Shown here: positions 1-64,000 of the stretch, piece by piece
How positions within the stretch are numbered: position 1 is the stretch's first letter
Layout: every line of letters begins with the position of its first letter
From: a bacterium
GTDB lineage: Bacteria; Hydrothermota; Tepidihabitantia; Tepidihabitantales; Tepidihabitantaceae
NCBI GenBank assembly: GCA_046485285.1
Contig: JAWOHE010000089.1
Location: 43,432-107,431 of the forward strand
Reading direction: 5' to 3'
Length of the DNA stretch: 64,000 nucleotides
Notes under the pieces: model-generated
The model's input: only the letters and a program-made list of their open reading frames with translations
Told to the model about the DNA's origin: nothing
Database searches by the model: none
Position numbers and translations under genes: made by a program

Positions 1-962
1 GGCGGACGCTGGCACTGACCGGGCTGGGAGCCGAGCTCAAGCGCGGTGGCATCGAGCCGGCGCAGGAGGTCAGCCAGCTGACCCCGGAGCTGCTGGTTTC
101 CGGCAAGTGGCGGGAGGTCGTGTTCAAGCCCTACGACCCGAAGCTCGAGACCGCGCCGGCCTGGCCGGGCAAGGAGCACCCGCTCCAGCGGGTCATCCAG
201 GAGACGCGACGGGCGTTCCTCGAGATGGGTTTCGAGGAGGTCGCGTCGCCGGCGATCGAGACCGAGTTCTGGGACTTCGACGCGCTGTTCCAGCCCCAGG
301 ACCACCCGGCGCGGGAGCTGCAGGACACCTTCTACATCGCCGAGCCGGCGCAGGGCCGCCTGCCGGCCGCCGCGATCGTCGAGCCGGTGCGGCGGACGCA
401 CGAGGACGGCGGTGACACCGGTTCGACCGGCTGGCGCTACCGCTGGAGCGCGGAGAAGGCGCGCAAGCTGGTGATGCGGACGCACACGACCGCGGCGACG
501 ATCCGCGCGCTTGCCGCGAACCCGCGGCCGCCGCGCAAGGTCTTCAGCATCGGCAAGTGCTTCCGGCGCGACGACCTCGACCAGACCCACCTGCCCGAGT
601 TCATCCAGATTGACGGCATTATCATCGACGAGGACGCCAACCTGGCGACGCTGTTCGGCACCCTCGGCGAGTTCTACCGCAAGATGGGCGCGAGGGAAGT
701 GCGGTTCCGGCCGTCGTTCTTCCCCTACACCGAGCCGAGCGCGGAGGTCTACGCCAACCTGCCGGGGCTGGGCTGGGTCGAGATGTGCGGCTCGGGTGTG
801 TTCCGGCCCGAGGTGACCCGGCCGCTGGGTTGCGAGGTGCCGGTGATCGCGTGGGGCGGCGGGCTCGAGCGGGTGGCGATGATGCGCTACGGCCTCGACG
901 ACATCCGCCGGCTCTACTGGTCGGACGTCGACTGGCTGAAACGGAGCGAGCTGTGCCGGTAG
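1..962 (+). CDS. pheS: Phenylalanine--tRNA ligase alpha subunit, archaeal-type; 5' end lies outside the window
   Basis: Frame is open from the window start (..EVSQLTPELLVSGKWREVVFKPYD). Class II aaRS motifs FDALFQPQDHPARELQDTF, MRTHTTA, FRPSFFPYTEPS, GGGLERVAM. Confidence 0.95.
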   Translation, partial: RTLALTGLGAELKRGGIEPAQEVSQLTPELLVSGKWREVVFKPYDPKLETAPAWPGKEHPLQRVIQETRRAFLEMGFEEVASPAIETEFWDFDALFQPQDHPARELQDTFYIAEPAQGRLPAAAIVEPVRRTHEDGGDTGSTGWRYRWSAEKARKLVMRTHTTAATIRALAANPRPPRKVFSIGKCFRRDDLDQTHLPEFIQIDGIIIDEDANLATLFGTLGEFYRKMGAREVRFRPSFFPYTEPSAEVYANLPGLGWVEMCGSGVFRPEVTRPLGCEVPVIAWGGGLERVAMMRYGLDDIRRLYWSDVDWLKRSELCR

Positions 963-2764
963 TCGGGATACCGGTTGAGCGGCTGGCGCGGCTCGTCGGC
1001 CGCGCCGTGCCGCGGGAGGAGCTCCAGCACGCGCTCGAGCAGCTCGGCAACGACGTCGAGGGCTACGCCCGGGTGACGCGTCACGCCTGCGGCCGGTGCG
1101 GCGGGGTGGTCGAGCTGATGGAGCACGAGGAACTGCCGGCCGCCTGCCCTTCGTGCGGCGCCGCGGCGAGCCTCGGCGCGGTCGGCACCGACGAGGTCAT
1201 CCGCATCGCGCTCCTGCCGGTGCGGCCCGACCTCTACGACGTCGCCGGGCTGGCGCGCGCACTGCGCGGCTGGTTCGGAGTCGAGACCGGCCTGCCGGCG
1301 TGGCCGGTGACCCAGTCCGGCTTCCGGGTCGACGTCGCGGCGGGAATGGCGGAGGTCCGGCCGTACATCGTCGCGGCGGTCGTGCGCCGGCTTGCGTTCG
1401 ACGACGAGACGGTGCGGATGGTGATGAAGATGCAGGAGAACCTGCACTGGGCGCTCGGCCGGGACCGGCGCCGGGCGTCGATCGGCGTCTACGATCTCGC
1501 GACGGTCCGGCCACCGTTCCGGTTCCGGCCGGTCGGGCCGGACGAGCTCCGGTTTGCGCCGCTGTTCGGCCTGCCCGACGACCCGCGCGCCCGGCTGACC
1601 CCGCGCGAGGTGCTCGAAAAACACCCGAAGGGGCAGGCCTACGCGCACCTGCTCGCCGGGCTCGCGCGCTACCCGCTGCTCGAGGACGCCGACGGCCGGG
1701 TGCTGTCGATGCCGCCGATAATCAACAGCGACGAGACGCGAGTGACCCGGGCGACGAAGGACTGCCTGATCGACGTGACCGGCCCGGACCAGCCCGCGCT
1801 CGATGCGTGTCTTGCGGTGCTGGTGACCGCGCTCGCCGAGCTCGGCGGGCGGATCGAGTCGGTCGCGGTGCGCTACCCGGGCGGCGAGGATGTCGCGACG
1901 CCCGACCTCTCGCCCCGGCCGCGGACGCTCGACCCGGCGGCCTGCGCGCGGGTCACCGGGCTCGCGCTCTCGGCCGAGGAGACCGCCCGGGCGCTCGAGC
2001 GGATGCGCTACGGCGCGCGCGCCGAGGACGGAACGGTGCGGCTCGATGTGCCGGCCCACCGCTCGGACGTGATGCACGACTGCGACGTGTTCGAGGACGT
2101 CGCGATCGGCCGCGGCTACGAGCGGATCCGGCCGCGGCTCGTGCCGACGATGACCGCCAGCCGGCCGCTCGCGCGCGAGGAGCTCGCGGCGCGGGCGCGG
2201 CGGGTGCTGACCGGGCTCGGGCTGTTCGAGGTGATGACGCTGGTGCTGACCAACGCCTGCGAGCAGTTCGAACTGCTCGGGGTGCCGGAGCCGGCGCACC
2301 CGGCCGTCGCGAACCCGCTAAACGTCGAGCAGGCGATGCCACGCGCGCACCTGCTGACCGGCCTGCTGGCGACTTTCCGCGGCAATGTCACCCGCGAGAT
2401 GCCCCAGCGCGTGTTCGAGGTCGGCGAGTGCTTCGAGCTCGACCCGCGGGCCGAGACCGGGTGCCGGACGATGCTCAGGGTCGCGGCCGGGGTCGCCGGC
2501 CCGCGGGCGGGGTTTGCCGAGGTGCGGGCGCTGGCCGCGGCGCTGGCGCGGGAGCTGTGCGCGGAGCCGGAGTTCGAGGCGGCCGAGCACCCGGCATACA
2601 TCCCCGGCCGCTGCGCCCGCATCCTCCTGCCGCGGGCCGGCCAGCGCGGGCCGGCCGGGACGGTCGGGGAAATCCACCCGCAGGTGCTCGAGAACTTCGG
2701 GCTCGGCCAGCCGGTGGCGGTCTTCGAGCTTGACCTGTCTTTGCTGGAGGTGAACGATGCCTAA
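953..2764 (+). CDS. pheT: Phenylalanine--tRNA ligase beta subunit, archaeal-type short form with a Cys4 insertion
   Basis: GTG start overlaps the pheS end (MPVVGIP). Motifs RPDL, RPYIVAAVVR, QENLHWALGRDRRRASIGVYDL, SMPPIINS, GEIHPQVLENFGL. No OB-fold or C-terminal anticodon-binding domain. Confidence 0.93.
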   Translation: MPVVGIPVERLARLVGRAVPREELQHALEQLGNDVEGYARVTRHACGRCGGVVELMEHEELPAACPSCGAAASLGAVGTDEVIRIALLPVRPDLYDVAGLARALRGWFGVETGLPAWPVTQSGFRVDVAAGMAEVRPYIVAAVVRRLAFDDETVRMVMKMQENLHWALGRDRRRASIGVYDLATVRPPFRFRPVGPDELRFAPLFGLPDDPRARLTPREVLEKHPKGQAYAHLLAGLARYPLLEDADGRVLSMPPIINSDETRVTRATKDCLIDVTGPDQPALDACLAVLVTALAELGGRIESVAVRYPGGEDVATPDLSPRPRTLDPAACARVTGLALSAEETARALERMRYGARAEDGTVRLDVPAHRSDVMHDCDVFEDVAIGRGYERIRPRLVPTMTASRPLAREELAARARRVLTGLGLFEVMTLVLTNACEQFELLGVPEPAHPAVANPLNVEQAMPRAHLLTGLLATFRGNVTREMPQRVFEVGECFELDPRAETGCRTMLRVAAGVAGPRAGFAEVRALAAALARELCAEPEFEAAEHPAYIPGRCARILLPRAGQRGPAGTVGEIHPQVLENFGLGQPVAVFELDLSLLEVNDA

Positions 2765-3308
2765 GTGCCCGCATTGTGGAGAACCTTACCGCTACGGCCA
2801 GGAGAAATGCTACGCCTGCGGCGAGCCGGTCAAAGGCCGGGGTGGACGAGGCGCAGGCGCCGTCAACCCGCTGGTCTTCGTGGTCGCGGGCGGGCTGGTC
2901 CTGATCGCCGTGGTCGGCATCGTGCTGGTCTGGAACAACCGCCGGGAGGCGGCGCGGGAGCGGGCCGCCGAGATCGAGCAGCAGCGCGTGCGCGACTCGG
3001 TGCGCCAGGCTGATCTTGACCGGCGGTTTGCCCTGCGCCAGAGCCGGAAGGAGGAGGGTGTCGGGGCGGTGATCGCCGACCTCGAATACCGCCTGAGCCG
3101 GCTGACGAGCAAGGCCGACCGGGGCCAGGTATCGGCCGAGAAGGCCGAGCTTGTCAGCGAGGCCGAGCGCCGCATCAACGAGCTCAAGGTCCGGCTCGCG
3201 TCGATGGCGGGCAAGTTGGAGGTGGAGCAGGAGGCGGCCGCGGATACGGTCCGGGCCCAGGCGGTCGAGATCCGTGACCTGCTCTCGAAGATCAGCCGGA
3301 CGCGCTAG
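2757..3308 (+). CDS. Zinc-ribbon, single-TM, coiled-coil hypothetical protein
   Basis: CPHC..CYAC at the N-terminus, then a hydrophobic helix and a charged helical tail; overlaps the pheT stop. Confidence 0.75.
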   Translation: MPKCPHCGEPYRYGQEKCYACGEPVKGRGGRGAGAVNPLVFVVAGGLVLIAVVGIVLVWNNRREAARERAAEIEQQRVRDSVRQADLDRRFALRQSRKEEGVGAVIADLEYRLSRLTSKADRGQVSAEKAELVSEAERRINELKVRLASMAGKLEVEQEAAADTVRAQAVEIRDLLSKISRTR

Positions 3309-3317
3309 CGCCCGGGG

Positions 3318-3824
3318 CTAGAACGGCGCGAAGCCGGCCGCGTTCCAGTAATCGTCACGCAGGAGCCGGGACTGGCGCTCGAGCGCCGCGGCGTGACCTT
3401 CCTCCCAGCGGACCAGCCTCTCGAAGAACTGCCTGAGCTCGGGGGAGGCGGCCCGGGCAGCGAGGTCGCGGTAGCGGGCGATGCTGGCCTCCTCGAGCTG
3501 GAGCCCGACCGAGAGCGCGGTCATCTCCCAGTGCGCCTCGCCGATGCGCGACCGGAGCTCGTCGGAGAAGATCGGGCTCGGGCCACCGAGTTCGGCGCCG
3601 GTATCGGATATGAGCGGCTCGGGCGGGCGCCCGGCGGCGAGCAGCCGGTACTGCTCACGGAGAAAGTCGAGGTGCCGGGCCTCCTCGACGGCGAGCATCA
3701 GGAAGACCTCGCTGCCCCTCGGGTCGGTGGTCCTGCCGGCGGCGGCCGAGTAGAACTGGTTGCCGGCCTGCTCGGCGAGCATCGCTTCCCGGATGCCGGC
3801 GATGATACCAAGATCGGTTTTCAC
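3318..3824 (-). CDS. Ferritin-like / rubrerythrin-family protein
   Basis: GTG start after AAGGAG; two ExxH diiron-type motifs (EEARH, EEGH) with E..FY / E..Y helices. Confidence 0.85.
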   Translation of the reverse strand: MKTDLGIIAGIREAMLAEQAGNQFYSAAAGRTTDPRGSEVFLMLAVEEARHLDFLREQYRLLAAGRPPEPLISDTGAELGGPSPIFSDELRSRIGEAHWEMTALSVGLQLEEASIARYRDLAARAASPELRQFFERLVRWEEGHAAALERQSRLLRDDYWNAAGFAPF

Positions 3825-3976
3825 GGCAGTCTCCTTCGGTTCGTCGTCACGCTGAGTCCGACCTGAGGATAGGCGAATCGCGGCCGCGGTCAACGTCACC
3901 GCGCTTGACAGCGGCAGGCGGGGAGGGTAGCCTGTTCGAGCCGGGGGGCATGAGTCCCGCCCGGCGGGAGGCAACA

Positions 3977-4627
3977 ATGAGATGCTCTGTCCTCGCCGCA
4001 CCGCTCGCGTTGGCGTTCGTGGTCGGCTGCGGGACGATGACCGCGGTCCGGCCACTGCGCGCGGGCGAGTCGGCGGCCGCATTGTCGCTGGGCGGGCCGG
4101 TCGCGCGGGTCGCCGGTTTCGACATCCCGCTACCCTACGTCACCGCCCGCTACCGGTACGGCGCCAGCGACCGGCTCGGGCTCAGCGCCGGCTGGCACGT
4201 CACGCCGGCGGTTCTCGGAGTCGCGTCGTTCGACGCCGCGATGAGCTACGTCCTGCTCGACCAGCGCGGGTTCCTGCCCGCGGCCGGCGTCGCCGTCGGC
4301 GTCACCGCCCACATCGAGCCGGCCGGGCCGTCGCGGCTGTTTCCGAATCTCGACCTCGCGGCAGCCTGGCGCTACGGGGGCAGGTTCACGAGCTACCTCG
4401 GGATCCAGAGCATGTACCAGCTCAGCCGCGAACCCTATGCCGCCTTCGCGCCGCTGGTCGGCCAGGCGGTTGAATTCGGGCGGTTCGGGCTCGGCGTCGA
4501 GGCCAAGTGGTACGCGCCGACGGAGAACACCGAGCCGCGCCAGGTCGAGTACCGGATACCGATCGCCGGCAAGGGCGCGGTCGGCTTCGTGCTCGGCGCG
4601 GACTGGCGCTGGGGAGGTGCGAGGTGA
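3977..4627 (+). CDS. Hypothetical lipoprotein with beta-barrel-like strands
   Basis: GGAGG RBS, lipobox VVGC, alternating hydrophobic strands; TTGACA promoter at 3905. Confidence 0.7.
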   Translation: MRCSVLAAPLALAFVVGCGTMTAVRPLRAGESAAALSLGGPVARVAGFDIPLPYVTARYRYGASDRLGLSAGWHVTPAVLGVASFDAAMSYVLLDQRGFLPAAGVAVGVTAHIEPAGPSRLFPNLDLAAAWRYGGRFTSYLGIQSMYQLSREPYAAFAPLVGQAVEFGRFGLGVEAKWYAPTENTEPRQVEYRIPIAGKGAVGFVLGADWRWGGAR

Positions 4628-5523
4628 CGCGGCGGCTCGCGGTGCTCGCGCTGGCCGGGCTCGTCGTCGTCGCCTGCTTCAGGCTCGACAGCTTCCTGTT
4701 CCACCCGGACCGGCTCGAGCGCTACCTCGTGCCCGAGGACGTCGACGCGAACTGGCGCGTGCGGTTCGTCATCCCGGACTCGCTCTACGAGGAGGTCGAG
4801 CTCTCGAGCACGGGCGGCAACCGGATCTACGGGTTCTTCATCCGGCCGGCCGAGAGCGAGAGGGGGCCGTCGCTCGCGAACCGGACGACGGTCATCTACG
4901 CCCACGGCAACTGGCACTCGATCAACCGTTACTGGGGCCGGGCCGAACTGCTCTGGGAAGCGGGCTGCCGGGTGTTCATCTACGACTACCAGGGCTACGG
5001 CCGGAGCGAGGGCAGCCCGTCGGGCGCGGGCTGCTACGACGACGCCCGGGCCGCGCTCGACTACTGCCGGTCGCGGGACGACGTCGAGGACAGCATGATT
5101 GTCTTCTACGGCTGGTCGCTCGGAACCTTCATGACTTGCCACTCGGCCGCCGACCTCTGCCGCGATAGCGTCCCTTACCTCGGCGTCGTGCTCGAAACGC
5201 CGCTCGCCTCGATGTCGTCGATCGCCCGCGAGGGCGCGGTGCTCGACATCCCGGGCAGCTACCTGGCCGACGCCGACTTCGACAACGAGTCGCGCATTGG
5301 CCGTATCGGAAGGCCGGTGCTGCTGCTGCGGGCCGAGTTCGACTCGTCGTCGGTCTACGAGCGCAACTCGAAGCCGCTGGTCGAGACCGCCCGGCGACGG
5401 GGCGTAGACCTCGAGGACCGGATGGTACCCGGCGCGGTCCACGACGACGTCCCGGAGGCGATGGGATACGAGGCGTACCGGCAACTGGTGCGGGAGTTCG
5501 TCAGCTACTGCGCAGCGCGCTAG
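4624..5523 (+). CDS. Alpha/beta hydrolase lipoprotein (ABHD-like)
   Basis: GTGA overlap with the upstream stop; lipobox VVAC; HGN, DYQGYGRSEG, GWSLG nucleophile elbow, C-terminal His. Confidence 0.88.
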   Translation: MTRRLAVLALAGLVVVACFRLDSFLFHPDRLERYLVPEDVDANWRVRFVIPDSLYEEVELSSTGGNRIYGFFIRPAESERGPSLANRTTVIYAHGNWHSINRYWGRAELLWEAGCRVFIYDYQGYGRSEGSPSGAGCYDDARAALDYCRSRDDVEDSMIVFYGWSLGTFMTCHSAADLCRDSVPYLGVVLETPLASMSSIAREGAVLDIPGSYLADADFDNESRIGRIGRPVLLLRAEFDSSSVYERNSKPLVETARRRGVDLEDRMVPGAVHDDVPEAMGYEAYRQLVREFVSYCAAR

Positions 5524-5547
5524 CGCTGAGCCGGCGGGCGGGACGGG

Positions 5548-5913
5548 CTAGAATGGCTGGCCGGTGCGCCGGTCGCGCAGCCACTTGAGCGCGGCGGCGT
5601 AGCGCGGGCTCTGGGCGGCCCAGTCGCGCAACTGGCGGCAGGGGAGCTCCGGGCAGTCAGAGCAGTGGTTGCGGCCGTGCTCGCTGGCACAGCACGCGAG
5701 AATCCAGCAGTCCGGGTTCCAGTGCTCATCGCGCGGGCCGTGACAGCCGGAACAGCGCACCTGCCCGGGCTCGACCTCGAGTTTGAGGTTGTCGCGGAAC
5801 CATGCGGCGAGCCCTTTCTGCAGTTCGCGGTTGCCGGCCGCGGTCCGGAGCCGGCACTCACTGCAGTTGAGCCCGCAGCAGGCGATGGAATCGACCTTCT
5901 TCCGGGTCCTCAA
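5548..5913 (-). CDS. Cys-rich DUF3795-like protein
   Basis: IACCGLNCSEC..CSGC..CWILACC..HCSDCPELPC pattern. Confidence 0.8.
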   Translation of the reverse strand: MRTRKKVDSIACCGLNCSECRLRTAAGNRELQKGLAAWFRDNLKLEVEPGQVRCSGCHGPRDEHWNPDCWILACCASEHGRNHCSDCPELPCRQLRDWAAQSPRYAAALKWLRDRRTGQPF

Positions 5914-6119
5914 GACTTCTCAGTCGCGACCCGGTACGGGGGGTTGCAGACGCACGATATATGATAGCCCGGGCCGGGGCAATGTCCAATCGCCCTCCCC
6001 CTCGGCCGCCCCTGCGCCCGGCCGGGTTGACAGATCGGGTCGGACCGCAATGCTGGCGCACGATGATCAGGGCTCCCGCGTCGGACTCGCTCGAGCGGCT
6101 GGTCAGACCTTCGACCGCA

Positions 6120-6217
6120 CCGTCGCGACGGGCAAGGCGATTGACGCGCTGGTGTATGAGTTGTATGGGCTGACGGAGGAGGATGGCAGGATCGCGGAGG
6201 GGTTGGCGGAGAAGTAA
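6120..6217 (+). pseudogene. Remnant of a Type IIG restriction-modification / N6-methyltransferase C-terminus
   Basis: Encodes KAIDALVYELYGLTEEDGRIAEG*, the typical IIG tail, with no upstream body. Confidence 0.65.
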
Positions 6218-6262
6218 TCGCCGGGACCGGGGGACTGGCCCCGGGTAACCAAAGGAGGAATC

Positions 6263-6806
6263 GTGTTGGTAATACATCTGACGATACCGTCCGGCCTGCT
6301 GGTGCTGGCCACGGTCGGCGCGCTGGCGCATTGCGACACGATGGGCGGACCTGTGGTCGGGGAGGCCCGGGATGCCCTGGCCAGGGGCAACGCGACCCAG
6401 GTGCTGAAGAGGGTGAAGCCTGAAGCCGAACCATAGGTGACGGCCGCATTCGAGAAGGCCCGGGCCGTGCGCACGAAGGGCAAGGACGCGCAGGAGCTTG
6501 CGGACAGGCACTTCCTCGAGACGCTCGTCCGCGTCCACCGCGCGGGCGAGGGCGCTCCATACACCGGGCTCAAGGATGAGCCGGTGGAGCCGATTGTCGC
6601 CAGGACCGACGAGGCCCTGACCGCAGGATCCGTTGGCGAGGTAATCGGCCTGCTTACCGCCGCCCTTGAATAGGGCGGCCGCGCGGCAGAACGAGAGCGT
6701 GGCGTTGGGCCGGGGGTACGTCGAGGCGTATGTCGAGTTCGCGCACTACGTCGAGCGCCTGCACCGTGACATCAAGTCCGGGGCCGCACACACCCACGAG
6801 CACTAG
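6263..6806 (+). pseudogene. DUF6448-like secreted protein, disrupted
   Basis: AGGAGG RBS plus signal peptide; HCDTMGGPVV..FLETLVRVHRAGEGAPYTGLK..GRGYVEAYVEFAHYVE. In-frame TAG at 6434 and 6671, then a frameshift or deletion. Confidence 0.75.
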
Positions 6807-6876
6807 GATGGGAAGGCAACGCGGGTCAGCGGCGCGCTGACCCGCTGAGCCCGGCGGGCGGGTGGCCGCCAGGCCC

Positions 6877-6990
6877 ACTGAACCGGGCCCGCACCGTACC
6901 CCCACCCGCACTCCCAGTGCTACTCCCCCAGTAACTCCCAGGGTTACTGGGGGAGCAATACCGGGTATGGGGGGAGGGTAGGGGGGTCCG
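6877..6990 (+). repeat. Short copy of the dispersed 12-bp-period minisatellite element
   Basis: Leader actgaaccgggcccg..ccccacccgcactccc; units ctcccagtgcta/ctcccccagtaa/ctcccagggtta/ctgggggagcaa; G-rich end gggtatggggggaggg. Confidence 0.7.
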
Positions 6991-7121
6991 AAATCGGCTA
7001 ACCGGCCATATTACCAGGATTTAGGTTGCATGCCCGAGAACGCCCGAATTGCGTCCGGACGCAATTCGCCGACCGAAAATCCGGGGCAGGCGCCGGGCGC
7101 GGGTTGGAGGCGGGCCGGAGG

Positions 7122-8354
7122 CTAGTTGCCGGTGTCGGCGCAGTCCTGGCCGGAGAAGCGGGCCTGGTAGGCTTCCCAGGCCTCGCGGCGGATGCGCTCC
7201 ATCTCGCAGATGGCGTGCCAGGACTCGTCCTGGCGGCCGAGGAAGAGCAGGGCGTCGGCGAGGGTGACGTAGGCCTGCTGGGCGTTGGGGTCGAGCCGGA
7301 TTGCCCGTCGGCTGGAGCTGATTGCGAGGCGGAGGTGGCCGCGGCGGAGGTGGAGGTCGCCGAGCATCGCGATTGCCCCGGCATCCTCGGGCACGAGCCG
7401 GGTGAGCCGGCGCGCGGTGCGGGCGGCGTCGTCGAGCCGGCCGGCCTCGCAGTAGGCCCGGCTGAGCCGGGCGAGGACGTCGGGGTCGTCCGGTTCCTCG
7501 CGAGCGAGCCGCTCGAGGGCGGCGATGGCCTCCGGTCGCATGTTGAAGTGTTCGTAGAAGCCGCTGGTCAGCTCCGGGGAGTCGCCGAAGCGCTGGGCGA
7601 TTTCGCCGTAGAGGTCGATGGCGTCGTCGGAGCGGTTGAGGCGGCGCAGGCAGTCGAGGAGGTAGAAGTGACCGGCCGGTTCGTCGGGCTCGTCGTTGAC
7701 CGCGCGGGCGAACTCGCCGGCGGCCTGCTCGATCATTCCCTCGTGGTAGTAGTCGCGGCCGAGTTTCTGGTGGGGGTTCTCGATGTCCGGCGCGACCTCG
7801 CGGGCGCGGGAGTACAGGGCGAGCGCGGAGTCGTACTCGCCGTCCATCGCGTAGAAGCCGCCGAGCGAGACGAGCGCGCGGACATTGTCGGGCTCGCGCT
7901 CGAGCGCGCGCCGGCACGCGGCGACGCCCTTGTCGCGCTCGCCGGAGTATTCGTGGACGACGCCGAGGCCGAGGATGAGCTCGAGCCGGTCGGGCAGCTC
8001 GGCGAGCGCGCCCTCGATGAGGTCCTCGGCGCGCGAGAAGTTGGCGAGGAAGAGGTAGCGGATGCCCTCGCAAGCCCGGGTCCAGGGGTTGCGGCGGTCG
8101 AGCTCGCGGGCGTGGGAGCAGAGCTGTTCGAGGGTGTCTTCCCGAGTGACGATCTGCGCGCAGAGGGCGGCGAGGTAGTGGGCGCGGAGGTCGTCGGGCG
8201 AGTACTCGAGCGCCTCGAGAAACAGCCCGAGCGCCTCGTCCTCGCGCTCGCGGTAGAACTCGGCGAGGCCGCGCTCGATGAGGCCGCTCGCGGTCGCGAT
8301 CGACGGCCGGAGCCGGGACCGGGTGCCGCGCCGGGCAGGGGCAGGAGAGTCCAT
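7122..8354 (-). CDS. Tetratricopeptide-repeat protein
   Basis: Multiple TPR helices (A..LG..Y...G....A); TTGCCA-17-TACAAT promoter at 8365-8393. The long 5' extension in the ORF track is spurious. Confidence 0.88.
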   Translation of the reverse strand: MDSPAPARRGTRSRLRPSIATASGLIERGLAEFYREREDEALGLFLEALEYSPDDLRAHYLAALCAQIVTREDTLEQLCSHARELDRRNPWTRACEGIRYLFLANFSRAEDLIEGALAELPDRLELILGLGVVHEYSGERDKGVAACRRALEREPDNVRALVSLGGFYAMDGEYDSALALYSRAREVAPDIENPHQKLGRDYYHEGMIEQAAGEFARAVNDEPDEPAGHFYLLDCLRRLNRSDDAIDLYGEIAQRFGDSPELTSGFYEHFNMRPEAIAALERLAREEPDDPDVLARLSRAYCEAGRLDDAARTARRLTRLVPEDAGAIAMLGDLHLRRGHLRLAISSSRRAIRLDPNAQQAYVTLADALLFLGRQDESWHAICEMERIRREAWEAYQARFSGQDCADTGN

Positions 8355-8407
8355 CACCGCCAATATTGTAGCCGGGCCGGGGCGGTCTGGCAACTGCCGG
8401 CGCGGGA

Positions 8408-8435
8408 TTGACAGATTTCCGGCCGGTGTTAGACT
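8408..8435 (+). promoter_or_regulatory. sigma70-type promoter for the candidate selenoprotein gene
   Basis: TTGACA-16-TAGACT, followed by the RBS AAGGGAGAG. Confidence 0.6.
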
Positions 8436-8468
8436 TGGTCGTTTGCCGACAACCAGAAGGGAGAGCCG

Positions 8469-9458
8469 ATGCCGACAATGCGCAAGGCCGCCGTCGCGGC
8501 GCTGCTGCTGCCGCTCGTCGCGGGCGCGGCGAGCATCTGTGTCTGGAACTACGACCCGCTGGACCGGTTCTTCGACCCGGCGGTCGGGGATTCGATTGAC
8601 TGCAGTTACTGGGTCGAGCGGGTGCTGTCCGAGCAGGGCCACTCGGTCGAGGTACACGACAGCTACCTGCCCGGGGACATCACGGGCTACGACCTGGTGT
8701 TCTGCCTGATGGGCTGGTACCGGTGCTGAGGGGACAACTGCACCGTCGGTTCGACGGAGCGTACCAGCCTGATAGCATTCCTTCATTCCGGCAAGGCGGT
8801 CTACGCCGAGGGTGGGGACTTCGGCTATTCGAACCGCAGCAATGAGTTCTGGCCCTACTTCGGCTGCAGTTACCTCGGCGACGGCAACGCCTCGGCCAAC
8901 GTCCAGAGCCTGACCGGCGTGGCCGGGACGTTCGCCGCGGGACTCGCCTTCGGGCATGCCTACGGCGAACCGCCCGACGCCTGGGTCGACGAGATCGGGG
9001 AGGACGGCGGCACGCTGTTCCTGCGCGACCAGTCCGGCGTCGGCCGGGCGATTCATTACTCGAACTCGAACTGGCGAACCGCGTTCTCGGCGCCGGTCTT
9101 CGGGGCGATCCGGCCGACCGACCGAACCGACCTGATGCGTGGGATCACGAACTTCCTTCTCGACGGAACCGCGGTTGGTGAGCGGCCGGGCGCGGCCGGG
9201 CCAGCCGGATTCACGGTCGCGCCGAACCCGGCGCGGCCGGGCCAGCCGGTCCGAGTGCGGGTGCCGGCCGGGACGGGCAGGGTGACGGTCCACGATGCCT
9301 CGGGCCGGACCGTTGCGACGCTCGAACCGGACCACGCCGGCGTGGCGAGTTGGAGCTGCCTCAGGCCGGACGGCCGGGCGGTGCCGGCAGGCGCGTACTT
9401 CGTGCGCGCGGCGACGGGCGGCCAGACCCTGGGCCGCACGCTGGTGCTGGCTCGGTAG
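8469..9458 (+). CDS. Secreted protein with sorting CTD and in-frame TGA at 8727-8729; candidate selenoprotein (~329 aa)
   Basis: ORFs 8469-8729 and 8919-9458 share a frame with no other stop. Signal peptide, continuous alpha/beta domain (YDLVFCLMGWYRC*GDNC..LIAFLHSGKAVYAEGGD), CTD (PNP..DASGR..GAYFVRA). Confidence 0.75.
8740..8760 (+). promoter_or_regulatory. Putative bacterial SECIS hairpin
   Basis: GC-A-CCGTCG[GTT]CGACGG-A-GC starts at +11 after the TGA; G/GU-containing apical loop ~19-20 nt downstream. Confidence 0.6.
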
Positions 9459-9465
9459 CGGGGAT

Positions 9466-9670
9466 TGTCGAACGAGCGGCCGGGAGGAGACTCCCGGCCG
9501 CCTTCGTTCAGGCGGATGAAATGAGGAACCGCGATGCGTCAGGAGGCCCAACGCACCGCGGTTCCGGTCCCCATTCAGAGTGCAGGTCGTCGGGCGGTGA
9601 GGAGCGCGACACCACCCGGTGAGAGAACCTCACTCTAGCTCGGTCAGACTCTCCTAAGCCCTATGTATGC
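9466..9670 (-). ncRNA. Putative sigma54-dependent structured sRNA (~200 nt)
   Basis: Lies downstream of the -24/-12 box. Hairpins at 9591-9618, 9525-9565 and 9476-9501; the first two have mismatches that become G.U pairs only on the minus strand. CUCCU in loops. Confidence 0.5.
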
Positions 9671-9679
9671 GCTACTGAT

Positions 9680-9697
9680 ATGCACAGAGCGTACCAA
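9680..9697 (-). promoter_or_regulatory. sigma54 -24/-12 promoter
   Basis: Minus strand TTGGTACGCTCTGTGCAT (GG-N10-GC). Confidence 0.7.
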
Positions 9698-9722
9698 AGT
9701 CTGGCGATGGTGTCGCTGCGTC

Positions 9723-9735
9723 TAAGTCATTGATA
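9723..9735 (-). promoter_or_regulatory. IHF binding site
   Basis: TATCAATGACTTA matches WATCAANNNNTTR and lies between the UAS and the sigma54 box. Confidence 0.7.
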
Positions 9736-9792
9736 ACAATGCACAACTTCAGAACTGGTAGATGTGACAGTAGACATCAGCTCGCCTGCGCC

Positions 9793-9825
9793 GCCGAAAT
9801 CTGCTGTTCGACTGCCGAAATCTGC
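9793..9825. promoter_or_regulatory. Putative activator UAS (direct repeat)
   Basis: GCCGAAATCTGC twice, 21 bp apart (two helical turns), ~125-155 bp upstream of the predicted TSS. Confidence 0.55.
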
Positions 9826-9852
9826 ACGGCAGCTGGTGACGAAGGTGGCGAG

Positions 9853-11439
9853 CTAGATGCCGTACTCGGCGATTCTCCGCCGCAGTGTGTCGCGGTGGAG
9901 GCTCATCATCTCGGCGGCCCTGGTGATGTTGTTTCCGGAGCGCTCGAGAGCCTCGATAATCGCGTGCTTCTCGATGGCCTTAATACTAAGGCTCCCGACG
10001 AGTCCCTCGAGGGTCTGCCGTCGCTCGGGCCGGGGTGCCCGCTGGCCGAGAAACCGCATCACACCGATGGTTGAGATGACGTGGCCGACCGAGACCGCCG
10101 CGCTGCCGTCGTACTGGGCGCGCTCCCAGGCCTGCTCGAGCAGCGCCCGGAGGGTGCGGAAATTGCCCCTGAAGACGTCATTGTCACCGCTGATGTACTC
10201 GCCGACGAGCTGGTGGACGAAGCGGGCCGCGCCCTCGTCGACCTCGATCGGCCGGGGCCGGCGGGGGCTGGCGTTGCGCTCCGCGGCGACGAAGCTGAAG
10301 AACTCGCGGACGTCGGACTCGACGACCGCGGGGGTCTCATCCTGCCAGCGGTCGATGAGCGACGGGACCGGCAGGCACTGCTGGACGACCCGGCTGTAGA
10401 AGTCGGGCCGGAAGCTGACTACGAGTTCGTCGATCGTGCGGTTGGTCGCGGCAATCACGCGCATATCGACCGGGATCTCGCTCGAACTGCCGACGCGCCG
10501 GATGCGGCGGTTCTCGATGGTCCTGAGGAGCTTGAGCTGGACCTCGGGGCTGATGTCGCCGATTTCATCGATGAACACGGTCGAGCCGTTGCCGTACTCG
10601 AAGACGCCCTCGCGGTCGCCGGTCGAGCCGGTGAACGCGCCCCGGACGTGGCCGAAAAGCTCGGACTCGATGAGGTTGCGGTCGAGCGCGGCGATGTTGA
10701 CGGCACAGGGCAGGCCGCGGACCGGGTCATCGGGAACGCAGCGCAGACTGCAGCGGTGAAGCGCGTTGGCGACGAGTTCCTTGCCGACACCCGGTTGGCC
10801 GAGTATCAGGACGACCGAGTCGGCAGGCCCGAGCCGTTCGATTTCGTGGGCGAGGAAGACCATCCGGCGCGAGCGGCCGACGACCATCCGGTGCTTCGCG
10901 CGCCACTCGGCCCTGCGCTTCTCGTCGAGCAGCCGCATCGCGAAGGCGTCGACCCGCTCGGCGAGCGGCTCGAGGTCGGCCCGGTCGGGCGGGACGCTGA
11001 CCAGATGGCAGAGGCCCTGGGCCGGGTAGAGCATGAAGTGGTGGAAGCGACGCATGCGCTCGTCGTCGGCATCGCGGGACAGGAGCAGGACCGGCACGAT
11101 CGGGTCAATCCCGGTCTCCCGCATCAGCGCGTAGATGATCAGGCCCTGGAACTCGCGGGCATTGAAGTCTCTCGGAACAGGGTAATTCAGCTCGGGGTAG
11201 CCGACGAGCTTCCGCTCATCTTCGACCCCGGTGAAGTCAACGCCGATGACGACCGCGGACACGAACCGGTCCAGGTTGCGGACGTGCCAGTCGCGCAGGG
11301 ACTCGAAGCAGTCGAGGCCGATCAGCTCGAACTCGCGGCCGAGCCGTCCGTAGTCGAACGAGGTGATGGCGCTCGAGATGGCCTCGAGCCGACTGCTAAC
11401 CCCCTCGACGACGATGACGACCGGCAGTTTGGCGTCCAT
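9853..11439 (-). CDS. sigma54-dependent transcriptional activator (AAA+, Fis-type HTH)
   Basis: GQPGVGKE Walker A, ESELFGHVRGAFTGS, FIDEIG, RVIAATNR, GNFRTL, C-terminal HTH; atypical N-terminal receiver-like domain. Confidence 0.93.
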   Translation of the reverse strand: MDAKLPVVIVVEGVSSRLEAISSAITSFDYGRLGREFELIGLDCFESLRDWHVRNLDRFVSAVVIGVDFTGVEDERKLVGYPELNYPVPRDFNAREFQGLIIYALMRETGIDPIVPVLLLSRDADDERMRRFHHFMLYPAQGLCHLVSVPPDRADLEPLAERVDAFAMRLLDEKRRAEWRAKHRMVVGRSRRMVFLAHEIERLGPADSVVLILGQPGVGKELVANALHRCSLRCVPDDPVRGLPCAVNIAALDRNLIESELFGHVRGAFTGSTGDREGVFEYGNGSTVFIDEIGDISPEVQLKLLRTIENRRIRRVGSSSEIPVDMRVIAATNRTIDELVVSFRPDFYSRVVQQCLPVPSLIDRWQDETPAVVESDVREFFSFVAAERNASPRRPRPIEVDEGAARFVHQLVGEYISGDNDVFRGNFRTLRALLEQAWERAQYDGSAAVSVGHVISTIGVMRFLGQRAPRPERRQTLEGLVGSLSIKAIEKHAIIEALERSGNNITRAAEMMSLHRDTLRRRIAEYGI

Positions 11440-11703
11440 TATCGGCGCAGGTCGCGATCAGTCCCGGCAATCATCGCGAGGGAATTATATGCCGAAACGC
11501 CTATCTGGCAAGCGCCGGGCGCCGCCGCAGAGTTGTGCGCCGGGGCGACGGACCGCCGAAACCAGCGCATCGCCGGCCGCCGCTTTCTGCTGCCAACGGC
11601 AGGTGGGCCTGTTAAGGGATTCTCCTGACGCGGGGCGATGTCCGGCTTGACTCCCGGCACAGGTCCGGCAGACTGTCTTGTGATGAGGAAAGGAGCATCC
11701 ACC

Positions 11704-12282
11704 ATGTGTCGCATTCTCATTCTTGTTCTCGTGGCCCTGGCGGCGACCGGCTCCCTGTGCGAGCGTGCGCCAGAGCGGAACTGGGAACGCGGGGATTTTC
11801 GCCCCGACCCGGGCCGGGTCTGGGACCTGCCCGGTGACGTGCGGGTCAACAGCATCATCGGCTGGGAGGACGAGATCGTCAACTCCGAGCTGCCGCTGGC
11901 GCTGGCATTCCGCAACGACGGCAATGCCCCGAGGTCGGTGACGATGCCGGCCGGGCTGTGCTTCAGGCCGCGCGACCCGGAGTATGCCTGGATGATACTG
12001 CTCCAGGATTTCACCTTCACGGTCCCGCTCGACGACACGACGGTCTTGGTCCCGACCTGGTCGGCCAATGAGGAGCGGGACGAGCCTGACGACGAGTCGC
12101 CCTACGACATCGACCTGGTGGCCCGGGACCGGGAGATGAAGGAGCTGTTCGACCTGCTCGCCGGCAAGACACTCATTGACACGATTGTCGAACTCGACGT
12201 GGTCCAGGACGCGCTCTGGGAAGTCACCGACGGCGACGGGCTGACCGACTCGACCCGCGCCTGGCTCGAGGAACTGCCCTAG
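11704..12282 (+). CDS. Lipoprotein-like protein, thioester-domain-like paralog lacking the Cys
   Basis: Signal peptide plus GSLC; aligns with the 13942 protein (PAGL.F..W/F-S/C-x-N..P..VQDALWEVTD..GLT..L..LP). Confidence 0.7.
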   Translation: MCRILILVLVALAATGSLCERAPERNWERGDFRPDPGRVWDLPGDVRVNSIIGWEDEIVNSELPLALAFRNDGNAPRSVTMPAGLCFRPRDPEYAWMILLQDFTFTVPLDDTTVLVPTWSANEERDEPDDESPYDIDLVARDREMKELFDLLAGKTLIDTIVELDVVQDALWEVTDGDGLTDSTRAWLEELP

Positions 12283-12291
12283 CGGCAGGCG

Positions 12292-13872
12292 ATGGCGGCC
12301 TGGTTCCTTCTCGCAACGCTGGCCGCGGCGCTGTCCGGCTCGGGCGACGCGCGGGGCGCGGCCGGCCCTGCGCCGGTGAAGGAGCTTGACCGCGCCGAGG
12401 CGGTCACCCGGCCGGCGGCCGGCCGGCGGGCGGACGTCGAGCCGGGGAGCGGCAGGGTGGAGTTCGCCGCCGGGACGGTCGACACCACGGCGGTGAGCGC
12501 GTTCGGGGCCGCGGCGGACGAGCGCGGGAGGATATGGCTAGCGATCGCCGGCCGGGACGCGTGGCTCCGGGTCCTGCGGTCGGAGGACCTCGGGTCGAGC
12601 TGGGAGCAGCTCTTCACCTTCCCGACCGGCACCGATGTGCCGAGGGTGGAGGTCGTGACCGGCCCGGGCGACTCCGGGTGCGTGTTCGTCTTCTACCTGA
12701 CCGTTGCCCGGGCCGGCGACCTGCGGGCGCTGCGGATCGGGCCGGGCGAGAGCCTCGAGGTGCTGGACTTCGAGGTCGCGGTCGGGCCGGACACGATAAC
12801 CGCCTTCTCGGTCGCGGCCGACCGCGACCGCCACTACTACCTCTACCTGCTCTATGCGAACGAGACTCGCGCCGGCAACAACGCCAGCTTCACCCGGTCG
12901 CTTGACTATGGCAAGAGCTGGGAGATTCCCCAGAGCTGGTGGAACTGCCTCGACCCGTGCGTTGTCTACGGCTCGGGCTCGACGGTGCACTGCGCCTGGC
13001 GCTACGCGGCCAACGGCCGGGAGATCCACGTCGAGACGAACCGCTGGCACGGCCGGCCTCGGAACTGGTGGGGGCACGCGCGGGTGAGCCGTGCGGCGCA
13101 GAGCGTCGGCGAGCCGACGGTGGCCCAGCTCGACACCTGCAACGATGCCCGCGGCGCGACCTGGGTGGCGTGGACAGTCGCGGACCGGTCCGGTCGCCGG
13201 CGCAACATCGAGTACGCCCGGAGCGACGACGGCGGCGGGGGCTGGACCTACGTCGGGCCGCCCGCCGATGAGCCGTTTCTCGACCGCTGGGCGCCGGTAC
13301 TGGCCGCCGCGCCGGGCCGGCCGTACGGCCCGGTCCAGCTCGGCTACGTCGCGGGCCGGATCGGAGCGGACACGACCGATACGATGCCGGGCAGGACCGG
13401 GCTCCGGTGGCGGACGACGACCCACGCCGACCGCGCGAGCTGGTCGGCCGCGAGCGGCGTCGGCACCGGGCCGTTCGCATCGGGCCCGGGCGTCAAGCCC
13501 CGGCTGGTCATCCCGCCCGGCGCGCCCAAGGGCTGGCCGCTCGCAGTCTACAGCCGCCGCTCGCCGACCGGGGCGCGCGGGGTGTACGCGAGCGCGCCGT
13601 GGCCGGGCGGGTCCGAGGACGGACCGGTCGCCGACCGGGGCCGCGGGAGCGCGCGGGCGGTCCTGGCCGGCCGGACGCTACGGCTCGAGCCGGTGCCGGA
13701 CGGGCCGGTGCGGATCGAGCTGTTCGACGCGTCGGGCCGGCGCGCCGGCCGCACGGCCGTCGTCGCGGGCGGCGCGGCCGAGCTCGAGTCAGACCCGCCG
13801 GCCGGGACGCTGTTCGCCCGGGTGACCGGCTGGCCAGCGACCGTGACGTTGCGGGTGTTCGTCGCCCGCTGA
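12292..13872 (+). CDS. Secreted BNR/Asp-box repeat protein with sorting CTD
   Basis: Signal peptide; SEDLGSSW, SLDYGKSW, SDDGGGGW; CTD ELFDASGRR. Confidence 0.8.
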   Translation: MAAWFLLATLAAALSGSGDARGAAGPAPVKELDRAEAVTRPAAGRRADVEPGSGRVEFAAGTVDTTAVSAFGAAADERGRIWLAIAGRDAWLRVLRSEDLGSSWEQLFTFPTGTDVPRVEVVTGPGDSGCVFVFYLTVARAGDLRALRIGPGESLEVLDFEVAVGPDTITAFSVAADRDRHYYLYLLYANETRAGNNASFTRSLDYGKSWEIPQSWWNCLDPCVVYGSGSTVHCAWRYAANGREIHVETNRWHGRPRNWWGHARVSRAAQSVGEPTVAQLDTCNDARGATWVAWTVADRSGRRRNIEYARSDDGGGGWTYVGPPADEPFLDRWAPVLAAAPGRPYGPVQLGYVAGRIGADTTDTMPGRTGLRWRTTTHADRASWSAASGVGTGPFASGPGVKPRLVIPPGAPKGWPLAVYSRRSPTGARGVYASAPWPGGSEDGPVADRGRGSARAVLAGRTLRLEPVPDGPVRIELFDASGRRAGRTAVVAGGAAELESDPPAGTLFARVTGWPATVTLRVFVAR

Positions 13873-13941
13873 GGACGGGCTTGACGAGGCGGCCGGGCGG
13901 CCCGATACTCTGACCGCGCAACGAGCGCAGACGAGGAGCCA

Positions 13942-14577
13942 ATGATGAGCCGCAACTACCGACGGTCGGCCCGACTCGCCGCCGTCGCCCTCCTGGCGGC
14001 GGGCGCGTTGCTGATGGGTGGTGCCGAATGCGACCCGTTCCTGGACGGGGATTTCGAGCCGACCGGGACGCCGTTCAGCCTGAACTCGAACCTGGAGCTG
14101 ACGAGCATCACCGGCGGACCGCAGCCGGTGCCGACCGGCACCTACACGATCGACATGACCTGCCGGGCGACCGGCGGCGCGCCGGCGAACCAGGCCTTCC
14201 CGGCCGGGCTGTTGTTCAGTTCGACGAAGAACCGGGTCCAGCACGTGGTCGTGCTCAAGTCGCAGAGCGCGAACTTCGACGTCGCCGGGAGCCGGCGGTC
14301 GGTCGGGGTATTCTGCTGCAACCGGTTTCGGCGGACGCCGGACCAGCTCGACACCTTCGACCTCGGGCCGGTGACCGACAACGGCCAGCTCCAGGAGATT
14401 GCCGCGCTGGTCGGCGCCAAGGACATCTCGGGCAACGCGAACCTGTGGCTGGTCCAGCGGGCGGTCTGGATGGTGACCGACTCGACCGGGCTGACCCAGG
14501 CCTACCGCGACTCGCTGGCCGCCCTGCCGGCGGCGATGCCGCGAGGGCCGGGTCGGGAGTGGATCGCGCGGCAATGA
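13942..14577 (+). CDS. Lipoprotein with thioester-domain-like motifs
   Basis: Lipobox-like GAEC; FCCN..P and VQRAVW motifs; TTGACG-17-GATACT promoter. Confidence 0.72.
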   Translation: MMSRNYRRSARLAAVALLAAGALLMGGAECDPFLDGDFEPTGTPFSLNSNLELTSITGGPQPVPTGTYTIDMTCRATGGAPANQAFPAGLLFSSTKNRVQHVVVLKSQSANFDVAGSRRSVGVFCCNRFRRTPDQLDTFDLGPVTDNGQLQEIAALVGAKDISGNANLWLVQRAVWMVTDSTGLTQAYRDSLAALPAAMPRGPGREWIARQ

Positions 14578-15956
14578 GCGAGGCGGTCGGTATGCGCGCG
14601 GTCCTCGAGCAGGCGCTCGCCGGGCTCGCGGTCGACTACGCCGACCTCCGGGTCGAGGAGACCGAGCGCTCGACGGTGCAGTACCGCGGCGAGGAGCTCG
14701 AGAGCGTCGGCCGCAACTTCGAGCGCGGCGGCTGCCTGCGGGTGTTCCACCGCGGCAACTGGGCGGTCGCGTCGTTCAACGGGATCGACGAGGGACTGGC
14801 CGGGCTCGCCCGGGAGCTCGCGCGGCAGGTCGAGGAGCTGCCGGCACAGGAGGGGATGGTCGCGCCGTTGCCGCCGCACGTCGAGACGGTGCGGCTCGAC
14901 CCGGCGCACGACCCGCGCAAGCACGGCCTCGCCGAGAAGCGCGCGCTCCTCCATCACTACAACAGCATCCTGACCTCGACGCCGGGCATCGTCTCGACGG
15001 TCGCCCGCTACCTGGACGAGCACCGGTTCGTCTCCTTCCTTTCGACGGAAGGGCGGTACCTCGACCAGGAGTCGGCCGACTGCGGGTTCCACGTCCGGGC
15101 GGTGGCGCGCGACGGCGCCGACATCCAGGACTACGGCGACGGGTTCGGCAAGCCCCAGGGGTTCGAGGCGCTCCGCCACAAGGAGGCGCTGGTCGAGCGG
15201 GTGGCGAAGGTGGCGCGGGACCTGCTCAAGGCGGAGCCGGTCGCGGCCGGCCGCTACGCGGTGATCGTCGACCCGCTGCTGGCCGGGGTGTTCTGCCACG
15301 AGGCGTTCGGGCACCTGGCCGAGGCGGACCACGTCGCCGACAACCCGCAGCTCCGGGAGATGATGAAGCCGGGGATGAGGCTCGGCGTCGACGAGCTGAC
15401 GATTGTCGATGACGCGACGGCGCCGGGCGAGCGGGGGAGCTTCCGGTTCGACGACGAAGGCGCCGCCGCGGCGCGGACCGAGCTCATCCGCCACGGCGTG
15501 CTCGTCGGCCGCCTGCACGACCGGCAGACCGCCCAGGCGATGAACGAGCCGCCGACCGGCAACGGCCGGGCGCTGTCGTACCGGCACCCGCCGCTGGTCC
15601 GGATGTCGAACACCTACATCGAGCCGCGCGAGGCCGAGCTCGACGACATGCTCGACCGGACCGAGCGCGGGCTCTACGTCTGTGGCAGTCGGGGCGGGAT
15701 GACCGAGCTCGAGAGCTTCACCTTCTCGGCCCAGTACGCGTGGCTGGTCGAGGATGGCCGGAAGACGCGGATGGTGCGCGACGTGACGCTGGCCGGCAAC
15801 GTCTTCGAGACGATGAAGAACATCACCGACATCGGCGACGACCTGGTGCTGTTCGGCGGGCTGGGCGGGTGCGGCAAGGCCGGGCAGGGGCCGCTCCCGG
15901 TCGGGCTGGGCGGTCCACACCTCAGGATCCGCGACGTGACGGTGGGCGGGAGGTGA
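14574..15956 (+). CDS. tldD: TldD metalloprotease
   Basis: HEAFGHLAEADH, FDDEG, RMSNTY, GCGKAGQ, PHLRI. Confidence 0.93.
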   Translation: MSEAVGMRAVLEQALAGLAVDYADLRVEETERSTVQYRGEELESVGRNFERGGCLRVFHRGNWAVASFNGIDEGLAGLARELARQVEELPAQEGMVAPLPPHVETVRLDPAHDPRKHGLAEKRALLHHYNSILTSTPGIVSTVARYLDEHRFVSFLSTEGRYLDQESADCGFHVRAVARDGADIQDYGDGFGKPQGFEALRHKEALVERVAKVARDLLKAEPVAAGRYAVIVDPLLAGVFCHEAFGHLAEADHVADNPQLREMMKPGMRLGVDELTIVDDATAPGERGSFRFDDEGAAAARTELIRHGVLVGRLHDRQTAQAMNEPPTGNGRALSYRHPPLVRMSNTYIEPREAELDDMLDRTERGLYVCGSRGGMTELESFTFSAQYAWLVEDGRKTRMVRDVTLAGNVFETMKNITDIGDDLVLFGGLGGCGKAGQGPLPVGLGGPHLRIRDVTVGGR

Positions 15957-17263
15957 CGGTGCGGGCGGACGCGATACTGGCGATGGCCCGGCACCGGGCG
16001 GATGCCGCCGAGGTCTACGACGAGGAGTCGGACCGCACCGTCGTCGAGTTCCGGGGCGGCCGGTTCCAGTCGCAGGTGACGCGACTCACCCGCGGCTGCG
16101 GGCTCCGGGTCATCAAGGACGGCCGGCTAGGGTTCTCGTCCTCGACCAACGACGAGCGCTACGACGAGCTGGTCGACGCGGCGCTCGAGACCGCGGTGCT
16201 GGGCCGGCCGGCGGCGTTCGGGTTCGCCGGGCCGGCGGCGATGCCGACGGTCGCCGCCTGCGAAAGCCGGGTGATGCTCCACCCGCTGGCGCGGATGATC
16301 GAGTGGGGCCGCGAGCTGTGCGCGGCGATGCGGGCGCGGGTGCCGGAGCTCGCGCTCGACCTGGCCTTCGACCGGACCTGGCACGAGACCCGGGTCCGGA
16401 CGACCGCCGGGCTCGAGGCGGAGTCCGCCCGGGCGACGTTCGAGCTGGCCGCGAGCGGGGTCATCGCCGGCGACGGCATCTTCTGGCTACCGGAGTACGT
16501 CAACCTCTCCGACGGCCGGCACTTCGACCCGGGGCCGCTCTGCGACCGGCTCGAGGCGGCGGCACGTCGGGGCCGACGCCGGGCCCGGCTGGCGAGCGGG
16601 ACGCACCCGGTCATCGTCCTGCCACTGGCGCTGCCGGCCCTGCTCGCGCCGCTGCGGGCCGGGGTCGACGGCCGCCAGGCCGCCCGGCGTACCTCGCCGC
16701 TTGCGGGCCGGGAGGGCGAGCGGATCCTCGCCGGCGTGCTGACCATCAGCGACGACCCGCTCCGGAGCCACGGGCTCGAGAGCACACCGTTCGACGGCGA
16801 AGGACTGCCGGCCCGGCGCAACCCGCTGTTCGAGCGCGGGGTCTTCCGGGGCTTCCTGCACGACCTCGCCTCGGCCGCGGCCGTGGGCGCGGAGAGCACC
16901 GGCTCGGCGCGGCGCGACTACGCGAGCCCGCCCGGGCCGGGGGTGAGCAACCTCGAAATCGAGCCGGGGACAACGCCGCTCGAGCAGGCGATCGCGGCGA
17001 CCAGCGACGGCCTGCTGGTCGCCGGCTTCGTCGGCGACGGGCAGTCGAACGTCCTCGCCGGCGAGGTCGCACTCAACGCGACCTCGGCGTTCCGCATCGA
17101 AGGCGGCGAACTCGCGGGCCGGGTTAAGGACGCGATGGTCGCCGGCAACGTCTATGAAATGCTCGCGTCGGTGGACCTGGTCGGCGCGGAGGTCCGCGAC
17201 CTCGGCCGCCAGTTCCTGCCCTGGCTGCGGTTCCCGGCGCTGAGAGTGGCGACCCGGGACTAG
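15953..17263 (+). CDS. pmbA: PmbA/TldE partner subunit
   Basis: GLRVIKDGRLGFS, PFDGEG, STGSA.R, AGNVYEML; no HExxH; GTGA coupling to tldD. Confidence 0.88.
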   Translation: MTVRADAILAMARHRADAAEVYDEESDRTVVEFRGGRFQSQVTRLTRGCGLRVIKDGRLGFSSSTNDERYDELVDAALETAVLGRPAAFGFAGPAAMPTVAACESRVMLHPLARMIEWGRELCAAMRARVPELALDLAFDRTWHETRVRTTAGLEAESARATFELAASGVIAGDGIFWLPEYVNLSDGRHFDPGPLCDRLEAAARRGRRRARLASGTHPVIVLPLALPALLAPLRAGVDGRQAARRTSPLAGREGERILAGVLTISDDPLRSHGLESTPFDGEGLPARRNPLFERGVFRGFLHDLASAAAVGAESTGSARRDYASPPGPGVSNLEIEPGTTPLEQAIAATSDGLLVAGFVGDGQSNVLAGEVALNATSAFRIEGGELAGRVKDAMVAGNVYEMLASVDLVGAEVRDLGRQFLPWLRFPALRVATRD

Positions 17264-17295
17264 CCGGGCAAGGACCTGGAGAACAGGAGGCGACA

Positions 17296-19860
17296 TTGAC
17301 GAAGGCAAAGCTGACCGCACTCGAGAAGAAACTCGCGCTCGGGCCGGGCGCGCTGGCGTGGACCTGCCCGCCCGGGTGTCTCAAGTTCACGACCACCGAC
17401 GACATCAAGCCACCCGCGGCCGACCCCGGCGACGACCACTGCGGCATCGTCGGCCAGCGCCGGGCGGTTGACGCGCTTGCGCTCGGGCTCGAGATAAAGG
17501 CCTCGGGCTACAACGTCTTCGTCACCGGGCCGGTCGGCACGGGCCGGACGACGACGGTCCGCCAGCTCCTCACGCGCTACGAGCGGGCGCCGCGCCGGCT
17601 CGACGACAAGTGCTACGTCAACAACTTCAAGGACCCGGACCAGCCGATCCTGCTTCGGCTGGCGGCCGGGGCGGGCCGGCGGTTCGCGCGGGAGCTGGAC
17701 GAGTTCGTCGAATACCTCGCCGCCAACCTGCCCAACCAGTTCGAGAGCGAGGCCTACCAGCACAGCCGGGCCGCGATCGTCGAGTCGTTCAAGGAACGGG
17801 GCGGGGGCAAGGTCCGCGAGTTCGAGAAGAAGGTCGCCGCGGCCGGGTTCGCGCTCGTCCAGGTCGCGCCGTTCGTCAAGCCGGAGCTGGCGCCGATCGT
17901 CGAGAAACAGCCGGCGAAGATGGACGCCCTGCCGGCGCTGGTTGATGAGGGGCGGCTGACCATGGCGCGGGCGGACGAGATCCGCAAGAGCCACCGGGAA
18001 CTGACGGGCGAACTCGCGGCGATCTTCAAGGAGATCCGCGGCGACGAGCGCGAGGCCCGCGAGGCGCTCGAGGCGCTTGACCGGGGCGTGGTCGAGCCGG
18101 TGCTCGGCGAGCGGCTCGGCGACATTGCCGACCACCACCCGGGCGAGAAGGTCAAGGCCTGGCTCGACGACGTCAAGGAGTCGATCCTCGGCAACATCGA
18201 CCTGTTCCGGAGCCAGCCCCAGGCCGAGAAACCGGCGCCGGGCGCGGTTGACCCGTACCTCGAGTACCGGGTCAACGTGCTGGTCGACAACCGCCGGACG
18301 AAGGGCGCGCCGATCGTCTTCGAGACCAACCCGAACTACAAGAACCTGTTCGGGACGATCGAGCGGGTGGTTGACCGGTCCGGCCAGTGGCGGACCGACT
18401 TCACGAAGGTCAAGGCCGGGTCGGTCCTGCGCGCGGACGGCGGCTTCCTCGTGCTGAACGCGCTCGACGTGCTGGTCGAGCCCGGGGTCTGGCCGGCGCT
18501 GAAGCGGACGCTGCGCAACCGGCGGCTGGAGATATCGGCCTACGAGCCGTTCCTGTCGATGCTGTCGCTGACGGCGATGAAGCCGGAGCAGGTCGCGATC
18601 GACATCAAGGTCGTGATGGTCGGCGACCCATACGTCTACTCGGTGCTGGCGGCCTACGACGAGGACTTCCGGAAGATCTTCAAGGTCCGGGCCGACTTCG
18701 ACTGGGTGATGGACCTCGACGACCACGCCATCGGCCAGTACAGCCGGGTCATCAAGCTGCTCTGCGACAACGAGAAGCTGCTCCCCTTTGACCGGAGCGG
18801 CGTCAAGCGGGTCGTCGAGCACGGCGTCCGGCTGGCCGGGCGGCAGGACAAGCTCTCGACCCGGTTCAACATCGTCGGCGACGTGCTCAAGGAGGCGAGC
18901 TACTGGGCGGCCCGGACCGGGGCGAAGCGCGTCAGGGCCGCGCACGTCCAGCAGGCAATCGACGGCCGGCGCGAGCGGGTCAGGCTCTACGAGGATAAGC
19001 TCCAGGAGCTGATCGACCGGGGCACGGTGTTCATCGCCACCGCGGGCCGGGCGCAGGGCCAGGTCAACGGGCTGGCGGTCTACGACACCGGCGAGCACGC
19101 CTTCGGCAAGCCGGCGCGAATCACCGCGAAGACCGGGGTCGGCGCGGCCGGCATCATCAACATCGAGCGCGAGTCGGCGCTGTCCGGCCCGACCCACGAC
19201 AAGGGCGTCTACATCCTCACCGGGTACCTGCGCAACAAGTACGCCCGGCGCCGGCCGCTGGTGATGTCGGCATCGATAACCTTCGAGCAGAGCTACGGCG
19301 GGGTGGACGGCGACTCGGCCTCGTCGACCGAAGTCTACGCCCTGCTCTCCGACCTCGCCGGGCTCGGCATCCGGCAGGACCTCGCGGTCACCGGCTCGGT
19401 GGACCAGCACGGCCGGGTCCAGCCGATCGGCGGCGTCAACGAGAAGGTCGAGGGGTTCTACGAGGTCTGCGTCCGGCGCGGTCTCACCGGCCGGCAGGGC
19501 GTCATCATCCCGAAGGCCAACGCCGGCGACCTGATGCTCCGGCCGGACGTGGTCGAGGCGGTCGGGAAGGGGAAGTTCCACGTCTACGCGGTCGAGACGA
19601 TCGACGACGGCATCGAGCTGCTCACCGGGGTCCCGGCGGGCAAGGCGAGCCGCGGTGGTGCCTACCCGCCGGGCTCGGTCCACGACCGGGTCGCGAAGCG
19701 GCTCGAGGAGCTCGCCGAACTCCAACGGCGCTACGAGGGCGACGGCGCGAAGCCGGCCGCGAAGAAGCGCGGGGCCGGGCTCAGGAAGCGCGGCGAGGCG
19801 GGGCCGGCGCGGCGGTCACCCGCGCCGCGCGGACGAGGTCGGCGAAGCCCGCGGGCTTGA
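17296..19860 (+). CDS. Lon-like protease (LonC / AAA_32 type)
   Basis: GPVGTGRTT, CYVNNF, GQVNGLAV, FEQSYGGVDGDSAS, GGVNEKVEGF. Confidence 0.9.
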   Translation: MTKAKLTALEKKLALGPGALAWTCPPGCLKFTTTDDIKPPAADPGDDHCGIVGQRRAVDALALGLEIKASGYNVFVTGPVGTGRTTTVRQLLTRYERAPRRLDDKCYVNNFKDPDQPILLRLAAGAGRRFARELDEFVEYLAANLPNQFESEAYQHSRAAIVESFKERGGGKVREFEKKVAAAGFALVQVAPFVKPELAPIVEKQPAKMDALPALVDEGRLTMARADEIRKSHRELTGELAAIFKEIRGDEREAREALEALDRGVVEPVLGERLGDIADHHPGEKVKAWLDDVKESILGNIDLFRSQPQAEKPAPGAVDPYLEYRVNVLVDNRRTKGAPIVFETNPNYKNLFGTIERVVDRSGQWRTDFTKVKAGSVLRADGGFLVLNALDVLVEPGVWPALKRTLRNRRLEISAYEPFLSMLSLTAMKPEQVAIDIKVVMVGDPYVYSVLAAYDEDFRKIFKVRADFDWVMDLDDHAIGQYSRVIKLLCDNEKLLPFDRSGVKRVVEHGVRLAGRQDKLSTRFNIVGDVLKEASYWAARTGAKRVRAAHVQQAIDGRRERVRLYEDKLQELIDRGTVFIATAGRAQGQVNGLAVYDTGEHAFGKPARITAKTGVGAAGIINIERESALSGPTHDKGVYILTGYLRNKYARRRPLVMSASITFEQSYGGVDGDSASSTEVYALLSDLAGLGIRQDLAVTGSVDQHGRVQPIGGVNEKVEGFYEVCVRRGLTGRQGVIIPKANAGDLMLRPDVVEAVGKGKFHVYAVETIDDGIELLTGVPAGKASRGGAYPPGSVHDRVAKRLEELAELQRRYEGDGAKPAAKKRGAGLRKRGEAGPARRSPAPRGRGRRSPRA

Positions 19861-20437
19861 CGACGCCGCCGGAGACGACGAGCTTGAGACCCTCGTCGGT
19901 CGTCAGCGCGGTCTCGGTGAGGTCCTCCTCCGGGATGAGCGCGAGCCAGCCCGAGGTCGGGTTGGGCGTGGTCGGGAAGTAGACGAACACCGCCCGGCGG
20001 CCGTCGGCCAGCGTCACCCGCTCGTCCGAGGTCTGGAAGCCGATCGCGAGGAGGCCCGGCCGCGGGTACTCGGCGATGACCGTCTTGCGCAGGGAGCTGC
20101 GCTTGACGAAGACCGCGTCGGCGAGCTCGCGGGTCGAGGTATAGATGCCGCGGATGAAGGGCAGGCGACGCATCAGCCGGTCGAGCCGGCCGACGAACCA
20201 GCGGCCGGCGAGGCTGGTCGCGAGCGCGCCGACCGCGAGAATCAGCAGGACGACGATGACAAACCCGATGACGGTCGTGACCCAGCCGGGCAGGCGGGTG
20301 AGCCAGGACTGGCGGGCGAGCAGGGGCGAGAGCAGGTCGCCGAGCCGGGTGACGAGGAACCAGACCACGAACGCGCTCAGCCCGAGCGGCAGGACCGTCG
20401 CGATGCCGGCGACGAGGTACTTGCGAAGCTGGCCCAC
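19781..20437 (-). CDS. DUF502 membrane protein
   Basis: Two TM helices, P.IRGIY, EYPRPG, PTTPNPTSGW, KLVVSGG. Confidence 0.9.
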   Translation of the reverse strand: MGQLRKYLVAGIATVLPLGLSAFVVWFLVTRLGDLLSPLLARQSWLTRLPGWVTTVIGFVIVVLLILAVGALATSLAGRWFVGRLDRLMRRLPFIRGIYTSTRELADAVFVKRSSLRKTVIAEYPRPGLLAIGFQTSDERVTLADGRRAVFVYFPTTPNPTSGWLALIPEEDLTETALTTDEGLKLVVSGGVVKPAGFADLVRAARVTAAPAPPRRAS

Positions 20438-20498
20438 GAATCAAGTGTAGCGCGAAAACCGCCGCCCGGCAACGCCGGTCAGGGGACGCGGTGCGGGC

Positions 20499-21464
20499 CT
20501 ACCGGGCGCGCCAGTCGGCGAGCGGGCGTTCGAGGGTCGTACTGCCGCGCACGACCGTGAAGCCGAGCCTTTCGTAGAGCCGACGGGCGTGGGTGACGTT
20601 GGTGTCATCGACGCCGAGCTCGGACTCGGCGAGGCCCTGGCCGGCCAGCCACGCCATCCCGTCGAGCATCAGCCGCTTGGCGATGCCCTTGTCGCGGTGT
20701 TCCTTGAGCACGCCGAGGTCCCAGAGCCCGCCGCGGCTCGTGCCCAGCTCCCGGTTCTCGCGCGGGTCAAGGCCGTGGACGAGATAGCCGACCGGCTCGC
20801 CGGCGACCCGGGCGACCGTCCGCCGCACCACGTAGCCCAGGGTCGGGGCGCTGCGCATCCAGTAGGCGCGCTCCTCCTCGGTGCCGTCGCGGTGGCCGAA
20901 GTGCTCCTTGAAGGCGGCGTTCGAGAGCCGGACGAGGAGCGCGACGTCGGCGTCGGAGGTGCCGAGCGTCTCGATTGCCACGTCCGGGTTCTCGCCGACG
21001 CCCGAGGGCAGGCCGGCGAGCGGCCGGCGCATCAGGCTGAACCGGCGGACCGGGGTGAAACCGAGCTTCGCGAGGAACGCGGCCGCGGCGCGGTTCCAGT
21101 CGCCGACACCGGTCCGCGCCCGTTCCATCCCGCGCGAGCGGAGGTGAGCGAGCGCCTTCCGGGCGAGCGCGGTGCCGATGCCGCGGCGGCGGTACTCGGC
21201 TAGGACCTTCGGGCCATCGAGGTAGCCGAGCGGCTCGGGCCGGTGTGGGTCAACGTAGCCGCCGCTGGTGCCGACCGGCGTGCCGTCGAGCTCGGCGAGG
21301 TAGATGCCGTCGGCGGTCCAGTCGGGCGAGTTGCGTTCGGCCCGGAACTCCGCGAGGGTGCGGGGCACGAAGTCCGGCGCCTCGGCCGAGGCGGCGTTGC
21401 CGAGGGCGAGCAGGGTTTCGTCGTCCTGGTCCGGGACGTACGGCCGGATGCGCAGTCCTTCCAC
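20499..21464 (-). CDS. Tandem GNAT acetyltransferase
   Basis: Two acetyl-CoA motifs (YRRRGIG, HRDKGIA); LYERLGF. Confidence 0.88.
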   Translation of the reverse strand: MEGLRIRPYVPDQDDETLLALGNAASAEAPDFVPRTLAEFRAERNSPDWTADGIYLAELDGTPVGTSGGYVDPHRPEPLGYLDGPKVLAEYRRRGIGTALARKALAHLRSRGMERARTGVGDWNRAAAAFLAKLGFTPVRRFSLMRRPLAGLPSGVGENPDVAIETLGTSDADVALLVRLSNAAFKEHFGHRDGTEEERAYWMRSAPTLGYVVRRTVARVAGEPVGYLVHGLDPRENRELGTSRGGLWDLGVLKEHRDKGIAKRLMLDGMAWLAGQGLAESELGVDDTNVTHARRLYERLGFTVVRGSTTLERPLADWRAR

Positions 21465-21529
21465 GGGGCAGGATAGTCTGCCGCCGGGCGGATGTCAAGC
21501 GCGGCAAGGAGCGGGTTCCCGGTGACGCA

Positions 21530-21947
21530 GCCCGCTGTCATCTCGACCGATGGCCGCCGCGGCCCCGCCGTCATTGCGACCAACGTGGAGAAATCCCTCT
21601 CCGGGCTTGGTCGCGCCCTCCGCAGGAGCGACATCCCCTTCCACTTCGCTCAGAGCTTGCCCTGAGGGACTCGAAGGGGCAAGCTCTGTCGCAATTCGGT
21701 CCGGCCATCGCGGCTTGGAAGCCGCTCCTACGTCCCGACGGTTCCTGGTTCGCAGTTCAAGGTCCACAGTTCAGAACTCAGCGTTCAGCGCTTTCCCTTC
21801 GCCCACTCCTTCCCCTTTCGCTCCTCACCCTTCCCCATTTGCCTTCGTGTCGAAATCCCTCTCCGGCCTTTGCCCCCTCTCCGCTTCAGGGGAGAGGGTT
21901 GGGGTGAGGGGGCGCTCAAGCCATCGCGGCTTGGAAGCCGCTCCTAC
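21530..21947. repeat. Cluster of REP-like palindromes
   Basis: A 28-bp exact repeat at 21704-21731 and 21920-21947 (rc GTAGGAGCGGCTTCCAAGCCGCGATGGC), plus the hairpins cccctctcc..ggagaggg and ccttccacttcgctcag..ctgagggactcgaaggg. Confidence 0.7.
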
Positions 21948-22225
21948 ATCCTGAACCGCACGGAGCGCACACCCTCCCTCATCTCGAACGACGCGCCGCA
22001 GGCCCGCCTGCGCGCAACGCGCGGGCAGGCCCGCAGGTAATCGGCAATCAGCCCCAGCGTCGGGCGCCGCAACCGGCCGTGCTCCAACTGGCTGAGGCGC
22101 GAGTAGAAGCCAGACTCGCGGCCCATAAGGTGCGCCAACGCGACCAGGCTCAGCCCGGCCCGAAACTGCAAACCGTGTAGCGCCGCACCCAACGCAACCG
22201 TCTCTCCCGGTCCAAAGCCAGCCAC
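21944..22225 (-). pseudogene. Truncated XRE-family HTH protein
   Basis: LQFRAGLSLVALAHLMG..LSQLEHGRLRRPTLGLIADYLRAC, then degenerates into the REP region. Confidence 0.6.
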
Positions 22226-22329
22226 CTTCGCATCACTATCCGTAGCCTATGTTAGTAGAAACTAACGACCTGGCCAATCGGGAAATCGTCACAATCGATT
22301 GAAAAATCAGCACTTCATTCACCTCCGAA

Positions 22330-22602
22330 TTTACCCCCTCCCCCATACCCCCTACCGTACCCCCTACCGTAGGGGGTACCGTAGGGGGAACCGTAGGGGG
22401 TACCGTAGGGGGAACCGTAGGGGGTACGGTAGGGGGAACGGTTAGCCCTACCGTTGGGGTAACCGTTAGCCCTACGGTAGGGGCAGCGGTAGGGGTAGCC
22501 GTAGGGCCTACGGTAGGGGTAACGGTTGGGGGAACGGTAGGGCATACGGCTGGGGGAACGGTAGGGGTAGCGGTTGGGGGAGTGCGGGTGGGGATGGGGG
22601 GT
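22330..22602 (-). repeat. 12-bp-period minisatellite (~20 units, e.g. accgtagggggt)
   Basis: Visible tandem periodicity; ends shared with the copy at 6.9 kb. Confidence 0.85.
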
Positions 22603-22779
22603 AGCGGGCGGGCAGCCACGCCGGATGGCCGGCAGGAAGTGCCCTTGTACTTGGAGTCCGGATAGCTCGCGCCCCCGGCGCAACCGGGCTCACTGGGACG
22701 GGGGGGACCGGCGGAGTCGGGTCCGCCGGGCTAAGTCACCGTGGGGACTGCGGGTTGCGCGTGGGCAGGAGCGCTCCGG

Positions 22780-23078
22780 GGGGTATACCCGGGGATATCC
22801 CCGGGACGGTTCCGGGGGCCGCCCCGGGGACCGTCCCGGAGGCCGCTCCCGGGGCCGTCCGGGGAACCGCTCCTGGGGATATCGGGGGGACGGTTCCGGG
22901 GGCCGTCCCGGGAGCCGCTCCGGGAGCCGTCCCGGAGGCCGCCCCGGGGGCCGCTAGGGGGGCCGTCCCGGGAGCCGCTGGGGGAGCCCGTCCCGGGAGC
23001 CGCTAGGGGAGCCGTCCCCGGGGCCGCCCCGGGGGCCGCCCCCGGGACGGCTCCGGGGATGCGGGGGGGGATAGGGGT
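22780..23078 (-). repeat. 12-bp-period GC-rich minisatellite (e.g. ccgggagccgtc)
   Basis: Visible tandem periodicity; abuts the 112-bp repeat. Confidence 0.85.
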
Positions 23079-23190
23079 CGGGCCGGGTTCAGTCGCCGGG
23101 GGTGCCTGTCTGTTCCTCCCGCGCGCGGATTCTACTGGCGCGCGGAATGAGCCTCCGCGCCTCGGGGGCTGTTAGGCGATGTCCCCGAAA
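23079..23190. repeat. 112-bp direct repeat, copy 1
   Basis: Near-identical to 24071-24184; two hairpins; GTTAGGC near the end. Confidence 0.9.
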
Positions 23191-23304
23191 CCTCCCTGTC
23201 CGATGAACTGATCCGCCAGCCAAGTTCCCCGCCGACCTTCCGCAGTTCAAGCGCGACTGACGCGCCGTCGCTGGCCGCTCATCGCGGCCAACTCGGCGTC
23301 CGAG

Positions 23305-23811
23305 TCAGCGAGGCTTCTGAGGGCTGTTCACCTCAGGGGACAGGTACTCGATGAGCGCGATCTCCAGCAAAGCTATCATGGTCTCCTCGCTCAACCACGC
23401 CGGCGGATTGGGGAAATGCGCGCATACATCGGGCCGGGACACCAGACAGACCGGGATCAACCGCTTCCCGTGCTCTGAGTACTCCCAGAGCTTCCGGAAG
23501 ACCGGGCTGTCGTTCGACGCCTTGCGCGTCGAGTGTCGGTACAGCCGAGTAGCGAAGTCCATCACGCCCCGCCGCGTCTTGGTCGTCCGGCCCACGTACA
23601 GGATCCCGGCCCGACCGGCCAGCAGGATGTAGATGCCATCGGCCCGGTGCAGACCGGCCGGGTTGTCCAGCTTCTCTGCGAACCCAACCCCACCGCCGAC
23701 CAACAGATGCCCGCACACGCGCCGATACCACCGCCTCGGCCGCAACTCAATCGACGCCACGTTGTCCACGTGAGTGATGTAGTGCAGCTCCCTGACATCG
23801 GCTCTGGTCAT
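23305..23811 (-). CDS. GIY-YIG-like nuclease with a DarT-like N-terminal stub
   Basis: GIYILL..LYVGRT..RLYRH..LEIALIEYLSPEVN; first ~21 aa (ELHYITHVDNVASI) resemble the DUF4433/DarT start. Confidence 0.6.
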   Translation of the reverse strand: MTRADVRELHYITHVDNVASIELRPRRWYRRVCGHLLVGGGVGFAEKLDNPAGLHRADGIYILLAGRAGILYVGRTTKTRRGVMDFATRLYRHSTRKASNDSPVFRKLWEYSEHGKRLIPVCLVSRPDVCAHFPNPPAWLSEETMIALLEIALIEYLSPEVNSPQKPR

Positions 23812-23820
23812 TCGGCTGGC

Positions 23821-23859
23821 TCACTTCGCCCGGTCTTCGACAATCGCAATCTCAGCCAT
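23821..23859 (-). other. 12-aa mini-ORF MAEIAIVEDRAK (Type IIG-tail-like)
   Basis: ATG lies 7 nt after TTGACA-17-TAGAAT (23867-23895); homologous to 24634-24672. Confidence 0.5.
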
Positions 23860-24070
23860 CGGCGGGATTCTAGGACTCGCGGTCAGGCGTGTCAATTGGG
23901 CCGGGCGGAATCGAGTCGTGGCCCGACAGCCGAGCCTCAAGTCTCACCCGCCGCCATCCCGGCGGCCGGCCGTGCCGCCAGCCGGGGCGAGGGTATGGCC
24001 GCCGCCGGGCGGGTGTCAAGCCCTGCGGGGGGAGCGGACGGGGCCGGGGGATGCGGGCGGGGGCAGAGAC

Positions 24071-24184
24071 CGGGCCGGGTTCAGTCGCCGGGGGTGCCTG
24101 TCTGTTCCTCCCGCGCGCGGATTCTATCGGCGCGCGCGGAACGAGCCTCCGCGCCTCGGAGGCTGTTAGGCGATGTCCCCGAAA
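24071..24184. repeat. 114-bp direct repeat, copy 2
   Basis: Near-identical to 23079-23190. Confidence 0.9.
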
Positions 24185-24198
24185 TCTCCTGGCGAGCC

Positions 24199-24591
24199 CT
24201 ACTGGCGAGACGGCTCCTCGGGGTGATGGAGGATCAGGTCAAGCGCCCCGACAAACTTGTGGCTGGATTCCGCCATCTGCTGCGCATCGGCGCGCCCCGA
24301 AAGGAATCCATCTGCGACAGCTCGGAACTCAGCGAGGTGGCGTTTATACATCTGCTGGGCACCTTCTGCCACCTGCATTCCGCGTGCCGTCATCTCAAGC
24401 CACAGGACTTTCCAAGTCAAGTAGTCCGTCGGTTCGGGCACAACCCTGTCGTCGCCTCGATTCATGAGTATGGCGGCGCTGCAGATCATCACAAAGCGGT
24501 TCAGGTAGCGTTCACCCTCCGGGCCAGCGAATCTCGTGACGGCGGCCATAGAAGCTGCTTGCCTCAGCAGCTCTTGAGCTTCCTTGTTCAA
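24199..24591 (-). CDS. Hypothetical helical protein
   Basis: AAGGAGG RBS, TTG start, lower GC. Confidence 0.65.
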   Translation of the reverse strand: MNKEAQELLRQAASMAAVTRFAGPEGERYLNRFVMICSAAILMNRGDDRVVPEPTDYLTWKVLWLEMTARGMQVAEGAQQMYKRHLAEFRAVADGFLSGRADAQQMAESSHKFVGALDLILHHPEEPSRQ

Positions 24592-24633
24592 GATGTCCTC
24601 CTTGGCGTCATAGCAGATCTAGTTGTTGATCTA

Positions 24634-24672
24634 CTAAGTCCGGCCTTCGACAATCGCAGTCTCGGCCTCCAT
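24634..24672 (-). other. 12-aa mini-ORF MEAETAIVEGRT (Type IIG-tail-like)
   Basis: TGATG overlap with the Shedu stop; homologous to 23821-23859. Confidence 0.45.
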
Positions 24673-25676
24673 CAAAACGGCGTCGAGTCGTGCACATCCT
24701 GCGGAAGCTTCCCCTGGTTCGGGTTCAGGATGCGCTTGGCCCTTTCCAGCACATGATCGTATGTGAGTATGGTGAGGTTGTGATAGCAGGAATTGAGGAG
24801 GCGGTATGTCTCTTGCTTGGGAGTATCCCACCCGGTCGAGCGGCCGTAGATGAGGACACATCGTGGCTTGATGGCCTTAACGCCTTGCATCCTCTCGGTG
24901 AATTCCAAATCGTTCATCCTCCGTTCCACCTCGTGGATGTAGCGAGCGGACTGCGTGATTGCCTCGACTAGCTTCCCGGATGGTACGGGGTGCCCGCCGT
25001 TCGCTAGCTTCCGCCAGAAGCGTAGGTCCGGCGCTGGTTTCTTTATCTCGATTATGTCCACGAATCCATCGTACGCCTGCATGATGAAATCCGCCACATT
25101 CCCCACGTCGATTCTCCGCTCGTCCAGTACACGCACGAACTCACTCCCAAGGACCCAAGGGTTCGACTTGAACCAGTTCTCCCAGTCTGATTCATCAAGG
25201 TCTCGGCAGAGCATTTCCTCAAACTGCCTGACCGCCTTCTTATGTGACTGCAGTTGGATGCCTGCAGCTATCTCGTCGGGCAGAATCTCATTCTCGGCAA
25301 TGAAACGCAGCAGGTCAGTCCTGTTGGGATTCGCGAATATTGCCCGCAGGTGCGCTAGGTTCTCGGCGTCGAATCGCTCATCTATGGCGATGTACTTGCG
25401 CTGGCCGCGTCGAAACGGTTCGTAGCTCTCCTGAAGGAAGCTGATCAGGGCGTCAAACTCGTCGTGGTCTAGAGTAAGCTCGCTCCGGGGTTTGGCGGTT
25501 TCGCATTTACCAGACGGTCGGTCGTATCGACCTATCTTCAGCCGAATATCCTCCCGCGGAGTCTTGTGGCTGATCTTCCAGAAGACCACCTTTGTGAACG
25601 TCTTCTTGGTTGTACGCAGAACCTTAGATAGGTAGTCTTCCAGTCCCGGTCTAGGGGCCTGCTTTGTCAGTGTCAT
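24672..25676 (-). CDS. sduA: Shedu anti-phage nuclease (DUF4263)
   Basis: ESDWENWFKSNPWVLG, ADF, IIEIKKP, AITQ..RY, PRCVLIYGRS, ILTYDHVLERA. Confidence 0.85.
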   Translation of the reverse strand: MTLTKQAPRPGLEDYLSKVLRTTKKTFTKVVFWKISHKTPREDIRLKIGRYDRPSGKCETAKPRSELTLDHDEFDALISFLQESYEPFRRGQRKYIAIDERFDAENLAHLRAIFANPNRTDLLRFIAENEILPDEIAAGIQLQSHKKAVRQFEEMLCRDLDESDWENWFKSNPWVLGSEFVRVLDERRIDVGNVADFIMQAYDGFVDIIEIKKPAPDLRFWRKLANGGHPVPSGKLVEAITQSARYIHEVERRMNDLEFTERMQGVKAIKPRCVLIYGRSTGWDTPKQETYRLLNSCYHNLTILTYDHVLERAKRILNPNQGKLPQDVHDSTPF

Positions 25677-25734
25677 CGAACCCCCAATCCAGACGTTACG
25701 TCCGGACCACTTCTGTGACGCGAGCGTGACGTCT

Positions 25735-25944
25735 TCACTGCAGCACCCTTTTGAGGTCCGCCCGCCAGTCCTTGTCCGCGTATTCGCCTTCATCGAGAAT
25801 CTGGAAGCGGAACTGCTCGTCTGCAAAGCCCTTGCCAAGCTCCTGCCAGGTTACCTTCTTGCCGACCTCCTCAAACACCCGCGCCACGGTGGCTATCAAG
25901 TAAGATGTCCCCGAGACCCTTTCACTGCTTCTTTGCCTGGGCAA
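25735..25944 (-). CDS. Small hypothetical protein or gene fragment
   Basis: Fills the gap between two co-oriented defence genes; start unclear. Confidence 0.3.
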   Translation of the reverse strand: MPRQRSSERVSGTSYLIATVARVFEEVGKKVTWQELGKGFADEQFRFQILDEGEYADKDWRADLKRVLQ

Positions 25945-27634
25945 ACCGGACGTCGAGCTTTTCCTCGAGGTAACACTTCAGCCGAATCACTTGGATCTTG
26001 GTCCTGGTGTTGCCGGCATCGAGGTAGTACTTACTGGCGTCGGCATCTCCAGTCGGGTAGACGATGCGCCGTTTGGTTTTGTCGACGCTGGACTCGAGCT
26101 CAAACCCATCTTCGCAGTCATCCGTGAAGTCCCAGCAGACGACCCACCTGAGGTTGGTGAAGCCGTGGTTGAAGTTACGATGTCCCAATCTGTGCTTGAA
26201 CTCGACGTACCCGTGGGGCAGTTCGGAGACTCCCGGGTTGCCTATGCTACGAGCGATCATGTCGATTCCCCGTGCTGTATTGTAGTCGCAGGGCAGAAAC
26301 TCAAATAAGTCAGGGTGTTTGGCGTAGACTCTCATGAACAGCCCGAACAGCTCGGCCTCATTCTGCGGCTCCAGCACCTCCTGGTCGTCTATCGAGGCGC
26401 GGGCACGATACTTGATGCTCTTGACCCGGCTCTTGTAGTCGGTCTCCTCCTGCTTCTGTGTCCGAGCCTCCTCCTGCATGTTCATCAGCGCGTACAGCTG
26501 GTTCTTCAGGATGTCCCGATCCACGGCTTCGACCACCTCAGCTATGGCTATCTTGAGCCCAGCAGTGACTTGGGGGTCGGTATTCGCGAATGTGCCACGG
26601 TTAGCTGTGAGATTGAGTTCCTGGCAGTTCACGAAGCCATGCAGGAGTACCCAGGCGTTGCCGCCAGTTCCAAAGCTAGATATCCACTCATTGACTCGGC
26701 AGACCGGGATGTAGTCCTTGCAGAGCCAGATGCCGTATCTGTCGCCTACTTTGTATCCATCCGAGCCCTTGCGAAGCCGCTGCTTGATCATCGGATTGTA
26801 TGCCCTCTTCGCCAAATCCCCTTCGACGTAGATGACGGCCTCGTAGCGCACGTCGGGAAGGTCTTGCAGTACGTCAGTCTTGTGGTACCGCTTCACGAAG
26901 TAGTCGGCGGCGTCGTAGGAGTACCGGTCGAATAGCTTATTGAGGTCGGCGGCCTCCGGTGGGAACGGGTGGCCATGGGGTAGGGCCTCATGCTCCGCAA
27001 CATCCAATCCCTTGAGATGCACAGTTAGCTCTCGCTTCACCTGGCCTGTCAGTTCCTTCTCCACCGAGCCGGCTTTCGTGCACCACAGCACGTAGTCCTT
27101 CACGACACGCTGTGTAAACGTGCCGCTTGCGTTGTTATTGTAGCCTTGGAGCTCTATCTCAGTGAACGTCTTGCCATCGTTGGGCGGGGAGACTTCCCAC
27201 CACTCAGGCGCATGGAGTTCGTGGTTACAGAGCTTCCTGAAGGGGCGCTCACATTCCGCAGCGAAGGCCCCATCAGGACCAAGTGTGCTCACCCTGACCT
27301 TCTCTGAGTTGAGGAAGATCTTGGTGCCATGGCCCTTCTCGCCGATCTTCTGCGAGTCGCCACGGGACTCCGAATGGCCCAGTCCCCAGAACGTCGCCGA
27401 GACCGCCTGCTTGGACATTCCGGTGCCGTCGTCCCGGAAGCGGACTATCAGCGTTCTTGCGCCTTCCAGCCGTTGCGTCTCAAAGGTGATCCAGATATTC
27501 GAGGCTTCCCAATCATGCGCGTTGGATATTGCCTCGCGAACGGCCTCCAGCGGTTCCGCGAAGTCGTTCGCAATCTCGAAGAACTCCCGAGCTTCATCTA
27601 CTGACGGCACCACTGTGTGTCTAGTTGTGTCCAT
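25922..27634 (-). CDS. GHKL (HATPase_c_3/MORC-like) ATPase fused to a PD-(D/E)XK-like nuclease
   Basis: EAISNAHD, DDGTGM, IGEKGHGTK; C-terminal GID..YVEFKH..FNH..WVVCWD; TTGACA-17-TACGAT promoter. Confidence 0.8.
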   Translation of the reverse strand: MDTTRHTVVPSVDEAREFFEIANDFAEPLEAVREAISNAHDWEASNIWITFETQRLEGARTLIVRFRDDGTGMSKQAVSATFWGLGHSESRGDSQKIGEKGHGTKIFLNSEKVRVSTLGPDGAFAAECERPFRKLCNHELHAPEWWEVSPPNDGKTFTEIELQGYNNNASGTFTQRVVKDYVLWCTKAGSVEKELTGQVKRELTVHLKGLDVAEHEALPHGHPFPPEAADLNKLFDRYSYDAADYFVKRYHKTDVLQDLPDVRYEAVIYVEGDLAKRAYNPMIKQRLRKGSDGYKVGDRYGIWLCKDYIPVCRVNEWISSFGTGGNAWVLLHGFVNCQELNLTANRGTFANTDPQVTAGLKIAIAEVVEAVDRDILKNQLYALMNMQEEARTQKQEETDYKSRVKSIKYRARASIDDQEVLEPQNEAELFGLFMRVYAKHPDLFEFLPCDYNTARGIDMIARSIGNPGVSELPHGYVEFKHRLGHRNFNHGFTNLRWVVCWDFTDDCEDGFELESSVDKTKRRIVYPTGDADASKYYLDAGNTRTKIQVIRLKCYLEEKLDVRFAQAKKQ

Positions 27635-28066
27635 GTTCCTGTCTGCTCCCTAGGGTTGGCATTGCCCGCATCGTAGCGAGCGGGGAGGAGGTTGTCAAGC
27701 GAGTTGGTGCATCGTTGATGGCTCGCGGTTCAGCGTTCACCGTACCGGGCCGTCCGTGTTCATCGGTGTCCACCCAGGGCTGACGCTCGGGGCCGGTATG
27801 GAGGGTCTGGCGCGGTATCGCGCCGCGCACGGCTGGGGGAGGGCCCACAGCCGAATCGGCAGGCCGGGCGGAAGTAGCGCACAACCTGTCCACGACGCAG
27901 GTCGTGATTGACAACTGGCGAACAGCGGGTAGAACTGAAGCGCTGTACCAGGTGCAGGCTCAGGGCAGCGTGCTCTGGTCCACTTGCTAGAGCGTGCGTT
28001 CTATGGATTCCGGCGGAGCCGGGAGGTAGAATCTGGGTCCGTCCGGAGGTGCTGAGGGAGGTTTGC

Positions 28067-28714
28067 TTGCTAGGTGAAAGATGCTGCTACGAGACCATAT
28101 CGGTCCTCGCGCTGGCACTGTTGCTCGCTCATGGATGCGTTAGCGCCCCTGCAGTTCGCCGCTACCCACCGGACGATGTCATATGGTCCCCGCGGACTGA
28201 GTACGGAAGGGCGTACAAGAACCACAACGTTACACTCCTGACATCTCTCGTTCAGAGCATCCAGACTTCGCCTCAGCTCGGGTCTGCTACTCTGGAGCGG
28301 GAAGGACTGCTCGTGACCTACCGCGCCGAGGAAGGAGACACCGGCTACTACCTGTCTGTACACCTCACCTGCAATGTGGTGTTCAACACGCTGCAGACCA
28401 ACTACCTTCAGAGGGCCGCCAGCGCCTACTCGCGGATTCTCTTTCCATTTGCCTGCATTCTGGCTGAACACCCAGAGTTACTCGACTACGAGCGTATCAG
28501 CGGGGTTCTGGTGTGGCTCGATTGGCGGGCGACCAACTTCCTTGAGGACCGGTACAGAGTGTTTGCGCGAACCGAGGGGATGAATGCCTTTGTGTCAACG
28601 CCGGTCTTGAGGGAGTTCGCCGGCGAGAAGATATCTATTCAAGAACTCGGGCGCCGCTCCGTATTCACGTCTACCGGTGGGAGAACAGAACTTGACTTCA
28701 GCAACATCCCCTGA
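28067..28714 (+). CDS. Hypothetical lipoprotein
   Basis: Hydrophobic stretch plus AHGC lipobox; start uncertain (TTG after GGGAGG; the ATG at 28081 is out of frame). Confidence 0.6.
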   Translation: MLGERCCYETISVLALALLLAHGCVSAPAVRRYPPDDVIWSPRTEYGRAYKNHNVTLLTSLVQSIQTSPQLGSATLEREGLLVTYRAEEGDTGYYLSVHLTCNVVFNTLQTNYLQRAASAYSRILFPFACILAEHPELLDYERISGVLVWLDWRATNFLEDRYRVFARTEGMNAFVSTPVLREFAGEKISIQELGRRSVFTSTGGRTELDFSNIP

Positions 28715-29260
28715 CATCGTGTCGGTGCTTGGCTGGTTATTTCCCGGTTCTCGGTCCCTCGGACCCGAGTCAGCCCTGGCCCACAGTCCGATAGCGGGTA
28801 GACGCGCTCGTGCGCCCTGCAGGGGGCAGGGGCTTGGCTTGACTCGACTAGTGCGATGTCCGGACGCGGCCTCCTGCCGAAGAGGAAGCAGTCCGTTGGC
28901 GAGGCCGAAGTACGCTTCGTCTGCAACGTCATACACCCGCGTCCGGCCGTAGTAGCACGCGGTCGGCCAAGCCCGGGCGACAGGGTGGGCTTGACCGGCG
29001 GGCGCACGATGGGCGGTAGCGTGCCGGGCTTCGGACGGACGCGGCCCGGAGCGGCGCGCTGACCAGAGGCCCGGACAGACCATCGTGATCGAGTGCCAAA
29101 CGAGGAACTCAGTCGCCGGGCCAGGGTGAGCCGGGTGTCTGCCAGCCCGGCATCCTGTCTGGGGCCGGAGACGGCACATGCGATGGAGCAGGCGACCGAA
29201 TGGGCGACCCGGCCCCAGTGCCGGCGGCGGGCTGGTCGCCGGGTCCGGGCTTCGGCGGTC

Positions 29261-30163
29261 TCAGCGGTAGGCCGGCGCGGGCGCGCGGACCCGGAGGGCG
29301 CGGGGGAGGATTTCGAGCCGGAACCGGCGGGCGTCCGGCCAGTCGAGGAGGTCGCCATCGAGCTGGACGGGGACCGGGCCGTCGAATTCGAGGGCGAGTT
29401 CGGCGGCGCGCAGGAACCTGACTTCGGGCAGGGAGCCGTGGGTGCCGCGGACGAGTTCGGGCAGGCAGCGGAGTATCCGGAGCCGGCCGACGGCGGCGAT
29501 GACGCAGAGGTCGAAGAGGCCGTCGTCGAGCGCGGCGTCGGGCGCGACTTTCATCCCGCCGCCGTAGCAGGGGCCGTTGGCCGCGGCGACGAGGAGCACG
29601 GGCTGTTCGATTGTCTGCGCGCCGGCGGCGAGGCGGCAGCGCGGGCAGTCGAAGTCGCGGACCGCGAGCAGGACCGCGGCGAGGTAGAGCGGCATTCCCC
29701 GCAGGTGCCGGAGCCGGCGGGCCTCGACGATGACCCGGGCGTCGAAGCCAAAGCCGGCGGCGTTGGCGAAGGCCGCGACGCGGCCGCCGGATTCGAGCCG
29801 GCCGAGGTCAATCGGCCGGGCCGGGCATTCGGCGGCGAGGCGGCAGGCGGCGGCGACGTCGGGCGGGATGCCGAGGTTGCGGCAGAAGTCGTTGCCCGAG
29901 CCAACCGGGACCGCGGCAAGTTCGGTGTCGCTGCCGGCGAGGCCGGCGGCGACCTCGCGGGCGGTGCCGTCGCCGCCGACCGCGACGACGAGCCCGCGGC
30001 CGCGGGCGGCGCGGGCGAGGTCGGTGGCGTGGCCGGGGCGCTCGCTCTCGACGAACTCGATGCCCGGGATGAGCCGGGCGAGCTCGGCGCGGGCCCGGGC
30101 GCGGAGTTTCGCGCCGCGCGCCCGGCCGGCGACCGGGTTGATGACGGCAAGGGCGCCTGGCAA
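29261..30163 (-). CDS. Diacylglycerol-kinase-family lipid kinase (YegS-like)
   Basis: INPVAG, GGDGT, PVGSGNDF, GFGFDA, YGGG, QLDGD. Confidence 0.9.
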   Translation of the reverse strand: MPGALAVINPVAGRARGAKLRARARAELARLIPGIEFVESERPGHATDLARAARGRGLVVAVGGDGTAREVAAGLAGSDTELAAVPVGSGNDFCRNLGIPPDVAAACRLAAECPARPIDLGRLESGGRVAAFANAAGFGFDARVIVEARRLRHLRGMPLYLAAVLLAVRDFDCPRCRLAAGAQTIEQPVLLVAAANGPCYGGGMKVAPDAALDDGLFDLCVIAAVGRLRILRCLPELVRGTHGSLPEVRFLRAAELALEFDGPVPVQLDGDLLDWPDARRFRLEILPRALRVRAPAPAYR

Positions 30164-30245
30164 GGTCCTGATGATGCCGCCGGGGCAGGGGCTGTCAAGC
30201 CGGGCCGGGCTTGCGGCCGGGCCCGGCGTCCGGTATAACCTTGCC

Positions 30246-31709
30246 ATGAGAGCAATCACGGTTTCGCTCGCCATCCTGCTCGCGGCGCCGGCCGCGGCGC
30301 AGGACTGGGAGACGGTCGGCGGCAACTCGGCACGCTCGGGGCTGAGCCCGTGGTCCGGGCCGAGGTACGGCGAGGTCAGGTGGAGCATGCCGACCCTGCC
30401 CTCGACGATCGGGATGCAGGTATATACCTGGGACACGCTCTGCGCGGTCGGCCGCTACACCTTCAGCCCGAACCTGATAACCGTCGCCTGCCACAACCTG
30501 CTGACCGGCGACACGGCCTGGACGCGGAACTGGTCGGGCGCGGGTAAGTACCTGCCGTTCGGCGCCCGCGACGGCCGGCTCTACGTCCGCAACTTCAAGG
30601 AGTCCAGGTTCGACAGCCTGTACTGCGTGAGCATGAGCACCGGCGACATCCTCTGGCAGGTCGATTCCGCGTGCGGGCTCGGCATCGTCTGGAGCGCGGC
30701 GTTCACCGACGAGGGCGACCCGGTCGTTGCCGGGGGCAGGTACCCGCTGGCGCGCTACGACCGTCTGACCGGCGACACGGTCTGGACCTGCGCGCGGCCG
30801 ATACCCAACTCCGGGGCGGAGTGCGTCGGCGTTTCCGACGGGTTCGTCTACGCCTGGATGGGCGCGGGCATCAACCGGCCGAAGTACCTGATCGCGATTG
30901 ACGCGGCGACCGGCGTCATCACGGACACGACACCGGAACTGCCCGGCGACGGCGACCAGGAGATGCCATTCTCGGTCGGGCCGGGCCGGGTCGTCTACTG
31001 CCAGCGCGACGGCGGCCGATTCCACGCGTTCCGGCACACCGACACCGGCTTCGTCGAGCTGTGGAACGCGGACCCGTTCGGCGCGAGCCCGTGGATGAAT
31101 TATGGCATCGCGCCCGACAGCACCCTGCTCGTGCCGCGCGGCCGGCGGCTGTTGCGGCTCGACCAGCACACCGGCGCGGTGCTCGATTCCTCGCCCGAGC
31201 TGACCGCAGGCGACGCGCTGGCGCCCCGGGTCGCGGTCGACCGGCACGGCTGGGTTTACCTCGCGACCGGGGTCAACGCCGGTGGGGGAACGTGGTGCCT
31301 GTCGCCGGAGCTCGACAGTGCGTGGTTCGAGCCGATGACCAGCAGTTACTACACCGGCCCGGCGATCGGGATGCACGGCATCACGGTCGTCTCCGGCCCG
31401 GGCACGACAATCAGGGCCTGGCAGCCGGCGCTGGGCATTGCCGGCGGCGAGCCGGGACCGGCACGGCGTCTCGCGCCGGGCTGCAGCCCGAACCCGTTTC
31501 GGTCCGGGACGCTGGTCCGCGCGGCCCGGCCCGGGGTGGTGACGGTGTACGACGCGCTCGGCCGCGAGGTGCGGCGCCTCGAGGCCGGGCCGGCCGGCGC
31601 GTGGTGGGACGGCCGGGACGCGGCCGGCGTGGCGCTGGCCGCCGGGGCCTACATCCTGCGCGCGGGCGGCGAGCAGGTCCGGGTCGTGATTGCCGGGGTG
31701 GCGCGGTGA
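30246..31709 (+). CDS. Secreted PQQ-like beta-propeller protein with sorting CTD
   Basis: Signal peptide, W..GGN.ARSG, TGD..W repeats, PNPF..WDGRD CTD. Confidence 0.82.
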   Translation: MRAITVSLAILLAAPAAAQDWETVGGNSARSGLSPWSGPRYGEVRWSMPTLPSTIGMQVYTWDTLCAVGRYTFSPNLITVACHNLLTGDTAWTRNWSGAGKYLPFGARDGRLYVRNFKESRFDSLYCVSMSTGDILWQVDSACGLGIVWSAAFTDEGDPVVAGGRYPLARYDRLTGDTVWTCARPIPNSGAECVGVSDGFVYAWMGAGINRPKYLIAIDAATGVITDTTPELPGDGDQEMPFSVGPGRVVYCQRDGGRFHAFRHTDTGFVELWNADPFGASPWMNYGIAPDSTLLVPRGRRLLRLDQHTGAVLDSSPELTAGDALAPRVAVDRHGWVYLATGVNAGGGTWCLSPELDSAWFEPMTSSYYTGPAIGMHGITVVSGPGTTIRAWQPALGIAGGEPGPARRLAPGCSPNPFRSGTLVRAARPGVVTVYDALGREVRRLEAGPAGAWWDGRDAAGVALAAGAYILRAGGEQVRVVIAGVAR

Positions 31710-32134
31710 GGGTGGGACGCGGGCTGGCCGGGGCGCTGGTCGTCGCGGCGGTGTTCGCGGCCGGCTACCTGGTCGGGCGCGGACAGCGGCCGGCCGGAGC
31801 GCCGGTGCTCATGAACCCGGACAGCGTGCCGGGCTTCCCGAGGGGCGGCCTCGAGGCACACGGGCAGGAGGGCGAGCCGGCGTTTGCCGACTCGGTCGAG
31901 CTGTTGCTGGCCGACCTCGACCGGCGCATCGCGGCCCTGCACGGTGACGCCGGGACGGCCGATGCCGGGTTCGAGCACATCTACGTCTACTACGGGAGGT
32001 GCCGCGACGGGCTGAGGCGGCTGAGGCTGGTCTCCGAACCGGACACGGTCGAGGCTATCCGCCGGCAGGTTGTGGCGCACTACCGCGCGGCGGAGCGGGC
32101 CTTGCGGCTGGCCGAAGCGCGGCCCGGCCGCTGA
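31706..32134 (+). CDS. Hypothetical membrane-anchored protein
   Basis: GTGA coupling; N-terminal TM helix. Confidence 0.6.
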   Translation: MRVGRGLAGALVVAAVFAAGYLVGRGQRPAGAPVLMNPDSVPGFPRGGLEAHGQEGEPAFADSVELLLADLDRRIAALHGDAGTADAGFEHIYVYYGRCRDGLRRLRLVSEPDTVEAIRRQVVAHYRAAERALRLAEARPGR

Positions 32135-32141
32135 GCGGCAG

Positions 32142-32363
32142 TCAGACCTCGTCGTCCTCGTCGGGCGGAATCTCGGTACCGTCGAGCGGCCGGCCGCAGG
32201 CCGGGCAGGTGCTATCGTCGCCCGGGCAGGCCGCCCCGCATTCCGGGCAGCGGGCGAGGCCGTCCGCGGCGTCCGTCTCGCCGGCCCCCTCGAGGTCGGC
32301 GTAGCACTCCGGGCAGTAGCGCTCGTCGCTCGTGAGCTGGGCTCCACATTGCCAGCAACGCAT
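32142..32363 (-). CDS. Double zinc-ribbon protein
   Basis: Four CxxC pairs; AGGAGG RBS. Confidence 0.8.
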   Translation of the reverse strand: MRCWQCGAQLTSDERYCPECYADLEGAGETDAADGLARCPECGAACPGDDSTCPACGRPLDGTEIPPDEDDEV

Positions 32364-32421
32364 TCAGAACCTCCTGTCAGTATCACGGCACGACCCAGAT
32401 TAGCGCCGGCGGGGCGGGCGG

Positions 32422-35079
32422 TCAACTGCCGGCGCGCCGGCGCAGGCGGCCGATGAGCTTGCGGGCCTCGTCGGCGAGCAGGATCGAACTCGCGAGCGCG
32501 ACGATGCGAAGCCAGTCGCCGAGCGAGAGCGGCACGGTGCCGAAGACGAGCGGGCCGACCGGCGTGTGGATGACCAGCACCTGGAGGACGACCGCGACCG
32601 CGATGCCGAGGAGCAGCCAGCGGTTTGGCGCGAAGCCGCGGGCGAAGACGGACCGGCGGTCCGAGCGCATCGCGAGCGCCTGGAACCACTGGAAGGCGGC
32701 GAGGGTGGTGAAGGCGATGGTGCGGGCGTGGGCGAGCGGGCGGGCCCGGCGGTCGAGCCAGAACTGGAGCACGGTCCCGGCCGCCATCACCAGGGCGAGG
32801 AGCGCGATGCGGCGCGCCATCGCGCCGCTGACGAGCCGCTCGCGGGGCGGGCGGGGCGGTTCGCCGAGGACGTCGCCGTGGCCGGGCTCGACGCCGAGCG
32901 GGATCGTGCAGGCACCGTCGGTGACGAGGTTGACCCAGAGCACCATCACCGGGGTCAGCGGCTTGTCGAGCCCGGCGATGATGCAGGCGGTGAAGGCGAG
33001 CATCTCGCCGAAGTTGGTCGCCATCAGGTAGCTGACGACCCGGCGGATGTTGTGGTAGATGACCCGGCCCTGTTCGACCGCCCGGACGATGGTGGCGAAG
33101 TTGTTGTCGGTGAGGACCATGTCGGCGGCCTCGCGGGCGACCTCGGTACCGGAGCCCATCGCGATGCCGATGTCGGCGGCCTTGAGCGCGGGCGCGTCGT
33201 TGACTCCGTCGCCGGTCATCGCGACGACCTCGCCCCGGCCGGAGAGGGCGTTGAGGATGGTGAGCTTGTGGGCGGGCGTGACCCGGGCGCAGACCCGGGC
33301 CCGGGCTACCCGGCCGGCGAGCTCGGGTCCGGGCAGGTCGTCGATGTCCTGCCCGGTCAGGGGCGGGCCGGCGTCCCGGCCCGTGATGCCGACCTCGCGG
33401 GCGACCGCGGCCGCGGTCGCGGCGTGGTCGCCGGTGACCATCACGACGCTGATGCCCGCGCCCTGCGCGGACCTGACCGCGCCGGCGGCCTCGGGCCGGG
33501 GCGGATCGACCATTCCCCAGAGGCCGAGGAAGGTGAACCCGCTTTCGAGCTCGTCCTCGGCGAGCGCGTCCGGCCCGGCGGCCGGAAGGTCGCGGTAGGC
33601 CGCGGCGACGACCCGGAGCGCGTCGGCGGCGAAGTGCTCGGCGGCGTCCCGGACCGCCCAGTTGAACTCGTCGTCGACCCGGGCGGGCCGGCCGTCGGCG
33701 CCGGCGTGGTGACTGCACCGGGCGAGGACCCGCTCGGGCGCGCCCTTGAGGTAGACGCGGTGGCCGCGCTCGCCGTCCCGGACCAGCACCGCCATCCACT
33801 TGCGGGCGCTGGAGAATGGCAGCTCGGCAAGGCGCGGCTTGTCGCGCGCGAGCGTCTCGGGGGCGATGCCGCCGTCGAGCGAGAACCGGAGGATAGCGGC
33901 CTCGGTCGCCGAGCCTTCGATCGTCGAGCCGGAGCGGCGGGCGTTGTTGGCGAGCGCGCCGGCCTCGAGCAGGAGCGCGGCCGCGGGGCCGGGCGCGCGG
34001 ACCGGCGCCGCGAGGTCGTCTCCGCCGGCCCAGGCCCGGGTCACCGCCATTTCGTTGCGGGTGAGGGTGCCGGTCTTGTCGGTGCAGATGACCGTGGTCG
34101 AGCCGAGGGTCTCGACCGCGGGCAGGCGGCGGACGATGGCGTTGCGGCCGGCCATCCGGCGGACGCCGAGGGCGAGGGTGACGCTGACCGCGGCGGGCAG
34201 GCCGGCCGGCACCGACGACACCGCGGCCGCGACCGCGAAGAGTAGCATCTCCATCGGCACGTAGCCGCGCAGGAGCCCGATTCCGAAGAGCGCCGCGCCG
34301 AGACCGACCGCGATCGTGCCGAGTATCGTCCCGAGGCGGTTGATGCGGCGCTGGAGCGGGGTCTCGGGCCGACGGGTCGAGCGCATCTGCTCGGCGATCG
34401 CGCCAACAGCGGTGTTCATACCGGTCGCCGTGACCAGCGCCCGGGCCCGGCCGCCGGTCACGGCCGTCGACAGCCAGACCATGTTCGTGCGGTCGGCGAG
34501 CCCGGTTGCCGCCGGCAGCTCCCCGGTGTGCTTGGCGGCCGGCTCGGACTCGCCGGTCAGCGCCGACTCGTCCGCGAGCAGCTCGTCGGCCTCGATCAGA
34601 CGGCCGTCGGCCGCGACGCGGTCGCCGGCCTCGAGCTCGAGCAGGTCGCCGGGCACGACCGCGGTCGCCGGCACGGTCACCGTCGCGCCGCCGCGCCGGA
34701 CCCGGGCGCGCGGTGCGACGAGCTCGGCAAGCGCGGCCAGCGCCTGCTCGGCCCGCCACTCCTGGGCGACGCCGAGCGCAGTGTTGAGCAGGATGACGAC
34801 CGCGATGGCGACAGCGTCGACGTAGTTGCGGGTGAGGAGCGAGACCGCGACCGCGGCGAAGAGGACGTAGATTACCGGGTTGGCGAGGTGGCGGAGCGCG
34901 AGCGAGAGGACGCTCTCGCGCCGCTCGGCGGCAAGGGCGTTGGGACCGAAGCGCTCAGCCCGGGCCCGCGCCTCGTCCGGGGAGAGCCCGCCAGTCCCGG
35001 ACTCGAGCCGGGCGAGCGCCGCGTCGGCCGCCAGCGCGTGCCAGTCGGCTTCGACCGGGCGGGCGGCGGTCTGCTTCAT
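32422..35079 (-). CDS. Cation-transporting P-type ATPase (Ca2+-type, IIA-like)
   Basis: TGES, DKTGTLT, KGAPE, TGD, GDGVNDAPAL, LWVNLVTD. Confidence 0.95.
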   Translation of the reverse strand: MKQTAARPVEADWHALAADAALARLESGTGGLSPDEARARAERFGPNALAAERRESVLSLALRHLANPVIYVLFAAVAVSLLTRNYVDAVAIAVVILLNTALGVAQEWRAEQALAALAELVAPRARVRRGGATVTVPATAVVPGDLLELEAGDRVAADGRLIEADELLADESALTGESEPAAKHTGELPAATGLADRTNMVWLSTAVTGGRARALVTATGMNTAVGAIAEQMRSTRRPETPLQRRINRLGTILGTIAVGLGAALFGIGLLRGYVPMEMLLFAVAAAVSSVPAGLPAAVSVTLALGVRRMAGRNAIVRRLPAVETLGSTTVICTDKTGTLTRNEMAVTRAWAGGDDLAAPVRAPGPAAALLLEAGALANNARRSGSTIEGSATEAAILRFSLDGGIAPETLARDKPRLAELPFSSARKWMAVLVRDGERGHRVYLKGAPERVLARCSHHAGADGRPARVDDEFNWAVRDAAEHFAADALRVVAAAYRDLPAAGPDALAEDELESGFTFLGLWGMVDPPRPEAAGAVRSAQGAGISVVMVTGDHAATAAAVAREVGITGRDAGPPLTGQDIDDLPGPELAGRVARARVCARVTPAHKLTILNALSGRGEVVAMTGDGVNDAPALKAADIGIAMGSGTEVAREAADMVLTDNNFATIVRAVEQGRVIYHNIRRVVSYLMATNFGEMLAFTACIIAGLDKPLTPVMVLWVNLVTDGACTIPLGVEPGHGDVLGEPPRPPRERLVSGAMARRIALLALVMAAGTVLQFWLDRRARPLAHARTIAFTTLAAFQWFQALAMRSDRRSVFARGFAPNRWLLLGIAVAVVLQVLVIHTPVGPLVFGTVPLSLGDWLRIVALASSILLADEARKLIGRLRRRAGS

Positions 35080-35121
35080 GGTCCAGCATACCGGCCGCCG
35101 CCCGCCGGTCAACGGTACGGG

Positions 35122-35961
35122 CTAGCGAATGTAGAAGCCGAGGGCGAGCGAGAACGCGCCGAGCCAGTTCGAGGTGTAGCCGTCGGCGAGCGGGTTCTCC
35201 GGGTTGACCTGCTGGCCCTCGGCACCGCCGCCGAGGTAGCGCAGGTTGAGGAACCCCTCGAGGGCGTCGTTGAGGCGGTAGCCGGAACGGAGCGACGCGT
35301 CGAGGATGGCGCCCTTGAAGCTCGATTCGACGTTGGTCGAGCCGGTGATGAACTTGCCCTGGGCGTAGAAGCCGTCGACCTCGGCGCCGAGCCAGAGCCG
35401 CCGGCCGAGCGGGGCCTTGAGCCGGGCCTTGAGGACCGGCACCGGGCCGAGGTCCTGGTAGACGCGCTGGCGGTGGCCGTCCTGGGACGCGAAGGCGATC
35501 GACGCGTCGCGGATCTGGCCGGAGAGACCGAACGCCAGCTCGCGGTCGGGCGCGGGCCAGAGGTCGTAGAGCCAGCTCAGCCGGTAGAAGTCGAACCCGT
35601 AGCGGAGGTTCATCGGCGTGCCGGGCGGGAAGGTGTCGGTGTCGACGATGAGCGGGTTCTCGAGCGTCGCGGCGGTGCGGATGTCGAGCGGCTGGTACAG
35701 GAAGACGATGGTGTGGCGGGGCTTGAGGTGGAGCTCGGCGGTCAGTCGCTCGAATGGGAAGAGGATGTTCTGCCGGCCCTCGCGGACGTAGTCGAACTCG
35801 GTGCCGTTCACGCCGAAACGGATGGTGTGGTCGAGGACGCCGAAGAAGCCGATTTCGGTGCCGGCGCGGAACTCGACCGGGCTCGAGGGGTCGTTGAGCC
35901 AGCCGGCGGCGGCGGGCAGGGCCAAGGCGAGGATAAGGGCGGTTGCCATTACGCGTTTCAC
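35122..35961 (-). CDS. Outer-membrane beta-barrel-like hypothetical protein
   Basis: Signal peptide, amphipathic strands, terminal LGFYIR. Confidence 0.7.
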   Translation of the reverse strand: MKRVMATALILALALPAAAGWLNDPSSPVEFRAGTEIGFFGVLDHTIRFGVNGTEFDYVREGRQNILFPFERLTAELHLKPRHTIVFLYQPLDIRTAATLENPLIVDTDTFPPGTPMNLRYGFDFYRLSWLYDLWPAPDRELAFGLSGQIRDASIAFASQDGHRQRVYQDLGPVPVLKARLKAPLGRRLWLGAEVDGFYAQGKFITGSTNVESSFKGAILDASLRSGYRLNDALEGFLNLRYLGGGAEGQQVNPENPLADGYTSNWLGAFSLALGFYIR

Positions 35962-36041
35962 TGCTTACCTCCGAGGTGGTATAGCGGACGCCTGCTGATT
36001 ACCGGTATTTGACCCGCTCGGCGAGCCGGGCGATGCGCCAC

Positions 36042-36791
36042 TCAGTGCAGTACCGTCACCCGCCGGACCGGGTCGCCCGGCCGGCACAGGTAGTAGACCC
36101 CGGGCGCGAGGCCGGCAAGCCGGTTGTCGCCCGGTGCCAGGAGGCGCGCGCCGCGGCCGTCGACGGTGACGAGCCGCGCGGGCTCCGCACCGGGCAGGAA
36201 GAGCTCTCCACGGCAGATGAGCGGCGCGACCGCGGCCGTGGGACCAGACCAGCGGCCTTGCCCCATACCCACGACGCATTCGCAGGCGTAAGCGAAGAAG
36301 CAGTACTCACCGGAAGTGCACTGCGTCCAGGCACCGGGACTGCCGTGGAAGCTGCCGACCGGGGTTCCGTTGTCGTCGGTGTTGATGTAGGGGTGGGCCC
36401 ACGGATTCACGCTGCGGGCGGTCGCGACAATCCAGAACGTGCCCGACTCGATGAGGACCGGTTCGGGCAGGCCGTAGTGGACCCAGTAGCCCGACGGGCA
36501 GGTCAGGCTGTCGGACTCGAAGAGCAAGGTCCGGCCGTCGTCAGCGTAGATGCGAAAGGTGAAGACCGAGTCAGTGAGCGAGCCCATGCCCCAGTAGAAC
36601 CAGATCTTCAGCGACTCGATCTCGACCGGCAGGTCGAGGCCAAATTCAGTCGGGTCGAGACGCATGGCGCGCTCCGGCCCCTGAAATTCGAACCAGCCTT
36701 CGTTGCCGTTGTAGTGGCTGATCCAGGACGAGTCGAGCTGGGCCTGGCCGGACGCAGCAAGCACCAGCAGCAGCAAAGTCACGCAGCGCAT
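36042..36791 (-). CDS. Small secreted protein with sorting CTD
   Basis: AAGGAG RBS, signal peptide, CTD GLAPGVYY. Confidence 0.75.
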   Translation of the reverse strand: MRCVTLLLLVLAASGQAQLDSSWISHYNGNEGWFEFQGPERAMRLDPTEFGLDLPVEIESLKIWFYWGMGSLTDSVFTFRIYADDGRTLLFESDSLTCPSGYWVHYGLPEPVLIESGTFWIVATARSVNPWAHPYINTDDNGTPVGSFHGSPGAWTQCTSGEYCFFAYACECVVGMGQGRWSGPTAAVAPLICRGELFLPGAEPARLVTVDGRGARLLAPGDNRLAGLAPGVYYLCRPGDPVRRVTVLH

Positions 36792-36886
36792 CGCGCACTC
36801 CTTTCGCGCCCGGCCGCCCCCGCGGACCGGCGCACCCGCCAGACTAGCCCTGCAGCCGGACCTGTCAACAGATAGGGCCAGAGCCG

Positions 36887-37378
36887 CTAGCGGTTGGTCT
36901 TCCCGCTCCACGACGACACCTTGACGCGGACGACGCCGACCGACTCGACGCCGGCGGCCCGGAGCAGGCGCGTCTTTACCGGGCCGGGGTCGGGCTCGCA
37001 GTGGTCGATGAGCAGGGCGAGCGCGCGGCGTTTCTCCTCGATGTCCTCGACGAACTCCGCCCGGCCCTCGAACTGGACGGTAGTGAAGGAGTGGTCGCAC
37101 TCGCCGGGCAGGTAGCCCCGGTCATCGAGGACCTGCCCGTAGACCTCGGGGTTTTCCCGGATGGCGTCGGCCTTGCGTCCCTGCCGCGAGCAGTGGAAGT
37201 AGAAGGTGTCGGCGGCCTCGCCGAACCCGAAGTTGACGGTCGCCAGGTAGGGCCGGCCCGCGGATACGACGGCGAGGGTCAGGTGTTTCTGCGCGCGAAC
37301 CATTGCCAGCAGTCGGTCGCGGTCGGTGATTGCCTTGTCAGGGTGACGGGTATGCCAGCGCTTGTCGGGTGCTTCCAT
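36887..37378 (-). CDS. Pyridoxamine 5'-phosphate oxidase family / NimA-like flavin-binding protein
   Basis: PYLATVNF, FYFHCS..GRK, NPEV, SGK. Confidence 0.85.
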   Translation of the reverse strand: MEAPDKRWHTRHPDKAITDRDRLLAMVRAQKHLTLAVVSAGRPYLATVNFGFGEAADTFYFHCSRQGRKADAIRENPEVYGQVLDDRGYLPGECDHSFTTVQFEGRAEFVEDIEEKRRALALLIDHCEPDPGPVKTRLLRAAGVESVGVVRVKVSSWSGKTNR

Positions 37379-37490
37379 GCCCAGAGGCTAGGCGGTCGGG
37401 CGGCGCGGTCAAGCCCGGGGCGCAGCCGGCAGACCGGGCCATCGCGGGCCGCCGCCCTTCATACTGCCTCGGGGTGCGACCGCGCTGACC

Positions 37491-37856
37491 CTACCGCTTG
37501 TCCCGGAACAGCGCCGAGAGTATCACCGTCGCTATCGAGACAATCAGCGCGCCCCAGAACGCGGCCCAGAACCCGTGGACGTGGAACCCGACGTGGAGCC
37601 AGTTGACCGCGATCCAGGACGAGAACCACAGCATCAGCGCGTTGATGACCAGCGAGAACAGGCCCAGCGTCAGGATTATCAGGCCGCAGGACAGGAGCTT
37701 CAGCACCGGCCGGATGAGCGCGTTGACCAACCCGAACACGACGGCCATCACGGCAACCACCCACCAGGCCTTGTCCGCGACCTCGATGCCCGGCACTACC
37801 CACGCCGCGAGAACCAGCGCCAGCGCGGCAATCAACCAGCGTATCAGCAGATGCAC
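37491..37856 (-). CDS. 4-TMS holin-family (YvlD/DUF360) membrane protein
   Basis: GLVNALIRPVLKLL..LTLGLFSLVINALML, FWAAFWGALIVS. Confidence 0.88.
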   Translation of the reverse strand: MHLLIRWLIAALALVLAAWVVPGIEVADKAWWVVAVMAVVFGLVNALIRPVLKLLSCGLIILTLGLFSLVINALMLWFSSWIAVNWLHVGFHVHGFWAAFWGALIVSIATVILSALFRDKR

Positions 37857-38189
37857 TACAGTCCTCCTCTCGGGCGGCGCGACACGCCCCCGTGTCAACA
37901 TGATGGCCCGGCAATCCCCTCCCGTCAACCCCAAATCCTGATCAGCTCGGGTCGAGGGAGGATACGGGCAGCCCTGCGGTGTTGAGCCCGCGCACTGTCG
38001 CGGGTCCGCGCCCCGCCGGCCGGGACGCGGCGCGGTCGCAGACTCTCTGGCCGGCCGCGTTGTCGTCAACCCACATCCGGCTGTCGTCCGGTGCGGCAAG
38101 GGCTGGCCCGGTCGGGACAGAATTGGACCAGGATGCGCGCCGGCGTCCGCCTGCCGAGCAATACCATGTTGGCAAATCAGAACTTAGCG

Positions 38190-38206
38190 ACGGCACGGCC
38201 AATGCA
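38190..38206 (+). promoter_or_regulatory. Possible sigma54 promoter
   Basis: CGGCACGGCCAATGCA (GG-N10-GC) in an AT-richer intergenic segment upstream of 38261. Confidence 0.45.
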
Positions 38207-38260
38207 TAGGAGAATGTCGATGGGCTGTGTGAATACGACCGCAATCGAAAGGAACAGCCG

Positions 38261-39139
38261 ATGAGAACGATGCTCAGTCTCGTGACGCTGGCGGCGCTGG
38301 CGGGCCCGGTTTTGGCCGGCGGTGGCGGCCTCGCCGGCCGGGTGACCGACGCCGTGACCGGCGCGCCCCTGGCCGGGGTCGTGGTGACCGCCCGGTCCGA
38401 GGGCGGCCGCGCGAGCCAGGCCCGAACGAACGAGCGGGGCGCGTACCTGTTTGACGAGTTGAGGCCGGGCGACTACCGGGTGCGGGCCGCGGGCGCGCGC
38501 GGCTACGAGCCGGCCGTATACCCGAGGAGGGTGACGGTGCGCGCGGGCGAGGTGACCCGCGGGATCGACTTCGCGCTGTTCCGGGTCGCGAACCCGGACC
38601 CGGGCGCAATTTCCGGCCAGGTGACCGACGAGAACGGCAGGCCGCTCGCCCACGCGCTGGTGATGGCGCACGGGCGGTACGGCCGCCGGGCGGCCCGGGC
38701 CGACGCCGGCGGGGAATATGTCATCCGCGGGCTCAGGCCGGGGACCTACCGGGTCGTCGCGGCCGCGCGCGGGTACCTCCGGGCGGCCTACCCGGAGCCG
38801 GTTGATGTCCGGCCCGGGCAGACGGTCGAGGGGATCAACTTCGCGCTGGTCCCGCGACGGCGCACGGGCGGCATTGCCGGTCGGGTGACCGATGCCCGGA
38901 CCGGCGAGCCGATTGCCCGAGCGGCGGTCGTCGCCCGGGGCCGGGCCGACGCGGCCCGCGCGACCACGGACCGGCGCGGGCACTACCGGATGAGGCTCGA
39001 GCCGGGTGACTACCGGGTCCGGGCGATGGCCCGGGGCTACGAGTCCACCGAGCACCAGGGGCCGGTGACGGTCAGGCCGCAGGAACTCACCCGGGACGTG
39101 GATTTCGCCCTCAGACGCACAACGCTCAGTTACGACTGA
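38261..39139 (+). CDS. Secreted protein with three carboxypeptidase-regulatory-like Ig repeats
   Basis: Three repeats of G.I.G.VTD..G.PL..T...G.Y...L.PG.YRV.A..GY..V.V..DFAL. Confidence 0.85.
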   Translation: MRTMLSLVTLAALAGPVLAGGGGLAGRVTDAVTGAPLAGVVVTARSEGGRASQARTNERGAYLFDELRPGDYRVRAAGARGYEPAVYPRRVTVRAGEVTRGIDFALFRVANPDPGAISGQVTDENGRPLAHALVMAHGRYGRRAARADAGGEYVIRGLRPGTYRVVAAARGYLRAAYPEPVDVRPGQTVEGINFALVPRRRTGGIAGRVTDARTGEPIARAAVVARGRADAARATTDRRGHYRMRLEPGDYRVRAMARGYESTEHQGPVTVRPQELTRDVDFALRRTTLSYD

Positions 39140-39192
39140 GCGGGCACCAGCCGGGTTGCTCCCGTCAGGGGTGGCGGGGGCGACCCGGAAGA

Positions 39193-39242
39193 CCGGGGCC
39201 GTCCCTCTGCCGGGAGCGCAAATGGCAGGGACGGCCCCGGTT
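39193..39242 (+). terminator. Intrinsic terminator-like hairpin
   Basis: ccggggccgtccct..agggacggccccgg followed by tt. Confidence 0.5.
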
Positions 39243-39353
39243 GTCGAAAGATGTTGACAAGGGCCGTCCGGTTGAGGTATGCTATCGCCGGCAGAGAGCG
39301 GGCGCGCCGGACCGGTTGCCCGATGCCCAGTCCGGCGGCCCAAAGGAGGTAGA

Positions 39354-41072
39354 ATGATCCGACTCATCGCCATCGTTGCCGGGGCGGCACTGGCCGCGGC
39401 TGCCGGCAACCTCATTCCCCTGACCGCGCTCGCGCCGGAGACTTCGGCGTTGCCGGACGAGGCCGTCACACGGGTGAGCGGCGACCCGCCCGTACCGGCG
39501 GGCCGGCCGGTCGTCGGCACCGTCGACACGGTCGGCGGCACGACCGTCGACTGGCAGGCCAACGGCCCCCAACTCCGGCAGATAGTAGTCGACCCGGAAC
39601 GCGGCATCCACGTGCTCTGGATGTACTCGGCCTCGAACCAGACGACGTTCCCGGACCGGAACATGCGCTACAACTTCTATGACTTCGCGCTCGGCGAGTG
39701 GAACTGGATTGACCCGGATTACATGCAGTCCGGGGTCAACGTGTTCACCGCGCGCGCGGGGTACGGGAACCTGGCGCTGGACTGGACGACCGGGTGCGCG
39801 CTGGTGTCGACGCACATGGGCACGACGCCCTTGTACCCGTCGCTGGGGCGGGATATGGCGCCGGGCGGCGGCCTCTTCGAGTACTGCGACGGGCCGAGCG
39901 CCTACCTCTGGCCGGTGCTCGCCTCCAGCCCGGGCCTGCCCTACCACGTCTCGGTGATAGACGACGGGAGCCGCGACCAGCTCTACTACAGCCGCGTCAA
40001 CCCGTGGTGCACGTGGTCTGGCCCGGTTGGTGTGAGCTCGCCCCAGCCCGACCCGATGTTCCCGACCCAGAACATCGCCGCGAGCCGGGTGAGCCAGAAG
40101 GTCTGTATCACTTGGGAGTACTCCGAGGGGGCACCCGACCCGGGCTTCTACCGGCAGTCCACCGACGGCGGAACCACCTGGCAGAACCCGGAGGAACTGC
40201 CGTGGCCGCCGGCCTACGGCGGCGACACGCTGACGTCTTTCCACATCAGCGCGTTCACGCCGTTCTACGACCAGGAGGACGATCTCCACATCGTCGCGGC
40301 GACGATGCCCTACGTCGCCGGGCAGGGCTACATCATCCCGGCCCAGATCTGGCACTGGTCGCCCGCAAACTCACCGAATTGGTCGCGGGTGACGATCGCC
40401 CGGTGCAACCCGCTGAACCTCGGGGCGCCGATCGGCTACAACGCGATCTACGCCTGCCGGCCGAGCATCGGCGAGGCGGGCGGGTACCTCGTCGCTGCGT
40501 GGGAGCAGTTCGACTCCTCGAACGTCGAACCCGGGCCGCCCGAGCGCCTGCGGGCGGACATCTTCATCGCGTTCGACAACGGCGACAACGGCGCGACCTG
40601 GCAGGCGCCGCTCAAGATAACCGACCGGACAACCGCCTCGCACCGGTTTCCATCGGTCGCCGAGGTCAACACCGGCGACGTCGTCCGGGTGACCTACGAG
40701 ATCGACCAGAAGGCCGGGTTCTTCGTCCAAGGCGAGAACATCGTGACCAACAACCCGATTGTCGTCCACACGGTCGACTTCACCGGCATCGCCGAGGAGC
40801 GGACCGCGCCAGCCGGGCCACTGCTTGCGGTCGGCGCGAACCCGGTCCGGGGCCGGGCGCGGTTCGAATACCGGCTGCCCGCCGCCGGGCCGGCCGAGCT
40901 CGTCCTCCTCGACGCGGCCGGCCGGCGGGTCGCGACGCTCGTCTCCGGGCGGCAGGCCGCGGGCCGGCACGCGGTGAGCTGGGACGCGACCGGGCTCCGG
41001 CCCGGCGTCTACCTTGCTCGGCTGCGCGCCGGCGGCGCCAGCATCACGCGCAAGCTGGTGCTGGCGGAGTGA
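39354..41072 (+). CDS. Secreted BNR-repeat protein with sorting CTD
   Basis: AAGGAGG RBS, signal peptide, STDGGTTW and DNGATW, CTD with GVYLARL. Confidence 0.82.
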   Translation: MIRLIAIVAGAALAAAAGNLIPLTALAPETSALPDEAVTRVSGDPPVPAGRPVVGTVDTVGGTTVDWQANGPQLRQIVVDPERGIHVLWMYSASNQTTFPDRNMRYNFYDFALGEWNWIDPDYMQSGVNVFTARAGYGNLALDWTTGCALVSTHMGTTPLYPSLGRDMAPGGGLFEYCDGPSAYLWPVLASSPGLPYHVSVIDDGSRDQLYYSRVNPWCTWSGPVGVSSPQPDPMFPTQNIAASRVSQKVCITWEYSEGAPDPGFYRQSTDGGTTWQNPEELPWPPAYGGDTLTSFHISAFTPFYDQEDDLHIVAATMPYVAGQGYIIPAQIWHWSPANSPNWSRVTIARCNPLNLGAPIGYNAIYACRPSIGEAGGYLVAAWEQFDSSNVEPGPPERLRADIFIAFDNGDNGATWQAPLKITDRTTASHRFPSVAEVNTGDVVRVTYEIDQKAGFFVQGENIVTNNPIVVHTVDFTGIAEERTAPAGPLLAVGANPVRGRARFEYRLPAAGPAELVLLDAAGRRVATLVSGRQAAGRHAVSWDATGLRPGVYLARLRAGGASITRKLVLAE

Positions 41073-41155
41073 CCCGGCGATGACGGCAGGATACTGCCCC
41101 GGACAGGCTTGCATTCCCGGCCCGGGGCGGTATCCTGTCTCGCTGAGATGAGGCG

Positions 41156-42295
41156 ATGAGAAACCCGACATTCCTGCTCGCGACACTGGCCGCGCTGGCC
41201 GTTGCCCAGTCCGACTACTCCGCGCCGGGCCGGTTCGCTGCCGCGTTCCGGACCGAGGATATCCCGGGCTCGACCGAGCTGATGCAGGGCTCGCGCATCT
41301 ACTACCCGGAGTCGGCCGGGGTCATCCCGCGCCGGGCCGCGCCCGCACCGGTCGTCGTCTTCGGCCACGGCTGGCAGATGGGCATCGACCGCTACTACAG
41401 CTACGCCGAGCACCTCGCGACCTGGGGCTACATCGCGGTCCTGCCGACCATATCCAACCCGATCATCCGGCCCGAGCACGACCGCCGCGCCCGGCTGATG
41501 GCCGACGCGGCACGATTCGCGGCCGCGCTGGACACCGTGACCGGCGACCCGTTCGCGGGCCGCGTCGCCCGCGCGAACTGGGGCTTCTGCGGGCACTCGA
41601 TGGGCGGCGGCCTGGCGATGCTCGCCGCGGACACGCTCCGGCTCGGCGACAGCCTGCGGGCGGTCGCGGCGCTGGCAAGTCCGCAGACCGACCCGCCGAC
41701 CAATGCCGCCAACGTCCGGGTGCCGAAGCTCGTCATCGGCGGCGGGACCGACAACACCGCGCCCTGGCCGGCGGTCCGCGAGGCCTACTGGCAGGGCGCG
41801 CCCGCGCCCGGCACGTTCGGCGTGGTCCGCGGGGCAAACCACGGTTACTTCATGGACTACTCCTACTTCTGGGAGAATGGCGGCACCGCCGGCATCACCC
41901 GCGAGGAGCAGTTGCGGAGCGCCCGGCGCTGGCTCACCGCGATCTTCGAGCGGTACCTGCACGGCGACGAGGGTAACTGGAACACCGCTTGGCTCTACGG
42001 CGACTCACTGCGGTCGAGCCCGGCGTTCGAGTCGGTCGAGGTGCGGCTGACGGTAGCGGTGCGCGACCGTGCGGCGCGACTCCAGCCCCGGCTGTCGGTC
42101 CGGCCCAACCCGTTCAGCAACTGGGCGCTCCTGTCGGGCTACGAGTCTAGCGACGTGCTGGTCTACGACGCGGGCGGGAGCCTTGTCGGCGTGCTCAGCG
42201 GGCCGGCGGTCGGCGGCGATCTCGGGCCCGGAGTCTACTTCCTGCGCAGCGCCGACGGTGACGGCCGGCCGGTCCGGGTCGTCAAGGCGCGCTAG
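41156..42295 (+). CDS. Secreted cutinase/chlorophyllase-like alpha/beta hydrolase with sorting CTD
   Basis: PVVVFGHG, LATWGY, GHSMGGG, GGTD, GANH; CTD PNPF..GVYF. Confidence 0.85.
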   Translation: MRNPTFLLATLAALAVAQSDYSAPGRFAAAFRTEDIPGSTELMQGSRIYYPESAGVIPRRAAPAPVVVFGHGWQMGIDRYYSYAEHLATWGYIAVLPTISNPIIRPEHDRRARLMADAARFAAALDTVTGDPFAGRVARANWGFCGHSMGGGLAMLAADTLRLGDSLRAVAALASPQTDPPTNAANVRVPKLVIGGGTDNTAPWPAVREAYWQGAPAPGTFGVVRGANHGYFMDYSYFWENGGTAGITREEQLRSARRWLTAIFERYLHGDEGNWNTAWLYGDSLRSSPAFESVEVRLTVAVRDRAARLQPRLSVRPNPFSNWALLSGYESSDVLVYDAGGSLVGVLSGPAVGGDLGPGVYFLRSADGDGRPVRVVKAR

Positions 42296-42306
42296 CCGGC
42301 CCGGCA

Positions 42307-45075
42307 GTGGGCACGACCCGCACGCCGGCACTCTTGGCCGCCTTCCTTGTTCTCACCGCCGCCGCGGTTGCATCCCCGGCGCGGCTGGTTGCGGTGCCGG
42401 CATCGGACGCGGGGCTGATCGAACGGCTGGCAGCGGAAGGCGCGCGGAGTTGGGGCGCGACCGATTCCTGGCACTACCTCGACCCGGCCTCGATCGCCGG
42501 CCCGGTGCCGGGCGCGCGCGAGGTCCTGCTCGACCCCGACCGGCCGGCGTTCTTCGCCTGGGCCGGGCTCGATGCCGGGCCGGAGCTGGTCCAGCCCGGC
42601 GAGGCCGAGGCCCGGCGCTACCGGCGGCTGGTCTCCCTGCCCGACGCGCCGGTGCCGCTCAGGATGCCGCGGGCGCCGGTCCTGTCCCGGCCGGCGGCCA
42701 GCGACAGCTTCGTCCAGCGGCTGGTCGCGCGGGTGAGCCCGGACTCGATCCGGGCCCGGATTACCGAGCTCTGCGGGTTCCAGACTCGCCACTCACCGAC
42801 CGACAGCTGCCGCAGTGCCGAGCGCCACGTCTTCGAGTACTTCACCCGGCTCGGGCTGGACTCGGTCGAGCTCGACTCCTACCCGCGCGGCGGCGAGTAC
42901 TGGCGCAACCCGGTCGGCATCAGGCTCGGCCGGTACCGGCCGGACAAGGAGCTCATCGTCTGCGGCCACATGGACGCGATCTCGGAGATCCCGGATAGCC
43001 TCGCGCCCGGAGCCGAGGACAACGCGTCCGGGACCGCGATCGCGCTCGAGGCGGCGCGGGTGCTCGCGGCCGAGAATCTCGACCTGACGGTCAAGTTCGT
43101 CGCCTTCACCGGCGAGGAGCTCGGGCTCTACGGCAGCGCGCACTACGCCCAACGGATGCGGGCGGCCGGCACCGACATCCTCGGCGCGCTGAACTTCGAC
43201 ATGGTCGCCTGGCCGGGCGGTAGCTGGGGCGTCGCGCTGGTCGGGCTCGCGCCGGCGCGCAGGCTGTGCGACTACCAGGCCGCGATGGCCGACCGCTACA
43301 CCGAGCTCGATCACCGCATCTCGGTGCGGAGCTTCCCGTCCGACTCGCGTTCGTTCGAGGAGGCCGGCTATGTCGCGACCTCGGGCTACGAGTTCGGCTC
43401 CGAGCCCTACATCTGGTACCACACCTCGGCCGACACGCTCGGTAACCTCGACTTCGACCTCGCCGCGGAAGTCTGCCGGATGGCGGTCGCGACGCTTGCC
43501 TCGCTCGCGGTCGCGCCGCTGCCGCCCGAGGGGTTCGCGCTCGCCGACTGCGGCGACGGGACTAGCCTGCGGGCGAGCTGGCGGGCCTCGCCCGAGCCGG
43601 ACCTCGCCGGCTACCGGCTGTTCTGGGGGTTCGACACGCTGACCTACGCCGATTCGCTCGACACCGGGCCGGATACCGTCGCGGTCATCACCGGGCTCGA
43701 GACCGGCCGGCGCGTGTTCGCGACCGTGCTCGCGCGGGACCGGGACGGCTACGAGAGCGGCTTCGCGGACGGGGCCAGCGCGGTGCCGGCAGACGTGCCG
43801 GCCGCGCCCTCGAGCGCGGCGGCGCTGCCATTCCGGCACGGGATGAGCGTCACCTGGCGGGCGAACCGCGAGCTCGACCTCGCCGGCTACAACCTCTACC
43901 GCTCGACCCGGCCCGACAGCGGCTATGCCCGGGTCAACCCCGCGCTGCTGCCCGACACCGCCCGGCGCGACTCCGGCCTGCTCGCCGACACGATGTACCA
44001 CTGGGTCGTCACCGCGGTCGACACCGGGGGCAATGAGAGCGAGCGCTCGACCCCGGCCCGGGGCAAGGCGGTAACGCTCGACCACGGCATCCTGCTCGTC
44101 AACGAGACCCGGCCCGGCTCGGGCCAGCCCGGCAGCCCGTCCCGGGCCCAGCTCGACGCGTTCTGGCACGCGGTCCTGCGCGGCTACCGGCTTACCGACT
44201 GGAACTGCGCCGAGGCCGGCGCGCCGGGCGCGGGCGACCTCGGGCCGTACTCGACCATCGTCTGGCACGGGGACGAGTACCAGCAGATGCTCATCGCCGG
44301 CGCGGTGCCGGGCCTCGCCAACCACCTCGCCCACGGCGGCCGGCTCTGGCTTTCGGGCTGGAAGACCGCGCTCGCGCTGGCTGGCGGCGGCGGATACCCG
44401 TTCAACTACGAGCCGGGCCGGTTCGAGCGGGACCGGCTCGGCCTCGCCCGGGCCGAGCAGTCCGCCCGCAGTGACTTCATCGGCGCTGTCGGGCAGGCCG
44501 GGTACCCGGACGTTGCGGTCGACTCGGCCAAGGCCCTGCCCGCCCTGCAGGGCCGCCTGCCCTACATCGACGCGCTCCTGCCCGGCGACGGGGTGCCGGT
44601 GCTGGCGTTCCGGTCATTCTCGGGCGACAGCTTCGAATGCAAGCCGGTCGCGGTCCGCCACGAGGCCGGTGCGCACCGGGCGGTGGCCTGCGGGTTCCCG
44701 GTCTACTACCTGCGTGACGAGGACGCGAGGGCGCTGGCGCGCCGGGTGCTCGAGGACCTGGGCGAGCCGTACGGCATCGCCGAGGCGGGGCGCGCGGCCG
44801 CGACCGGCGGGCTCGCGGTCCTGCCCAGCCCGGCCCGGGGCGGGCTGGCCGTGCGCTTCCAGCTCGCCGCGGCCGCACCGGCGCGGCTGGCGGTGTACGA
44901 CGCGGGCGGCCGGCTGGTGCGGGTGCTGGCGACCGGCGAGCACCGGGCCGGCGAGCATCTCACGCGCTGGGACGGTCGCGACGCGGCGGGGCGGAAGGTG
45001 TCGGCCGGGGTGTTCTTCTGCCGGCTCGAGGTCGGCGGCGCGGCGTCGGCGCGCCGGTTCGAGCTCCTGCGCTGA
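42307..45075 (+). CDS. M28 peptidase with FN3 domains and FlgD-like CTD
   Basis: GHMDA, GAEDNASG, GEELGL, NFDM, SD..SF, YHT; two FN3 repeats (DLAGY); WDGRD. Confidence 0.9.
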   Translation: MGTTRTPALLAAFLVLTAAAVASPARLVAVPASDAGLIERLAAEGARSWGATDSWHYLDPASIAGPVPGAREVLLDPDRPAFFAWAGLDAGPELVQPGEAEARRYRRLVSLPDAPVPLRMPRAPVLSRPAASDSFVQRLVARVSPDSIRARITELCGFQTRHSPTDSCRSAERHVFEYFTRLGLDSVELDSYPRGGEYWRNPVGIRLGRYRPDKELIVCGHMDAISEIPDSLAPGAEDNASGTAIALEAARVLAAENLDLTVKFVAFTGEELGLYGSAHYAQRMRAAGTDILGALNFDMVAWPGGSWGVALVGLAPARRLCDYQAAMADRYTELDHRISVRSFPSDSRSFEEAGYVATSGYEFGSEPYIWYHTSADTLGNLDFDLAAEVCRMAVATLASLAVAPLPPEGFALADCGDGTSLRASWRASPEPDLAGYRLFWGFDTLTYADSLDTGPDTVAVITGLETGRRVFATVLARDRDGYESGFADGASAVPADVPAAPSSAAALPFRHGMSVTWRANRELDLAGYNLYRSTRPDSGYARVNPALLPDTARRDSGLLADTMYHWVVTAVDTGGNESERSTPARGKAVTLDHGILLVNETRPGSGQPGSPSRAQLDAFWHAVLRGYRLTDWNCAEAGAPGAGDLGPYSTIVWHGDEYQQMLIAGAVPGLANHLAHGGRLWLSGWKTALALAGGGGYPFNYEPGRFERDRLGLARAEQSARSDFIGAVGQAGYPDVAVDSAKALPALQGRLPYIDALLPGDGVPVLAFRSFSGDSFECKPVAVRHEAGAHRAVACGFPVYYLRDEDARALARRVLEDLGEPYGIAEAGRAAATGGLAVLPSPARGGLAVRFQLAAAAPARLAVYDAGGRLVRVLATGEHRAGEHLTRWDGRDAAGRKVSAGVFFCRLEVGGAASARRFELLR

Positions 45076-45077
45076 AC

Positions 45078-46364
45078 TCAGTCGAAGACGGTGAGCTGGC
45101 CGGTCTTGTAGTAGCGGGTGGCCCGGCTCCGGCCGCGCATCTGGAGCCGCTTGCGCCGGACGAGGCCGGCGAGGATGTGGCCGGCCTGGTGCGGGCTGCA
45201 GCGCAGGATGGTCCGGACGATTTCGTTGGTGACGTACTGCCGGTCCTTCGGCATGTCCTCGAGGTAGGTCATTATTGCGCTATCGGCGTAGGCGGCCTCG
45301 GCGCGGCGGAACAGCGTGTAGCTGACGCAGGTCGAGAGCTGTGAGTAGATGCGCTTGCTGAGCCGGTAGACCCGGCCGCCCTTCTGCCCGAACGGCTCGA
45401 TGAGCCCGCGCAGGGCCATCGAGTTGAGCGCCTCGCGGGACTCGTTCTCGCCGCGCTGGAGCAGGCGCTGGACGTCGGCAAGGCTGACCTCGCGGTTGCG
45501 CTTGAGCCAGGTCAGCACCAGCAGGTCGTGGAGCGTCAGGCCGCGGCCGGCCCGACCCTCGTCGGCGACGAAGCGGGCGAAGGTCTCGTCGACACCGGGC
45601 CCGGCCTCGGTCCGTCCGCTCCGGAGGATAACCCGGACGTAGTCGCGCTCGGCTTCCCAGGCCGGCGGCTCCTTGCCGAACGATAGCATCACGTGGTACA
45701 TCCGCTTGACGCCCATCCCGGCGCGCTCGACGAGCCGGATGCGCTGGAGGACCTCGGCGAGCAGGCGATTGCGGCTGACCGGCTCGTGGCCGAGGATGTT
45801 GTCGAGCGTCACCCCGCCCCAGAGCCCGCCCGGGTTGGCGATCTCGATGCGGTCCGGGTAGTGGCGGAGGTAGACCGGCGCGTTGAGTTCGTAGTCGCGG
45901 TGGACGAGGGTGTTGAGCAGGGCCTCGCGGCAGACCTCGGCCGGGAAGTCCGGGACCTCGACGTGGAACAGGCCGAGCTTGAGCGTGTGGACACGGTTGT
46001 GCGGTTCGAGCGCCTGGCCGAACTGCTCGACGAGCGCGAGGAGCGGCCGGCGCGAGTCGAGCCGCCGGTCGTAGTCGGTGTCGGACTGCATGTGGAGGTA
46101 GATGGCCTCGTGGCCGGGTAGGTCGGCGCGGAGGAATTCCTCGCGGCCGACGAGCAACAGCCCTGCGACGGTGATGCGGCGGTCGCCGTCGGGCCGGAGG
46201 ACGCCGAGCCGGGCGAGCAGGTCCTCGTCGGACAGGCCGAGCAGGGACGAGCCGGGCTCGCTGGCGGCGAGCACCCGGCGCAGGCGTTCGACCTCGATGC
46301 GGTCAATCGCCTCCGGGCCGCGGGCGAGCGGCCGGGCCGAGAAGTCGGCGTGCTCCGCTATCAC
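45078..46364 (-). CDS. HATPase_c_4 (RecG C-terminal-like) plus wHTH protein, lacking the usual AlbA_2 domain
   Basis: REALLNTLVHRDY, DRIEIANPGG, RNRLLA, ERAGMG. Confidence 0.8.
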   Translation of the reverse strand: MIAEHADFSARPLARGPEAIDRIEVERLRRVLAASEPGSSLLGLSDEDLLARLGVLRPDGDRRITVAGLLLVGREEFLRADLPGHEAIYLHMQSDTDYDRRLDSRRPLLALVEQFGQALEPHNRVHTLKLGLFHVEVPDFPAEVCREALLNTLVHRDYELNAPVYLRHYPDRIEIANPGGLWGGVTLDNILGHEPVSRNRLLAEVLQRIRLVERAGMGVKRMYHVMLSFGKEPPAWEAERDYVRVILRSGRTEAGPGVDETFARFVADEGRAGRGLTLHDLLVLTWLKRNREVSLADVQRLLQRGENESREALNSMALRGLIEPFGQKGGRVYRLSKRIYSQLSTCVSYTLFRRAEAAYADSAIMTYLEDMPKDRQYVTNEIVRTILRCSPHQAGHILAGLVRRKRLQMRGRSRATRYYKTGQLTVFD

Positions 46365-46448
46365 AGGGCCATATTATCCCGGGCCGGAGGGCAGTCAAGG
46401 AGCGCGGCCAGTGGTTGACCGGGTCGCCGGGCCGGATAAGCTTTGCTG

Positions 46449-47954
46449 ATGCTCCGGCTCGCGCTGCTCCTGCTCGCCGCGCTCGCGGCGCCGCTCCCGG
46501 CCGGGCACCGGCTCGGGCTCATCCCCGAGGACCTCGACACGGTGCCGGGAGTGGTCCGGGTCGACCGGATCGCGGCCGCGCCGTGCCGGCCGCTCTGCGA
46601 CACGGTCGTCCGGGTCGACCATTCTGCCAACCTGCCGCCGGTCGGCAACCAGGGCGGCCAGGGCTCCTGCGTGGCCTGGGCCCACGGCTACTACCATATG
46701 ACCCACAACGAGTTCGTCGAGCGCGGCTGGAACGTCCGCGACCCGCGCAACCAGTTCAGCCCGGCGTTCCTCTACAACCAGGTTAACGGCGGACAGGACG
46801 GCGGCACCAGCGGCAGCCGGGTGATGGTGCTCGCCATCGAGCAGGGCTGCGCGACCCTTTTCAGCAAGCCTTACAACCCGACCGACTACTCGAGCTGGCC
46901 GAGCGAGGCGGCGTACTTCAATGCGCTCGAGTTCCGGGGCGAGGAGGCCTGTTTCATCGCCGCCTACGACACTGCGGGCATCAACCGGGTCCGCCAGCAC
47001 CTCGCCAACGGCTACACCGGGGTCATCGGCATCCGGGTCTGGGAGAACTTCGACAACATCCACGAGTTCCGCCACACCTACTGCTCGAGCGAGCGCTACG
47101 GCACGATGCGGGGCTGGCACGCGGTCACCATCGTCGGCTACGACGACACGCTCCCGACCTCGGATGGACCGGGCGCGTTCCGGGTCGTCAACTCGTGGGG
47201 CACGGGCTGGGGCGACGCGGGTTTCTTCTGGATGTCATACGTCGCGGTGATGGACGCCGAGATGGGCGGCCGGCAGGTCGAGTACCTGCGCGACCGCGTC
47301 GACTACCGGCCGGTGCTGGTCGGCCTGGTTACCATCAGCCACCCGACTCGGGACCGGGTCGGTATCGAGCTCGGGGTCGCGCCGGTGATGGGGCCGCCGT
47401 GGAGCTACCCGTTCCGGAGCTGGCGCTCGCCGGCCCGGGACTTCCCGTTCCCCGGCCACCCGATGGTCTTCGACCTGACCGAGGGCGCGGAGTTCCTCGC
47501 CGGCAACGGCGAGGACCGGCTGTTCCTCGGCGTGGTGGACGACCAGTGCGAGGGCGCGACCGGGTCGATCACCGGGTTCTCGGTCGAGCACCTCGACTGG
47601 GGAACGCGGGGCGTGTCGGGCGATCCGCCGGTGGCGATACCGGACGACGGGGAGCCGGTGTTCGCACTCGCGCAACTGCCGGCGAGCGGGATCGCGGGGG
47701 GCGCGGCCGGCGGACGGCCGGGCGCGGCCGTGGCGACCATTGTGCGCGGCAGCCTGAGCCTCACGGGCTTGGGACACGATCCCGGTTCGGAGAACCGAAG
47801 CGGGTCATGCCCCGCGCTCCTCCTCGACATCTCCGGCCGGATGGTGATGGAGCTTCTCCCTGGTGACAACGATGTCCGGCATCTCGCGCCCGGGGTCTAC
47901 TTCGTTCGCAGGCAGGACACCGGCGAATCCAGCCGGCTGGTGCTGGTCGAGTAG
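46449..47954 (+). CDS. Secreted papain-like C1 peptidase with sorting CTD
   Basis: NQGGQGSCVAW, HAVTIVGYDD, NSWGTGWGDAG; CTD. Confidence 0.92.
   Translation: MLRLALLLLAALAAPLPAGHRLGLIPEDLDTVPGVVRVDRIAAAPCRPLCDTVVRVDHSANLPPVGNQGGQGSCVAWAHGYYHMTHNEFVERGWNVRDPRNQFSPAFLYNQVNGGQDGGTSGSRVMVLAIEQGCATLFSKPYNPTDYSSWPSEAAYFNALEFRGEEACFIAAYDTAGINRVRQHLANGYTGVIGIRVWENFDNIHEFRHTYCSSERYGTMRGWHAVTIVGYDDTLPTSDGPGAFRVVNSWGTGWGDAGFFWMSYVAVMDAEMGGRQVEYLRDRVDYRPVLVGLVTISHPTRDRVGIELGVAPVMGPPWSYPFRSWRSPARDFPFPGHPMVFDLTEGAEFLAGNGEDRLFLGVVDDQCEGATGSITGFSVEHLDWGTRGVSGDPPVAIPDDGEPVFALAQLPASGIAGGAAGGRPGAAVATIVRGSLSLTGLGHDPGSENRSGSCPALLLDISGRMVMELLPGDNDVRHLAPGVYFVRRQDTGESSRLVLVE
47768..47816. repeat. Palindromic element in-frame within a CTD, copy 1
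   Basis: cttgggacacgatcccggttcggagaaccgaagcgggtcatgccccgcg; one mismatch versus 57129-57177. Confidence 0.85.
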
Positions 47955-47994
47955 CGCGGCTCAACCCTCAGCTTTCCTCGCGCCAGCCCGCCTG

Positions 47995-48080
47995 GACACC
48001 CCACCCTCGGCTGCACTCCCGGTGTTACTCCCCCGGTAACTACCCCAGTAATACCGGGGATAGGGGATGGGGGAAATTCA
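47995..48080 (+). repeat. Short copy of the 12-bp minisatellite element
   Basis: gcactccc leader; units ctcccggtgtta/ctcccccggtaa/ctaccccagtaa; G-rich end then an AT-rich tail. Confidence 0.65.
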
Positions 48081-48206
48081 GACAGGGACTAATTTCTTGA
48101 TGTACCGGTGATTAGGTGGAGTCGACGCGATTATGGGAATTGCGTGATTGCCATCTTTGCGCATTCGGAGTTTTGTGTCAGGGCGTCGAGTCAGGGTCCG
48201 GCCGGG

Positions 48207-49937
48207 CTAGCGGAGGAGTTTCAGCGCCTTCTCGATGTGCTCGTCGCGGCCCTCGCGGAGGGCCCTTAGCGTGCGCCGGACGGGCACGGTCGGCCGGATG
48301 CCGAGGAGGTGGTGCTGGGAGCCGTCGAACCTCGTGACCTTCATCCCGGTCCAGGAGAAGCGGAACGCGCCGGGCAGGGGCAGGAGAAGGATGTTGCCAT
48401 TGGCGCCCGCGGTCGGGCTGCCGACGATCTCGCCGAGCCTGAATCCCTCGACGTAGCCGAGGACCGACTCGGCGTAGGAGATGGCGCTGGAGTCGGCGAG
48501 GAACACGGCCCGGCCCCGGAAGTGCGGCTCGTCGGGCCGGATGTGCTCCCAGCCGAACCCGTCCCAGCCCGAGATGCGCTCGCGGTCCGGCCAGGCGGTG
48601 CGCGAGATGAACATCCACTTCTCCCCGCGTTTCTCCTCGCCGGTGAGGAGGTAGCCGAGGACGCCCTCGTTCCGGTTCGGGTAGCCGCGCAGGTCGAAGA
48701 TGACGCCGCGCGCCCGCGCCAGCTTGCGCAGGTTCGAGTTGATTTCGTCGAGCGCGCGGTTGAGGTCGACGTACCAGATGCCGGGTTCGAGCTCCCGGAC
48801 ACACTCGCCGGTGTCGGGCGGGAACGGGCGGGAGGGGTCGCCCGGCATCGCGCTGGCCCGGATGGTGTCGGTCCCGCGCTCGACGAGCAGGCTGAGCGAG
48901 GCGGTCTTCGGGCCGAGAAGGAGCCGGTTGAGGCTGCGCGCGCGGCGCCACTGGGGCGAGCCGGAGACGTGCTGCTCCTCCTCCTTGAGCAGCCTGTCGA
49001 CGGGCCGGCCGTCGACCTCGAGCAGGACGTCACCCCGGCGCAGGCCGGTGTCGGCGGCGGCCGCGACGACGACGACGCGCTCCTCGACGAACTCGAGCCG
49101 GGCCCGGACGACGCCGTCGTCGCGGCGCAGGTCGACCGCGCCGGCGTGTCCGTCGTGAAGCGCGACGGCCATCCGCCGGAGGGTGCGGTGGAAACCGGCG
49201 CGGTCGGTGGCGTCGAGCGCCGCGGCGAGCGTCTCGGTCAGCACCGCGTCCCAGTCGGTCGGCACGACGTCGAAGTAGGGGTAGAAGTGCCGGGCGGCGG
49301 TCCAGGCGATGACGACCGCGCCGAGCCGGACGTCGGGCGGCGGGTCGCCGGGCGGGTCGAGCTCGACCGCGTCGAGCGCGGCCTGCAGGCGCTCGAGCGC
49401 GGTCGTGTCCGCGAATGGCAGGGTCTCGCCGTATTTCGACCAGATGCAGAGCGGTACGCGGCAGGCGAGCTCCCGGTCGAGCGGCTTGTCGACGTACTCG
49501 CCCGGCGCCGGGCAGTCCCCGAACGCGGGCAGGTCGCCGCCGCCGTCGTGCATCGGCCGGTTGGTGCGCAGGCTGGAGTAGACGCTCAGGGTGCCGTAGG
49601 TCTGTTCGAGGAAGCGCTCGGCCTCCGGGAGCCTGAGGCCGCGGTGCTGCCAGCAGACCGGCAGGCAGGTCGCGTCGTCGCCGGACAGTTCCGGCGCGCG
49701 CGGCCCGGTCCCGGCGCCGCAGACCTGCACCGTCGGGGCGACCGGGCCGAACAGTCCGGCCAGCGTCGAGCGGAGCGACCCGGCGTCGGCGCAGTCGAGC
49801 ACCCGCGCGGCGCCGAGCACGGCGAGCCGGGCCCAGTCGATCGAGCTCGCCTCGTCGCTCGGGTGGAAGAAGCGGGCGTAGCCGTAGAGCCGGGCGAACG
49901 CCCGCAGGTTGGCGACCGCGTCGGCCCGGGCCGTCAT
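48207..49937 (-). CDS. S41 family peptidase (PDZ plus tail-specific protease domain)
   Basis: LYGYARFFHPSD, LHDGH, FDLRGYP, AISYAE, GSPTAGANG, GIRP. Confidence 0.88.
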   Translation of the reverse strand: MTARADAVANLRAFARLYGYARFFHPSDEASSIDWARLAVLGAARVLDCADAGSLRSTLAGLFGPVAPTVQVCGAGTGPRAPELSGDDATCLPVCWQHRGLRLPEAERFLEQTYGTLSVYSSLRTNRPMHDGGGDLPAFGDCPAPGEYVDKPLDRELACRVPLCIWSKYGETLPFADTTALERLQAALDAVELDPPGDPPPDVRLGAVVIAWTAARHFYPYFDVVPTDWDAVLTETLAAALDATDRAGFHRTLRRMAVALHDGHAGAVDLRRDDGVVRARLEFVEERVVVVAAAADTGLRRGDVLLEVDGRPVDRLLKEEEQHVSGSPQWRRARSLNRLLLGPKTASLSLLVERGTDTIRASAMPGDPSRPFPPDTGECVRELEPGIWYVDLNRALDEINSNLRKLARARGVIFDLRGYPNRNEGVLGYLLTGEEKRGEKWMFISRTAWPDRERISGWDGFGWEHIRPDEPHFRGRAVFLADSSAISYAESVLGYVEGFRLGEIVGSPTAGANGNILLLPLPGAFRFSWTGMKVTRFDGSQHHLLGIRPTVPVRRTLRALREGRDEHIEKALKLLR

Positions 49938-50038
49938 CTCCGGGCCTGCCCGGGGCGGGTCCCCGCACGATGCCTGCCGTTCATCGTGGCGATTCTATGC
50001 CACAATCGCACGGGTTGTCAAGCGGCGGCGGGCGGGCG

Positions 50039-50500
50039 TCAGGCGCGCGGGGCCGGTCCGCGGACGAGGTGCTTCGGGATCAGCCGCCAGAGGCGGTCGC
50101 AGTTGCGGCCGGTGGCCCGGAGCTGGGCGCCGACCTGTTCCGGCCCGAGCTTGAGGTTGACGTGCAGGCTCGAGTCCCTGGTGGCCCGCCGCGCGTCGTA
50201 CTTGTGCGCGATGATGTCGAAGGTCATCGGCGTTGACAGGGGGACTGCGACGAACTTGGCGACATCAGTGGCCAGCTCGCTGATGTTCGCGGTCAGCCAC
50301 CAGTGGGCGGTGAACGCCACGAGGCTCTCGGCGTGCCGCTTGTTGACCTCGCTCAGGTACTCGGAGACAAACAGGTCGATGACTTCCTCGGACGAGAGGG
50401 CGCGCAGGCGCTGGTAGGCGGTCATTAGCGCCCGCGCCTGGTGCTCGGGCAGTCCCAGGCAGGCCACGTGTACCTTCATCTGGCTTACGGTCCAGCTCAT
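50039..50500 (-). CDS. Hypothetical protein
   Basis: AAGGAGG RBS before ATG; coding-like composition. Confidence 0.6.
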   Translation of the reverse strand: MSWTVSQMKVHVACLGLPEHQARALMTAYQRLRALSSEEVIDLFVSEYLSEVNKRHAESLVAFTAHWWLTANISELATDVAKFVAVPLSTPMTFDIIAHKYDARRATRDSSLHVNLKLGPEQVGAQLRATGRNCDRLWRLIPKHLVRGPAPRA

Positions 50501-50726
50501 TGGTCCTCCTTCTGGTCGTCCCAAGGCCCGGGCCTCCGCGCTGGCCTGCGGCAGTCTCCGCCGGCCCGCGGCGGATTAGCGTGTCGGCCGTGGTGATTAT
50601 GCGGCCGGAACGGCCGGGTTGTCAAGAGACGGCGGGTGGCGCCGCCGGGACCGCGCGAACGGGAGCCGGGCCGGCAAGGGCGATGGCGGCGCTCGCGACT
50701 CCGGGCCCCGGAGTCAGCTGGCCCCG

Positions 50727-50870
50727 TCAGGTGGGCCGTGGGGATTCCGGGGGCGGGAACTGCTCGCGCGGGCGGGGGTTGCAGCGGCTCGACAACATCG
50801 AGGCGAGGAGCAGTCCGCCCAGGACGATGAGGATGACCGGCCACCACGACCGCAGGGAGTCGTCGCTCAT
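50727..50870 (-). CDS. 47-aa single-TM small protein (below the ORF-track cutoff)
   Basis: MSDDSLRSWWPVILIVLGGLLLASMLSSRC..; GAGG RBS; TTGACA..TAGACT upstream. Confidence 0.55.
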   Translation of the reverse strand: MSDDSLRSWWPVILIVLGGLLLASMLSSRCNPRPREQFPPPESPRPT

Positions 50871-50969
50871 GGTCGCCTCGGCCCGGTCCCGGGAATCCGG
50901 TGCTCGATCATCGACCGTAGTCTAGCCGGGCCGCGGCCGGGGTGTCAAGGTCGGCGGGCGGTGGCCGCG

Positions 50970-51626
50970 CTACTCGGGCTCGCCGAGCCTGTGCTCGAGC
51001 GCGTCGCGCCTGGCCTTCAGCCGGGCGGGCTGGACGTAGTAGAAGTCGAAGAGGCCCTCGATCACGTCGAGGTTCAGCTCGGTCTCACCCGGATCGGCGT
51101 CACAGACCTGCCCGGGCAAGCTGCTCTTGGCGGGATGGCCGGCGAAGTTGCCGATCCGGGGAACGGCGGCGAGGTCGACGGCAAGCTCGGCCGGGAGGTG
51201 GCCCTTGTCGAGCGCCTCGAGTATCTCGACCGCGAGGTCGGCGTGCCTGACCCCGGTCCTGGTCCGGAGGATGCTCTGCAGACAGCGCCGGCTCAGTGCC
51301 GCGCTCGCCCGGGGGCTCAAGTGGGATACCTCGCAGGCTTCCTCGTAGTCGGCCGCGATGCCCGGTGACTCGGTCCTGACTTCCTCCGGGGCCGGCGGCC
51401 GGCCCGACCCGAGCGGGCGGAACCGGAGGACCGGCTCCCACGGCTCGGGCAGGCCGAGCAGGCTGACCGACACGCGGGAGGGCGTCCGTGTCTCGAGGGT
51501 CAGGGTGTTCTTCCGACAGCTCGGGCACCGCACCGCGTCGACGCGCCAGTAGCCGTCGTGGTCCGCCGGCAGGACGACGTGGCTGTGCCCGGGGTCAATC
51601 TCCTTCAGGCAGTGTGGACACCTCAT
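50970..51626 (-). CDS. DUF4145 (HEPN-like) protein with N-terminal zinc ribbon
   Basis: CPHC..CPSC; DYEEA..SPRASAALSRRCLQ; RIGNFAGH. Confidence 0.82.
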   Translation of the reverse strand: MRCPHCLKEIDPGHSHVVLPADHDGYWRVDAVRCPSCRKNTLTLETRTPSRVSVSLLGLPEPWEPVLRFRPLGSGRPPAPEEVRTESPGIAADYEEACEVSHLSPRASAALSRRCLQSILRTRTGVRHADLAVEILEALDKGHLPAELAVDLAAVPRIGNFAGHPAKSSLPGQVCDADPGETELNLDVIEGLFDFYYVQPARLKARRDALEHRLGEPE

Positions 51627-51773
51627 ACGTACCTCCCACGGGCGGCCGGGCCGGTCGGGGATCGGGTTACTGGCTCGGCCATGGGCAAGGATAGCGGAGA
51701 TTCGGCCGGTCGTCAAGTGAGCGCTGGCGGTTCCAACGGCCCCCTCGGGAGCGCGGCTACCGGCCCGGTGAAA

Positions 51774-51803
51774 TGGAAACAGCCCCGGTTCGGGGCTGTT
51801 TCA
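51774..51803. terminator. Intrinsic terminator
   Basis: gaaacagcccc-ggttc-ggggctgtttc hairpin downstream of the 51823 gene. Confidence 0.65.
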
Positions 51804-51822
51804 ATCTGGCTACGCGGACCGG

Positions 51823-52425
51823 CTACTGCCCGGCGGGCTCGGGCTGGCCGGTCTTGACTGCGACCGCGATCTCAGTCTTGAGCGACTCGGGCGGGGTCGC
51901 CTGCGGGTCGCTCAGGTAGAACTCGATGGCCGGGCCGGCAACCGTCATCCCCTTCGCGTCGACCCACATCTCGAGGCTGTCGTGGGCCGCGCCGATGCCG
52001 TCATACGGGCCGGTGTAGGTCGCGAAGGCGACTTGGATGCCGCCGAACGGCTTGACCGTGACGCCGGAGGCCGGGTCGGCGATGGTGCCGGTCGGGACCG
52101 GCAGGCAGATCTCCCAGGCCGCGCTGTCGGCCGGGGTCTCGGGCGAGCTGAGGAACACGCCGAAGGGCGCGCCGGCCGGCACGACCCCGGCGGTTCCGGC
52201 CCAGGCCATCAGCTTGCCCATCGCCTCGGGGAACAGCGAGAACGGTCCGGTGACCTCGAGCGAGGCAACGGTCATTGAGTCGAGCACTTTCAGCGAAGCC
52301 GCGTAGTTGAGCTCGGGCTTCGTCTCGGTCTGCTGCGGGGCCGGCTGGCCGCCGCAGCCGGCCAGCACTGCCAGCAGCGCCGCGATCGCGGCGAGGCCGG
52401 GCAGACTGACATTGGCTGTACGCAT
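51823..52425 (-). CDS. GyrI-like small-molecule-binding lipoprotein
   Basis: LAGC lipobox; YTGPYDGIG.AH..L..W..EFYL.DP..L.TEI. Confidence 0.85.
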   Translation of the reverse strand: MRTANVSLPGLAAIAALLAVLAGCGGQPAPQQTETKPELNYAASLKVLDSMTVASLEVTGPFSLFPEAMGKLMAWAGTAGVVPAGAPFGVFLSSPETPADSAAWEICLPVPTGTIADPASGVTVKPFGGIQVAFATYTGPYDGIGAAHDSLEMWVDAKGMTVAGPAIEFYLSDPQATPPESLKTEIAVAVKTGQPEPAGQ

Positions 52426-52630
52426 CTGCGTAGTTGTCCTTTCGCCCCGGAGCCGTCAAACGCCTTCGTCTGAGGTTGTCACTTGGGGCGGACAATGGTA
52501 TGGAAAGCCGGCCCGCTGTCAAGGCCGCGCTTGACGAACAGGCGGGTTGGGCTACAATCCCGGGTTCGCGCCGGAGACCGCGCGGCCGCGCCGGTCCCGG
52601 CGGAGGCATTCGCATCAAGGAGGAACCGTG

Positions 52631-53344
52631 ATGAAGCGGCTGATGGTCCTGACCGTAATCGTGGCGGCGGTGCTGAGCTTCGCCGGCTGCGAGAAGCAGA
52701 CCAAGCTGGTCGGCACGCTGATCCTGCAGACCGGGCAGACCGGCGACGTCCAGAACAGCAAGGTCCAGTTGTTCCTTTCGGCCGACCTGACCGGCAACCC
52801 GGTCAAGGAGGTCGGGTCGAAGTCGGAGGGCAACGCGTCCCGGTCCGCGTTCGAGTTCACCGACGTCCTGCCCGGCTACTACTACGTGCTGGCCTGGAAG
52901 GACCTGAACGGCGACGGCGTCGTCAGCGACAAGGACATCGTCGGCATCCACGGCGGTACCTACCGGCCCGGCTACGGCGGGTCGCAGGTGACCGTGTCGG
53001 AGGGCAAGACGACCGACGTCGGCGACATCGTGATGCTGATCTACAAGGAGCTGAAGACCACCGCGAGCGGGACCCGGACCCAGGGCGGGACGGTGACCGA
53101 CTTCAGCTACTCCTTCAACTACGACGTTTCGCTGAGCCGGTTCTCGATCGTCTTCCCGGACGAGCCCGGGGTCGAGTACGAGGACAGCCGCCAGCCCGGG
53201 TCGAAGACCGGCGGGCAGACCTACACTTCCGAGGGCTGGAACATGGGCGGCGCGCCGATGCCGTCCGGGAGCCACATCCTCCGGTTCCAGGGCACCTGGG
53301 AAGGCACCGCGTTCGACATCTCGATAACGGTCGGGGTCAGCTAG
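52631..53344 (+). CDS. Hypothetical lipoprotein
   Basis: AAGGAGG RBS, FAGC lipobox, DLNGDG motif; TTGACG-16-TACAAT promoter. Confidence 0.8.
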   Translation: MKRLMVLTVIVAAVLSFAGCEKQTKLVGTLILQTGQTGDVQNSKVQLFLSADLTGNPVKEVGSKSEGNASRSAFEFTDVLPGYYYVLAWKDLNGDGVVSDKDIVGIHGGTYRPGYGGSQVTVSEGKTTDVGDIVMLIYKELKTTASGTRTQGGTVTDFSYSFNYDVSLSRFSIVFPDEPGVEYEDSRQPGSKTGGQTYTSEGWNMGGAPMPSGSHILRFQGTWEGTAFDISITVGVS

Positions 53345-53364
53345 GCCGCGACGACCGAGGTTCG

Positions 53365-53398
53365 CGCCGGAGGGGCCGTTGCCCCTCCGGCGTCTTCG
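53365..53398 (+). terminator. Intrinsic terminator
   Basis: cgccggagggg..cccctccggcg followed by tcttc. Confidence 0.55.
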
Positions 53399-53523
53399 TC
53401 AAGGCATTGACAGGACCCGGTCCCGACCGATAATCTCATCGGACCGGGAGGCGTGGTGATCGGGCAGGGGGCAGAGAGAGCCTGACGCGGCCGGGAGGCC
53501 GCATGGACCGAAAGGAGGCAGCA

Positions 53524-55908
53524 ATGGACCGTGGGACGAAGCTGGCGGCAGCGCTTCTTGCCGTCGTCTCACTGGGCGCCGGGCAGTACCTCGAGTTCAC
53601 CACCGCCCTGCCTGATACCTTCGGGTACCTCTACGACCCGACCGACATCACCATCAACCCGGTTTCGGGCAACTGCTGGGTCGCGGGCGTCGGCGGCCTG
53701 CTGGTGTTCGACCCGGTGACGCGCACCAAGGTGCGCCGGCTCGAGGCCGACGGCGTGCTCGTCACCTGCCCGGACGCGGGCAAGGGCTACGCCGTCTCGC
53801 GGGAGGGGCTGACGGTGCTTGACCTCGGCGCGGACACGGTGCTCGGCCGGGTCGAACTGCCGGCCTACGCCGACTACCTGTCTGCGACCTGGAGCCGGAC
53901 GACAAACCGGCTGTACATCGTCGCGAACTACGATGACGAGTGGGACCACGTCGTGCGGGTGCTCGACGTCGCGACCGACGAGTGGGTGGCCGAGCTGCCG
54001 TTCGAGGATTGGCTGACCGCGCCGGTATGGGACCCGGTCCTCGACCGGGTGCTGGTCGGCGTCGACCGCTACACCCGGGACAGCAGTTGTCTCGCCGCGA
54101 TTGACTGCGGGCCGGATACGCTCGCGGCGTTCGCACCGGTGCTGGACGCCGGCTTCACGATGCTGGCGCTCAACCCCGGGGGTCGGAAGGTATACTGCAC
54201 GGGCGTCCCCGTGACCGGCTGGCCGGTGGCCAGCGTCGTGGACGCGGACAGCTACGCGGTCACCGGCGCGCTGGCCGGGGTCCGGAGCATGATGTTGCTC
54301 TACAACCCGGTCGTTGACCGCGCGTACTGCGGGATCGGGGATTCGGTCCAGATCTTTGACGGCCGGACCGACAGCCTGCGGGCCGAGGTCGGGCTGGCGG
54401 GTATGGTCTACTCGTCACGCGGCTTCCGGCCCGGGCTGGCGGCGAGCCCGCGCACGGGCAGGGTCTATGTCGCGCTCGAATGGCCGCCCGGGGTCGCGGT
54501 CATCGATACCTTCGACGTCGCGCGGACCGCGGCGCTCCTCCCCGAGTTGTCGCGGATGCGGGGCGGGCCGCCGGCCGCAAGCCCGCTTGCCGACGTCGTG
54601 GTCAGCGCGCTGTACGAGGACACGGTGCTGGTGATTGACGCCGCCGCGGATACGCTCGCGGGCGCGATCGAGTATGACTGCATCAGCATCCGGGCGCTGG
54701 TGCACAACCCGGCGGGCAACCGGCTCTACGCCGCGGACCCGAACGCCGATGAACTGCACGTGCTCGGCTCGGACCTCGCCCGGCTCGGCCGCATCCCGCT
54801 GGCCGGTTTCAGCGCCGACGCGGCGGTCATCGTCAACCCGGCCCTGAACCGGCTCTATCTTGCCGACGACGCCCTGCTCCAGGTCGTCGACTGCAACACC
54901 GACTCGCTCATCGCCAGGCTGCCGATTCCCGGGGTCGAGGAGGCACGGCTGGTGCTCTACCCGCCGCTTGGCAGGCTCTACGTCTTCGCGGCGAACGACT
55001 ACGTCGAAGCGCCGGTCCACGTCTACGACTGCCTGCGCAACGAGATCGTCGGCGCCGTGCCGGTCGACGACGAGGTGCCATGCGCGGCCTACCACCCGCG
55101 CTCGGACCGCATCTACTTCGCCTGCAAGACACCGCCGAACTTCCGCGTCCTCGACCCGCGCACCGACAGCATCGTCGACACGCTCCGGCTCGGGGCCGAC
55201 GTCAACTACGGCAAGATGCTGGCCAACACCGAGCAGGACGTCATCTACTTCGTCAACGACGTCAGCGACAAGCTCTACACCTTCGACGTCCGCGGCGGGG
55301 CGGCGGTGGACTCGGTCCCGCTGGCGTTCGACGCCGACACGCTGTTCTGGAGCCGGCGCAGCAGCAAGCTCTATGTCGTGCGCGAGGCCGTGGCCGGCAA
55401 CGTGCAGGTCCTCGACTGCCGGACGGGCGAGCTGTCCGAGCCCCGTTCGGTCGAGTACGAGAAAGCCGGGGCGCTTGACGAGCGGTACGACAAGCTCTAC
55501 TTCGGCGGCTCGGGCAACTACCGGACCGCGGTCATCGACTGCCGGACCGATTCGGTCGAATACCTGCCGTTCGCCGGGACCTACCCGGGGGCGATGGCCT
55601 GGAACCCGCTCGACAGCCGGGTCTACGCGGTCCGGACAAACCGGTTCAGCGTCTACCGCCAGGACGCGCCCGGCATCGCCGGCGGGTCGCCGAGCGCGCG
55701 CCGCCGGCCGGGCGCGACGGTCATCCGCGCGATGCTGGAGATTGCCGGCCGCGAGCCGGCGGTTCTGCTCGACATCACCGGGCGGAGGGTGATGGAGCTT
55801 GCGCCGGGCGAGAACGACGTCCGGCATCTCGCGCCGGGCGTGTACTTCCTGCTACCGGCGGGGGCGCGGGATGCGTCCGGGGTCCGCAAAGTCATTGTCC
55901 AGCGATAG
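53524..55908 (+). CDS. YncE/YVTN-like beta-propeller repeat protein with sorting CTD
   Basis: Repeats NP..NRLY..VIDC.TDS; CTD LLDITGRRVMEL.PG.NDVRHLAPGVYF. Confidence 0.85.
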   Translation: MDRGTKLAAALLAVVSLGAGQYLEFTTALPDTFGYLYDPTDITINPVSGNCWVAGVGGLLVFDPVTRTKVRRLEADGVLVTCPDAGKGYAVSREGLTVLDLGADTVLGRVELPAYADYLSATWSRTTNRLYIVANYDDEWDHVVRVLDVATDEWVAELPFEDWLTAPVWDPVLDRVLVGVDRYTRDSSCLAAIDCGPDTLAAFAPVLDAGFTMLALNPGGRKVYCTGVPVTGWPVASVVDADSYAVTGALAGVRSMMLLYNPVVDRAYCGIGDSVQIFDGRTDSLRAEVGLAGMVYSSRGFRPGLAASPRTGRVYVALEWPPGVAVIDTFDVARTAALLPELSRMRGGPPAASPLADVVVSALYEDTVLVIDAAADTLAGAIEYDCISIRALVHNPAGNRLYAADPNADELHVLGSDLARLGRIPLAGFSADAAVIVNPALNRLYLADDALLQVVDCNTDSLIARLPIPGVEEARLVLYPPLGRLYVFAANDYVEAPVHVYDCLRNEIVGAVPVDDEVPCAAYHPRSDRIYFACKTPPNFRVLDPRTDSIVDTLRLGADVNYGKMLANTEQDVIYFVNDVSDKLYTFDVRGGAAVDSVPLAFDADTLFWSRRSSKLYVVREAVAGNVQVLDCRTGELSEPRSVEYEKAGALDERYDKLYFGGSGNYRTAVIDCRTDSVEYLPFAGTYPGAMAWNPLDSRVYAVRTNRFSVYRQDAPGIAGGSPSARRRPGATVIRAMLEIAGREPAVLLDITGRRVMELAPGENDVRHLAPGVYFLLPAGARDASGVRKVIVQR

Positions 55909-55917
55909 GAGGGTGAG

Positions 55918-57315
55918 ATGAGAACGACTGTGTTCGCGGTCGGCCTGGGCCTGGCCCTGGCCGGGAACGCGGCGCTCGGGCAGTGGTCCGAGCCGGTGGT
56001 GCTGGGTGATTCCTGTTATGCCTGGGTAGGGGGACCGGCGTTGGTCGCGACCCGGGCGGATACGATCTGGGCAATATGGCGGGTGCGCCTTCCGGACTAC
56101 CACGACTACCTGACCGGCCGGAGATTCGCCGGCGACTCCTGGGCCGCGAGCGAACGGCTGACCCCTGATTCCAGTTGGTACCAGTATCCGGACGGGCTCC
56201 GAGACGAGCAAGGCAGGGTTCTGGTTGCGTACTACCGCGGCAGCTACCCGATATCAGGGCCGGTCGGCTTCGAGGACTGGGGTATCTACACCGTGACCCG
56301 GACCGATACCGGCTGGAGCGAGCCGGAACTGGCGCACGACGTGCGGGAGGAGTTTCCCTTCGGCATCCGGCTCGGCCGCGACCGGCAGGGCGGGGTCGCG
56401 ATGACCTGGGAGGAGGGTAGCGGCGGCATACCCCACACCGGCTCGGTGATGCTCAGCCGGCGGACCCCGGAGGGCTGGACGCCGCGGCGGCGTCTCGCCC
56501 AGGGGAATGTCGGCATCAGCTACGGTGGCGCCTCGCTGGTCCCGGGCGACAGCACGGACTTCTACCTTGCGTTCAGCGGCAGGCAGCGCGAGCCGCCCTA
56601 CGCCTGCAGCCTGCAGGTGTGGACCGCCGACGACACGCTCGTTGCCGGGCCGACGAGGTTCGGCGGCTCGGGCCTGCTCGCCCGCACCGGGGAGCGCCGC
56701 TACCTCGCGCTCAGGCAGGCAGACAGCCTGTTCGCCAGCGTGAACCGGGGGCAGGGCTGGGAACCGCCGGCGCTGGTGTCGGACGACGCTCGTGGCTACT
56801 ACTGGCTGGCGGCCGACAGCACCGGGTTCGCCTGGCTGGCCTGGACCGACAGCCTGGGCCAGGCCGTGCTGGCAAGCTACCACGCGGGGAACTTCTGGGC
56901 CCGGCCGGAGACGGTGGCGCTGGGCCAGGGGCTGAGCCATGTCCGGATCGCCGCGACCCCGGGTGGCAGGGCGCACTGCTGCTGGCTGGCCCCGAGCGGC
57001 GGGCTGTCGTCGGTCCACTGGGCGACGAGGCAGACGATGCCCGGGGTCGAGGACGCGGCGGGCGATGGACGAGGAAGGACGGGCTACGGTCCGACCATCG
57101 TGCGCGGGGCGCTGAGGCTCGACGCGAACTTGGGACACGATCCCGGTTCGGAGAACCGAAGCGGGTCATGTCCCGCGTTCCTGCTCGACGCCACCGGCCG
57201 GAGGGTGATGGAGCTCCAGCCGGGCGAGAACGACGTCCGGCATCTGAGCCCCGGGGTGTACTTCGTCCGGGGGCAGGATACCGGCGAGTCGGCAAGGCTG
57301 GTGCTGTTGCGGTAG
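55918..57315 (+). CDS. Secreted propeller-like protein with sorting CTD
   Basis: GGAGG RBS, signal peptide, W..P repeats, CTD. Confidence 0.8.
   Translation: MRTTVFAVGLGLALAGNAALGQWSEPVVLGDSCYAWVGGPALVATRADTIWAIWRVRLPDYHDYLTGRRFAGDSWAASERLTPDSSWYQYPDGLRDEQGRVLVAYYRGSYPISGPVGFEDWGIYTVTRTDTGWSEPELAHDVREEFPFGIRLGRDRQGGVAMTWEEGSGGIPHTGSVMLSRRTPEGWTPRRRLAQGNVGISYGGASLVPGDSTDFYLAFSGRQREPPYACSLQVWTADDTLVAGPTRFGGSGLLARTGERRYLALRQADSLFASVNRGQGWEPPALVSDDARGYYWLAADSTGFAWLAWTDSLGQAVLASYHAGNFWARPETVALGQGLSHVRIAATPGGRAHCCWLAPSGGLSSVHWATRQTMPGVEDAAGDGRGRTGYGPTIVRGALRLDANLGHDPGSENRSGSCPAFLLDATGRRVMELQPGENDVRHLSPGVYFVRGQDTGESARLVLLR
57129..57177. repeat. Palindromic element in-frame within a CTD, copy 2
   Basis: Matches 47768-47816. 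Confidence 0.85.
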
Positions 57316-57336
57316 GGCGCAGACGGCGGGCGGGAG

Positions 57337-59082
57337 TTACTGGTCTTCTAGGATGCGGAACTCGGTGCGGCGGTTCTTCGCCATTCCCGCGGCGGTCGAG
57401 TTGTCGGCGATGGGCTGGGTGTCGGCGTAGCCGACCGCGGTGAGCCGCGCCGGCTCGATGGCGAACTTCTCGACGAGGTAGCGGCGGACCGCCTCGGCCC
57501 GGGCCTGGGACAGCTTCCAGTTGGACGGGAACTCGCGGGTGTTGATTTCGCGCGGGTCGGTGTGGCCGGCGAGCTCGACCCGGAGGCCGGGCGTGCGGGC
57601 GAGGATCGTGCCGGCCGAGTCGAGGACGGCGGTGAACTCGGGCCGGATGTCGGCCTTGCCGGTCTCGAAGTTGACGCCTTCGAGGACGATGGTCTGGCGC
57701 TTGCGGACGAGGTAGAAGTCGGCCGGGACGGTCGAGTCGGGCTCGACCCGGATGGCCGCGGCCTGGGGGACGTAGTCCTCGGACGGGCCGGAGATGCCGA
57801 GCCGGTACTCGCCGACGAGGAGGCGGCGGATGCGGAAGCGGCCGTCGGCCGCGCCGACGCGCTGGTCGCCGGCGGCCGGGCCGCGGTAGACGATGGTGCC
57901 GCCGATGGGTTCCTTCGTCCCGGCGTCGTAGATGCCGCCGGCGATGTCGCCGTAGCGCAGGGGCTGGAGCAGGAGCTCGGCGCGGGTCTCGCGGCCGGCG
58001 ACGATCGCGAAGCTGTCGGACGCGGGCAGGTAGCCGCTCGCGGTCGCGCGGACGACGAGCCGGCCGGGCGCTAGCCGGTCGCGGCGGAGGGCGTCGGCGG
58101 TGAGGGTCGTGTCGAGCGGGCCGGATAGCGCGAGCCCGGCCCGGACCGGCAGGCGGGTGCGGGCGTCGAGGACCGCGAGCGCGATGCCGCCGTCGGCGGG
58201 CGGGGCGGGCTTCTCGAGTGCGAGGTTGAGCCCGACCCGGTGGACGAGGCCGAGCTCGCCGTAGGGCGCGAGCGCGTAGTCGAAGCCGAAGCCGCGGACG
58301 CTGACGCCGAGCCCGGCGGTGAGCCCGGCGAGCGGGCCGAGGCCGGTCAGGCTGGCCGGGCCGGTGCGGTAGCCGGCGCGGAGCGCGAGTTCGGGGAGCG
58401 GCGCGTATTCGAGGCCGGCCCGGACCGCGGGCGGGTTGTCGAAGGGCACGACGAGGTCGAGGACCGCGGTCAGGCCGTGGCCGCGCCAGCTCGCGCCGGC
58501 GGCGACCTCGCCGGGCAGGGGCTCGGCGCGGCCGTAGCTCAAGAGGCCGAGGTGGCGGGCGGAGAGCCCGACCGAGAGGTCGGGCCGGAGCGCGGCGAGC
58601 GCGCCGAGGTCGAGCGCGGCCCCGGAGCCGGCGGCCTCGAAGAGGTCGGAGTAGATGCCCTTGAGCGCGGCGCCGGCGGCGAGCCGCTCGCCGAGCGCGA
58701 GGCCATAGCCGAGGCTGACCGCGCCGTGCCAGGTGCGGAAGACCTCGCCGGGCCGGTTCGCTTCGTCCCAGTACTCGATGCCGGGCTCGCCCGAGTAGAC
58801 GAGCGCGGCGCCGACCCGGCCCGGACCGACGGGCAGGGCGCCGTGGAGGACTTCGTCGGTGATGCCGGCGAACCACTGGTGGTGGCTGAGCCCGAGGCGG
58901 TAGTCGCCGCCGAGCGCGAGGCCGGCCGGGTTCCAGTAGATTGCGCTCGCGTCGTCGGCGAGGCCGGTGAACGCCTCGCCGAGCGCGGCGGCACGCGGGC
59001 CCTGGCCGATCTTGAGGAGCGGGAGCGTCGCGGTGCCGGTCGGGTCCGCGGCGAGGAGGCAGAGGGCGAGCGCGATGGTCAC
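57337..59082 (-). CDS. PorV/PorQ-family barrel fused to Ig-like and OmpA C-terminal domains
   Basis: LKIGQGPRAAALGEAFTGLADDASAIYWNPAGL, DYA..PYGELG.VHR; VNFETGKA, GHTD, NWKLSQARA, NRRTEF. Confidence 0.87.
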   Translation of the reverse strand: MTIALALCLLAADPTGTATLPLLKIGQGPRAAALGEAFTGLADDASAIYWNPAGLALGGDYRLGLSHHQWFAGITDEVLHGALPVGPGRVGAALVYSGEPGIEYWDEANRPGEVFRTWHGAVSLGYGLALGERLAAGAALKGIYSDLFEAAGSGAALDLGALAALRPDLSVGLSARHLGLLSYGRAEPLPGEVAAGASWRGHGLTAVLDLVVPFDNPPAVRAGLEYAPLPELALRAGYRTGPASLTGLGPLAGLTAGLGVSVRGFGFDYALAPYGELGLVHRVGLNLALEKPAPPADGGIALAVLDARTRLPVRAGLALSGPLDTTLTADALRRDRLAPGRLVVRATASGYLPASDSFAIVAGRETRAELLLQPLRYGDIAGGIYDAGTKEPIGGTIVYRGPAAGDQRVGAADGRFRIRRLLVGEYRLGISGPSEDYVPQAAAIRVEPDSTVPADFYLVRKRQTIVLEGVNFETGKADIRPEFTAVLDSAGTILARTPGLRVELAGHTDPREINTREFPSNWKLSQARAEAVRRYLVEKFAIEPARLTAVGYADTQPIADNSTAAGMAKNRRTEFRILEDQ

Positions 59083-62000
59083 GGCTGGTCCCTGATGACG
59101 ACGAGCTTCTTGACGAGCGCAGTGGTGCCGCCCGGGCCGGTGAAGGTGAAGACCCAGGTGTAGGTGCCGGAGCCGACCGGGCGGCCGGCGTCGTTCTTCG
59201 CGTCCCAGTCGGCGGTGCGGACGCCGGCGGCGAACGGCCGTTCGTCGAGCAGGCGGCGGACGAGCTCGCCGGCGCGGGTGTAGATGCGCAGGCTGACGGT
59301 GCCATCGTCGGGCAGGCCGAAGATGAACCGGGTGGTCGAGCGGAGCGGGTTCGGGAAGTTGTGGACCGCGAGCTCGGGCAGGAGCAGGACCCGGAGCCGG
59401 GCGGTGTCGGCGAGCGCCTCGGCGCCGGCGCAGCGGCCGGCGACCGGGAAGAGGACCGGCAGGGAGTCGGTGATGCCGGCAAGGTCCGGGCCGGGCGTGG
59501 TGACGCGGAGGTTGAATTCGTAGTCGACGTAGGGCTGGAGCAGGCCGAGGGTGTCGCCGAGCGGGCGCGCGCCGGTGACGTCGAGCAGTTCCGCGGTCCA
59601 GCCGGCGGGCGCGGGCACCGGCGCGATGAGGACGGTGAGGGCGGTGTCGGAGGTGAGCCGGGCGCGGAAACGCCAGGTGCCGGACGCGCCGACACCGAGC
59701 CGGCCGCTGGTGTCCGGGTCGACCTCGAGCCGGTAGGGCTGGAGGACGTCGACCCAGGCGAGCGCGCTGTCGTTGTCCGGCCGCTCGTCGATCGCGAGCG
59801 CGGTCGAGCAGACGACCGCGTGCCGGCCGGCGACCGCGACCCAGTCCGGGAAGGCGAGCTCGCGGGTCGCGCCGGGCGCGAGCTCCTCGTTGATGACCTG
59901 GACCCGGTCGTAGCCGGCGCCGATGCGGAACCGGACGTCGAAGTAGCGCTCGGGCCGGTTGCCGAAGTTGCGGATGACCGCGCGTGGGGTGACCGTGTCG
60001 CGGGCGGCGAGCGCGCCGGCCGGGCCGAGGATGACGGTCGCGCCGACGTCGCGGACCGGGTAGGGCAGGACCTCGAGCGCGGCGCGGCAGGTGTCGTTGG
60101 CGCGGTCGCCGTCGCGGTCGAGCGCGGTCCAGGCGACGAGCGCGAGCGGGCCGACCGGCCCGGCGGTCCAGGCCGGGAAGTCGAGGGTGTCGGCCGCGCC
60201 GACTTCGAGGGTGTCGAACCGGGTCGCCAAGTAGCCGCCGGCGATGTCGAGGGTGGTCGGGAAGCCGGAGCGGTACGGCCCGAAGTTGCGGACGACGACC
60301 CGGGGCGTGATGACCGCGCCCGAGTCCGGCGTGCCGAGCGGGGCGAGTATCGCGGTCGCGCCGACGTCGGGCGGCGGCGGCCGCGTGCCCTCGAACCCGG
60401 CCGTGATGGTGTCGTTGGTGCGATCGTCGTCGACGGCGAGACTCGTGAAGGCGACCAGTGGTATCGTGCCGACCCGGTCAACGGTCCAGGCCGGGAAGGC
60501 GACGGTGTCGACCTGGCCAATGGCGAGCGATTCGGCGACGGTTTCGTCGTAGTCGCCGTCGATGCGGAGGGTGACCGGGAAGGAGGCCGCGAACGGCCCG
60601 AAGTTCGTCACCTCGACGAGCGGGGTGATGACCGAGCCGGAGTCGGCCGCGCCGGCGGGCGCGACGATGCGGGTCGGGCCGACGTCCGGGCCGGGCGGCC
60701 GGGTGACGATGAAGTCGGCCGCGAGGGTGTCGTTGCCGCGGTCGCCGTCTTCCTCGAGCGAGGTGAAGGCGAGGAGCGCGACGGTGTCGACGCGGTCGGC
60801 GGTCCAGTCCGGGAAGGCGACGGTGTCGACCTGGCCGATGGCGAGCGATTCGGCGACGGTCTCGGCGTAGTCGCCGCCGATGCGGAGCGTGACCGGGAAG
60901 GCGACCGCGAACGGGCCGAAGTTCGTCACCTCGACGAGCGGGGTGATGACCGAGCCGGAGTCGGCCGCGCCGGCGGGCGCGACGATGCGGGTCGGGCCGA
61001 CGTCGGGCCGGGGCGGGGCCGGCACCCGGACGGTGTCGGCGACGGTGTCGTTGGCCCGGTTCTCGTCGATGTCGAGGGCGGTGAAGCAGAGCGTCGCGAA
61101 CGCGCCGACCTCGAGCGCGGTCCAGTCCGGGAAGACGACTGTCGTGTCGGCGCCGGCCGGCAGGTTGACCGCGAGGCTCTCGGCGTAGCCGGGCGCGATG
61201 CGGAAGTGGACCGGGAAGGATTCGTCGCGGTTGCCGAAGTTGCGGACGAGCGCGGCGGGTGCGTGGACCGAGCCGGAGTCGACCGTGCCGACCGGCGCGA
61301 GGATGGCGAACGCGCCGACGTCGCGGACCGGCCAGGCCTCGTGCTCGATGCGGACCTCGTCGAGCCGGGGCAGGACACAGGGGTTCTCGTAGCTGAAGGC
61401 GCCGCGGTACTGGAGGAAGCGCGAGTCGAGCGTGTCCGGTATCGTGTCGCCGTTGGCGAGCGGGAGCCAGCCGGACCAGGTCGAGTCCGGGTCCGGGGTG
61501 TCGCCGGTCCGGAGCGCGAACGCGAAGCCGGTGCCGGCCGGGGTCGAGTCGTCCCAGCCCGCCCGGAGCCAGACCTGGCGCGCGCCGGCGTCGAAGACCG
61601 CCGAGAGGTAGTCCTCGCGGAAGCGGCGGTCGTAGCGGTTGCCGATTTCGGCGGCGGTGCCGTGGTGGCTCTTGACGCTGGGCAGGGTGTCGCGCGCGGT
61701 CCAGCCCGGGCCCCAGAGGACGATGCTCGGCTCGTCCGGGTTGTAGCTGTCGATGTAGACGTCGAGGGCGCCATCGCGGTTGAGGTCGGCGACGAGTCCG
61801 CCCGAGGCGTTGAAGGCGCTGTCGCCGACGGACTGGCGGCGGCTGTCGCTGAACCGGGGCAGGCTGTCCGGGCCGTTGAAGTAGACGACCGGCAGGAGCC
61901 AGGTGTCGCGGCTGTAGTTGCCGCTGAAGAAGAGAATGTCGAGCAGCGAGTCGCCGTTCCAGTCGACCGCGGCCGAGCCGCCGTAGCAGAGCCCGGGGTT

Positions 62001-62879
62001 AATCTCCTCGCGCCGGTCCGGGCTGAAGCCGTCCGGGCCGCCGTAGTAGACGAAGGCGGCGGTGCTGCGCTGGTAGTGGCTGAAGACGAGGTCGAGCCAG
62101 CCGTCGGAGTTGAAGTCGGCGGCGGTGACGCCGTGCGGGTTGGAGTCGTTGACCGGCAGCCAGACGGTCTCGCGCGGGGTGCGGTTCGGGCCCCAGTAGA
62201 CGACCGGGTTGAGGTTCCGGGTCCAGGGCACGCAGGCGATGTCGGGCCAGCCGTCGCGGTCGTAGTCGGCGATCTCGATGTTGTGGCCGATCGAGCCGTC
62301 GAGCGGGATCCGGGTCAGGTTGCCGCTCGAGTGGCCGGCGGGCGAGCCCCAGAAAATCTCGAGGCTCTGCGAGGTGTTGCCGACGACGATGTCGAGCCAG
62401 TTGTCCCGGTCGAGGTCCTGGATTGAGACCGCCTCGGCGCGGCCGGTGACGTCGAGCCAGGTCGTGTCGTCGGGCGAGGGGCCGGCCGGGCCGCCGCGGT
62501 AGATGACGACGGCGCCGGCCGACCAGCCGGAGTGAATCAGCTCGGGCCAGCCGTCGCCGTCGAGGTCGGCGCCGGCAACGCCGCCGCCGCCGGGCGCCGG
62601 GTAGCTGATGCAGCGGCTCGAGTCATAGCCGGTGGCGGAGCCGAAGTAGAGACGGACGAGGCCGAGCGTGTCGTCGGTGCAGACGAGGTCGATCCAGCCG
62701 TCGGCGTTGTAGTCGAAGCGGCTGACGAACTCGACCGCGCCGCCGCCGGTGGCCGAGGCGTAGAGGTTATCGGACGGCGTGCCGGCGGCGAAGTCCGGGC
62801 CGGTGGTCTGGACCCAGACCGCGGCCGGCGCGGCGAGCGCGCATAAAAGGGTCAGGGTGATGACCGGGCCGGAACGCAT
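59079..62879 (-). CDS. Large secreted FG-GAP repeat plus CARDB/Ig repeat protein with FlgD-like CTD
   Basis: D.N.DG..D repeats, DVG..I.AP..NFG..ND repeats, NFPNP..WD.KND. Confidence 0.88.
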   Translation of the reverse strand: MRSGPVITLTLLCALAAPAAVWVQTTGPDFAAGTPSDNLYASATGGGAVEFVSRFDYNADGWIDLVCTDDTLGLVRLYFGSATGYDSSRCISYPAPGGGGVAGADLDGDGWPELIHSGWSAGAVVIYRGGPAGPSPDDTTWLDVTGRAEAVSIQDLDRDNWLDIVVGNTSQSLEIFWGSPAGHSSGNLTRIPLDGSIGHNIEIADYDRDGWPDIACVPWTRNLNPVVYWGPNRTPRETVWLPVNDSNPHGVTAADFNSDGWLDLVFSHYQRSTAAFVYYGGPDGFSPDRREEINPGLCYGGSAAVDWNGDSLLDILFFSGNYSRDTWLLPVVYFNGPDSLPRFSDSRRQSVGDSAFNASGGLVADLNRDGALDVYIDSYNPDEPSIVLWGPGWTARDTLPSVKSHHGTAAEIGNRYDRRFREDYLSAVFDAGARQVWLRAGWDDSTPAGTGFAFALRTGDTPDPDSTWSGWLPLANGDTIPDTLDSRFLQYRGAFSYENPCVLPRLDEVRIEHEAWPVRDVGAFAILAPVGTVDSGSVHAPAALVRNFGNRDESFPVHFRIAPGYAESLAVNLPAGADTTVVFPDWTALEVGAFATLCFTALDIDENRANDTVADTVRVPAPPRPDVGPTRIVAPAGAADSGSVITPLVEVTNFGPFAVAFPVTLRIGGDYAETVAESLAIGQVDTVAFPDWTADRVDTVALLAFTSLEEDGDRGNDTLAADFIVTRPPGPDVGPTRIVAPAGAADSGSVITPLVEVTNFGPFAASFPVTLRIDGDYDETVAESLAIGQVDTVAFPAWTVDRVGTIPLVAFTSLAVDDDRTNDTITAGFEGTRPPPPDVGATAILAPLGTPDSGAVITPRVVVRNFGPYRSGFPTTLDIAGGYLATRFDTLEVGAADTLDFPAWTAGPVGPLALVAWTALDRDGDRANDTCRAALEVLPYPVRDVGATVILGPAGALAARDTVTPRAVIRNFGNRPERYFDVRFRIGAGYDRVQVINEELAPGATRELAFPDWVAVAGRHAVVCSTALAIDERPDNDSALAWVDVLQPYRLEVDPDTSGRLGVGASGTWRFRARLTSDTALTVLIAPVPAPAGWTAELLDVTGARPLGDTLGLLQPYVDYEFNLRVTTPGPDLAGITDSLPVLFPVAGRCAGAEALADTARLRVLLLPELAVHNFPNPLRSTTRFIFGLPDDGTVSLRIYTRAGELVRRLLDERPFAAGVRTADWDAKNDAGRPVGSGTYTWVFTFTGPGGTTALVKKLVVIRDQP

Positions 62880-62919
62880 CGGCCAATGCTAGCCGCAAAC
62901 CGGCCCGAGGCAAGCGCGG

Positions 62920-63663
62920 TCAGCGCGGCCGGGCCATCGCGCGGCGCTTCAGCGCGGGCGGCATCTTCTCGATCGCGTAGCGCAGGGCGGTCCGCGGCAT
63001 CCGGTGCCGGTTCCGCATCACGTAGTCGAAGACGAGCCCGCGCTCGCGGTTGGCGATTTCCTTGAGCATCCAGCCGTAGCCCTTCTGGACCATGTCGTCC
63101 GAGTCCTCGTGGAGGATGTCGGCGATCTCGAATGCTTCGTCGAGGTAGCGGCCCTGCCGGTTCGGGATGATGAGCGCGACCGCCGCGGCCCGGCGCTGCC
63201 AGCGGTTCCGCGACCGCGCCCAGCGCCCGAGGCGGGGCAGGAATTCCGGGAAGCGGAGCAGGAACCGGCCCAGCGGCCCGCAGCTCAGCGTGTCGCAGGC
63301 GGCCCAGTTCGAGACGTGGCGGACGAGCCAGCGCTCGAGCCGCGCGAAGTCGCGGGGCTCGAAGCGGTCGGCGAGCCGCTCGGCCCAGCCGAAGGCGATG
63401 CCGCGCTCCTCGAAGGTGCCGACCGCGGCCAGTTCGTCGCAGAGCGCGAGGATTTCCGACTTCGGCAGGTGCTTCAGCCGCGACCAGAACGCGCGGCTGA
63501 TGCGCCGGACGTCGGGCGTGCGGACGCCGTGCAGTTCGACCGGCTCGCGGAAGAAGCCCTGCACGCCCGCGCGGTACTTAGCGTCGGCGTGGCGGGCGAG
63601 CTCGCGCGACAGCTCGCGCACGAGCGGGCTCGGGGCTTTCGTCCGGCCGGAGGGCGGGCTCAC
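62920..63663 (-). CDS. DNA alkylation repair protein (AlkD-like HEAT repeat)
   Basis: GVRTP, NWAACD, W.RRAA, VQKGYGWMLKE, RTALRYAIEK. Confidence 0.88.
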   Translation of the reverse strand: MSPPSGRTKAPSPLVRELSRELARHADAKYRAGVQGFFREPVELHGVRTPDVRRISRAFWSRLKHLPKSEILALCDELAAVGTFEERGIAFGWAERLADRFEPRDFARLERWLVRHVSNWAACDTLSCGPLGRFLLRFPEFLPRLGRWARSRNRWQRRAAAVALIIPNRQGRYLDEAFEIADILHEDSDDMVQKGYGWMLKEIANRERGLVFDYVMRNRHRMPRTALRYAIEKMPPALKRRAMARPR

Positions 63664-63753
63664 GGCAGTATCGTAGCAGGAACCCCGGCGGGCCGCAAGC
63701 GCGGACGCCGCTTCGTCGGCCCGGGTCGGCGGTGGCTGCTTTGGTGGTCCCTG

Positions 63754-63969
63754 CTACGTGCCTGCCGGGAGCTTGACGCTGAAGACGTCGTAGCTGATCT
63801 TGCGCAGGAGATCGGGCGACAGGCCCCGGGCCACCCACTTGTCCCGGAGAATCGCCGCCTCGCCGACCGCGGCCGGGCCGCTGATCCGGTTGGTCAGCTT
63901 CCACAGTCTTGATCTGACAAAGCATATCAAGAAAATCATTAAAATTAACAGCGTCAACAAGACTGTCAC
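63754..63969 (-). CDS. Possible small membrane protein or gene fragment
   Basis: AT-rich hydrophobic 5' part joined to a GC-rich 3' part; frame uncertain at the window edge. Confidence 0.3.
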   Translation of the reverse strand: MTVLLTLLILMIFLICFVRSRLWKLTNRISGPAAVGEAAILRDKWVARGLSPDLLRKISYDVFSVKLPAGT

Positions 63970-64000
63970 CGTTCAGGCCGGCATTTACGGGCCCGCACTG

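Follow-up and report, generated by a model that had tools for sequence, protein, structure and literature searches.

A reading frame across one TGA

The window, by which is meant the whole 64,000-nucleotide stretch of DNA analysed here, contains a frame that runs from an ATG at 8469 to a TAG at 9456-9458 with a TGA at 8727-8729 as its sole in-frame stop (Table 1). An earlier note on this DNA had placed an 86-aa open reading frame (8469-8729) and a 179-aa one (8919-9458) in the same frame, and both this and the single intervening stop were confirmed. Read through the TGA, the product has 329 residues and the motif FCLMGWYRC-U-GDNCTVG. The hidden read-through frame is real.

Table 1. Features of the candidate selenoprotein gene, in window coordinates, and its Cys-form homologs
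Feature	Position	Strand	Basis
Sigma-70-like promoter candidate: TTGACA, 16 nt, TAGACT, TG ahead of the second hexamer	8408..8435	+	consensus match only
Ribosome-binding site AGGGAGAG, AGGGAG-type, 5 nt upstream of the ATG	8458..8465	+	read from sequence
Coding sequence, 329 codons and TAG, UGA 8727 very probably read as selenocysteine	8469..9458	+	ORF, homolog comparison
Putative N-terminal signal peptide, residues 1-21	8469..8531	+	read from sequence
GATase1-like (class I glutamine-amidotransferase-like) domain, residues 22-237, unbroken at the TGA	8532..9179	+	model
Cys86-Sec87-Gly-Asp-Asn-Cys91 motif, loop between strand 76-80 and helix 95-106	8724..8741	+	alignment, model
Candidate Sec-encoding UGA	8727..8729	+	homolog comparison
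bSECIS-type hairpin	8740..8760	+	folding, family comparison
Beta-sandwich C-terminal domain, T9SS sorting type, residues 242-329	9192..9455	+	fold match
GC-rich strong hairpin, beginning 8 nt past the stop codon	9466..9514	+	folding versus shuffles
Cys-form homologs P0025, P0029, P0034, P0040, P0051, P0091			Cys at the Sec column

Only the 5' end carries a promoter-like site, a ribosome-binding site and a signal peptide, and only the 3' end has the C-terminal domain and, past it, a strong hairpin, in line with the earlier description of the two halves. The promoter-like site matches the consensus at 10 of 12 positions, and a scan of 8200-9800 returned two such sites against 0.1 expected from shuffles. 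A GGAG/GGAGG-type site precedes the first-chosen start in 10 of the 12 orthologs; in the remaining two (L025 and L026) one can be seen by eye before a slightly more downstream start codon. The hairpin beyond the stop codon folds at -37.7 kcal/mol (z -4.86), a value equalled by none of 200 shuffles. It has no T-rich tail and is absent from the terminator scan output, and it probably marks the end of the transcription unit. Its neighbours in the window encode a TPR protein and a sigma-54 activator, respectively. Across the 12 ortholog loci, the only shared genes are the two halves of the gene itself, while the TPR neighbour is common to three.

The TGA could in principle be a true stop, and the locus then a pseudogene, a pair of separate small genes or the product of an error in assembly or sequencing. 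This is how standard gene callers annotate the locus. Indeed, the earlier expectation that they would split the gene is borne out by the databases, where 12 of the 13 close matches from a word search are C-terminal pieces. Of the 163 related database proteins, at least 82 are cut short, either at the TGA or beyond it; 79 fragments are C-terminal and 3 are N-terminal. Against two separate genes, however, there is neither a start codon nor a second ribosome-binding site between the TGA and the GTG at 8919, which itself falls within the predicted fold. Furthermore, the second part would have no signal peptide and the first no sorting domain.

The TGA, its hairpin and the selenocysteine machinery

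Comparison with relatives bears directly on the true-stop reading. Among 41 related genomes, all 13 full-length matches carry exactly one TGA, which occupies the same column in 12 of 12 aligned orthologs. A broader sample of the phylum (272 genomes) gave 47 matches from 39 genomes. Each of the 46 that cover the site, at 31-57% identity, has exactly one in-frame TGA, and the 47th spans residues 98-321 only, downstream of the TGA site. The same motif, U included, recurs in 16 of 16 additional forms, divergent ones at 30-43% identity. A metagenome scan used a pattern in which the codon could end in any base (TGN); 30 of its 31 loci read TGA, and the surroundings of the lone TGC are Cys-rich and unrelated. 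The genome_contigs scan returned 13 loci, a low yield due to one of its two patterns having Cys-for-Sec letters that were unable to match TGA. The earlier note had asked whether the TGA aligns with TGA in homologs, and on these alignments its conservation (46 of 46 site-covering matches) is far beyond chance. A sequencing error is excluded because the TGA is common to independent assemblies. Protein conservation is equal on either side of the codon, with a mean pairwise identity of 58% over residues 22-86 and 55% over residues 88-237, and one predicted fold spans it. The phylum matches, the metagenome loci and this two-sided conservation contradict the true-stop reading, which is now scarcely credible.

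The TGA also pairs with Cys, the other alignment that the earlier note had asked about. Of the 57 homologs that span the site, six place Cys where the U stands, and in four of these the motif is GWCxxC. These Cys forms (E-values 7.6e-57 to 7.5e-33) are more distant than the Sec forms. No Cys ortholog was found among close relatives, and the family appears to be nearly Sec-only. The other 51 of the 57 have neither Cys nor Sec at the site, which is therefore a feature of a subfamily. The sole Trp seen at the Sec column belongs to P0002, a full-length database homolog of 330 aa, and probably reflects a TGA that was translated as Trp under code 4.

That recorded Trp is what could be said for another reading, in which the UGA is recoded without the Sec system, through near-cognate insertion of Trp, Cys or Arg or through reassignment in the lineage, to give a full-length protein without selenium. 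However, TGA ends long open frames in the source genome more often than any other stop (1548 of 2590), and non-TGA relatives align Cys there in six cases, with no conserved Trp or Arg among them. The genome also encodes the full Sec machinery. All four genes that the earlier note had named for a check, selA, selB, selC and selD, score over curated cut-offs. The tRNA-Sec (73 bits) has the anticodon TCA, and the selA (538 bits) and selB (357 bits) matches have no internal stops. The selD match (335 bits) has a single in-frame TGA in its N-terminal region, reading SCAG-U-A, the region in which SelD selenoproteins carry Sec. Among the 41 related genomes, selA is over cut-off in 39, including all 12 with an ortholog.

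The hairpin reported earlier downstream of the TGA is present as described. CCGTCG-GTT-CGACGG occupies 8743-8757 and forms a 6-bp upper stem (8743-8748 with 8752-8757), capped by a GUU loop at 8749-8751 that begins 19 nt past the UGA. Below it come an A.A mismatch (+13:+29) and then the two outer pairs, C-G at +12:+30 and G-C at +11:+31. Published rules for bSECIS elements specify a loop of 3-9 nt, a stem of 4-16 bp, a G in the first two loop positions, a spacing of 16-37 nt and a minimum free energy of at most -7.5 kcal/mol (PMC13188914, Fig. 2 legend). The hairpin in the window conforms to these in its GUU loop, 6-bp stem, 19 nt spacing and energy of -13.7 kcal/mol. By itself it is weak evidence: the window is 69% GC, and 256 of its 1220 TGA triplets (21%) pass the same loose rules. 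A search of 8650-8850 against Rfam gave no match at E <= 10. Stability was dropped as evidence, since the hairpin is no more stable than shuffles in the source genome (z -0.55 and -0.60) and its energy ranks are mediocre, anywhere in the top 1-55% when compared with other windows of the gene that holds it; positional conservation and changed stems were used instead.

Across the family the hairpin is kept, with 42 of 51 unique Sec-form sequences passing all four bSECIS rules of PMC13188914, against the background of 21% for TGA triplets in the window, and the other nine failing in the minimum-energy fold. There are 12 distinct upper stems, and the G-first apical loop is retained across them. 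Compensatory stem changes occur, for instance from CCGUCG/CGACGG to CAGUCG/CGACUG and from UUGCUCC/GGAGCAA to CUUGUUCC/GGAACAAG. Stem codons are nearly free of synonymous variation (GTC 10/10, GGT 10/10, ACG 9/10); four-fold codons elsewhere typically have 1.3-2 bits of entropy. Retention of the G-first loop on so many stem sequences also tells against recoding outside the Sec system, which is highly improbable, if a little less so than a true stop. From the comparative sequence evidence, UGA 8727 very probably encodes Sec. The hairpin at 8740-8760, with its G-first triloop 19 nt after the UGA, would recruit SelB and Sec-tRNA(Sec), and the codon would then be decoded as selenocysteine rather than as the end of the chain.

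Predicted fold, putative Sec site and probable export

The N-terminus has the layout of a signal peptide, with basic R5 and K6, a hydrophobic core and an Ala-rich AGAAS stretch containing a putative cleavage site. This layout is the same in every ortholog, and the region is modelled at low confidence (pLDDT block means of 60 and 62). The domain that follows is modelled from a 127-sequence alignment at a pLDDT of 91.9. This model supersedes a first one, built on a 12-sequence alignment, which reached a pLDDT of 69.6 and gave unclear matches. The predicted fold is of the GATase1 type, with Z scores of 12-18 to many GATase1 and GATase1-like chains. The best structural matches are mostly non-catalytic GATase1-like domains: STM3548 (2gk3, Z 17.9), a Planctomyces protein (3rht, Z 17.3), ThuA-like proteins (1t0b, Z 15.4, and 4jqs), the middle domain of GH42 beta-galactosidase, and the 'GIFT' domain of IFT52 (N-terminal domain, Z 14.6) and OST48. 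These matches cover residues 19-237 at Z 14.6-17.9, with an rmsd of 2.9-3.5 over 178-198 residues, yet sequence identity to them is only 8-16%.

Sequence searches linked this domain to no curated family and no solved structure. The N-terminal domain matches no Pfam or NCBIfam (release 20.0) family, and GATase Pfam families in particular give no match at E <= 1. The models that do match the protein are of the sorting-domain, FlgD-type and T9SS cargo/component kinds and cover its C-terminal sorting region only. Likewise, a sequence search of solved structures found relatives of the C-terminal domain and none of the N-terminal one. The source genome has no paralog of the N-terminal domain (tblastn, E <= 1; 12-sequence profile, E <= 10). 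The earlier note had likened the stretch across the TGA to an M28 protein in the window. A likeness exists in that residues 163-329 align to the C-terminus of the M28 protein (hhalign, probability 97.7), but the stretch across the TGA is left unaligned. Its view that the fold is unlike those of familiar Sec families stands, as the fold is not that of thioredoxin.

At the Sec site, all 12 orthologs share U87, G88 and D89. Eleven of them have C86 and eleven have C91, and none lacks both. In the model, Sec87 lies on the loop that follows strand 3, where the sheet has its C-terminal edge; Cys86 adjoins it and Cys91 comes four residues later. The nucleophile elbow, after strand 110-114, reads E-G-G-D (G115-G116-D117) and has no Cys; both sites were related to the classical GATase pocket by secondary-structure order, not by residue-level superposition. 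The protein thus shares its predicted fold with catalytic class I glutamine amidotransferases and differs from them in having neither the nucleophile Cys nor a GATase family match.

The C-terminal domain had been called a T9SS-type sorting domain. Its fold supports this but its sequence falls short of curated cut-offs, scoring 25.2 against 27 for FlgD_ig and 16.9 against 23 for TIGR04183; PF18962 is not among the matches of the source protein. In the model, the beta-sandwich matches the C-terminal domain of PorZ (Z 12.5, rmsd 2.4, 28% identity, 86 residues aligned). Foldseek also finds the C-terminal domains of RgpB, PorU and mirolase, and profile matches include the PorU C-terminal domain and the sorting domains solved in 8glj and 8glk. 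Among the orthologs, TIGR04183 matches 8 of 12 and PF18962 5 of 12 at E <= 0.01. A C-terminal beta-sandwich is common to the protein and to T9SS type A cargo (PorZ, PorU, RgpB, mirolase), although the source phylum is WOR-3 rather than Bacteroidota. On the side of the sorting apparatus, the source genome has six PorV family matches over cut-off. It also has two PorU-like ORFs, one of which adjoins a PorV gene; their scores of 298+62 and 258+96 bits do not reach the cut-off of 420. SprA gave no match in the genome, which is 88% complete, and control genomes were silent too. The signal peptide would carry the chain over the inner membrane, and the C-terminal beta-sandwich would be of the type recognised in PorU/PorV-dependent T9SS sorting. 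As a result, going by sequence and fold, the protein is probably secreted or attached to the cell surface.

Relation to known selenoproteins and possible roles

Taken together, these observations support the earlier reading of an exported selenoprotein, and each of the refuting outcomes that the note had listed went the other way. The preferred interpretation, to which a probability of roughly 0.9 is assigned, is that 8469-9458 encodes, as a single gene, an exported selenoprotein of 329 residues from a family so far seen in candidate division WOR-3. This selenoprotein family appears to be previously undescribed, judging from Pfam, NCBIfam and the 119-family table of a 2026 review (PMC13188914), in which no row fits; deep-Sep Table S2 might list it. 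The families given under refs 63-64 of that review are attributed in its text to Haft et al. Literature searches found nothing on WOR-3 selenoproteins and nothing relevant on secreted bacterial selenoproteins among the papers listed.

Several known systems resemble it in part. The Trx-, Grx-, Prx- and DsbA-like UxxC/CxxU selenoproteins (Table 1 of PMC13188914) likewise set Sec beside a potential resolving Cys. The likeness to these thiol/selenol oxidoreductases extends to Cys homologs with a CxxC pair that has its second Cys at the Sec position, and to the bSECIS-type hairpin inside the coding sequence. In contrast to them, the protein is GATase1-like rather than thioredoxin-like, combines C-U with U-x3-C instead of UxxC/CxxU, and matches no Pfam or NCBIfam redox family. 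The vicinal Cys-Sec dipeptide is shared with the CU-motif families SaoL, SaoC, HgcA, MbdU, KCU-star and Csac_0668 (same table), and here as there, database entries are usually truncated at the CU site. Nevertheless, the protein matches none of their NCBIfam models and differs in its signal peptide, sorting domain and fold. A selenoprotein with a GxUxG motif (NF004836) has the same class I amidotransferase-type fold; by our own reading its Sec sits at the catalytic nucleophile elbow, whereas in the present protein Sec follows strand 3 and the elbow has neither Cys nor Sec. NF004836 gives no match to the protein. None of the non-catalytic GATase1-like domains is given as a selenoprotein in the review table.

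As to function, the favoured proposal, held at somewhat under even odds, makes Sec87 a redox nucleophile whose cycle would include a selenenylsulfide formed with Cys86 or Cys91; Cys-type relatives would run the same cycle with their GWCxxC pair. A different role, possible but rather unlikely, would leave the protein a genuine selenoprotein and concern its function only: the Cys-Sec and Sec-x3-Cys arrangement would bind a soft metal or metalloid at the cell surface instead of serving as a catalytic redox centre, with Hg, Cu, As or S/Se species among the candidate ligands. Vicinal CU does occur in metal- and organometal-handling proteins (SaoL, HgcA, MbdU and a CopZ-family form; Table 1 of PMC13188914), and CxxC, as found in the Cys relatives, is likewise a well-known motif for binding metals. 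Most of the closest folds (STM3548, ThuA-like, the GH42 domain, IFT52 and OST48) are non-catalytic, and no redox partner, reductase or thioredoxin-like, is conserved beside the gene at the 12 loci. On the other hand, no metal-transport or resistance genes adjoin the gene in the window, where its neighbours are of other kinds, and most uncharacterised selenoproteins are probably redox proteins (section 7 of PMC13188914). Beyond the redox proposal itself, it is conceivable, though doubtful, that a non-catalytic GATase1-like scaffold gained a Sec-based active site after strand 3 and became a surface selenoenzyme displayed by the T9SS.

For annotation, the finding means that a gene family has been mis-annotated in public databases as two hypothetical fragments, and it adds a well-supported family to the approximately 119 known prokaryotic selenoprotein families, in a fold where Sec had previously been seen only at a different site. 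It puts Sec on a probable cell-surface protein, and the extracellular selenium chemistry of bacteria from anoxic sediments and hydrothermal settings has been little explored. The Sec loop and its CxxC-type relatives form a natural experiment on why Sec is retained over Cys. If the surface selenoenzyme proposal is true, this would be the first T9SS-sorted selenoprotein, so far as the searches show, and uncultured WOR-3 bacteria would possess an extracellular selenoenzyme for dealing with external peroxides, polysulfides or sulfur, or metalloids.

A single frame conserved across its TGA

The 86-aa and 179-aa open reading frames (translation table 11) lie in the same frame, separated by a single TGA. 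The earlier note had joined them into one secreted selenoprotein with a T9SS-type sorting domain, and this frame is borne out by the sequence. Read-through gives 329 residues with the motif ..FCLMGWYRC-U-GDNCTVG.. (U, selenocysteine or Sec, residue 87). As both neighbouring genes are on the opposite strand, the selenoprotein unit is monocistronic; a very stable hairpin (-37.7 kcal/mol, z -4.86) begins 8 nt past the stop codon.

Features of the selenoprotein locus and other window genes discussed here (window positions)
Feature	Position	Strand	Remark
Promoter-like site	8408-8435	+	sequence scan
Start codon ATG	8469	+	preceded by AGGGAG-type ribosome-binding site
In-frame TGA	8727-8729	+	sole TGA of the frame
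Hairpin CCGTCG-GTT-CGACGG	8743-8757	+	two outer pairs, +11:+31 and +12:+30
Stop codon TAG	9456-9458	+	frame end
TPR protein gene	7125-8381	-	neighbour
Sigma-54 activator gene	9856-11439	-	neighbour
M28 peptidase	42262-45075	+	secreted, 937 aa
PorV-family match	58222-59369	-	124 bits, above cut-off; G000:C101:101653-102800

We consider the locus a genuine selenoprotein gene with a probability of roughly 93%, and comparative evidence strongly supports a model in which the UGA would be decoded as Sec within one exported polypeptide. Searched in six frames, 41 related genomes returned 13 full-length matches (37-57% identity) with one TGA apiece, and in an alignment of 12 of these the TGA column is invariant, together with the flanking G82, W83, R85, G88 and D89. 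When sampling was extended to 272 genomes of the phylum, 46 of the 47 matches at E <= 1e-25 (from 39 genomes) carried one TGA, the remaining match spanning residues 98-321 only. Further forms with 30-43% identity place U in G[WF]x[RSND][CT]-U-[GS]D without exception (16/16). Metagenomes scanned with a pattern accepting any third base at this codon yielded 31 loci; TGA stands in 30 of them, and the single TGC has unrelated, Cys-rich surroundings. Pairwise identity averages 58% upstream of the TGA (residues 22-86) and 55% downstream (88-237), which shows that selection acts on the read-through frame. The genomes with family members are placed in candidate division WOR-3. A second, paralogous Sec subfamily occurs at loci L092, L101, L102 and L103 (genomes G155, G164, G158 and G181) with the motif GWER[CT]-U-GD, or GWLRC-U-GD in L103; its match is limited to residues 21-232, the C-terminal part being different, and both Sec forms are found together in several genomes, e.g. 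G155, G179 and G183.

Protein databases hold the family largely in pieces: among 5.8 billion proteins, a word-based search picked up 13 relatives, 12 of them C-terminal fragments of 208-231 aa. The sole full-length close-family entry, P0002 (330 aa), has Trp at the Sec site, a position at which TGA stands in all DNA inspected; this Trp is probably a TGA translated by the TGA=Trp code (code 4). P0002 comes from a 1.8-kb contig, and pipeline use of that code is suggested. Searching 1.84 billion representatives with a profile gave 5619 proteins at E <= 1e-3, including 97 at E <= 1e-30. Among the best 150 of these 5619, aligned with the 13 word-search relatives, 79 begin no more than 40 residues past the Sec column, three stop exactly at ..GW[YF]RC, and 57 span the site. 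Cys occupies the Sec column in six of the 57 (GWCxxC in four, CxC in one, a single Cys in one), which provides the classical Sec/Cys pair. The other 51 have a different residue or a gap, typically in a loop of GVYPNNY type, the proteins around it being large, secreted and multidomain (subtilase, malectin, Ig-like domains). Since most spanning homologs have neither Cys nor Sec there, the reactive loop is confined to one subfamily.

Selenocysteine machinery and the downstream hairpin

The host organism uses selenocysteine. Its genome (G000; 2.34 Mb, 88% complete) encodes tRNA-Sec (73 bits; ARAGORN type SeC, anticodon TCA), selA (538 bits), selB (357 bits) and, adjoining selB, selD (335 bits), and of 41 related genomes, 39 have selA above cut-off. 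Elsewhere TGA serves as a normal stop codon, ending 1548 of 2590 stop-to-stop frames of at least 300 aa. The selB and selD neighbours share one strand (G000:C37:9674-12542, locus L015), and selD has one in-frame TGA near its N-terminus, in the context ..SCAG-U-A.., so that the selenophosphate synthetase is itself a selenoprotein here.

Taken alone, the hairpin past the UGA carries little weight. Its stability does not exceed that of shuffled sequences, hairpin energies place anywhere from the top 1% to the top 55% among the windows of their own genes, and 256 of 1220 TGA triplets in this 69% GC window pass the four published rules for a bacterial Sec insertion element (bSECIS), a number that falls to 8 under a stricter, post hoc form (at least 6 contiguous pairs plus a G[GU]N triloop). 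Comparison across the family gives stronger evidence: against that background, 42 of 51 unique Sec-form sequences satisfy the four rules, G occurs within the first two apical-loop positions of all that pass (GUA, GUU, GUC, GGC, GGA, CGGGU, UGGAU), and the TGA-to-loop spacing is 18-23 nt. Twelve distinct upper stems occur, chiefly of two types, CCGUCG/CGACGG and (U/C)(U/C)GCUC(C/A)/(G/U)GAGC(A/G)(A/G), which are offset by 4 nt and encode different peptides (TVG[SPT]TE versus [VI]A[PQS]xE[QR]), with compensatory changes inside each; stem codons are near-frozen synonymously, AT-rich relatives included (GTC 10/10, GGT 10/10, ACG 9/10). Rfam has no match to the hairpin region, as expected given that many putative bSECIS elements are mutually dissimilar, according to the review PMC13188914. 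The hairpin (8740-8760) would be a candidate to recruit SelB. The earlier note had looked to relatives for TGA or Cys at this position and for a conserved downstream hairpin, and to the genome for selA, selB, selC and selD; all were found.

Fold, sorting domain and possible function

In a structure model built from 127 aligned sequences (pLDDT 91.9, pTM 0.76), residues 19-237 match GATase1-like domains: 2gk3 (Z 17.9), 3rht (Z 17.3), GH42 middle domains (Z ~16), the ThuA-like 1t0b (Z 15.4) and the IFT52 N-terminal domain (Z 14.6), with catalytic amidotransferases at lower Z (12-14). Foldseek concurs and adds OST48. Sec87 sits between strand 76-80 and helix 95-106, in the loop that follows strand 3 and that we take to border the classical active-site cleft of the fold; the nucleophile-elbow position after strand 110-114 is GGD. 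C86 is found in 11 of 12 orthologs and so is C91, and no ortholog lacks both. U87 may undergo a redox cycle with C86 or C91, and GWCxxC relatives might run a sulfur version of the same cycle. Function as a surface redox enzyme is a tentative assignment, a little short of even odds; that the site binds a metal or metalloid, the main functional rival, is less likely. No partner gene is conserved near the gene in the 12 loci compared.

The C-terminal part of the protein (residues 242-329) matches the corresponding domain of PorZ (Z 12.5, rmsd 2.4, 28% identity) and, at profile level, that of PorU as well as T9SS sorting domains of solved structure. The selenoprotein's own sorting-domain scores are slightly under curated cut-offs, and among the 12 orthologs, eight have a TIGR04183 match at E <= 0.01. 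G000 holds six PorV-family genes above cut-off and two PorU-like ORFs, one adjoining a PorV gene; SprA has no match in this 88% complete genome, and control genomes are equally silent. The protein would be exported by the Sec pathway, then sorted to the cell surface in T9SS fashion.

In the window, the PorV-family match directly adjoins a region that matches the C-terminal portion of the profile for the PorU sortase, and a clearer PorU-like and PorV pair lies at G000:C96:13894-18054. About 43 frames in G000 match the selenoprotein's sorting domain at E <= 1e-3, so the same sorting tag is used by a large part of the proteins that this small genome secretes. One sorting-domain match (G000:C89:18544-18795), in a 334-aa open frame with one in-frame TAG, may reflect a pseudogene, an error or some other cause. 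The M28 peptidase combines an fn3 domain with a C-terminal domain of FlgD_ig type. Its final ~180 residues, positions 213-391 in the 391-residue stretch used for the comparison, align with selenoprotein residues 163-329 (hhalign probability 97.7), and it may contain a related Sec-less domain ahead of its sorting domain.

Relation to known selenoprotein families

Pfam and NCBIfam have no model for the N-terminal domain, NCBIfam selenoprotein models give no match, and Table 1 of a 2026 review (PMC13188914) has no fitting entry among its 119 families and subfamilies. Nearest in that table are CU-motif families and a PyrG-related amidotransferase selenoprotein (GxUxG) with its Sec at a different site. 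We found no paper tying selenoproteins to WOR-3 or to type IX secretion cargo. The protein is therefore filed as a new bacterial selenoprotein family, which may already be listed in supplements or databases of deep-Sep (PMC12013277) or BSepDB (PMC13326102). Discovery of new selenoprotein families is a regular event. For the function of this one, surface redox chemistry is the likelier reading and metal or metalloid binding the less likely. The selenoprotein call itself is solid, and its setting is unusual: a GATase1-like fold with a sorting domain and near-obligate Sec, in an uncultured phylum.
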